DNA of 63,576 bases, the filler included, from Reclinomonas americana ATCC 50394 (lineage: Eukaryota), in assembly GCA_048213135.1 (NCBI GenBank). It is 11 parts of 4 records of this genome, joined end to end, with 100 filler letters (N's around TTAATTAATTAA, not from the genome) between each part and the next. Parts side by side here need not be neighbours in the genome. Positions count along the whole stretch, not along the records: positions 5,448 to 7,888 come from PS015345.1; positions 7,989 to 18,197 come from PS015345.1; 9 more parts are not named here. One strand, 5' to 3'. Below the pieces are notes generated by a model. It saw only the letters and a list, made by a program, of their open reading frames with translations, was not told the DNA's origin and did no database searches. Positions within the stretch are counted from its first letter, which is position 1; the number at the start of each line of letters is the position of its first letter. This document shows positions 1-63,576 of the stretch, piece after piece. A program made the translations under genes and the position numbers.

Positions 1-240
1 AAAAGGGGGCAAAAGGCGTAGTGGACAGAGCGAGCAATAACGGTTCGGGGTTGTTTTGTCCATTGTTCCGGCGACGGAGGAAACGGCACGGCGAGAGGAA
101 AGAAACTGCCTGACGGGTTATGGGGAAGGAGTGACACGAAAGGGGAGTGGAGGGGAAGAGGGTGGGGAAGGAGATATGATGATTTCGAACAAATCGATTA
201 CGGACAAGTGCGTCGCGCGCGCTTTGCTTGCAATTGCAAC

Positions 241-688
241 TGCTTTGCTCTCTGGAAGCAAACTGTTGTTTTGTTGTGTGTGACCAGTGATTGTATCATT
301 ATCACAAGGAACCTGCTGCCTCAAGACTGGAGTCTGTGTTGTTGCTTTGTGGAAGCGAACTGTTGTTTTGTTGTGTCCAGTGAAAATATCTCACAAGAAA
401 CCTACTGCTGCCTCAAGACTGGTGTCTGTGTTGATGTTTTGGATACGGTTGAATTGGTCATCAAGACAGCTGTTGCTTGTCTGTTGGTGAATGAATTTGT
501 TGTTGATACGGTTGCAATCGACAAGGGATTCGTCGAACTGCGGTGAACAAATTGTGACCTTCCCACACTGCAGTTAGTCAACGTTGACTATCCTGCGAGC
601 AACAATTCATCCACCGCAACAGCTGTGTCGATGGCTTTGCTAAACCGTATCCAAAACATCAACACAAACGCCAGTCTTGAGGCAGCAG
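241..688. repeat. Composite repeat: two ~95-bp direct copies (about 241-437) plus an imperfect ~285-bp palindrome (405-688)
   Basis: 405-450 is the reverse complement of 643-688 at 44/46 nt. The inner arms (about 455-545 vs 560-640) also match patchily. Confidence 0.8.
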
Positions 689-791
689 CAGACGAGGCAG
701 CTGAAAACAAACTAGACAGTGACACCTTTCGTGTGCATAACCTTTCACCTCACCCGGAGCCTTACATTTACGCGCGCACCCTCTCTCCGTG

Positions 792-2626
792 TCACCATGT
801 TGGTGACGAGTGCAAGAACAGCGACTTCTCCTCGTTCTCCAACCACGTCTTGATGCGCTTGCACGACTCCATCGCCTCGGGTCGGTCCACAAACGGCGAA
901 AAGGTGGCAAACATGGTGAAATCGCGCCGCCGCCAAATCACAATCGTTTCGCTCTCCGTCACGCGGCACATGAAGCGGTGCTCCGCGGCCTCCAGACTAA
1001 AGTACAGGTCGGCGTACTGGCGAAGCAGTCTACATACATGCACCGTTGGAGAATGGAGAAGAGAGAAGAGGGAGAGCAAGTTTGTAAACAAGTACCTCTT
1101 GGCCTCCGACGGGTCGCTGAATGGCGGGTCGAAGCGAGGTGCCGTGAACTGCAGCGTGTCCTCGTTCTTGTACACAAAGTGTCGCAGCTCGCGGATGCCC
1201 AGGTCGCCTGCAGAAGGGGGAAGGGAGGAAAGGAGGAGAGGGGGGTGAGTGGAGAGAGAGAGCAGAGAAGAGATGAAAAGCGAGTGAAAGGGATATGAGG
1301 GAACAGAGACCACAGGAAGTGAGTAATGTCGCTGGAAAGGAGAGAGAAGAGGTGGATGGGAGAGAGAGAGGAGATACGAGAAAATAACGAGCGAGAAGAG
1401 AGGAATGGAGATGAGAAAAGAAGTGGAAACAAAGGAGAGGAGAGGTGAATGAGAGGCAAGAGTGGAGAGAGGAGAGAGCGAGAGAGCGAGAGAGAAAGGC
1501 AATAATAGGCGATGAAGAGACAGAGAACTCAAGGACAACCGAACGCTGACACAAATAAGAGAGGGCGGGAGACAAATGGCATCGCCCACTCACTTCCTAC
1601 ACTCTGCTGGCACACTTGCAACTACAACTTATCTAGCTGGTGCACTCCACGAGCTTATCGACGTCCTCTCTGACATAATAATAGAAACCTCACTGATCCA
1701 TACACAACAATAAGCATCTACCAGTGATCGCCAACAAGTCTCGTGTGCTTTCCTTCTACAACTAAAACTGTTTTAAGTGTGTTGTCGATGTTGAGAATAA
1801 AGCCCTATTTCTCACTCGTGCTATTGTGTTGGCATAGTCTTGCCCCTTAAATCGATGCAGTATGTTCACTCGGTGCTCTCAAGCGTATATTTGCTGCTCA
1901 CAAATCGACCTCTCACGACGCACGCTGGCTGATACATCTTTACGACTACAGTTGAGCACGCAAATCCTCTGTTCTCACGCCGTGCATGTACTCGCTCCTC
2001 TCAACCCAACACACTGAACGCCGTCACTCCATCTCCCTTTCCCTCCCCTTCCCTCCCCCCTGCACCACCACGCAACGAGCACTGTAGTCATCCTCATCCT
2101 TCGACTGCACAATCGCCTCAAAGAGTCCCGTGTCGTACAGACCGCTGACAATCTGCTCACGCGCCGCGCTTATGTGCTCGAAATACTCGGGATCGCCCGA
2201 CTTGGAGATCAGCATGAGGCACACTTCGGGGGCGATGAACTCGACAAATGCCCACAAGAAGCCGGTGGAGAAGACGTGCGGTACGCAGATGGGTGTCCAT
2301 GTGACGGCGTGCTGCATCGACTGACTGCTGTTGATGAAATTCATTATCAACAGGAAGTCTGTGAGGGGAAGGGCGGCGGAGGGGGAGTGAGTACATTGGA
2401 CAAGGAGAGAGAGAGAGGGAGAGTGAGCGTAAGAGAAAGAAGAGAAAGAGAAAGAGAGAGTGTATGTATATGAGAGAGAGAGAGAAAGAGAGAGAGAGAA
2501 TCAGACAGTTGCGTGCAACCGCGAGTGAGACAGAGGTCGATTCATGTGCACGTCAGAGACAGAATGAAAACATGGGCGCATGGCGTAGATATGAGGGTGA
2601 GTGAGACAGCGTGCGCGAGTGGGCGT

Positions 2627-2674
<48 letters not shown>

Positions 2675-4804
2675 NNNNNNNNNNNNNNNNNNNNNNNNNN
2701 NNNNNNNNNNNNNNNNNNNNNNNNNNNNNNNNNNNNNNNNNNNNNNNNNNNNNNNNNNNNNNNNNNNNNNNNNNNNNNNNNNNNNNNNNNNNNNNNNNNN
2801 NNNNNNNNNNNNNNNNNNNNNNNNNNNNNNNNNNNNNNNNNNNNNNNNNNNNNNNNNNNNNNNNNNNNNNNNNNNNNNNNNNNNNNNNNNNNNNNNNNNN
2901 NNNNNNNNNNNNNNNNNNNNNNNNNNNNNNNNNNNNNNNNNNNNNNNNNNNNNNNNNNNNNNNNNCCAATTGTTGCTGCGTGGTGGCAGTGAGTGAGACA
3001 GCGTGCGTGTGCATTCGTCAGAGAGAGAGAGAGCAGTGTTCGCGTTTTTTGCAACTGCATGGTTAAGGAATGAGTTAAACTGGTGGCAGTAAGTGAGAGC
3101 TTGCGTGTGTGTGAAGGTGAGAAAGAGCGACAAAGAGAGAGAGAGCGCGCGTATGTGCACTTCGTGAACGTGGGTTACGTGCCTGACAGTATGACTATGT
3201 CTCTCTCAACGCTCTTCCCCATCCGCCGCACCTTGCGAATGCAGTGACACCGACTTGCTGCGCACGAGTTGCACCAGTCGATCCTTGACAATCAGCAAGC
3301 CAAACCTAACATCATCACCACCACCACCACCACCACCACTTGTCAGCACCTACCAACTCACTCACCCATTGCCCCCATCACGCCACGCAACAGCATGTGA
3401 CTACCGCCAGCCTTCCGATGGATCAAGTCGCCAATACTCTGCCGCACCTGCCGGCTCATGCGCTGGCACTTGATTGCGTCGAGGAAGAAGGCGGGTGAGT
3501 GGTTCATGCGGTGCATGAGGTTGAGGAGTTGTGGCTCGGTGCCACCCAGCAACTCGCGCAAATCATAATTGGATCGCTTCTCAAACACCTTCTCCACCGA
3601 CGCCGTGAGGATCGACATGATGCAGGCGTGGAGCACGTCGAGCTGCCGTCGTAGTGAGTCTTCGCACTCGCCCGTGCACGCCACCGTCACCAAGTGCAAC
3701 GGTCCACGGTTCATGAACACAATCAGATGGTCGCCGGCCACAATGGTCCTGCGAGGAGGGAATGTGAGCGGCGAGGAAAGCAGCAAAAGAAGACAGGCGC
3801 GGAGGACGGAACTTGAGTGCGTCGTGCTGTTGCTCGACAAAGCTGCAGAGGGCTTGCAGGACGGCCATGAAGCTCGACATGGCGGATTCGTTGCCATACC
3901 TATTAGGGAGAGAGAGAGAGAGAGAGAGTGAGTGAGTGAGTGAGTGAGGACAGGAACGAGGGGGAGGAACGACGGGAGAGGAAGGGAAGAGAGGAGAGAG
4001 GAGAGAGGAGAGAGGAGAGAGGAGAGGAGNNNNNNNNNNNNNNNNNNNNNNNNNNNNNNNNNNNNNNNNNNNNNNNNNNNNNNNNNNNNNNNNNNNNNNN
4101 NNNNNNNNNNNNNNNNNNNNNNNNNNNNNNNNNNNNNNNNNNNNNNNNNNNNNNNNNNNNNNNNNNNNNNNNNNNNNNNNNNNNNNNNNNNNNNNNNNNN
4201 NNNNNNNNNNNNNNNNNNNNNNNNNNNNNNNNNNNNNNNNNNNNNNNNNNNNNNNNNNNNNNNNNNNNNNNNNNNNNNNNNNNNNNNNNNNNNNNNNNNN
4301 NNNNNNNNNNNNNNNNNNNNNNNNNNNNNNNNNNNNNNNNNNNNNNNNNNNNNNNNNNNNNNNNNNNNNNNNNNNNNNNNNNNNNNNNNNNNNNNNNNNN
4401 NNNNNNNNNNNNNNNNNNNNNNNNNNNNNNNNNNNNNNNNNNNNNNNNNNNNNNNNNNNNNNNNNNNNNNNNNNNNNNNNNNNNNNNNNNNNNNNNNNNN
4501 NNNNNNNNNNNNNNNNNNNNNNNNNNNNNNNNNNNNNNNNNNNNNNNNNNNNNNNNNNNNNNNNNNNNNNNNNNNNNNNNNNNNNNNNNNNNNNNNNNNN
4601 NNNNNNNNNNNNNNNNNNNNNNNNNNNNNNNNNNNNGTCGTCACTGCCATCGCCACCGCGCTCCAAACGAACTTTATGAATGTGAGAGAGGAGCGCGACA
4701 ACAAAGCAAAAGCACGAGTGTGTGTGTGAGCGCAACTGTTGCGTTGCATCTCCTCCCACGCCTCGTCGTCGGCCTCACGACGAACAAAGCGTTCCGTGTC
4801 GTGA
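792..4804 (-). CDS. MON1: Vacuolar fusion protein Mon1/SAND, multi-exon, N-terminal part interrupted by a gap
   Basis: GT-AG exons join in phase: RYGNESAMSSFMAVLQAL, IVFMNRGPLHLVTVA...NYDLRELLGGT, LVRSKSVSLHSQDFLLIMN, WTPICVP...GFLWAFV, LRHFVYK...ATFSPF...WLENEEKSLF. Stop at 792. Confidence 0.9.
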
Positions 4805-5263
4805 CTGCAAAAAGGGAGAGCGGAGATCGAGGGAGGGAGTGAGGGAAAGGCGATGGAAAGGGGAGAGAGAGAGCGTGAAGGGGAAGCATCGTTCGCCAGT
4901 TAAACACAACGCCGTGTCGCTCTCTCACGCACATGTACGCACACTCATCACACACTCACACACTCGCAAACAAGACAACAGCTCAATGCACTCGAATTCC
5001 TCCGAAACATGCTTCTCTTCACACACTCATCACACACACCGAGAGAGAGAGAGAGAGAGAGCAGACAACAACAGAATGCACTCATTCCTCCTCACATGCT
5101 TTCCTTGCCGTTTTCGCACACACACACTCATTCTCTCTCACACACACTCACACGCACACACACACACTCACACGCACACACACTTCCCACTCTCTTCTCA
5201 CACAGAACAACAACTCAATGCACTCATTTCTCCTCCGAAACATGTTTCCCTTGCTGTCTCTCG

Positions 5264-5344
<81 letters not shown>

Positions 5345-5447
5345 CAANNNNNNNNNNNNNNNNNNNNNNNNNNNNNNNNNNNNNNNNNNNNTTAATTAAT
5401 TAANNNNNNNNNNNNNNNNNNNNNNNNNNNNNNNNNNNNNNNNNNNN

Positions 5448-5837
5448 CCCTGAAAAAGAGACGCCAGAAGTGAGTGCAGAGAAGTTAAGCAGGCTCCTAA
5501 AATCTCTGAAACGTGAGTTGACTCCAGGCATTGATCAGATTCCGTACGAGCTCTATCAGACCCTAGCTTCGGAAAAGATAGATGAGGGTGCGAAGTTCTT
5601 GAAAGTCCTGTCACACATCACACAGCTCGTCCTTCTTCACCGTCGTGCCCCGTACTCCATGCGTACCAGGAAAGTCATCCACCTCTGGAAGAAGAAAGGA
5701 GACCCAGACACCCACGCCACTGACCTTGACTACTTCCGACCGATCTCTCTGCAGTGCACTCTCTACAAGATCACGAGTCTGTACATCTCTCGCTACATCC
5801 TGCAGCCTATCGGAGAGGCCCTCAACCTGCACTGTGA
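5448..5837 (+). mobile_element. Non-LTR retrotransposon-type reverse transcriptase fragment (N-terminal RT motifs)
   Basis: LKRELTPGIDQIPYE ... IHLWKKKGD ... YFRPISLQCTLYKI match the PGxDxI, PxKxD and YRPISL..YK motifs of LINE/R2 RTs. Open at both contig ends. Confidence 0.85.
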
Positions 5838-6471
5838 NNNNNNNNNNNNNNNNNNNNNNNNNNNNNNNNNNNNNNNNNNNNNNNNNNNNNNNNNNNNNNN
5901 NNNNNNNNNNNNNNNNNNNNNNNNNNNNNNNNNNNNNNNNNNNNNNNNNNNNNNNNNNNNNNNNNNNNNNNNNNNNNNNNNNNNNNNNNNNNNNNNNNNN
6001 NNNNNNNNNNNNNNNNNNNNNNNNNNNNNNNNNNNNNNNNNNNNNNNNNNNNNNNNNNNNNNNNNNNNNNNNNNNNNNNNNNNNNNNNNNNNNNNNNNNN
6101 NNNNNNNNNNNNNNNNNNNNNNNNNNNNNNNNNNNNNNNNNNNNNNNNNNNNNNNNNNNNNNNNNNNNNNNNNNNNNNNNNNNNNNNNNNNNNNNNNNNN
6201 NNNNNNNNNNNNNNNNNNNNNNNNNNNNNNNNNNNNNNNNNNNNNNNNNNNNNNNNNNNNNNNNNNNNNNNNNNNNNNNNNNNNNNNNNNNNNNNNNNNN
6301 NNNNNNNNNNNNNNNNNNNNNNNNNNNNNNNNNNNNNNNNNNNNNNNNNNNNNNNNNNNNNNNNNNNNNNNNNNNNNNNNNNNNNNNNNNNNNNNNNNNN
6401 NNNNNNNNNNNNNNNNNNNNNNNNNNNNNNNNNNNNNNNNNNNNNNNNNNNNNNNNNNNNNNNNNNNNNNN

Positions 6472-7888
6472 CCTGCAAAAACTCCGACACATTTTCCCAC
6501 TGGATGTCTGCAAGGTACTCTGGCCAGTCTGTCGGTGGTTTCTCAAGGGGTGTGCATGCCATTCTCTTGTAGAACTTTTCTGTTGCACCCACACTTCCTC
6601 TGTAGTAGACTTGGCTCTCGCGTTTCTCTTTCTGTGCCTCGTGAGTGTGGACGATTCTGGCAAAAGTCTTCTGCTTGTTGGCTAGATAGAGTCTCTGTTG
6701 TGCCAACTTTTTCTTCTTTTCCTCTTCCTTCTTGTTGTTCTTCTTTTTCTTGTGGAGGTCTCTGCGTGCAATCTCAATGGCAGTGGCAAAACGGGCAATC
6801 ACGCTGTGGATGTCGACTTCAAACACGGGGCGCGCGCCATTACCAGTCGGCAGAGGGTTTCTGACGTTGGCTGGGAGAATGTCCTTTCTGCGGATGTACT
6901 CGCGGTTGAGTTGCTGGTTGTACTGACCTACCGACACGTAACCTTGCGGGCACTGGTTGTACATCTTGCTGACATTGCGTTTCTGTGAGTGAGGGTGGTG
7001 CTCGAGGACAAAGGCATACAGCTCACTGACGCGGTCGAGTGTGATTCTCTCCTGGGGCTGGCCAGGGCCTTCTCCATGCTTGTTGTTGCGAACTGCGTAG
7101 AACTCTGGGCGCTCCTCGATGTCTGCCTTGTTCCTCTCAGCCAGCTCCATCGAGACAGAGCCGTACAGGTAGTCCATGAAGTTGATCGCGAGCCTGTCAA
7201 ACCTGACAAACTGCGCGTTCCACTCTTCCTCAGGCGTCGCTGGATCTTGCCTCATCGCGGATACCACGTCTACCATTTCCTCCAGACTGGGAAGGTATTT
7301 AGCAGCCGAATCCGCAGACAGTTTTTTCAAGAACTCCGGGCCGACTTTCTTCTCGGCGTAGCTCCATTTCATGGGGATGCGGTGTGTCATGGTCATCTGC
7401 ACGGTGTCCTCCATGTCTTCGAGGTACTCTTGCATGAACTCGAACTCTTGGTGGTCGTCTTGGCCTTCTTGCATTTCGTGGGGGACATGAGCGTGTGCCG
7501 GTTCGTCTTCGAATTCTTCGAGCTCGTCTTCGTCTTCACCTTGGAAATCGTGTTGGCTTCGTGCATCAAACTGGTCATCGTCTTCCATGTGCCATGGTGG
7601 GTGCTCTTGCTGCAACTGATGTGCGTGCATGATTGGTTGCTGTGCGAAGTCTTCAAGCTCCATCTCGAGTGGTGGGAGAACTACATCTGGTGGCAAGCCA
7701 GGCGGCGGTGAATCAGCGAGGCTTGCTCTCTCACCATCACTGTCGTGATCTGACTCTTCTGCGTGGTGGCCTCTGTCAACATTAACAGCGATCAGGTCGT
7801 CATTGTCGGAGTCATCATCTCCACTCCCCGGCGCAATGCCATGATGTTGGTGAGCGAGAGGTGCAAGTACAGCGTGTGGCTGCGCGAG
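6472..7888 (-). mobile_element. Intronless ORF segment: acidic region, then a basic pre-RT region; probable upstream part of the RT protein
   Basis: Open for about 472 codons across the whole contig. KKKKLAQQRLYLANKQKTFARI resembles the Q-x-LY-xx-N block that precedes RT in R2-like elements. Confidence 0.6.
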
Positions 7889-7988
7889 NNNNNNNNNNNN
7901 NNNNNNNNNNNNNNNNNNNNNNNNNNNNNNNNTTAATTAATTAANNNNNNNNNNNNNNNNNNNNNNNNNNNNNNNNNNNNNNNNNNNN

Positions 7989-9487
7989 CTCAGCGGTGGG
8001 GCGTGTGTCCACAGCTTGGCCAACGTCACCCTCACGGACTGCCGCTGCCGCCCTCAGTTGTTGCTGATGATGACGACGACGTGTTGGTGACGCATTTTGC
8101 GCCGCCACCGCAGTGTGAGCCTTGGAGAGAGCCGATGCACCTGAGTTACGATTCAACGCCACGAGTCTCTGTTGGTTGCGGTGCTGTCTGTCACTGGAGT
8201 GGCGACTCTCCTCACTCTCGTCTCCTGTGCTGTCATCGCTCCTCGGATCATCCGACTCACTGCCCTCAGGTCTCTCACGCTTCTTGGACCTCTTGGGCAG
8301 TCTCACACTTGCACTGCGTTTCTCGCTGACACTACCAGTGGCAGGGTGCGAGGACGAGGCGGCTCTGACTGCAATGTTGCCACGATCACTGTTTCTGTCG
8401 ACTCTGTTGGCTCTCGTGGAAGGAGTGCTCTCACGTGCACTGGAGGGGAGTACTGTCTCACGGGAAGAGGGGGTGAGGAGTGTGCGAGTGGTGTGTGTTT
8501 CAACTCTAGTGCCGTTACTGCCGTTTCTCTGTGTGTGATCAATTCCCGCGCTCATTTGCTCTCTCGTAACACTTCCATGAGTGGTCGTGAAAGCACTCTG
8601 TTGAGGGGGACGGCGAGGCGAGGTGGCAGGCGGTTGAGTTGTTGTGGGGGCAATGGCACCTTGTTGCTGTTGGAGCTCGCGCTCGAGTCTCGCGATTCTG
8701 GCATCACGGGGCTCCTCAATGCCACGGAAGAGTGGGCTCTGTTGCCTGTTGCGGGTGGTCACTGGCGGCGGCGGACGGGGAGGTGGAGCAGGAGGTGGAG
8801 GCGGGCGTGACGCAGGGGGGGTTGATGCGGAACGCACAGGTGGTGTTGACGTTGGTGGTGGTGCCATCGTCGGGGTCGCCGGTGAGTCTGGCAAAGGCGT
8901 GACGAGCCATGCAGTGGAGAGTTTACGTCCACCGCCTGACATGTTGTCGACGCCGCTGAGCCAGGTGCTTGGTAGACTGTCGAGAGTTGACAGTGGGTTT
9001 TCTTTGCTCTCAACAAAGCACGAAATTGCGGTGAGATTGGCAAACGGCGTGGCCGCATCTTCACCTTCGTCCTCCGGCGCCTCGCGCGGCTTAGCCATCT
9101 GCATGACCTCGTCGGCAGTCAGCTGCTCTTCGGAGCCTGGCCACAGATATCGCTCCAGTCGCTTCAACGAACCCATCAGGCGCTGCACATACTCGAAATC
9201 GTCAAAGAAGCGCCTGCTGAAGGTTTCCGGTCGCATGAGCCACGAAGAGCTCGAGACAATGTCCTCCGCTCGTCTCGGGAGACAGGTGTCGCGCAGCACC
9301 TGCCTGATGGCCGCTAACATGCCACGGAAGTCGCCAGCGTGAAAGAGTGCGGCCTGTGCAGGTTTGTGAGAGAGCAGCGCTCTGTGCGTGCGCAGTGACC
9401 CAGCTCACTCACCACAGGTGAAAGTGGTGCATCGTCAGTGTGTGCTGCAGACGAGGGCCCAGGATCTGGCTCGGAGCGCTCACCCAT
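7989..9487 (-). CDS. N-terminal part of a long ORF (exon 9487-9413, intron 9412-9354, exon 9353-7989); probably continuous with 7888-6472
   Basis: ATG at 9487, phase-0 GTGAGT...CAG intron, 455 open codons ending on a codon boundary at the linker. The next contig starts in phase 0. Confidence 0.6.
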
Positions 9488-9722
9488 TCTTGGAAACCGC
9501 GTTATGTAAATTCTCGTCCTGCACACATCCCGAACTTCACAAGCGCAGGTTGCACTGGGAATGTCGCTGCCATGTGCAGGAGCACCGTCTCCTCTCTCCA
9601 CAATGTTTGCAGTCTGCAGCGAGGAGAAGGAGACAAAGCAGAACACTTTATTCTCCACACTCCGAACAAACAACCAATACAACAGCGAAAATACACTCTC
9701 TCTCATTCTCTCTCTCTCATTC

Positions 9723-12700
9723 ATGCAACGGCGCCGCGCACACCCCCGCCAACAGCAACCCGACCAACAGCAACACCAGCGACGACGACGAGCACCGCGC
9801 GGAGACGACTCAACTTCATCCCCACAACAACAACAGCAACAACAACAACGTCGACAAGCGCCACAGCTCTTTGGCCGCGACAACCCCTTCGGCGCCGCCT
9901 CCTCCTCCGGTAGCGTCGGCATGGGCGGCACGTCCTCGTCCTCCGCCTCCTCGCACGATCAGGAGAGCGAGAAGGAAGGTGAGGAGGCGCGAAATGCATT
10001 GCAAATCACGAATGATCACTCTCACCTTCTCACTCTGCTCACTCACTTTTCACTCTTCTCACTCTCTCATGCTCTCACTCACTCACTATCACACTCCTTC
10101 CCTCACTCACTGCACACATTCACTCTCTTTCTCCCTCACATTTCTCACTGCAATCACTCACTTCTCACTCTTCACTCTCTCACTCACTCACTCTCACGCT
10201 CAACCACTCACTCACTATCTTCTCTCACTGCCCTCACTCACTTCTCACTCTTTTCACTCACATTCTGTCATTCACTCTCTTTCTCACTCTCTTTCTCTCC
10301 TTCCCTTCTCCTCACTCTCTCTCAGATGCTCCTCGCCCGATGCTCTCTGCCGAGTTCGAGGCACTGGTCTCGGCACTGGCACAGCTGCAGCACGTGGGAG
10401 CGGAAATGCACATGGTGAGTGTGTCTGTGCGGAAATACACTGATTGGTGTCGCCTGCAAGGTTTTCCCCGTTCTCATTGCTCCCCTTGGTGTCCTTCTAC
10501 TCACCCTCCTCCTGCTTTCCTCACTGTCTGTCGTTTCCATTGCTTCCTCCTCTCCTTGTCTTCTTAGTGACATTCGCTGCAATGCACAAACGCTCGTTTC
10601 ACCCCTGTTTGTCGTCTGTTGCCATCCACCTTGTGTTGTTTCCTGATGCCTCTCTCTCTCTCTCACTGTTCCCGTTGTGGCCCTGCCTTCCACTCTTCCA
10701 TGTTCTCCTCCCGGTTTGTCGTCTGTTGCCATCCACCTTGTGTTGTTTTCATTGCCTTCCATTTTCCTGTCTCCATTGCCTCCCCCTTGTTGCCATTCCA
10801 CTCGCCGTGCTTCATTCGCTGCCCACATCCCTATACCGTTTCCCACTGCCTTCCACTCTTCCATGTTCTCCGCGCTGTTTGTCGCCTGTTGCCATCCTCT
10901 GTGTGCTGTGTTCCGCTGCGTCTCCGTTCTCTTTGCAGCTTCCCATTCGCTTCACATCCCCTCTTTCCCCTGTAGCTCTCTCTCTCTCTCTCTCTCGCTT
11001 CTCTCTCTCTCTCTCTCTCGCTTTCTCTCTCTCTCTCTCTCTCACTTTCTCTCTTGTTCCTTCATTGAGGTCCAGTCGCCTGTCCTTCCTCACTCGCTGC
11101 CCGCCCTCCCCTCCTTCTCCTCCCCCTCCCTCCCCTCCCCTCCCTCCCTTCCCCTCCCCTCCCCCTTTACCCCGCAGACCGAATCCGTCATCTCCGACGA
11201 CGCCCTCCGCCTGCTCACCCTCATGATGCGCATTTTCCGCTTCTTTGAGGAGATTGTTGGCGATGTTGCGTGCTGCACATCCCCCCCTGACATTGCATTC
11301 GCTTCTCATATCTTGCCGCCTCCAGGACGTCAACTACTCGCTGGCGGTGCACGCACTCGGGCAAGTCGGCCCCACCGTCTCCGACATTGAGAAACTGAAG
11401 GCCGACTACGACGCGTCTGTGGAATCGATCGATCTGGTGCTTAATGGCGAAGAAGAAGGAGTGGATGGGCATGACGACGTCGACGACGATGCAGTGAGCT
11501 CTCCGAGTCCCGCAATCGAGCTGGAGCAACTGGTCGCCACGCGTGATGTCACCGCCAAGAAACTGGCGGCCTTGATCCACGGTCTAATGATGTCGCTGCC
11601 AGAGTTGGTGCGCGTGCACACCGACCGCGAGCATGAAGTGCGCACGCTGTGGGAGTCTTCGGGGTTGCGTCACCACCCGCCCGTCCGTCTCTGTCTGCGG
11701 TTGCTGACTGCCGCCCTTGCAGACTTCTTACCGTGATTGGTGGCGACCTGACCGCGGCTGCTGAATTGGTGGCCGCCACCAAGGGACGCCAGATCAGTGT
11801 TCCGCCGTCGCCTGGTGCGCTCCTGAACCGCTCTGTATTCATCCACACTTTCCAACCTCACCCTTCTGCTTCATTCACCACAGACGTGGACAGCGATTCG
11901 ATCCCTTCAGAGGAGGAAGGTCTGTGTCCGTCATGGTGACTCTCTCTGCCCACAACTCGGACTCTCACCTCCTCCTCCTCCTCCTTCAAAGACATGGACG
12001 GTCTCGTGCAGCGCATGGGTTCGTGGTTGGAGGTCGCCAATGCACCAAGGCTCAGCCCGCTGCTCGACAGTACGCGTTCCTCGCTTGGTGAAGATATCCG
12101 TGTTCTGTTGGGTTTTTCCGTGCATTTCTCTTGCTGATTTTCTGCCCTGTGCTGCAGATGAGTGTCTTGCCACGCCGCTCCTGGAGGCGCTGCAGAATTG
12201 CGTCAGCGTGGTGGAAAAAGGAGTTTCGTGATTGTCTGACAAAAGGGAAGAGGGTTTGTGTTTGCTCACCCGTGGAGCGCTTGCAGAACAAGCCAGGCGC
12301 CAGCGCCGATGCATTCCGGAAGCGAGTACGAATGGTGGCCGAGTCCATGGATGTGGTTCGTGTGTGCGAGGGACGATGGTGCAAGGGAGTGTGTTCAGTG
12401 TTCTCTCTCTTTCCGCCCCACTTCGTCTCCCCCCTCTGCGTCTCGCTACACTGCGTCTCCCTTCACTGCGTCTCCTCCACTTCATCTCTCCCACTGTGTC
12501 TCCGCCCTCTTTGCCTTCGCACTCGTCTCTGTACTTTGTCTCTCCCCACTTCCGTCTCTCTCTCTCTCTCTCTCTTGTCTCCCCCCACTGCGTCTCCCCC
12601 CACTCCGTCTCCCCCCACTTGCGTCTCCCCCCACTTGCGTCTCCCCCCACTTGCGTCTCCCCCCACTTGCGTCTCCCCCCACTGCGTCTCCCCCCACTGC

Positions 12701-25590: not shown

Positions 25591-25967
25591 TGACACGTCG
25601 GCACGAATTCGAGTTCGAATTCCGCGATGCCTCAGTCTCTGGTGCTGCTCAGGATGGTGAGCTTAAGGGCAGCTGGGTTGCTGTTTGGATTAGTACAGTT
25701 GTTGTTGAGGTTGCTGCGCATGCTGATCTCTGATCTTCGCTTTTCCGCAATACTTGATTCGTGCAGTTGCTGACAGCTCAGTTTTCCAATGGACGGCGCG
25801 GAGAATAGAACCACCATCGCTTGACTCTGACTGTGCCCTTTCCCCACACGCGCTCCTACACAACGAAACGATCGAAACAGATGATCGATATCAGTATCCC
25901 CGACGCGAATTTTCGCCTGCGTGCGCCCGTTGTTGCAAACAACCCAACGATCGATCACAACACAAAG

Positions 25968-28900
25968 ATGAGCGATCCACTTCTCGCCGACGCGCGACTA
26001 GGCGCGCTACTGGCACCAGTCGACACCAGCAACCTGCGCACAATGCTCGAGGTTTGCGCACGCACACGCAAGACACACACACATAAAGACACTCTTTTCA
26101 CTCACACTCTCTCTCTCGCCAAAGGACATTATCCGCCGCCTGGTGACCGCCGAGAGCGGGCTGGCCTCCACCACCGCCGCGCTCTCCACGGCCAATGCGG
26201 CTCGCGATGCCCTCGCGCAACGATGCGCCCAGTTGGAGTCGCGAGCGTCGGCCTCGAGCAACGCCGACGCGCTCGCGCAAATGCTGGCCGCGCAGGTCGA
26301 CTCGCTCGCCTCGCGCCTCGCCACCGTCGAGAAGTGGGACGCGGGGACGCGCCTGGCCAAGCTCGAAGAGAGCGCGGCGCGCGGCGATGAGCAGAACGTC
26401 GAGCTGAGAGCCCTGATTGATCGATTGGCACAACAGCAGCAGCAACAACAACAACAGCAGCAACGTCCTGCTGCTCAGCCTCCTGCTCAGTCTACAGTAG
26501 CTCCTATTGTTGCGGCTTCCACTGGAGGCGTGTCGCAGGAGGCAATGGACCAAATGAGTCGCGAACTGGCCGAGCTCAAGCGTCGCCTGGAANNNNNNNN
26601 NNNNNNNNNNNNGGTCTCTCTCTCTCTAACATGTACTTCCTGTATCGCATAGTCACTCATATTCTTCGCTTGTATAGAGCTTGAGCGCGGCAATGTCCGC
26701 TCTGATGACGCCCCGCTGGATGTGTTTGTCGATCCGCAGCGAGGCGAGCTGTTCCCGATTCAGTTGTACACGCGACCGGCGCCCAACTCGACCGATATTA
26801 CGCAGGCCGACCCGATGGTGCAGGTGCTGGTGGAGAAGCTGCCGGAGAATGGAACGATTCTGCAGCTGCGGCCGCAGGAGGTGGCGACGGGAGGCAAGGG
26901 CGCGAAGAGCGGCAAGGATGCGGAGTCGTCGTCGTCGCCGGCACCGACGTTGGAGCCTGTTATGTTGCGTTTCCTTCTCTTTTCTTCTTCCACGTGGATT
27001 GTGGTCGTTTTTCTTGTTCTTCTTCGCCTCATCCTCCTTCTTATTCTTCTTTCTTCTTCTTCTTCGCCTTCTCCTTGTTGTTCGTGTTCTTGTTCTTCTC
27101 CTCCTCCCCCTTCTTCTTGTTCTTGTTCTTGTTCTTGTTCTTGTTCTTGTTCTTGTTCTTGTTCTTGTTCTTCTTCTTCTTCTTCTTCTTTTCTTCGCCT
27201 CCTCCTCCTCCTCCTCCTCCTCCTCCTCCTCCTCCTCCTCCTCCTCCTCCTCCTCCTCCTCCTCCNNNNNNNNNNNNNNNNNNNNNNNNNNNNNNNNNNN
27301 NNNNNNNNNTTAATTAATTAANNNNNNNNNNNNNNNNNNNNNNNNNNNNNNNNNNNNNNNNNNNNTGCGGCCAATCAGGCCTCTGGGCAGGCCACGGAGC
27401 TGGAGCTGGTGGCGCCGGGCACAGCCAACGTGGCCGAGTTCACCATGATTGCGTACAATCTGCTCAACCCCGAGCACTTTGACCGCATTGCCGAGTTTGT
27501 CGATCGGCTGCGTGCCGAACGCGATGCGCTGCCCAAGGCGGCGGCTGAGGAGGTGTGTCTTTATCACGTAGTCCACTTCTTTCTGGTGTTTGCATGTACT
27601 CACCGTGACTTCGTCTCCCCTGTCGCCAGCGTGCCTCTCTCGACACGCAAGTGACGCACCTGGAGCGCAAGCTCAGTGTCGCCAGCATGCACCGGCAGAA
27701 GAGCAAGCCGGCAATGTCCTCGTCGGGCACGTCGACCGCCGCCGGCAGCTCGTCCAACCTGCGTGCCGCCGCGGCATCGAGCGCCTCCGGCAGCAACGGC
27801 AAGGCAGGCAACCGTCGCGACACCAGCACCTCGTCCACTGGCACGGCCGCGGGCACGGCCACCGCCGCTGCCGATTCCGACAGTTGTGTGTTTCGCACGA
27901 AACACATGGGGAGTGGATTCATCATCTCACCTCATTTTCCCTTCCCCTCCTCTTCCAGGTGACGGCATGTCACCGTCGCCGTCCGGTGCGCCGACAATGA
28001 AGAAGGTCCGCGTGCACCTCGACAATGCCAGCGTGCAAACGATGGATCCGGAGTTGTTCAGCCGCATGGAGGCATGCGAGGACGCAGTTTTGTCCACGTC
28101 TGCGCGCAGTCTTACNNNNNNNNNNNNNNNNNNNNNNNNNNNNNNNNNNNNNNNNNNNNNNNNNNNNNNNNNNNNNNNNNNNNNNNNNNNNNNNNNNNNN
28201 NNNNNNNNNNNNNNNNNNNNNNNNNNNNNNNNNNNNNNNNNNNNNNNNNNNNNNNNNNNNNNNNNNNNNNNNNNNNNNNNNNNNNNNNNNNNNNNNNNNN
28301 NNNNNNNNNNNNNNNNNNNNNNNNNNNNNNNNNNNNNNNNNNNNNNNNNNNNNNNNNNNNNNNNNNNNNNNNNNNNNNNNNNNNNNNNNNNNNNNNNNNN
28401 NNNNNNNNNNNNNNNNNNNNNNNNNNNNNNNNNNNNNNNNNNNNNNNNNNNNNNNNNNNNNNNNNNNNNNNNNNNNNNNNNNNNNNNNNNNNNNNNNNNN
28501 NNNNNNNNNNNNNNNNNNNNNNNNNNNNNNNNNNNNNNNNNNNNNNNNNNNNNNNNNNNNNNNNNNNNNNNNNNNNNNNNNNNNNNNNNNNNNNNNNNNN
28601 NNNNNNNNNNNNNNNNNNNNNNNNNNNNNNNNNNNNNNNNNNNNNNNNNNNNNNNNNNNNNNNNNNNNNNNNNNNNNNNNNNNNNNNNNNNNNNNNNNNN
28701 NNNNNNNNNNNNNNNNNNNNNNNNNNNNNNNNNNNNNNNNNNNNNNNNNNNNNNNNNNNNNNNNNNNNNNNNNNNNNNNNNNNNNNNNNNNNNNNNNNNN
28801 NNNNNNNNNNNNNNNNNNNNNNNNNNNNNNNNNNNNNNNNNNNNNNNNNNNNNNNNNNNNNNNNNNNNNNNNNNNNNNNNNNNNNNNNNNNNNNNNNNNN

Positions 28901-31569
28901 NNNNNNNNNNNNNNNNNNNNNNNNNNNNNNNNNNNNNNNNNNNNNNNNNNNNNNNNNNNNNNNNNNNNNNNNNNNNNNNNNNNNNNNNNNNNNNNNNNNN
29001 NNNNNNNTCTCGGTGAGCTTGCCGGCCAAGTGGTGCGGCGCCACCACGTGCGTCTCGTGCTGATGCTGATGCAACGCATAGTCGCCCGCGTCACTCGAGT
29101 CGCCCGCCGCCGGCTGCACTGGCGGCGGAGGTGGTGGTGCGGCAGCCAGCAGCGACGGACCGGCCGCCAGCTGCGTCTGCATCATAGTCACCTTCTTTCG
29201 CAACTCGCTTAGGGCGTCGCGGAGCTCGTCGAGATCGTTGAGAGCGACCATGTTGCTGGCGGTCATGTTGGAGGCCGCGTTGCCACCGTTGCCACCGTTG
29301 CCGCCAGAGGTATCCACGCGGCCAGCCAGAGTTTGCAGCTGGTTGAACAGTTGCTGGATCTGCGACAGACAACAAGGGTGAGTGCCGGGAAAGATACGAG
29401 CANNNNNNNNNNNNNNNNNNNNNNNNNNNNNNNNNNNNNNNNNNNNTTAATTAATTAANNNNNNNNNNNNNNNNNNNNNNNNNNNNNNNNNNNNNNNNNN
29501 NNTTGACGAGGACATTGAGAAGACGCGCGCGGATTTGCGGTCGCTGCGTGGCGAGGTGGCCGCGCTGGACGAGTTGCGCGTGCGCCTGAGCACGGTGGAG
29601 CGTGTGCTGCCGCAAAAGGCCGATCGGTCGGATGTGGATGAGCTGAGCGCGGTGAGTGCGAGACAGGGGAAGGGAAAGGGGGGAAGGGGGGAGGGGGAAG
29701 GGGGAAGGGATAGGAGGGAGGGAGAGAGGATGATAGACGAATGACGAGTTGGTTTCTGCTCTCTTTCTCTCGCTGTTTGCATCGCATTACATTCTGCCTT
29801 CTCATTCTCTCTCCCACTCCGCCGGTCATTCGTTCCATGATTTTTGCCTTCCTGTGTGGTGGAATCAAGCTTCTTGCACCCTCCTCTGTTTCTTGTTGCA
29901 CCTCGCTTTCAGTGAAAACAGGTTCCTTCTTTCTGGCAACATTTTCTCTCTCTTACTCTTTCTCTCCACCTGCGTGAGTCTTTTCTTGAGTGTTGCCTGT
30001 TCTCGCTCGGACTGTCTGTCTTTCACGTCATTCGTTTTCTCGTTGCTCAGGATTCTCTTCTCTTCCATACTTCTTGCTTCTCTCTCCCCTCCTGCATCCA
30101 TCTTAGCATGATGGGTTTTTTGGTTGCTCGAATTCGGCCTCAAACACTTGTGGTATTTCTCGCACGTTTTCTATGCTCGCCCTTTCTCTCTTCTTCTCTG
30201 TCTCTCAGGTGCGTCTGTGGCTGCGTCTGTTCTCATTAATTGTCTCCTGCTCTCTGTTTATCAGTTTCTCTCCCCCTTTGTTTTCGTTCCTCGTCCGTTC
30301 GCTCTCCCTCGCTCTCCTCCTCCCTTTCCCCCTCTTCCTCTTTCTTCTTTCTCCTCACCTTCCATCTTCCCTCCCTCTCCTCCCCTTCCCTCCCATCCCT
30401 TCTCTTCCCTCTCTTCCCTCCCTTCTCACATGTCCTTCCCCTCCCCAGCGCTTGGAGAGCCGCCTGGCCGCCGCCTCGAGCAAGATGCTGGAGAGTCCAC
30501 GCCACTTGCCACGCAGCAGCCTGGAGCAGGACTCGGCCGGTGGAGACCTGGGAGCCGACGCCGGTTCCATTCTCAACGAACTGAGCGTGCTGCGCAAGGC
30601 GCTGAACCAGCATCGAGAGCTGATTGACGGCCTCGGTGAGAGGAAGCTCGACCGACGCGAGTTCCAGAATGCCATTCGCGAGCTCAAGGCGGTGCGTCGC
30701 CCTTTTCTCCTTTTTTCCCCCTCTCTGCCTGCTCACCGCTCCATTCGCGCAGGCCATCGAGTCGCTCGAGTCGACCAAGGCCGACACGCACATTGTGGCG
30801 CGCAAAGCGGAGCGCGACATGCTCGAGTCGGCGTTGGAGCGCATCAAGAAGGAGTTCTCCAAGTCGATGCAAGACAACAACAACACCACCACGACGGCCA
30901 TTCGTGACGCCGCCGATCACCTGGCCACCATGGTCGACGACAAGGCCGACCGCATCGAGGTGCGAAGAATCAAGGAGTTCCTCGTCAAGCACCTGCAAGA
31001 TAACGAGCCAGCCGACGGTGACGGTCTGGCTGGCGCGCGTGGCTTCCGCTGCTTGTCGTGCAACCGACCGATCCCCACCATGCGCATTCGGCCGGGCTCG
31101 TCGGTCCACGAGGTNNNNNNNNNNNNNNNNNNNNNNNNNNNNNNNNNNNNNNNNNNNNTTAATTAATTAANNNNNNNNNNNNNNNNNNNNNNNNNNNNNN
31201 NNNNNNNNNNNNNNGTTTGAAACGCGCCTGCCGCAGCCGGCCATGCGGCAAAAGTTGGTCACTGGGCGTCCGCGATTGCCGACCGAACTAGCGTTGCGTG
31301 ACACACATCAAAAGAAAATGGGAGAATGACTGTGTAAGCTCACCACTGCTCTCTATCCTCATGCATACAGCGCCAACTCGACGGCCCTGCGCACGATTCT
31401 GACGCAGCCTGGGCAGAGTCCCATGCCGCCTTCGGCGCCGGGAGCTGACCAAATGACGAACGGTGCACCGCCGCGTCACCTCACCTCTCCGGGCATGCCT
31501 CCGCCTGCACAATCATCGGCGCGAGGAGCAGACCAGACGGGTAGCAAGTTGCCACCCATCCGCCCGTGA
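25968..31569 (+). CDS. Long coiled-coil protein with a DUF4795 (QRICH2/C16orf96-like) C-terminal region, spread over several contigs
   Basis: Repeated KAD/KLD coiled-coil motifs, DGLAGARGFRCLSCNRP, terminal KLPPIRP*. Phase-consistent exons. Confidence 0.7.
29008..29359 (-). CDS. Inverted exon belonging to the DUF4795 gene
   Basis: IQQLFNQLQTL...HLAGKLTE. If flipped, it joins 29503 with no missing base (GAG A|TT GAC = TEIDEDIEK). Confidence 0.75.
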
Positions 31570-31803
31570 GATGAAATGATTTGCCCGGTAGAATAGTAGT
31601 GCGTCTGATTTGAAAAAAGAGGAATTGTGGCGGCTGCCAAGCGTGTTTTGGCAGCTTTGCGAGTAAGGGGAAAAATGTGGAGTAGAGAGCGGGTCTTAAA
31701 CTGACCGCCAACAGTGTATGCGAAGCGATGATGATGCGCGGTGTGGTATCATTGATAGACACTTACTCGCTCGCTCCCTCTAGTCTCTTCAAATCTCACT
31801 CAA

Positions 31804-33154
31804 TTACGACGACGCGGCAGAGCGAGCCAAGAAACCGGCCATGGACTCCAGGTCGCGGCCGAGCCACGCCACCGAGCTCTCAATCTCCTCCACGGACTGG
31901 TTGATGGCGCGATTGGCGGCTGGGACCGGGTGCGCGGCAAAGAACGAGCGCACATCCTCGGCGTGCTCGGTCTTGGTGAACGACGAGCAGACGGACTTGA
32001 CCAGGTTGGCCAGCATGAAGCCGCCCTCACCATAGCTGTAGAGGGGGAGGGGAAAGGGGGAAGGGGAAGGGTAAGGGGAAGGGGAAGGGCAAAGAAAAGA
32101 GGAGAGGGAGCAGGGTGAGCAACAAGGGAGATGCTTTGGTGACGAAAACAACACAGCGCGCACGCACCGACTGTTGAACACGTCAAAGTGCTGCTTGAAG
32201 AAGTTCCACGTCACATCGCGGTGCGCCGGGTTGCCGCCGACACCGGCGACAGCCGACACGGTGTCTTGCGATCGCACCGCGTCGCTGATGGAGAACTCGA
32301 GAGTGCGCACAGCGAGGTCGTGCTCACGAGCGCTGCCGAGAGTGCGCAGCACGCGGACCTGCCAGCACACGGCGATGACAACGCAGCGGCGGTGGCGAAT
32401 CGGCAGATGAAAAAAGCACGCACCTTCTCCTCTTGCATCTCAGCGCGGTGGTAGTGCTCCATGAGCGCATTGTAGGCCTCGGCACCGCCAAAGCGGAGCG
32501 ACTGCATCACACCATTCAATGATGAGCGACAACAATCGCATCCATGCCTTAAGCACACGCAAAAAAACACACCACCGAGTACACCACGGAACGCAGATCG
32601 GCAAGCAGTGGCGCCTCGCCCTTCAAGAACTTGTTGAAGCGTGCGAGTGCCTAACAGATGTGCAGTGAGTGCCGAGTGCGAACTGACACATGGAGAGAAT
32701 TTACAAAGCGGAACCTCGGCAATGGTCGACTCGTCGCCAGCCATGCCCAGACGGCCAAGCACCAGCGGGCGGAGCATGGTGTCCGAGTGCGACTCACCCG
32801 GTCGCGGGTCCCAGCCCAGCTGCACCAACAGCGGTCAGCAACAGGGAGAGGTGGAAAAGCATCGCCTTGACATTTGCTCACCTTGGCACCAATGCGACCA
32901 AACAGCTTGCGCTGGAAGGCCTTCAGGCTGTCGGCCGCCGGTGTGTCGAACAGCAGGCGGGAGATCTCGCCCAAGTTGGTGGCCAGATCCACCCACACTG
33001 CGACAACAAAAAGTCAGGAAGAGAAGGAAGTTGCGCAGGAGTGTGGATGCACGCGCATACCGGTGTAGTCCTCCTCGCCCTCGTAGGCCTCGAAGATCGA
33101 GAGCGCGGTGGTCGTGCTCAGCAGGCCAGCGCGGGCCAGTGAGAGGGCGTCGTT
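31804..33154 (-). CDS. NPEPPS: M1 (puromycin-sensitive-like) aminopeptidase, C-terminal ERAP1-like exons
   Basis: NDALSLARAG, EEDYTVW, LGWDPRPGESHSDTMLRPLVL, QEEKVRVLRTLG, VRSQD, WNFFKQHFD, RAINQSVEEI. Confidence 0.85.
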
Positions 33155-33459
33155 CTGCGGGAGGGAGAAGGGAGAGTGAGAACAGGAAGAGGTGGAGGGG
33201 AAGGGGAAGGGGAAGGGGAAGGGGAAGGGGAAGGGGAAGGGGAAGGGGAAGGGAAGGGAAGGGAAGGGAAGGGAAGGGAAAGGGAAGGGAAGGGAAGGGA
33301 AGGGAAGGGAAGAGGGAGGGAAGGAGNNNNNNNNNNNNNNNNNNNNNNNNNNNNNNNNNNNNNNNNNNNNNNNNNNNNNNNNNNNNNNNNNNNNNNNNNN
33401 NNNNNNNNNNNNNNNNNNNNNNNNNNNNNNNNNNNNNNNNNNNNNNNNNNNNATCCTTC

Positions 33460-33505
<46 letters not shown>

Positions 33506-33835
33506 GCCATTCTCATCATTCTGCAGTCGTCTTCCTCGCTCGGAGCTGCGTACTTTTTCTCCCTCCTTCCTCCGCTTCTGTTTCACTTGCTCTCTCTCTC
33601 TCTCTCTCTCTCTGTTCATCTCTCAATCTCGTTCTTATTGCTCCTCGCTTATTTCTCCATCACCTCCTTTGATCTCTCGTTCTCGCACACACACACACAC
33701 ACAGTTTCTCTCGCAGCCTCTTTCTTTCTTTCTTTCTTTCTTTTCGTCAACCCTTTTCTTCGCTTCTCTAGCTATTGACGGCAAGCTCTCAAGTCACCTC
33801 TTTCTTTCTCGCTTGGCTGTCTTCCTCTCTCTTGT

Positions 33836-33867
<32 letters not shown>

Positions 33868-34003
33868 ACTTTCTTTCTTTCTTTTTACTTCTTCCTCTCC
33901 CTCTTTTCCCATCTCTCCCTTCCCTCCCTCCCTTCCCCCTTCCCCTAACACCCCCTTCCCTCCCTTCCCTCTCCCCTACTTCCCTCACTCTCCCTCCGCT
34001 CAG

Positions 34004-34922
34004 CTGGGACGAGCCGGCAAAGAAGGCCGTGTTCAAGGTCGCCCTGACCGTGCCGAAGCACCTGGAGGCCGTCAGCAACATGCCGATTGTGACGAGTGTC
34101 GAGAGCGGCGACTTGAAGGTGCATACGAGAAGACTCTCTCTTTCTCTCATCTGACACCATTCACTGACGTCGTCGCCCGTCTGCAGACCGTGACATACGC
34201 CGACAGCCCGGTGATGAGCACATACCTGCTGGCGTTTGTGATTGGCGAGCTGGAGTACATTGAGGACGTGACCAGCGAGTTGCGCCAGTGTGAAGACATG
34301 GGTTTCGTTCTTTTCGCATTTTTTGCTGACTTCACGCAGGGGCACCATTGTGCGCGTGTACACCACTCCGGGCAAGAAGGAGCAGGGCCGCTTCGCGCTC
34401 GACGTGGCCAAGCGCACGCTGCCGTACTACACCGAGTGGTTCAGCATTCCGTACCCGCTGCCAAAGGTCGACCTGCTGGCGGTTCCGGATTTCGCCGCTG
34501 GCGGTGCGTTGTCAGGGAATGGAAGAATCGAATCCACTCTTGACTCTAACTTTTTATGTCGTGCGGCAGCCATGGAGAACTGGGGCTGCATCACGTACCG
34601 CGAGACCGCACTGCTTGTGGACCCTGTGAACTCGTCGACGCCGTCCAAGCAGTGGGTGGCGCTGGTGGTGACCCACGAGCTGGCTCACCAGTGTTGCGTC
34701 TGATTGCGGGTGTGCATGTGCTTGTTTTCGGGCGTCTCATCGTGGCGCCTTTTTGCAGGGTTCGGCAACCTGGTCACCATGGAGTGGTGGGATGCCTTGT
34801 GGCTGAACGAGGGCTTTGGTTCGTGTCTGTGTATAACTGTCGCGTGTCGCGCGATGCCTCAAATGTTGCTTCACAGCCACCTGGGTCGAGTACCTGGCCA
34901 CTGACTTCCTGTTCCCCGAATG
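34004..34922 (+). CDS. NPEPPS: M1 aminopeptidase catalytic exons, inverted relative to the rest of the gene
   Basis: [69 protein letters not shown] (GAMEN and HExxH..E motifs). Confidence 0.95.
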
Positions 34923-34927
34923 GTGCG

Positions 34928-34974
<47 letters not shown>

Positions 34975-35100
34975 TGTGTGTGTGTGTGTGTGTNNNNNNN
35001 NNNNNNNNNNNNNNNNNNNNNNNNNNNNNNNNNNNNNTTAATTAATTAANNNNNNNNNNNNNNNNNNNNNNNNNNNNNNNNNNNNNNNNNNNNAGACAGA

Positions 35101-35143
<43 letters not shown>

Positions 35144-35340
35144 AAGGATGCAACTGCAAAGATATCGAGGAAGTGGGAGAGTGAATGAAAGAGGCACAGA
35201 CGAACCAGCATGCAGTATGTTCTCCCTCGTCTTTTCTGCATCTCTTCTCCTATGCTCTCTCCATCCCTTCTCCTCCTCTGCCCTCCCCGTTTCCCACTCG
35301 TCATGACACGACATCGGGGCTCATGCCACGGACAACTCAC

Positions 35341-36044
35341 CAAGGCAACGCACGACGCGCATCCGTGCTCTCAAACTGCGTCGTGGCCATGACGCGCTCC
35401 ACTCCATGCGCATCCTTGTAGATGCTGCGATAGAACCTACATCCCACCAAACAACACTTGAGAAAGAGAAAAAAAGATCCAGCACAAAACCGAACACACT
35501 TCGCCACACTCACTCACCCTCGGAGCTTGTCATTGAGAATGCCCGTGTACACGACGCTAATGCGCAGCGACGACGCCTGTCCTGCAGCAGTCGGCACCAA
35601 ATCGCCGTCGAGCTCCACCGTCGTCACATCATCGTCCTCCGTGTGACGAAAATTCACCACATTCGGCGCCTGCCCGTGCTCGCCCGACGTGTACGCCACC
35701 GTCAGTCGGCTGATCTGCGTTCCACGCGCCTCAGCTTCAACTCGGCGGCGACAGGCAAAGAAGGGAAAATTACCTCAATTTCAGTGGTGTGGAATTGGAA
35801 TGTCCGAGTGGCGCGCTCCACGCGGGCATCAATGTGCACCTCGCCCGCAAAGGTGAATGCCACCAAGTCCGGAGTCAAGTGCAGGTCATAGTACACCGGA
35901 GTCACCGCTGCACACATGAGAGAGAGAGAGGAAAAATGCTCAACAAAGATGAGTGTGACATTTCACACACGCGCAAACAAACACACGCGCGCATTCGCAC
36001 TCACAGTCGTCAAGCAGCTCACGTCGTCGCTCTTCTCCGCTCAT
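35341..36044 (-). CDS. NPEPPS: M1 aminopeptidase N-terminal exons
   Basis: RELLDDSVTPVYYDLHLTPDL, YTGILNDKLRGFYRSIY, TTQFESTDARRALP. The phase-2 donor at 35340 matches the acceptor at 34003 (TG|C). Confidence 0.9.
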
Positions 36045-36376
36045 TGTCGTTGTCTTTGTCGCTGTTGTCAGTGCGTGCACTTTGACTTGCAAATTTTGGG
36101 TGATGAGTTGTCCACAGGACACGAGCGAGATGAGTGAAGCACCCAGTAAAGCGATAGTGGAGAGTGGTGTGAGTGACGCACGCACACAAGCACACACGCA
36201 CTACGTCGCGCGGAATTTCTTGCAAAATAGGAACGTCGACGTCGACGTTGTCAATTGCCAGGCCAGCAGACGCACACAGAGAGCGGAAACGTGCGCGCTC
36301 TGTGCACACGACATTCAGCAGCTATGACGCCTCTCCGCACTCTTCTCTGTTGCACAGGACACACGCGACGTTCATC

Positions 36377-36690
36377 ATGAGTGTGACTGAGAGCACGCGC
36401 TCCACTGCGCTCTATCTCTATCGCAACCTGCTGCGACAACTCGACTTTCGCGTGCTCTCCACTGGCGAGCGCGAGGCCAGAAAAGCAGTGCGTGCGCATG
36501 TCATTGTCTTTGTGTCTTTTCGTCTCTCACTTTGTGTGTGCAGGAAGTGCGTCGCGTGTTCCGCGCCTCCCAGCACGCCTCACTGTCCACACGCGACGTC
36601 GACGAGCTCATACGCACAGGACGCCACGTGCTGGATGCGTTGGATGCCGGTCGAATGCCTCCATTCCCCTCATCATCATCATCCACATAG
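36377..36690 (+). CDS. Small LYR-motif (Complex1_LYR-like) protein, exons 36377-36487 and 36544-36690
   Basis: ALYLYRNLLR...EVRRVFR...DVDELIRTG. 85 aa, phase-0 GT-AG intron. Confidence 0.8.
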
Positions 36691-36818
36691 TACATCTCAT
36701 CAGTCAATCACTCCAAGTCAATCATCCCTGCTGCTGCTGCTGCTGTCGATGCTGCTGACCATATATCATCATCATCATCACACATGGTACATATCATCAT
36801 CAGTCACATCGCGCATCA

Positions 36819-39800
36819 CTATCTCCGCTGCTGTTGCGCTGCGTACTGCTGCTGCTGTTGTTGCTGTTGTGCAGGAGGATACTGGCCATATTGAGCGTAG
36901 TAAGCCTGTGCGTTGTCGTAGGCGGCGGCATTGGCGGCGGGAGCGGCGCGTTGTCGGCGCAGAGCCTCGCGTTGTTGGTACACTTGGGAGTCGTAGGCCA
37001 CCTGCGCTTGTTGTTGCTGGAAGAGGGCGTCGTAGGCGGCTTGCTGGNNNNNNNNNNNNNNNNNNNNTTCTCTCTCTCTCTCTCACTCTCTCTCTCTCTC
37101 TCTCTCTCTAACTGTACTGTGAGCTAATCAACTCAGTTTCTTGGGCGCATGAGCTTTTTCTGCCTGTTTGTACAAGCGCGTTCTCTCTCTTTGCGTCTCG
37201 TGCGTGTGTGTGTGTGTCTCGGCGTATGTTACTTTCCTCTCTCCTTCACTCCCTGTCTGTGCATGTGTGGGCGCTTGAATTCAAGCAGTGCAACTCAGAC
37301 TTCTGCTTGCTCGAAAGTCTTCTCCCTCCCTCCACCTCTCTCTCTCTCTCTCCTCTCTGTGTGCGCGCGTCGGCGCACGCTTCTAGCAAGTCCTCCTTTC
37401 TCTCTCTCGCTCTCTCTCTTTCCCTCTCCTTCTGTGTCTCTGTGAGTGTGTCGCTTGGCTGTCAGCAAATCAACTCCTGGATTCATGAGCTTGTGGTCTC
37501 TTCCTATCTCATGAAGCTGCGCTTGTCCGTGTGAACGTTTTTTCTCTCTCTTCATCTCTCGCCCTTCCCCATACTCTCCAGTCTCATCTTCACTGGGCAA
37601 CTCCTACGTGGCGGCATTCGATTCCTTTCATCTCTCTTCTCAGTGCATCTGTTGTCGGCGTGCAAGGGTTCCCTCCCGTGTACACTTGGAACGCAAGTGC
37701 TTCTCTTCTTCTTCGCCCTCTCCCTCTCTCTCTCTCTCTCACCCACCCACCCCACTCACTGCGCAACGCAACGACGATAAATACCTGGCTGTTGTTGTTG
37801 CTGTTGCGGTTGGTGTTGCTGCTGCTGTGGCGGCGGTCCACGTTGCATCGGTGGCGGCTGTGACACACCTCGCGTCGTCGGCGGCGACACAGACGACGCC
37901 CGCACTGCGGCGTGCATCTGCTGTGGTGCCGCCTGTTCGTAGCCGCGCGGCTGCTGTGACATGCCGCGCATCATGGGTGCCGCGCTGGGGGCGCGCACAC
38001 GCATGCGAGCCGCGTCGGGCGGCATTTGACCAGACGGCACCGACGCTTGTCGCATGCGGTTCGACTGTGGTGGCTCATATCCGTTGGTGTCGGGCCGCTC
38101 CGGCGCCGTGTCGTCGGGAACCTGCCAGGACCACACAAACAAAGTAAGCGCAAAGAACAATGAGCAAAGTGGGGTGACTAGAAGACGCAACATCTCGTCG
38201 CCGACCCGCCGTCTGCGCGTACAACTGCTGCTGCTGGTAAAACGACTGTTGCTGTCGGTAAATCTCCTCCTGCATTCGCATGCGCTGTTGCATCATCATG
38301 TCCACATCGTTGGGATTCCACTGCGGCGGGCTGGGGTCGCGCGGCTGTGCCGGGTAGGCGTACGGTGCGGCGTAGTAGTTGCCCGCAGCCGCAGCACCGT
38401 ATGGATCCATCGAGGCGGCCGGTGGAGCGCCGTACGGATCAGTAGCAAAATCAGGTGGTGCGGCGGCCGCAGCGCCACCGCCTGGTGAGCGCAAGAACTC
38501 TTGCGGGTAACGCGACTGCCGTGGTGGCGTCAGCACAAAAATACGCAAATGGAAATGCCAGAGATACGACACACTCACCGGCTGCTGCCACCTCTCCTGT
38601 CCGTAATCGGCCTTTTGTCGCGCCACCTCCTCCATTCGCCGTTGCTGCTCGGCGGCCAGCTGCTGCTGTCGCTCGTAGTCCTCTTGCTTGCGCCTGCACA
38701 AGGTTTTCTCGGCAATCAGCGAGGTTGCCAGGAAGACAACCAAGTCCATCGAAATAAACAAACCGCTGCTCCTCCCACGCCCGTCGCCGTCGCTCTTCCT
38801 CCAGGGCACGCTGTTGCTCCTCGCGCGATTGTCGTCGAGTGGATTCCGCCTCTGCAACACACACATGTTGTCAGCAAGCAATGCACCAAATCGCCATTGC
38901 TTCTCTCTCTCTCTCTCACTTNNNNNNNNNNNNNNNNNNNNNNNNNNNNNNNNNNNNNNNNNNNNNNNNNNNNNNNNNNNNNNNNNNNNNNNNNNNNNNN
39001 NNNNNNNNNNNNNNNNNNNNNNNNNNNNNNNNNNNNNNNNNNNNNNNNNNNNNNNNNNNNNNNNNNNNNNNNNNNNNNNNNNNNNNNNNNNNNNNNNNNN
39101 NNNNNNNNNNNNNNNNNNNNNNNNNNNNNNNNNNNNNNNNNNNNNNNNNNNNNNNNNNNNNNNNNNNNNNNNNNNNNNNNNNNNNNNNNNNNNNNNNNNN
39201 NNNNNNNNNNNNNNNNNNNNNNNNNNNNNNNNNNNNNNNNNNNNNNNNNNNNNNNNNNNNNNNNNNNNNNNNNNNNNNNNNNNNNNNNNNNNNNNNNNNN
39301 NNNNNNNNNNNNNNNNNNNNNNNNNNNNNNNNNNNNNNNNNNNNNNNNNNNNNNNNNNNNNNNNNNNNNNNNNNNNNNNNNNNNNNNNNNNNNNNNNNNN
39401 NNNNNNNNNNNNNNNNNNNNNNNNNNNNNNNNNNNNNNNNNNNNNNNNNNNNNNNNNNNNNNNNNNNNNNNNNNNNNNNNNNNNNNCCGATGCTGGCCGC
39501 TGTGGCGGTGGTTGCTCGGCAGCGCGACGGGCGGCGGCGGCGGCAGCGGCGGCCATTTGTGCGTCTTGGAAGAGCTCGTATGGGTTGGCGATGGTGGGGG
39601 CGGCCTGTGGGTGGGGTGAGGTGAGGGAAAGGGAAAGGGATATGGGAAGCGATGGAGACGGGGGAGAGAGAGCAAGCATCTCACCCGCGGTTGTGGTGGA
39701 GGTTGGCGGTCGTCGAATTCGCTGCGAGACGAACAAAGCAAGTGAGTCGAATGAGGCGAGAGGCAGAGACAAGTCAGCTCGGATGCACCTGTGCTCCAAG

Positions 39801-42800
39801 TCGGTGGCCAGCCTTCTTCGCTGCTCATCCTCCATTCTTCTCCGGTCTTCGTCATCCTGCGCATTCGGTGGTGTCAGAGAGGAACCAAAAAGTGATCACA
39901 AGACACACACACACCACCAACTCACCTTGCGCACACGCTCGCGTTCCATGGCCTCGGCCTCCTCACGCTGCGCACGCAGTCGCTCTGCAATCTCGCGCTC
40001 CTGCGCCTCCTTGGCCGCCTGGGCGCGTAACCTCTCCCGCTCTGCCTCGGCGGAGCGCTGTCGTTCCGCCTCCATCTCGGCCGCTCTCCGCGCCTCCGAG
40101 TCGTCCTCTCGCGACGCACGTCGGCCTTGTGATTGTGGTGGTGGTGGCGGGGGTGGCGCTTGCTGCTGCTGCTGCTGTTGCTGTTGCTGTTGTTGCATGC
40201 GAGCGGCAAAGTCGTCGAACGGATTTCGCTCGCCGAATTTGCGCCTAAACATGTGGTCGTCGTCGTCGGGCTCCTCCACCACGGGGCCGCCGGAGCCGCC
40301 GGGTGGGATGCGGATTTCGCTCTCGTCGGCCGGTTCCTCCACCTCGAAGGAGAGGCGGGGTGGCATGTAGCCGTTGGAGGAGCCCTGGGGGGAGGGGGAG
40401 GGGAAGGAGGGTGAGCAGAGGGAGGACAGGGAAAGAAGTCACCGACTCTCAGAGAGAAACGCTGGGTTCTCACTAAACAATCTGCCGCTCGCTTACACAG
40501 TCAACACACATGTTCACAATGCAAGATAGACAACACCAAGATGCAAGCAAACTGTTGCATCTAACCCACACAACTACACTCAATCACTCGCCACACATTT
40601 ACGCACACGGACTCTCCTGCTCACTCACTAAGTAATTCACTCAAGCGCACCATTTGCGCACATACTCCCTACCTTTCTGTGTCTCTTTGCTCACTCGCTC
40701 ACTGTACGTTCCAAGACAAGATCAGACGTGGATCTACCTGAGCAATACGACACTGGGGCACTCACTCTCTCTCTCTCTCTCAAACCCAATAGCCTCACTG
40801 AACGCACACACTCCACAACCAGCCTCCTACACATGCAATCAAGGAGGACAGTGTACTAAGCACCTTCCGTCTCTCGCATTACCTTTTCCTCTGTACCCTC
40901 ACTTGTCTCTCTCATTCACGCCTACACGCTGCGGCATTCGCTCACCTAACGCCTCCACAAAAATGCAAACCACTTTGTCGTCTCCCTTCCCTCTCTACCC
41001 CCTTATTCGTCTTATTCTCTCTCTGGCGCTCAATGCACACACACACACTCTCTCTCTCTCCTTCCCCCCTCTCTCTCCTCCCCACTCTCTTCCCTCTCTT
41101 CCTTCCCCACCACAACGCACCCTCTTCTCCAGCGGCTCCAGCGCCCTCTCCAACTCGGCCATGCGCGAAACACCCGACCCACGCGGCTTGCCGGGAATGT
41201 CGGACTCGATGACCATCGACGAGGAGGCCATGTGTCGGTGCGCGGCGACAACACTCTTCAAAATCTCCCGCAGGTAATGGTTGCAGTCGAGTCGCCACGT
41301 TGCTGATGAAACGCACAGTGAGGGCGAGCATCACAAAGAAGGAAGGAGTGAACAAGAGTACGCACGCTTTCCACGATCGCAGTGAATGAGATAGTCGACC
41401 AGGAACAACTCGTAAAATTTCTCCACCAGCACCTCGCCATGCCGCTTCATGGTGAGGATTTCGCACAGCGACTCCAGCGGCGTGACCAGCACGTCGTCCT
41501 CCTTGTTGCCCTCGACCATTTGCGAGGTGACCAGCACGTCCACACAAATGTACAGAATGGCCCACAATTCGTGCGACTCCACGTCGAAGGAGGTCATGAG
41601 GCGCTCGATCATGGCCACGTAGGGGCGTACTTCGGGTCGGCGGGACCACAGGTCGAGGAGGTTCTCGCTCTGTGGGAGGGGGGAGAAGGGAAAGGGGGAA
41701 GTGAGAAGGGAGGGAAGGGGAAGGGGAAGGAAAAGGGGGAGAGAAGGGGAAGAGGGATAGGGAGAAAGAAGGGGGAAGAAGGGGAAGCAGGGAGACGAAA
41801 GGGAAAGAAGGAAGCAATGCAAGTAGGGACTAAGAGAGGTAAAGTGAAGATAAGAAACGAGGGGAGGAGAAGGACGGAGAAGGAAGGAGAAGGACGGAGA
41901 AGGAAGGAGAAGGAAGGAAAATGAATGAGAACGAAGCAGAAGGAAGGAGAAGGGAGGAGAAGTAAAGAGAAAGAAGGAGAAGGAAGGAGAAGGAAGGAGA
42001 AGCAAGGAGAAAGAAGGAGAAGAGAGGTGAGGAGAAGGAAGGAGAAGGAAGGAGTAAGAAGGAGAAGGAAGACGAATCGAGGTGAGGAGAAGGAAGGAAA
42101 CGAGAGTACAAGAGAGGCAGAGTGATGAAGGGAGAAAGAGCACACGAGAAAGAGGTCACAGACACTGCTGTGCTCAAGCCAACGCAACATCCTCCAACAC
42201 TGGCAGGCTGAACTTGAAGTACCGAACGAGGCACAGATACTCGGCGGCGTTGAGGGCCGACTCGCAATCGAGTGGTGCGGGGTACAGGAAGTGGGGAATG
42301 CCCTCGGCTGCACGAAGCAAGTGTGAGTCACTGGCAGCAGCACCCATGCAACTCGGGGAGACGCAACGACCCTCCTCGAAGGCCATGACCAGATCAGAGA
42401 ATGTGCGGAATCGATCCTTGAGCTCCTCCTTGACGCCAGTGGCGTGTTCTGTGAAGAATGACGAGTGAGCACGAGAGAGGAAGTGTGTTACATTCTGAAG
42501 TCTGCAGGATCTGGTTCCCGATCAATATCTCTCACGATAACGAGCATCGATGGTCAAGCGAGAGAATTCTGAACGCATAGATCTTCTTCTCATTCCGCGA
42601 CTCTTCAAGCAGCTCACAAGAGCGAGGCGCACGAGTCGGGTTCTTGAGAGAGCAACAGGGACAGTGAAAGATTTTCTCTCTCATTCTGAAAGATCTTCTC
42701 TCTCATTCTGAAAGATCTTCTCTCTCATTCTGAAAGATCTTCTCTCTCATTCTAGACTCGTCAAGCAACAAGGAGAGGTAAAGAACATACATCTGCACCT

Positions 42801-43914
42801 CATCAAGCAGCTCGAAGGTTCACACGCACACAAAGAGAGCGGGTTGCACGAATCGGACTCTCGAGAGAGGAATAGTGAGTGCCTCTCTCTCAATGGATCT
42901 CACTCTGCAACTCGTCAAGCAGCGCACACGAGTCGGGGGGTTGAGAGAGAGAGAGAGACAGTGACAGAGAACAGATCATCCGTCTCTGCATCCTGCTCAA
43001 GCAGAGAGAGAGAATAGACGTGCACGAATCGGACCCTTGAGAGAGGACTAGTGAGTGCCTCTCTCTCTCAATGGATCTCACTCTGCAACTCGTCAAGCAG
43101 CGCACACGAGTCGGGATTTTGAGAGAGAGAGAGAGAGACAGTGACAGAGAACAGATCTTCCGTCTCGGCGAGATCGAGTTGCACGAGTCGGACTCTCGAG
43201 AGAGGAACAGTGATTGCCTCTCTCTCCCTCTCTCACACAATCTGCGAGTCGTCAAGCAGCTCAGAGCCTCACAGTATGCACAGACAAAGAGTGCCGAATG
43301 CATGAGGCGCGGTCCCTTGCAACGCAGATCTTCCCTCTCTCTCTCTGTGACTCTGAGACTCGTCAGCAGCTCACACTAGTGAACGACGAGAAACAGAGTA
43401 CAACACAGATCTTCCCTCCCCATTTTCCTCCCCTTCTATCCCCATTCCCATCTCCTTCTCTCTCTCCCACTCTGAAACTTGTCAGCAGCTCAAACAAGTC
43501 GGGATCTTGAGAGATGAGAAACAGAGTGCATCACGGATCTTCCCTCCCATTTCTCCTCCCCTTTTACCCCCATTCTCCTCCCCTTTTACCCCCCTTCTCC
43601 TGCTCCCTTCCCCTCACACACTCACCCGACGGCTTCTCTCCCGGCGCCGTCAACCCCGCATGCGCCCTCGCATACATGAACTGCCAATACGCCTGCACCG
43701 GCGTGTGCGGCACCGGCGCCGACGTTGCCCCGCCCACCGCCGCCGCCGGTCCCACCGCCCCCTGTCCCACCGATGCCGCTCCCGCCGCCGATGCAGACGC
43801 AGACAATGATGGACTCGTCATGACTCCTGCATGTTGTCGATTGTGTCGGTGTTGTTGGGGTGTGCTGGCGCGTGATGAAGGCGACAACGCGTCTTGTGAT
43901 GATTGGCATCCCAT
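36819..43914 (-). CDS. Multi-exon protein of unknown function: MGC N-terminus, helical domain, coiled coil, Q/P/Y-rich tail
   Basis: Plausibly spliced exons at about 43626-43914, 42188-42449, 41367-41669, 41119-41303, 39926-40385 and low-complexity exons down to the stop at 36819. Confidence 0.65.
42666..43220. repeat. Intronic repeats: four 22-bp tandem units (42666-42753) and a ~176-bp duplication (42845, 43021, partial 43180)
   Basis: GAAAGATCTTCTCTCTCATTCT x4. TGCACGAATCGGAC...CAATGGATCTCACTCTGCAACTCGTCAAGCAGCGCACACGAGTCGGG x2. Confidence 0.85.
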
Positions 43915-44304
43915 GCTGTTCCTCTCTCACACACACTCTCTCACTCTGAGCGAGAGAGAGAGGATGGGACCTTGTGTGTGTGCGTGTGTGTGCACGATGT
44001 CGGAACTTCAGACACTCGCGCAAAAACCGATCGTGTCTCTCTCTCTTTCTCGCTCGCTGCGTGACTGCGCTCTCTTGTGCGGAAAGTGATCACGCGTGAG
44101 AGTGAGCGAGAGAGTGTGTGCGCGTGAGACGAAAGTGCTGGTTGATGGTTTGTTGTTTCCACGGGCCAGTCCGTCGACCGAGCACAATCGATCGAAAAGT
44201 TCTTTGCATCGCGGGGGCGAGACAAGTACGCGCGACCGAGTGTTGTGCAAAGGGAGCGTGTGCAGAGGTGCGCGCGCACAGTGCGGAGCACGCGCAACTT
44301 GAGT

Positions 44305-44720
44305 CGTCGTGAAAGTGCATTTCTACAGCCCGTTCGACCAATCGAGATAGTGCCTGATCTGGGCATGTTTGAGCGTGTTTGGCGAGTGCACGTCGCAGAG
44401 AGCACAGAGCACACACGCTTCCTTATCACAGAATCCCTTTCTGCTCTCACTTTTCTGTCGTGAAAGTGAGATTCACAGCCCAGTCGACCAACTGATATAT
44501 TATGTGATCTGGACTTGTTTGAGCGCGTTCTTTGAGCGCACACTGAAGGCAGCACAGAGCACACACTCATCCTTGTCGTAGGATCTCTTCTCTCCCCTTG
44601 CCTCTCATCAAAGTGACTTTCACAGCCCGATCGACGAACTGAACTATTACGTGATCGGTGTATGTTTGAGCGCGTTCTTTGAGCGCACACTGAAGGCAGC
44701 ACAGAGCACACACTCGGCCT
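44305..44720. repeat. Three degenerate ~150-bp tandem units, with an inverted partial copy at about 45652-45682
   Basis: Recurrent AAAGTG...TTCACAGCCC...TCGAC and AGCACAGAGCACACAC at 44401, 44551, 44698. Confidence 0.8.
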
Positions 44721-45196
44721 TCTCGCGGAAGTCTCTTTCTTNNNNNNNNNNNNNNNNNNNNNNNNNNNNNNNNNNNNNNNNNNNNNNNNNNNNNNNNNNN
44801 NNNNNNNNNNNNNNNNNNNNNNNNNNNNNNNNNNNNNNNNNNNNNNNNNNNNNNNNNNNNNNNNNNNNNNNNNNNNNNNNNNNNNNNNNNNNNNNNNNNN
44901 NNNNNNNNNNNNNNNNNNNNNNNNNNNNNNNNNNNNNNNNNNNNNNNNNNNNNNNNNNNNNNNNNNNNNNNNNNNNNNNNNNNNNNNNNNNNNNNNNNNN
45001 NNNNNNNNNNNNNNNNNNNNNNNNNNNNNNNNNNNNNNNNNNNNNNNNNNNNNNNNNNNNNNNNNNNNNNNNNNNNNNNNNNNNNNNNNNNNNNNNNNNN
45101 NNNNNNNNNNNNNNNNNNNNNNNNNNNNNNNNNNNNNNNNNNNNNNNNNNNNNNNNNNNNNNNNNNNNNNNNNNNNNNNNNNNNNNNNNNNCGCAG

Positions 45197-45286
45197 AGAT
45201 GGTTCGTCCCCGTGATCGTGGTCTCCGCCACACACGCCGCCCTCGCTCTCGCCTTCAAACTCGAGTTCTTCCACTACAAATGGTGA
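45197..45286 (+). CDS. YIPF1: Last exon of the YIPF1/2-like gene, on an inverted contig
   Basis: CGCAG|RWFVPVIVVSATHAALALAFKLEFFHYKW* matches the final TM (H..LA..K..FF) of YIPF1/2. Phase 0 matches the donor at 47438. Confidence 0.75.
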   Translation, partial: RWFVPVIVVSATHAALALAFKLEFFHYKW

Positions 45287-47100
45287 CCGCAAACAACGAA
45301 GAACAGAGACGCATCGCTCAACCAGAAAGAAGAGTCAGTGAATTCGCAGTTGCATTCCCACCATCACTCCCCATCACAACAGCCACGATTGAACATATCC
45401 CACAGTCCCATAAGTCACCAACGCAGCAAGAGTCGCCACACCGCCCACTGAGTGCACGAACAAGTGAGTGAGTCAGCGTGACACGTGTGTGTGTCAGTCA
45501 CACACATGATCGTTTTCTCCCCACGCAACAGAAAATCGGCTTCTCCCACCCGTGCAAGAACACGCTCCCCGTCACAATCTCAAACTTGAGATACGCACGT
45601 TCCAACACGCTCTTGACACCCATCTCTCAAAGATAAAGTAAAAGAAAGATTGGTTCGTCGACCGGACTGTGAAAGTTACTTTGCTCACAAAGGAGAAGNN
45701 NNNNNNNNNNNNNNNNNNNNNNNNNNNNNNNNNNNNNNNNNNNNNNNNNNNNNNNNNNNNNNNNNNNNNNNNNNNNNNNNNNNNNNNNNNNNNNNNNNNN
45801 NNNNNNNNNNNNNNNNNNNNNNNNNNNNNNNNNNNNNNNNNNNNNNNNNNNNNNNNNNNNNNNNNNNNNNNNNNNNNNNNNNNNNNNNNNNNNNNNNNNN
45901 NNNNNNNNNNNNNNNNNNNNNNNNNNNNNNNNNNNNNNNNNNNNNNNNNNNNNNNNNNNNNNNNNNNNNNNNNNNNNNNNNNNNNNNNNNNNNNNNNNNN
46001 NNNNNNNNNNNNNNNNNNNNNNNNNNNNNNNNNNNNNNNNNNNNNNNNNNNNNNNNNNNNNNNNNNNNNNNNNNNNNNNNNNNNNNNNNNNNNNNNNNNN
46101 NNNNNNNNNNNNNNNNNNNNNNNNNNNNNNNNNNNNNNNNNNNNNNNNNNNNNNNNNNNNNNNNNNNNNNNNNNNNNNNNNNNNNNNNNNNNNNNNNNNN
46201 NNNNNNNNNNNNNNNNNNNNNNNNNNNNNNNNNNNNNNNNNNNNNNNNNNNNNNNNNNNNNNNNNNNNNNNNNNNNNNNNNNNNNNNNNNNNNNNNNNNN
46301 NNNNNNNNNNNNNNNNNNNNNNNNNNNNNNNNNNNNNNNNNNNNNNNNNNNNNNNNNNNNNNNNNNNNNNNNNNNNNNNNNNNNNNNNNNNNNNNNNNNN
46401 NNNNNNNNNNNNNNNNNNNNNNNNNNNNNNNNNNNNNNNNNNNNNNNNNNNNNNNNNNNNNNNNNNNNNNNNNNNNNNNNNNNNNNNNNNNNNNNNNNNN
46501 NNNNNNNNNNNNNNNNNNNNNNNNNNNNNNNNNNNNNNNNNNNNNNNNNNNNNNNNNNNNNNNNNNNNNNNNNNNNNNNNNNNNNNNNNNNNNNNNNNNN
46601 NNNNNNNNNNNNNNNNNNNNNNNNNNNNNNNNNNNNNNNNNNNNNNNNNNNNNNNNNNNNNNNNNNNNNNNNNNNNNNNNNNNNNNNNNNNNNNNNNAGA
46701 GAGGGGGGGAAGGTGATGAGCAGTTGGAATTGAGGATGAGGGAGAGGGTCAGGGAGAGGGAGAGATGGAAACGGAGAGGGAAAGAGAGAGTGAGGGAGGG
46801 AAAGGGGGAGAAAGGGAGAGCGATGAGCAGTTTGATCGTGAGAGCGAATGTGTGTGGAGGGAGAAAGAGACGCGAGAGGATGAATGCATCGGTGTGAAGA
46901 ACACACGCGAGAGCACCCACGCAGGAGAACGCGAGGAGTTGGGGGGAGAGAGACAGAGAGAAGAGGGCGAATGCAGCATAAGTGCGACAGTTGGAGGAGG
47001 GCAGATGCGACAGAAGCGGCTGTGCTTGTGGTGGCGAGAGAATCCACACGGATTCGCACGGTTTGTGAGACGGGAAGGGAGAGAGAGAGTGCGTGCGTGC

Positions 47101-47138
<38 letters not shown>

Positions 47139-47217
47139 TGGAAAGATAAAATGAGAGGGGCAAGAGGCGAATGCTTCAGTTGGAAGAATACGCGCGANNN
47201 NNNNNNNNNNNNNNNNN

Positions 47218-47255
<38 letters not shown>

Positions 47256-47438
47256 CGAGCTTTCGCAGCCCTGCTGTACGACGGGAGTGCTGATGGAGGC
47301 AGAAGCGCGATGAGCAGCACATCGTGCGCTCTCACAAGCAGAGAAAGTGGGGAGAAGAATGCGACAGAGGGAAAGAGATGCGAATCCAGATGGAGGATGA
47401 ACAGCAACCGTGCTTGTGCACTGTGTCCACAACGCAAC

Positions 47439-50212
47439 TGCTCCAATCTCCGAGTGCCACGTCTGTACAAACTGCACGTACACAAACCACAACGATCGCC
47501 CGGCCACCACAAAGATGAGCACCCAGCGGAACACCTCCAGCGGGATCAAGCAGAGGATCTGTGCACGGTGTGAGACAAGCAAAGGCATGCACGCCACACA
47601 CTCCACCAAACGAACCGCCACAGGAATGAACATTGCCAGCGAGTACGACACAATCCCGAGAATCACGAGAAGTGGCACACTCTCCGATCCGAGCAATTTA
47701 CCGGTGCCCCATAGTGCCAAGGGGACCACAGCTGTGCAGGAAGGAGAATAAGTGAAAACTCTCCAACGCCTTCAAAGTGAGCTGTCCCTTCATCTTGAGC
47801 GCTCGATCTCTATTCTCCCCACTCACGTCTTGCTACTGCACGCACTTGAGTAGCGTCGTTGCCCTTCCTACCTCGCATTCTTCCTCACTTCCATAATCTT
47901 CTCTTCATCGTTGTGAGCTTTCCCATTACGCAATCGTCGCTCTCAACATTCCACCCTCGCTCGCATCTGTTCTTCAACTTCATCGACCTCAGCGTGCACT
48001 ATCTTGTGTACACATTTTCTCTCCACACTCTCAGTCGCTCGTGCACTCTCTCACGCCATCCTCGTTAGCATCTGCCACTCGCTTCTTCAATTTCATCGTC
48101 CTCATCATGCGCTTGCTCGTCTACACATTTTCTCTCCACACTCTCAGTCGCTCTCAACGTGCACTCTCTCACGCCACCCTCGTTAGCATCCGCCGCTCGC
48201 TTCTTCAATTTCATCGTCTCTCATCGTGTGCTTGCTTCGGGTCTGCCGCTCGCTTCTACAACTTCATCGCCTCTCCACACTCATCGTATAATCTCTCATT
48301 CCGCCCTTGTTCCCATCTGCCACTCGCTTCTTCCAGTCCCTCGTTCCTCATTGTGCGCTTACTTGCGCACACGCCTTCTCTCCACCCTCTCAGTCGCTCT
48401 AAACATAGAAATCACTCACGCGCATCTGCCACTCGCTTCGTTTTATGCAGCGCACATTCATTTGACTCCACACTCATAGTCGTTCTCAACATGAAATCTC
48501 TCATTCCACCTTCGATCGCATCTGGCACTCGCTTCTTCATTTTCATCGTCTCTCATCGTGTGCTTACTTGCGGCTCTTCGCCTCTCCACTCTCTCAGTCG
48601 CTGTCAGCATGCATTCCGGGACTCCATCCTCGCTACCATCTGCCACTCGCTGTTGAAATAGTATTTCAAGTACGCTCACTCATGTCCACTCGATTCCCCA
48701 TCCCCTTCCCCTTCCCCTTCCCCTTCCCCTTCCCTCCCCACCTCCCTCACGCAACTGGCATACCCATAGATCAAGAAGCACGACCACGTAAACATGAACA
48801 TGTCGTACGACCACGGCTTGATCATGGCGCCACCACCCTCCGGCTCCATCGTGTACGCATTGATCCAGGAGACGTACGAGGCGAGATTGCCCATGATGCT
48901 CATGACGATAATGAGGGTGGTGGTGATCCACAGCGGACCGTACAGATCCGGATGCCGCGAGTACAGCTCAATAAACTCCGACTTGCGCGAGTACAGCGGC
49001 CACACGGTGCCCAGCAGGCGATTGCCAATGTCCTCGGTGTTGACCTTGAAGTATGGCGCGTAGTAGGCCAGCTGCCAAAAGTACGCATTGGCCGAGGTCG
49101 GCGACATGGCGCCCGGTGCATTGCCGGGCGCAGCGGCGGCGGCCTGCGACTGTTGCGACGACGACGACTGTTGCTGGCCGGCCGGTGGCTGGCCCGGCAG
49201 CAGCGCCGCGCGATCGCCACGACTCTCCACGTCCATGTCGAAGGAGGTTCGTGGTGGGGTCGACGGCTGCTGGAGGTGGAGTGCGCCGGGGCCCGACGAG
49301 GGCGCCGTGAGCATTGGGAGTTTGGAGAATTCGAGGTCGTCGGGGGAGCGAATGAGGTTGCCGCTGGCGGTGCGGGTGGCGACAGTGGCGGTGGGGGCCT
49401 GCAGGAGTGGGAAAGGGGAAGGGAGAAGGGTGGGAAAGGGGAAAGGAGAGAAAGAAAGGGATGAGAGAGACAAGAGGAGCAAGGGAAGAAACAGAGAGTA
49501 ACTTGAACAATCGGCTGAGTGACGTAGACAGGATGTGAACGGTGCTATCAGCAGCTGAAGACTTCTTCACAGGTAAAGATGGAAAGAGGCACTGAGAGAG
49601 ACACAGCGAGAAAGAACGATGGAGAGAAACTGCCTGACGTAGACAAGATGTGAGCGGTGCTGGCTGAGAGGGACAAGAGGCACTGTGAAAGAGAGAAGAG
49701 CAGAGAGAGACTGCCTGATCGGCAGATGGACGCCGAGACAAGAAGTGAACGGTGCTGCCTGTGGCTTCACAGATCCCGAAGGAGATGTAGCGACTATCGC
49801 TTCTCTCTCTCTCTCTCGTCTCGACAAGCATTCCTCATCTCTCCAACTCTCGATTGACCGATCATGCTTCCTCTGAGCGTGCACCCACTGCGTCTCAATC
49901 CTCTGTGCTCTGTCGCTTTCTTCAGCCTCTCAGCCTCCTCTCTCTCAATCACTCTTTCTCTCTCTCACAATCAATCACTCACTGTTGATCAATCGCAGCT
50001 CACACAACTCTCCCTTCCTTCTCCCTTCTCCTCCTCCTCCTCCCCCTTCACTCTCTCACTCTCACTCACTCTTCCTCCCACACACTCACCTGTGCCACGT
50101 GTGACACTGGCGCCGGCGACACCACGTGTTGTTGCTGAGACACAGGCGCACTCAGTCGCACAGTGGGCGCCTGTGAGGGCGTCAAGCTGAACAACTCGTC
50201 TTCATCGTGCAT
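47439..50212 (-). CDS. YIPF1: Yip1-domain Golgi membrane protein (YIPF1/2-like), exons 50212-50090, 49398-48756, 47731-47616, 47558-47439
   Basis: FWQLAYYAPYFKVNT, PDLYGPLWITTTLI, GNLASY, IYGY, YSLAMFIP..ILCLIP...RW. Confidence 0.9.
48010..48650. repeat. Degenerate ~115-bp tandem repeats in a YIPF intron
   Basis: CTCTCCACACTCTCAGTCGCT and CATCTGCCACTCGCTTCTTCA recur several times. Confidence 0.75.
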
Positions 50213-50544
50213 TCTCTCTCACTCAAAGATCACGAAAACGAATTTGAGCGCGCGAAGTTCTTGAGTCGCAAACGTCGACGTTTTGTGTGGATAGTGAAAG
50301 AAAAGGCGAGGGTGCGACTGGTGGGTTGTTTGTGTAGGCGAGTGTGTGTACAGCTTCTGTGGTGGAAAGGCGAGGCATGTGCGACAAGCTGTTGTCCTTC
50401 GACGTTGTGACTGAGAGAGACGGAGAGAGGAGAGAGAGAGAGAGAGAGAAAGAGTGTGTGAGAGAGAGAGTATGCAGTGAAGGAGGGCTTGCTGATGCCT
50501 TGACAAGAGTACATTCACAGACAGACAGAAAGACAGACAGGCAG

Positions 50545-50608
<64 letters not shown>

Positions 50609-51274
50609 ACGAGAGAGAGAGAGAGAGAAGAGAGAGAGNNNNNNNNNNNNNNNNNNNNNNNNNNNNNNNNNNNNNNNNNNNNNNNNNNNNNNNNNNNNNN
50701 NNNNNNNNNNNNNNNNNNNNNNNNNNNNNNNNNNNNNNNNNNNNNNNNNNNNNNNNNNNNNNNNNNNNNNNNNNNNNNNNNNNNNNNNNNNNNNNNNNNN
50801 NNNNNNNNNNNNNNNNNNNNNNNNNNNNNNNNNNNNNNNNNNNNNNNNNNNNNNNNNNNNNNNNNNNNNNNNNNNNNNNNNNNNNNNNNGAGAGGGAAGA
50901 GAGAGGAGAGAGAAAAGAGGGAAAGGGAAAGGGTGAGGGAGAGGGAGAGGGAGAGGGAGAGGGAGAGGGAGAGGGAGAGGGAGAGGGAGAGGGAGGGAGA
51001 GAGGGAGAGGGAGAGGAAGAATGGGAGGGAGAGGGAGAGGGAAGAGGAAGAGGAAGAGCGAAGAGGAAGAAAGGGATGGCAAGGGAAGGGAAAGGGAGAG
51101 GGAGGGAGAGAGAGAGAGGATGGTGGGAGAAAAAAGGGAAGAGGGAAGTGGGAAGAGAGGAGAGAGAAAGAAAGGGGGCGGACATGAGAGAAAGCGAGGG
51201 AAAGACACACAGGCATGAAGAGAAAGAAAGAATGCAAGAGAGAGAGACAGACTGATTGTGGAGAAAAGACGCAC

Positions 51275-53179
<1,905 letters not shown>

Positions 53180-53682
53180 TGCGGTGAGTGAACGAAATTG
53201 TGCGGTGTGCGCGGGACAGCGTTCTTCCGCGCTGCGTTTGCTGCTCAAGCCAGTACCTCCTCTATAATACAGACTCCTCTTCAACAGTCAGTTGTACGAT
53301 GCATATGGGCGTACTTCAGTGCACGACGTCGTGGAGCTTTTCGCGACGTCGGTATCGATAGACGTCGACGTCAAGCGCAAATACTTATTGCAAAGCAAGG
53401 AACGCACCACTGGCAGTTGCAAACTTTCCCGCTACTCTGCCATTACACCGGATCAGAACTCTGTTGCTGTCTCTGCAGGAAGGGCACAACAGAGGACACC
53501 GCATACATGCATGCGCCGTGAATTCGAAGTCCTGGACCACACAAGCCAGCACGTGATAGCTTGGCTTTGCCTCCTGAAAGGGAAGGCGACTGTTTGGAGA
53601 AGAAAATGGTAGTGTGTGCCTTGGTCATTGTCGGCAAGGGATTTGTGGACATTTTATGTTCTTTCTTTCGGAAAAACAAAAA

Positions 53683-55667
53683 ATGAACTGCTTCGGTCCG
53701 CACGGCACTGGTGTGGCGCTGGTGGACTCTGCCGGCACCATTCACATCACACTGGCATGTGAACGCGTGCTGCGTGGCACTCACAGTGCGCGCGATGACC
53801 TGCTGGTGCGCGGTGCACTGCAGCACGCCGACGTGTGTGGCGATGGTGCCGGCTGCGTGCTTCTCTGTGCGCGTGCGGCGGTGGAGCACTACCGGAAGAG
53901 GAGAAGGAGAGGAGGAAGAGGAGGAGGAGAGGGAGGTGATGCGCGAGTGTCGCATTCGTTGATGGCGATGCTTCCGTGGATGTTGGAGGAGGCGGAGCGA
54001 GTGTTGACAACTGTCGATGCGCGTGCTTCTGCGCTGCGACGCGTGTGTGAGAGCATGTTCTTGACCAGTGCCAATCGGGGAGTGGCCAGTGAGTTGGCGG
54101 CCATGGTGTGTGGCATGGTGGAGGGAGGCGAGGGCGAGGGCGAGGAGTTGTCTGTGTTGCATGAGGTACGTGTGGGAAGTGACTGGCGATGAGGGCTATG
54201 CTGAGTGCTCTCTTGCTCTCTGTCGTGCAGCGAGCTCGATGGATGTCGACTGCGTGGCCCGTGGTGCACTTTCCGGGCGCACCGCTTGCGGCGTCGTCGG
54301 TCGAGGAGGCGTTGTTTTGGGAGGGCGGCTGGGTGTCGTCGCTGATGCCGCGGGCGGTCAAGGGGTTGCGTTTGTCGTCTTGCCGTTGTGTCTCACTCGG
54401 TCTGTGTCGCCTCACCTCGGAGAGCAGAGCTGCCGCCGTATTCGTCATCATGGATGGAGCAGCCAGTCGTGCTTCCGATGACACAGACGACAGCAGCAGT
54501 AGCAACAGCAGTGTGAGCAGTGATGATAGCGATGATGCGGACGACGAGGCTGCCGAGTCGCTGCCTGTGGAGGAAGAGTCGCACGAGGGCCTGCGTGTGC
54601 TCGGGGAGGGCGAGTTTCGTCGCCTGGTGAACTCCACCGGCAGTGCGAGTGGCGTGACGCCGGCCGAGGTGTGGAGTCACTTGTTTGGTGCCGTGCGAGC
54701 GCTCGCACCCCGGGAGCAACCACTCGTGGTGGTGCTGGTCGGGCCGTGGACGCGAGGCCGTGTGCCGGAGGTGGTCACGCAGGCAGCCATGCAGGCCAAT
54801 GTGTTGGTGGTGAGGAGGGAGAGAAGGGGAGGAAGAAGCGAGGGAGATGATAATTGACACTCCGTGTGTGCAGACTGATGCCTGTCCGAGTGCCGCCTAC
54901 TGCGTGGAGCTGTGCGCCAAGCTCGGTGTGCAGCCGTTGTACGCCAGTCCTCACTCACTGCTGCCGGCGATCGACGGCGCTGTTGTTGTGGCTCCATTGC
55001 ACGCGGCCACAGTCGGCAAGCTGGGCGATCGCACACACGTGACACTGCGCTTTGCGGAGAAGATGAAGACCCTGGTGCTGCGGGCGCCAGTAGCACCGCT
55101 GTGCGAGGAATTCGATCGCCTGCTGCGACGGTGCGTGCGAATGGTGCAGCGGGCGACGGCGCCACCGAGCACGTCGCTGCGCTTGATCCCGGCGGGTGGC
55201 GTGTTTGAGCGCACTCTCGCTCGTGAGTGGCGTTCGCCCGACGGTGATTGGAGCGAGAGCGATCGCGTGGCGCTGGAGTGTGTGGCCGAGGGCCTGCTTG
55301 CCGTGCCTCTCGCGCTGCGGCGATCAGTGGCGCGACCGACCACTCGTGTTTCGTGATTGTGTCAGCAGCATAGAAGAGTTCACAATGACTGATTCTTGGA
55401 GGGGAACAGGAGGTGGAGTTGCGACTCGGCGTGCAAGAGGACGAGGAGAAGGCGGAGGAGATCGCGGTCGGGGATGCAGTCGAGTCGCTGGACATCAAGT
55501 TGCGTGGCGTGGAGGCTGCGGGGATAGGGACTTCCTGACTTACTCCGAGCGGCAGATTGGAGATGCTATCGTCGGTGGTGTCGCTGGTGGCGCAGGTGCT
55601 CCGCATCGATCAGCGACAAGGACCACTGCCGGCGACGACAAAGAAGAACGCCAAGGCGAAGAGGTGA
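53683..55667 (+). CDS. BBS10: Chaperonin-like Bardet-Biedl protein, most similar in motif pattern to BBS10
   Basis: CFGPHG, HADVCGDGAG, WPVVHFPGAPLAASSV, TLVLRAP, LIPAGGVFE, LLAVPLAL, VESLDIKLEMLSSVVSLVAQVLRID. Confidence 0.75.
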
Positions 55668-55786
55668 TGTGCCGGGAAGCGACAACAGAAGCGGAGGAGT
55701 GATCTCGATGGAGAAGAGAGTGCACACGTGCAACAGCACTGTTCGCAGTAATACACAAGAGCTCCGCGATTCAATGACAAGCTGCT

Positions 55787-55898
55787 TCACTCCAAGTCGT
55801 CGTCGTCGAACGGGTCGCCAAAGTCTGCATAGACAAGGGGTGAGGGTGAGTAAAAGCACGAGGAATGGGCGAGAACAGAGGGGAGAGACAAGGGCGCG

Positions 55899-55929
<31 letters not shown>

Positions 55930-56392
55930 CACCAGACGCAAGCGGAGAGTTATGTGAGAGCGCCGTGGGGGTGCGGAGAGAGAGAGAGAGAGTGAGAGAG
56001 AGAGTGAGAGAGAGAGCACACGACCTGCACAACACGCCGTCACCATCAACAGACACAGCAGGCAAGGAAGAGAGCAAGCAGAAACAGAGCGCAATTAGAA
56101 AGACTGTGCATGAGCGAGAGAACGTCAAGAGGCGCAAATCACACAGAGAGGATTGTCGAGTGTGCAGAAGACGAATGAGGAAGGGAAGAGATGAGCGATG
56201 TGAACGGACCAATGGATGGCGGGGCGCAGAGGAAGAACAGGAAAAGCAAGACAGAGATCACAAGCAGAAGACAATGAGCGATGGAGCGTTGGAGAGGAGA
56301 GGAGACACAGGGAGACAATAACATCGTGACGAGAGGAGGAAAGATCGAACTCAATCAGCAGACAACAGATGATTGATCATTGATCACACACA

Positions 56393-56460
<68 letters not shown>

Positions 56461-56775
56461 CACGCAAGTTGTCCACTCCTCTCCCTTTTCCCCTCCAACA
56501 CACTCACCCCTCACATACTCGCTATCCACCAACTTCTCAAACGCCATGCGCTTCTTCTCCCCCGCGCGCCCACGCTCCGCAAAGAACGACGCCGCCGCGG
56601 CAATGTCCTCGTCCATGAGCGTGGCACCACCACCAACACCACCAACACCACCACCAACGTCACGATGCGCCGAGGCCAGACTCGCCGCCACCGCCATCTG
56701 AATGCGCATCTCCTCCTCGTCTTCTTGCGAGGGCGACACGCCGACACTCCGTTCAACGTCCATGGGAGAGCTCAT
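55787..56775 (-). CDS. ~96-aa protein with a UIM-like motif and a CSN9/CSNAP-like acidic tail; predicted GC-AG intron
   Basis: EDEEEMRIQMAVAASL (UIM pattern). Exons 56775-56523 and 55824-55787 give FEKLVDNFGDPFDDDDLE*. Confidence 0.55.
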
Positions 56776-57231
56776 TTGCGCAAGCACGTGCAATTGTGTA
56801 AAAGTGGCCCGTTCTTGTCCTTTGTTTGTGACAAGCTGTGTGGTGGTGCTCAGCTGCTAACACTACGTACATGCACCGCTGCATACGTATGTCAGCACAT
56901 GCACATGCAAGGGTTCTTTGCAGCTGCAGTTGCGCAGCGCTCGACGTCGCAGCTTGTTGCGCGCTGATGGTCTAACAGTGCTTGCAGCTTGCGGTCCGCA
57001 CGCCAGTGCTATACCTGCAAATGGACCGTGCGCGCGCGGCTGCTTCGATATCGACGTCGCACTGATGCAGCTGCAGGAGCTCCTTTTTTTCGCGCACTCA
57101 ATTGCTTTCTCTCTGCATCCACTCCGGATCTGCACACTTTCTTGTTGCGCTCGTCTGGCCCGTTACAAGCACCTCGTCGATTCACCTCGTGTGTCCTTCC
57201 GCACGTCGAGGAAAACTCCGGCGCAAACGAA

Positions 57232-58035
57232 ATGGCTGACTTGGAGAACGGCTATCAGCAGGCGACCACGCAGCAGCAGCATGAGAGCACTCGCTTGCTC
57301 TCCTCCAGTGTCCCGCGCTCTGCACAGTTACGCGCGCGCGTGTATGCAACACACACCTATGCAACATTCACTGCTCATTGCTCTCCACCACAGTGTGACG
57401 TGGGCCGATGATCGACACATGTTCCGACGGCCGCCCATTGACTCAGGCACGCACACACACTCTCTGTGTCGCGACTTTTGCTCTCATTCGCACATTGCAC
57501 AGATGACGAAGACGATGATGACAGCAGCATGCTGGAGCCAGAGGAGGAAGAAGACGAGACCTCGTCCACAGCCGGTGACGAGTCGTCGTCACACAAGCCG
57601 CAGCCTGCAGCAGCAGCAACAGCAGCAACAGGAGGAGACGTGGAGAGCAGCATAACAATGCCTCCTCCTGCACTCGTCGCTCGCCCACGCGGATCATCGC
57701 TGTTGGTCAGTAGTCGCTCACTGAGTCACCCTTGCGCATGCTGTGGCTCACCTCTCTCTCATGACAGCGCTCGCCTGGAGCACCTGGCAACGGTGCGTCG
57801 ACGACGCTGAGTGACTCGGATAGTGCGCCGTCGGCGGCGAAACGAACGCGCGATCGCACGGCCTCGTTTTACGCCATGCAGCCGGAACAAATGTCGACGC
57901 TGCCGTCGTTCAAGGTCGTGCAGCATGTGCGTGGCAACAAGGTCAAGATGGTGCACGATGATCGGTCTGTCCTCGCCTCTTCCACAGGTTTTCGTGTGCT
58001 TGCAGGCGATGACTGACTCGTTCTCGTGCAGGGCG
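57232..58035 (+). CDS. N-terminal exons of an unknown protein with an acidic stretch; truncated by the contig end
   Basis: MADLENGYQQ..., DDEDDDDSSMLEPEEEEDE, short exons bounded by AG/GT. Confidence 0.45.
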
Positions 58036-58810
58036 GTGCGTGTTGGCGATGGCGATCCTCTCTCCCTTCCCTCTCTGTCATTCCTCTTTCCATTCGACGT
58101 GATTCTGTGATTTGCGACCTATCCTCTCCCTGTCTTCTCCCTTCCTCTTCCACTTTCCTTCCGAGCGATTCTGCAATCGTCGTGCCCTCTCCCACTCCAC
58201 CCTCTCAGTCTTTCCTCTTGTCATCCGACGCGATTCTGCGACTGTCGTCACCTCTCCTCTCCCACTCTTCTCCCTTTCCCTGTCCTCTTTCCACCTGACG
58301 TGATCTGTTATTCATCGTCTCTTCCCCCTGTCTCTTCCCCCTGTCTCTTCCCCTGTCTCTTCCCCCGTCTCTTCCCCCGTCTCTTCCCCCCGTCTCTTCC
58401 CCCCGTCTCTTCCCCCCGTCTCTNNNNNNNNNNNNNNNNNNNNNNNNNNNNNNNNNNNNNNNNNNNNTTAATTAATTAANNNNNNNNNNNNNNNNNNNNN
58501 NNNNNNNNNNNNNNNNNNNNNNNTGTGTGGAAGGGCGCAGAAAGAAGAGAAAGTGAGCGCGACTTGACTTCGCTCGGCTCACCTTCTTCGCCTCAACTCA
58601 TGATCAACTTCGGCTGTCCTCCGTCTCGCTATTCTCCGCCGCCACCATGTTAACTGCGCAGCCTCCTGCGCCACTCTCCACTTCATCATTCCGCGTTCCC
58701 TTCGCCTCGCGCCCTCTCAACGACAGCACAGTGTCCTCACATCGAAAGAATCGACGTCGCTGCGGTGGCACGAGGTGCGTTGTTCTTTTGTTCCTTCCTC
58801 ATTGGACTCC

Positions 58811-59212
58811 ATCTCTCACTTACGTGCAGCACAACCATCGGAGCAAGTACTGCAGAATGCATCACCCCCGCGAATCTGCGCGAACGTCGATCAGTGCATT
58901 TGCAAAGATCGATACCGCGATACTTAACGAAGCCGCGCAAGCTTGTCAACGAGCTGCCATGACGGAGTTCTCAAGCCCACTAAACTCCGCCTCCTCGCTC
59001 ACCCCGCGAAATGCATCACCCCCGCGAATCTGCGCGAACGTCGATCTCGACATCGATATCCAATCGCGAGATTATTCAAAAATCCTGCGCATGCTTGCCA
59101 TCGTCACTCTTATGCTGCAAAAAGAGGCAATCTCCCACTCAACTCCGCCTCCTCCTTTGCATCACTCCGCGGAATGCATCACCACCGCGAATCTGCGCGA
59201 ACGTCGATCTCG
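58811..59212. repeat. Three degenerate ~155-165-bp units with a conserved ~37-bp core; a further copy at 61168-61231
   Basis: AATGCATCACC.CCGCGAATCTGCGCGAACGTCGATC at about 58856, 59010, 59173. Confidence 0.85.
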
Positions 59213-60200
59213 ATTTGCGTCCCGACCCGAAACCGAGATCTATGCAATTTTAGTGCATTCACTCCTTTTCCATCTCGCTTGTGAGCGCTGACCACCTCCT
59301 CACCCTTTCATCATCATCTACAAAATATGGCCTCCCGCATTGCCCGCTGCACTGTGCTCTCCTGCACCAACAGCACCTCGCGTCGTCTCTTTAGCCTCTC
59401 GGTGGCCGAGGTGCGCGCTCCCTCACTCAAGGTCGGCTACTCGGCCTGGGATCCGCTCACTGGACTGCCTCGTCGCTCAACAGTTGCGCAAAGAGAAAAA
59501 CAAGAGAGAGAGAAAAGAAAGAGAGAGAAAAAAGAGAGAGAAGCACTAAAGAAAGATCACACGCGTGTTGTCTCTTTCTTGCTCACTCACTCGCTCTCAC
59601 TCACTCACACTCACTCACTCTCTCTCTCTCTCACTCTCTTTCACACACTTTCTATTTGTTTTTCGTCACGAGAATCCACCCATAGATGCAGTGCAGCAGT
59701 GGATGCCGTCGTGATCCCCTTGTTGCGTCATTTTGGCGACTGCTGCACATCACAGTTGACAGTGCACATGATCGTAAAGTGTGAGGAAAAGAAAGAGGAA
59801 AAGAGAGTGCGTTGGTGAAAGCTGTATGTGTATGTGTGTGAGAACTTTTTACCTCGCTGTTCGCGCGTGTCTCGTCTTTTTTTCCTTGTGTGCCTCTCTT
59901 TTGTGTGTGGCAAGTCGGTTCCTCCTTTGTGTGTGTGTGTCTCTGTGGCGAAGAGTGTGCAACGAAGGAGTGCGGTCGTGTTCGAAGCTAACGCTCTTGT
60001 ATGTACATCAGCTCCTTTTTTTGCTTTCTTTGCTCTCACACACTCTTGCCTCCCTTGTTTCCTCTGCACCTCCTTCTCTTGCGTTGCCTGTCATGCACTG
60101 CTCACGCAGTCGCACGCGCACACTGCACGCACAGACTCTCGCTTTCAACTTATTCTTTTTTCTGTCTTTTTCCATCTTCAGACACGCACACACATGTCAT

Positions 60201-60239
<39 letters not shown>

Positions 60240-60367
60240 CACTGCGCTCACACCACCCATCACTCCCCTGCCTCTCTCCTTTGCGACCACGGATCTCCCT
60301 CTCTCTCTTTTCAAATATTCCTTTATTCTTCCTCTACAACTCACACTTGCTTGCTTGATATATTCAG

Positions 60368-60678
60368 TGTGACACGTTGCCGAGCTCGGAGGCCGACTCC
60401 GCCAACAGCAGCAACAGCAAGTCGGCTGACTGCTCAAGTTGCGTTTTCCGCCCGCGCGTTTTTCTTGATTTGGCGTTGTCTCATCCGGACACAATAGACT
60501 CGATGCGAACGACGACTGTTGATGATGAGGAGTGGCTGCGAGAAGAGTGTTGCGTTTGACTATCTCTCCTCTTCTCTGACTCACACACTCGTGTTGTGTT
60601 GCTCACTTTTTGTATGATTTTCTTTATAGTGATGGCCGAGAAGCGTCGTGAGGCCACTGAGAGGCTGCGCAACAAGAG
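60368..60678 (+). CDS. Three small phase-consistent exons of an unknown gene
   Basis: CDTLPSSEADS..., SMRTTTVDDEEWLREE, MAEKRREATERLRNK, with GTTGCG donors and TAG acceptors. Confidence 0.35.
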
Positions 60679-61332
60679 TTTCGTCTTTCTTCTTCTTCTT
60701 GCTCTGTTGCTTGGGTGTCGTGTGATCAGTGCCTCTGTGTTTGTTTGTTTTTTGAGAGGAGAGTCGGCGTGTTCGGAAAAGTGTTCTTTTGTGAAACTCT
60801 CTCTGCTCGGTGTTTTGTGTTTCTGTGATCGCTGTTCTCGCTATGTGAGGTGAGAAGTGTGTGTGCGTGTTGCTCTTGTAAATGCGCGCTGTGTACTGAT
60901 CTCTCTTGTTTTTCGTGGCCCGACTCTCCCTTGCTCTTTGTATTTGTCTGTTTTCTGCCTGCTCGTTGCTTTTCCCATTCTGGTTGCTTTCTCTCCGGTC
61001 TTCATGACTCCACTCTTTCTCAGCACACCAGTGTTCTCCCCTCTGTATCCTCTGCTTCCTCGCACTTCTCGCTCTCTTCTCTTCTCTCTGTTCAATGTTC
61101 CGAAAGTCGCATTTCTCTCTCTCTCTCTCTCCTGCTGTACGGCCAAGGCGGATGTACGGTACAGCAGATCTCTCACTTACGTGCAGCACAACCATCGGAG
61201 CAAGTACTGCAGAATGCATCCACCCCGCGAANNNNNNNNNNNNNNNNNNNNNNNNNNNNNNNNNNNNNNNNNNNNTTAATTAATTAANNNNNNNNNNNNN
61301 NNNNNNNNNNNNNNNNNNNNNNNNNNNNNNNA

Positions 61333-61485
61333 GACACGGTGACCAGCACCATTGCGGTCAGCGTCGGCGGGCTTGGGCAGACCACCAACGGTGCTGGCAA
61401 TTACACGGGGCTGACGTTTACGATTGCGGCGCCCGTGGGTGGGACGGCCAGTGCGTCGTGGATTGCGATTGGCCGGCCAGAGTGA
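61333..61485 (+). CDS. C-terminal fragment ending in a WIAIG motif (H-type lectin / phage tail-fibre-like)
   Basis: DTVTSTIAVSVGGLGQTTNGAGNYTGLTFTIAAPVGGTASASWIAIGRPE*. Confidence 0.45.
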   Translation, partial: DTVTSTIAVSVGGLGQTTNGAGNYTGLTFTIAAPVGGTASASWIAIGRPE

Positions 61486-61836
61486 GGAGGGGGATTGAGG
61501 ATAAGGGAATTGCAAGCACGGAGATGGGAGCGGGAATGAAAGAGGGAAATTGCTTGCAGCGGGAAGGGTTGGGGGTGCAGAGAAGCACGCACGAATCAAG
61601 GGCTGAGGGTGGATGAGAGACACTGATCACACGCACACACACATACCAATGAAGATCTGAAGGGTTGAGGGCGTTGATTCTGAGTAGAGCAAACGCTTTC
61701 CGTCGTCTGCTGTTGTGTGACATGACATCCCCTCGCTGGCAACACGAGCAATCTGTGGTGAAAAACGGCGGTGACATTCAATTCATTCCCCACCACAATC
61801 AATTAACACAACCCCTTTACAACACATAACACATAA

Positions 61837-63513
61837 TCAAGAATCGCCGTTTCTCGCAAACTCGTCACACACGGGATCCGGTCCATCCTCTGGCGCGGCT
61901 GCCAGGTGGACTTGATCACCGCGCGCGGCTGCCACTGGTGCAGGGCGCAAATTATGGACATCGTGGCCCGCGACGTGGTCAGCTACAACGGGGACTTGCA
62001 GGAGATGAGAAACACTTTGGCGAAAGACACGGAGGAACACAATGTGTCACGCCACCTGCATCGACGACGGGTGCACCACCGCGATCGACGTCCGGCTCTT
62101 GCACGACGTCGCCCTCGTCACGAGGACGCACAAATGTGACTGAGTTTGGCAACATGTAGTCCGATATGTGCAATTCGACTGCGGCAATGTGTTTCGTCGG
62201 TAAGTGAAGGCATCAATCGCGCGGCAGAAGATGATATTAACATGCACGCACGTACACACACAGGTAAGCACACTCGCAAGCACACGCGAATACACACACA
62301 CACACATCCATACACGCACTCACTCACTCAATCTCTCACTCAATCACTGCACTCACTCAATCACTCTCCCTCTGTCTCTGTCTCTCTCTCTCTCTCTCTC
62401 ATCCCCCACAAGCCCCCCCAAATCTATGCAACAACGCATTCTTGGCAGTCGATAGACCTTGCACACCCACCATTCTGCATCAGCGACTGCCTGGCCAGCG
62501 ACACCGCCAACCGTGGACGTGGTTCAGCTTGAATGTTGATGCGCGGCATCGAGGCAGGGACACGTTCGTAGTGCTGCCCGATGCCGCGTTTGCCGAACTC
62601 CTCCTTGACTGGCGGCTTCCCCGCGTCGAAAAGGTCTCGCGCAAGATCATCGTCACCACCAGGACCATCGTTCCCTTCTCAAACCGCACATGAGAAGGCA
62701 GCGGCAGATAGACGCGGCGCAAACACTATCGCACCTTCATCCTGTGCGTGATCCCTCTGCAGCTTTCGCTCGTCGTCATCTTGTTGCCCGATATCTCCTA
62801 CAGGCTCCTCTGCCTGATCAGCTGCAGGCGGGAGAATAAACTCGATGGACGATGGCGATAGTTGCGGAGCGCGGGAGCCGTCGTCGGGATCAAAGTATGC
62901 GCCGCGTCTGAACACTGGCGAATCGACGGCGTCGGGGATTCGCAGTGCATGCAACTCGAACACCGCAGGTGCACCATCTGTTAGGGATGGAGTGAGAGTA
63001 CTTTGCCTCAGCGAGAGCATCATGACGAGAAACAGGAATACATCGACAGCTGGAAGACGTACCTTCGATCACCCCAGGGACGACAGCGGAGAGACGTGCA
63101 TTCTGCTGACGAGCTTCCTTTCGACGCTGACAGTACGCCACCAACGACCGGACCATGGACAGGATCACCGGTCCGGTGAGGATAATGCCAATCACGGCCA
63201 GCACAGCGATGCTGGTAGAGACTTTGAAGGTCGAAGAGACGCGTGAGGCGAACAGGGTGGAAATGATGATGAGTCCGCCGAGACCAATCGCCTGGAGCAC
63301 AGTGAGAAGCGATGAGAACATGGAATGTCAAGCACTCGTACGTCACCTCCAACACATTGTTGCGCATGTTCTCGTATGGAAGCACCGCCAGATGGATAGA
63401 AAGGAAGCCGATGCAGATGAGCCACAGGGCCAGCGGCAGTGCGTCAAGCATATTCGCGGCGGCCAGTGGGAACAGAACGGCGAGCAGGATGAGGCGGCGC
63501 GAGAGCTGGTAGG
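61837..63513 (-). CDS. 3' part of a multipass membrane protein (protist TRP-C/7TM-like) with a long acidic cytoplasmic tail
   Basis: RRLILL, IHLAVLPYENMRNNVLE, further TM helices, then phase-1 exons ending ARNGDS* at 61837. Confidence 0.65.
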
Positions 63514-63576
63514 CTGCGACAAAGAGTTAGCATCGCAGTCGACTGGTGTGTAGAGTGCTTTGCTCTCTCTCTCTCT

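Follow-up and report, generated by a model that had tools for sequence, protein, structure and literature searches.

A stretch of DNA of 63,576 nt from Reclinomonas americana ATCC 50394 (the window) carries a long reading frame that is likely to be a divergent RLE-type LINE and, judging from its sequence, is likely spliced at its 5' end (Table 1). The explanation that we prefer, though tentatively, is a single copy of a divergent single-ORF non-LTR retrotransposon of the R2 group (RLE-type), with the contig bearing the start of its reverse transcriptase (RT) set backwards and with a spliced 5' leader.

Table 1. Coordinates of the reconstructed reading frame, its leader, its neighbours and the control contig (positions along the window)
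Feature	Position	Strand	Remarks
Host MON1 gene	792..4804	(-)	Downstream, same orientation as ORF; Fuz_longin_1, 2 and 3
Spacer gap	5348..5447	(.)	With the 634-N gap 5838-6471, stands for the unsequenced 3' part
RT motifs 0 to 2, 129 codons	5448..5837	(+) as assembled	Inferred place: (-), directly after 6472
ORF part 2, 472 stop-free codons (7888-6473) and 1 base	6472..7888	(-)	Begins on codon boundary
Basic domain -1 (NTE-1)-like motif	6650..6703	(-)	Aligns to QxLYxxNxxK of Utopia/NeSL-type profile
Spacer, 100 nt, gap size unknown	7889..7988	(.)	Zero bases missing keeps ORF reading through
ORF part 1, 455 stop-free codons	7989..9353	(-)	Ends on codon boundary
Candidate GT-AG intron, 59 nt	9354..9412	(-)	Phase 0, GTGAGT...CAG
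Candidate first coding exon, 25 codons from ATG 9487	9413..9487	(-)	A at -3, G at +4
Candidate 5'-UTR intron, 58 nt	9614..9671	(-)	Upstream of ATG 9487; absent from initial annotation
Host kinase-HECT gene	9723..17690, end approximate	(+)	Divergent from ORF; start 9723 or 9921; HECT match
Control outside the element: flipped contig in a minus-strand puromycin-sensitive-type aminopeptidase gene	33453..34993	(+)

Reconstruction of the reading frame

The reconstruction comprises 1,082 residues across two assembly breaks, and the 3,172 nt of ORF sequenced contain no stop or frameshift. The initial annotation had fitted 9353-7989 to 7888-6472 on codon boundaries, and the sequence agrees: the two stop-free parts join in frame when zero bases are missing, whereas with one or two bases added the shorter side stays open for no more than 45 codons. 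The frame likewise continues with zero bases missing across three further spacers that interrupt coding DNA of the window (frames judged by eye). At the second break, 6472 is a single surplus base, and another single base stands ahead of the RT frame at 5448, so a single missing base joins both ends if 5448-5837 is flipped, as had been proposed. The end of the ORF, catalytic site included, falls in the gap; about 2 kb, or some 680 codons, are expected there (motifs RT3-RT7 with YADD, CCHC, RLE). These parts, whose recovery the initial annotation had called for, did not turn up: the six frames of the window hold no further RT, CCHC or RLE piece. Contig 4637-5347, tried on both strands as a continuation of the RT, was rejected (best gain 0.9 bits).

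The flip of the RT-start contig is probably an assembly fault. At 5448-5837 itself we infer this from the aminopeptidase contig, which is flipped likewise in the same window: it is inverted in place, and about 225 codons are missing behind 226 N. This assembly is therefore unreliable as to how contigs are oriented and how long gaps are. Were the assembly correct as printed, the locus would hold a real internal inversion or two opposed fragments, and the element would be dead, with no RT protein of 1,000 residues. The sized 634-N gap does imply read-pair links in the printed orientation, and only 734 N are present where about 2 kb are needed. Nevertheless, the ends at 6472 and 5448 are complementary to within one base, a housekeeping gene (the aminopeptidase control) is flipped in the same way with its gap likewise underestimated, and the sequenced ORF is free of stops and frameshifts, which makes this reading highly improbable. 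Twin-priming inversion was rejected by geometry, a matter of reasoning only.

Identity of the reverse transcriptase

As judged from its homologues, the fragment at 5448-5837 codes for RT motifs 0 to 2 of a non-LTR retrotransposon, with LINE-type RT0, RT1 and RT2 all present. The identification relies on homologues because Pfam and NCBIfam searches did not recognise the fragment directly. When 1.84 billion proteins were searched, seven of the ten library matches contained RVT_1, and an RVT_1 cluster appeared at rank 23 of the Atlas search. The best single match by E-value was L1-like (P0004). Two matches (P0001 and P0003) were dropped as repetitive proteins without RT, their scores being summed over 19-20 stretches. 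The pre-RT region gave no usable match in the Atlas search, and word-based protein searches with both regions found no relative, which is weak evidence as they cover longer proteins only. A viral scan gave no match. The metagenome scan returned two loci (L001 and L002), both matching at 47% over residues 1-32, and L002 proved to be a phage-like gene whose peptide matches by chance. PDB sequence matches to APCDD1 and polyubiquitin were likewise judged to be chance.

Against an RLE-type profile the fragment scored 44.6 bits (E 3.4e-13); this profile was built from 94 sequences of a family picked on account of match P0005, with no APE-type profile of equal depth beside it. Joined through an X to the minus-strand ORF tail, it scored 64.4 bits, a gain of 20, and the joined sequence aligned collinearly to the profile across the 6472/5448 break. 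This score was reached by none of 300 shuffled tails (mean 44.9, max 62.8) and by none of 195 other pieces of the window (max 56.4). Pairwise alignments ran on into the pre-RT tail for three RLE-type proteins, P0005, P0011 (Acanthamoeba) and P0014 (Filamoeba), and for none of the seven other RT-type matches among those listed. Among 120 RLE-type proteins, the tail added more than 5 bits for only two (mean gain -2.1). In BLASTP the pre-RT region reached E 0.051 against P0005 and E 1.0 against P0011.

The RLE label rests on sequence ahead of the RT, because the RLE, CCHC and YADD parts fall in the gap. The RT phylogeny suggested in the initial annotation placed the query outside the Utopia/NeSL set, on a long branch next to APE/RTE-type rows and within no starred clade (R2, R4, CRE and HERO were not sampled); its cutting pattern skipped eight of the 35 chosen reference proteins and probably cut P0096 wrongly.

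The region ahead of the reverse transcriptase

The ORF has 978 residues ahead of RT0, whereas 29 relatives have a median of 412 and at most 745. Part 1 consists of a head of about 130 residues, probably helical, and a disordered chain rich in Pro, Ser, Thr and Arg; it has no Pfam or NCBIfam match. A single-sequence structure model of the head was helical at low confidence (pLDDT 43), and with this model Foldseek gave no match at E<=0.001, an uninformative result. Part 2 begins with an acidic, His-rich disordered stretch, after which the pre-RT region follows. The profile region holding the domain -1-like motif also aligns to the solved R2 proteins 9nl2 and 9nl3; scored alone, motif and pre-RT region are weak (7.3 bits, i-E 0.072).

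The claim that no APE or zinc finger precedes the RT within about 950 residues withstood profile and pattern searches. No APE was matched in the 953 residues ahead of the RT fragment (Pfam/NCBIfam and a two-sequence APE profile), and the 1,082 residues contain six Cys and no C2H2 pattern, with no match to a 78-finger profile or to a seven-sequence Myb profile. A degenerate Myb suspected by eye near residue 655 had no profile support. A CxxC-x12-H-xx-C string at 9540-9647 (-), considered as a zinc-finger exon, was rejected, being one of seven such strings in six frames (2.4 bits). Of the RLE-clade inference made initially, the single long ORF, the RLE-bearing group and the long disordered N-terminus are supported, given the lack of an APE, the domain -1-like motif, the join controls and the flipped aminopeptidase contig; splicing, host fusion and domestication are candidates only.

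As for host fusion, a 5'-truncated element might have inserted in frame into a host gene (perhaps the 5' end of MON1), so that the leader, the head and the low-complexity chain would be host sequence and only the last 350-450 sequenced residues and the gap would belong to the element. RLE-type similarity stops 150-260 residues ahead of RT0, the low-complexity chain is similar to host proteins in the window, and MON1 follows in the same orientation with a strong acceptor at 4805 that has no assigned upstream exon. However, Pro-rich linkers ahead of the pre-RT region also occur in RLE-type relatives, an in-frame junction is a one-in-three chance, and an exon of 1,365 nt would lie far above the host mean. 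Moreover, the phases disagree: that of exon 9487-9413 is 0 at its end, and the MON1 exon at 4804 requires 2 (the MON1 exons at 4804-4637 are inferred from splice signals only). We regard this origin as very unlikely.

Candidate introns in the 5' leader

Judged by splice signals, transcripts of the ORF likely lose one or two host-style introns at the 5' end. The signals that the initial annotation had reported, a 25-codon exon from ATG 9487 and a 59-nt GTGAGT...CAG stretch at 9412-9354, are there in the sequence, and splicing is predicted from them. With matrices based on 25 hand-picked host introns only, this candidate scored 13.0, as against a host leave-one-out median of 12.2. The second candidate, 9671-9614, scored 21.0-21.4 and thus exceeded all 25 host introns in the leave-one-out test (max 19.2). 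In an antisense control of 14,910 nt opposite host genes, no pair reached 21 and two pairs reached the level of score 13. Both candidates lie in sense orientation within 320 nt, and a comparable intron candidate occurs in the leader of another divergent host pair in the window.

The locus would be ordinary if it were a divergent RLE-type LINE without any real intron, starting at the first internal ATG of part 1 (9320), or reading through without a break from ATG 9487 if the sequencing dropped one base, the splice signals being due to chance. The candidate intron measures 59 nt, one short of 60; no stop interrupts the ORF frame from 9404 onwards, nor the exon-1 frame across the candidate intron and upstream as far as 9958, and the overlap of the two frames contains two 3-base runs. 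A one-base loss is already required at 6472/5448. Pseudo-introns scoring at least 13 occur at about 0.3-0.6 per kb of ORF, two inside the ORF itself and others on opposite strands nearby. On the other hand, only 18 and 19 of 1,000 shuffles gave an equally good join of ATG, exon and intron, the stronger candidate lies upstream, and frameshifts are absent from the ORF and from four spliced host coding sets. We consider such an intron-free LINE rather unlikely.

Genomic neighbourhood and origin of the ORF

The distance of 235 nt between ATG 9487 and the kinase-HECT ATG at 9723, given initially, agrees with our annotation, contingent on the kinase-HECT start: the kinase exons splice into an open frame, and a second in-frame ATG in good context lies at 9921, 433 nt from ATG 9487. 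A search of 4637-10400 at E<=10 gave no U2 snRNA match, nor did one of the whole window at the gathering score, and no rRNA or other RNA target family was matched in the window. No target-site duplication was seen at the locus, whose 3' junction lies in the gap, and no terminal repeats were seen.

The body of the ORF is likely of retroelement origin, as supported by its missing introns and its GC3. Its 3,172 nt need no intron, while about 23 would be expected from host density, which counts against an old domesticated gene. In the folded parts, GC3 is 0.64-0.68, compared with 0.72-0.89 in four host coding sets. Under domestication, an RLE-type LINE would have given rise to a host gene present as a single copy, with a host promoter and leader introns; this gene would have lost its fingers for target recognition, perhaps its endonuclease too, and would now work for the cell. 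The head-to-head arrangement with a host gene, at a spacing like that of another host pair in the window, would suit it, as would the host-type leader intron candidates, the ORF open throughout without zinc finger or Myb, the lack of a flanking duplication, and the long branch without a close relative among 1.84 billion proteins. But host exons are about 135 nt long, codon usage is slightly off the host's, domain -1 and RT0, which bind RNA and are used in transposition, have been kept, and no orthologue was found in protein searches; we hold domestication to be distinctly unlikely.

Comparison with known retroelements

RLE-type LINEs have a single ORF without an APE before the RT, a basic domain -1 that binds RNA ahead of RT0, and a C-terminal CCHC knuckle and RLE. 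In L1, RTE and CR1 an APE domain opens the RT ORF; the ORF described here lacks it. It also lacks the N-terminal zinc finger(s) and/or Myb that an excerpt of PMC5678591 gives as a feature of RLE-type LINEs. The Utopia/NeSL-type elements of amoebozoans (Acanthamoeba castellanii RT XP_004339617, i.e. P0011; Filamoeba P0014; and P0005) resemble it in their single ORF without APE, PGID in RT0, the domain -1 motif with short alignable stretches around it, and a Pro-rich linker ahead of the pre-RT region. In contrast to them, our ORF has no N-terminal zinc fingers or Myb, a longer part before RT0 and candidate leader introns; identity to the set is at most 28% over 192 columns, and in the tree it falls outside. 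Utopia targets U2 snRNA genes, according to part of PMC4640811, whereas no U2 snRNA sequence adjoins our ORF. The solved R2 proteins (8gh6, 9dou, 9nl2, 9nl3) share its region order of NTE-1, NTE0 and RT, and R2Bm nicking needs the zinc finger/Myb (both from portions of PMC10499050); our ORF differs in lacking the ZnF-Myb module and any rRNA family match in the window, and any C-terminal ZnF and RLE would fall in the gap. A new deep lineage of RLE-type LINEs, or a gene domesticated from one, in which ZnF-Myb was swapped for an unrecognised helical head on a disordered tether of 500 residues and the frame is assembled by the spliceosome (an intron-keeping LINE or a host-controlled LINE-derived RT), is in our view an unlikely possibility.

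Penelope-like elements are marked by a PLE-type RT, GIY-YIG and pseudo-LTRs. Two of them, Penelope and Chlamys-3_cRei, have 5'-UTR introns, as a section of PMC8557442 reports, and thus likewise a short leader intron near the promoter, ahead of the retroelement ORF, as is the candidate here. However, the RT here is LINE-like in all recognised matches (judged without a PLE sequence), and no terminal repeats accompany it. The rvt genes are domesticated RT genes of about 1,000 residues or more, whose RTs have a large insertion loop 2a between RT2 and RT3. They sit on a long branch in the excerpted text of PMC5718144 and so resemble our gene-like RT of at least about 1,000 residues; the matches here, in contrast, are LINE-type RTs, and the loop 2a region falls in the gap.

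A model of the element and its implications

In the model that we prefer, an element open in every sequenced codon, its RT-start contig likely set backwards by the assembler, has the host genes MON1 and kinase-HECT as its neighbours on either side. It would likely be transcribed from a promoter region common to it and kinase-HECT, and one or two short host-type introns would be spliced from its 5' leader. Through domain -1 and RT0, the predicted protein (about 1,760 residues) would bind the RNA that encodes it, and copying would proceed by target-primed reverse transcription, with a putative C-terminal RLE nicking the target. An intron that has been spliced out of the RNA is lost on reverse transcription; the leader introns are therefore most likely part of the host DNA that lies upstream of where the element itself begins, and this single copy would have captured a promoter and an exon.

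If the introns are due to chance, the locus would be no more than a further divergent LINE of a protist whose assembly is broken. As LINEs copy spliced RNA, real introns in a LINE reading frame would be telling and would indicate capture of a host promoter and exon, a Penelope-like life cycle, or domestication. R2-type proteins are in development for gene insertion, and their targeting depends on zinc finger and Myb domains; an intact R2-type relative without them, if confirmed, would point to another way of target choice.

Identity of the reverse transcriptase piece

Pfam and NCBIfam recognized none of the three pieces of the open reading frame. When the 129-residue reverse transcriptase (RT) piece was run with HMMER against all of 1.84 billion proteins, 10 matches reached E<=0.001. 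Seven contained RVT_1, in one case scoring under the curated cut-off; an eighth, a short fragment, showed these motifs on inspection by eye, and the remaining two, repetitive proteins, were dropped. Identities to the matches were 28-42%, indicating that a close relative is absent from the proteins scanned. The metagenome contig L002 (1-4468) was matched by no more than a chance peptide; its structural genes are large and phage-like, and one of them looks like a lysozyme by eye.

One match, P0005, contains zinc finger, Myb and RT domains. We collected its 120 best relatives, among them an RT from Acanthamoeba and a transcript from Filamoeba. Because PMC4640811 describes an Acanthamoeba NeSL-1/Utopia family with the same domain order, the set is read here as Utopia/NeSL-type. 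On an RLE-type profile built from 94 of the 120 proteins and run against 1,462 window segments, the RT piece scored 44.6 bits (E 3.4e-13 among these segments), spanning RT0 to RT2; no second RT piece was found among the segments.

Reconstruction of the ORF

Features of the element and its surroundings in the window
Feature	Position	Strand	Remarks
ORF part 1	9353-7989	-	455 open codons
ORF part 2	7888-6473	-	472 open codons and one base
RT piece	5449-5835	+ as assembled	129 open codons
Basic motif	6703-6650	-	putative domain -1
59-nt candidate intron	9412-9354	-
58-nt candidate intron	9671-9614	-
Kinase-HECT gene	9723-17690	+	apparently one gene in which a divergent protein kinase domain is fused with a HECT ubiquitin-ligase domain at the C-terminus
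Alternative kinase-HECT start	9921-9978	+	good context; predicted N-terminus begins with MGGTSSS
Contig next to the missing 3' end of the element	4637-5347		acceptor at 4805 (-); 29-nt repeat in three copies, spaced by 90 and 142 nt; long CA microsatellite
Repeat frame	~20070-21390	+	long; many tandem Ser/Pro/Ala-rich repeats (by eye)
DUF4795 coiled-coil protein	30624-31570	+	in frame across two spacer gaps
Aminopeptidase gene	31804-36043		first and last exons on -
Aminopeptidase middle contig	33453-34993		catalytic exons on +
Scrambled low-complexity sequence	52400-52680		ACGT- and GAC-type runs flanking a spacer

The initial annotation had the two minus-strand parts meeting at a codon boundary, and indeed both frames are open and join with zero bases missing. 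It had also proposed that contig 5448-5837, once flipped, fits the end of this ORF. Alone, the ORF end scored 7.3 bits on the 94-sequence profile, its aligned positions immediately preceding those of the RT piece; joined to that piece with an X, it reached 64.4 bits in a collinear alignment, a score attained by none of 300 shuffled tails (best 62.8) and none of 195 other window pieces. From this we infer that the contig is flipped in the assembly and belongs after the ORF end, for which the inverted aminopeptidase contig offers a precedent within the window. The original observation holds, and support for the reconstruction is good. After the RPI motif, 29 relatives with a complete C-terminus have 597-774 residues vs 34 in the element, which implies that ~680 codons are unsequenced.

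The window, from an intron-rich eukaryote, is a scaffold with many gaps: sized N-gaps and ten 100-nt spacers of unspecified size lie between its 25 contigs. Its sequence and distant homologues form the evidence base of the analysis. Three other spacers inside coding DNA (29402/29503, 31114/31215 and 61231/61332) are passed in frame with zero bases missing, as judged by eye. Spacer 27265/27366 apparently allows no zero-base read-through, so spacers are not always empty. Judging from its sequence, the aminopeptidase gene is of the puromycin-sensitive type, with its middle contig inverted in place. Compared with puromycin-sensitive aminopeptidase, ~225 codons are absent behind only 226 N, although the match that anchors the C-terminus in this comparison is weak (E 0.72). 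Orientation and gap size are hence both fallible beside the spacers and, on this case, unreliable in the assembly. The scrambled runs at one spacer have what we take to be the appearance of pyrosequencing error.

The region before RT and clade placement

The reconstruction comprises 1,082 residues, 978 of which precede PGID of RT0; the 29 relatives have a median of 412 residues there and at most 745. A head of ~130 residues comes first; the next ~500 residues are mostly disordered and lead to the pre-RT region, in keeping with the long disordered N-terminus described initially. APE, zinc finger and Myb domains were all absent from the reconstruction, as had been stated for the first two. The head is probably helical, according to a model with pLDDT 43 that gave no fold match. 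The basic motif matches domain -1, the part of R2 proteins that binds the element's RNA (PMC5678591 and PMC10499050). In pairwise comparisons, the alignments of P0005, P0011 (Acanthamoeba castellanii) and P0014 (Filamoeba) ran on into the pre-RT tail, but those of the other seven RT-type matches listed did not. The tail added >5 bits in only 2 of 120 RLE-type proteins, and the pre-RT region alone gave no significant BLASTP match.

The claim of an RLE-clade non-LTR element stands in part. By architecture (no APE, a domain -1 match) the element likely belongs to the RLE group. A tree of 28 rows and 226 columns gives it a long branch that lies next to APE/RTE-type rows rather than within the sampled Utopia/NeSL set, with no starred support; no named clade is established. 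Near the element, neither U2 snRNA nor another RNA gene was found, and no flanking duplication was seen around it.

Candidate leader introns

From the window, 25 host introns were curated, all GT-AG with a median length of 66 nt; three spliced and translated host exon sets keep frame. Six of the 25 start with GTTGCG, five of them after an exon not ending in G; other donors include GTTTGC, GTTCGT, GTTTCG and GTTCCG.

The 59-nt GT-AG intron proposed initially scores 13.0, close to the host median of 12.2. Dinucleotide-shuffled versions of the upstream region gave an equally good ATG-exon-intron join in only 18 and 19 cases per 1,000, a test post hoc to the choice of site. However, equally good pseudo-introns occur twice within the ORF and elsewhere on opposite strands. 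Moreover, 59 nt is one base short of 20 codons and both frames are open, as would be expected if a continuous ORF without this intron had lost one base; alternatively, the ORF might begin at the internal ATG 9320. The upstream 58-nt candidate scores 21, above every host intron in leave-one-out, while 14,910 nt antisense to host genes contained no pair at >=21 and two at >=13. It is free of overlap with kinase-HECT if that gene starts at ATG 9921 rather than 9723. Another divergent host gene pair in the window has a similar leader-intron candidate. In our judgement, it is reasonably probable that at least one of the two candidates is real.

The N-terminus predicted from ATG 9921 resembles a putative myristoylation signal. 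On the other side of the element, the contig adjoining its missing 3' end has a strong minus-strand acceptor that suggests MON1 5' exons; plus-strand signals also occur, so the assembled orientation is provisional.

Proposed origin and precedents

The ORF body requires no intron in 3,172 nt, vs ~23 expected, a mark of retroposed sequence; its codon usage is near the host's, yet not identical. In the simplest model, a LINE copy would sit between MON1 and kinase-HECT, within their divergent promoter region, and be read through a spliced, probably host-derived leader. Its protein would bind its own RNA via domain -1 and RT0, and the element, equipped with an endonuclease, would be mobile, new copies being inserted by target-primed reverse transcription. 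RNA binding and this mode of insertion are established for R2 (PMC10499050). The head may replace the missing targeting module.

No title or abstract opening among the openly accessible papers surveyed described an intron-bearing or domesticated RLE-type LINE. According to PMC8557442, it is highly unusual for retroelements to retain introns, and the paper reports Penelope-like elements with 5'-UTR introns. The legend of a figure in PMC9977147 refers to introns for a panel of active elements; going by its domain key, Dualen is among them, and an intron precedent among LINEs may therefore exist. Less probable, and supported by sequence statistics at this one incomplete locus only, are two more surprising alternatives: a lineage of LINEs that keeps its introns, or an RT that has been domesticated. 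Most likely, the element is a divergent LINE of the RLE type whose N-terminus is unusually long and lacks zinc fingers, and its leader is probably spliced.
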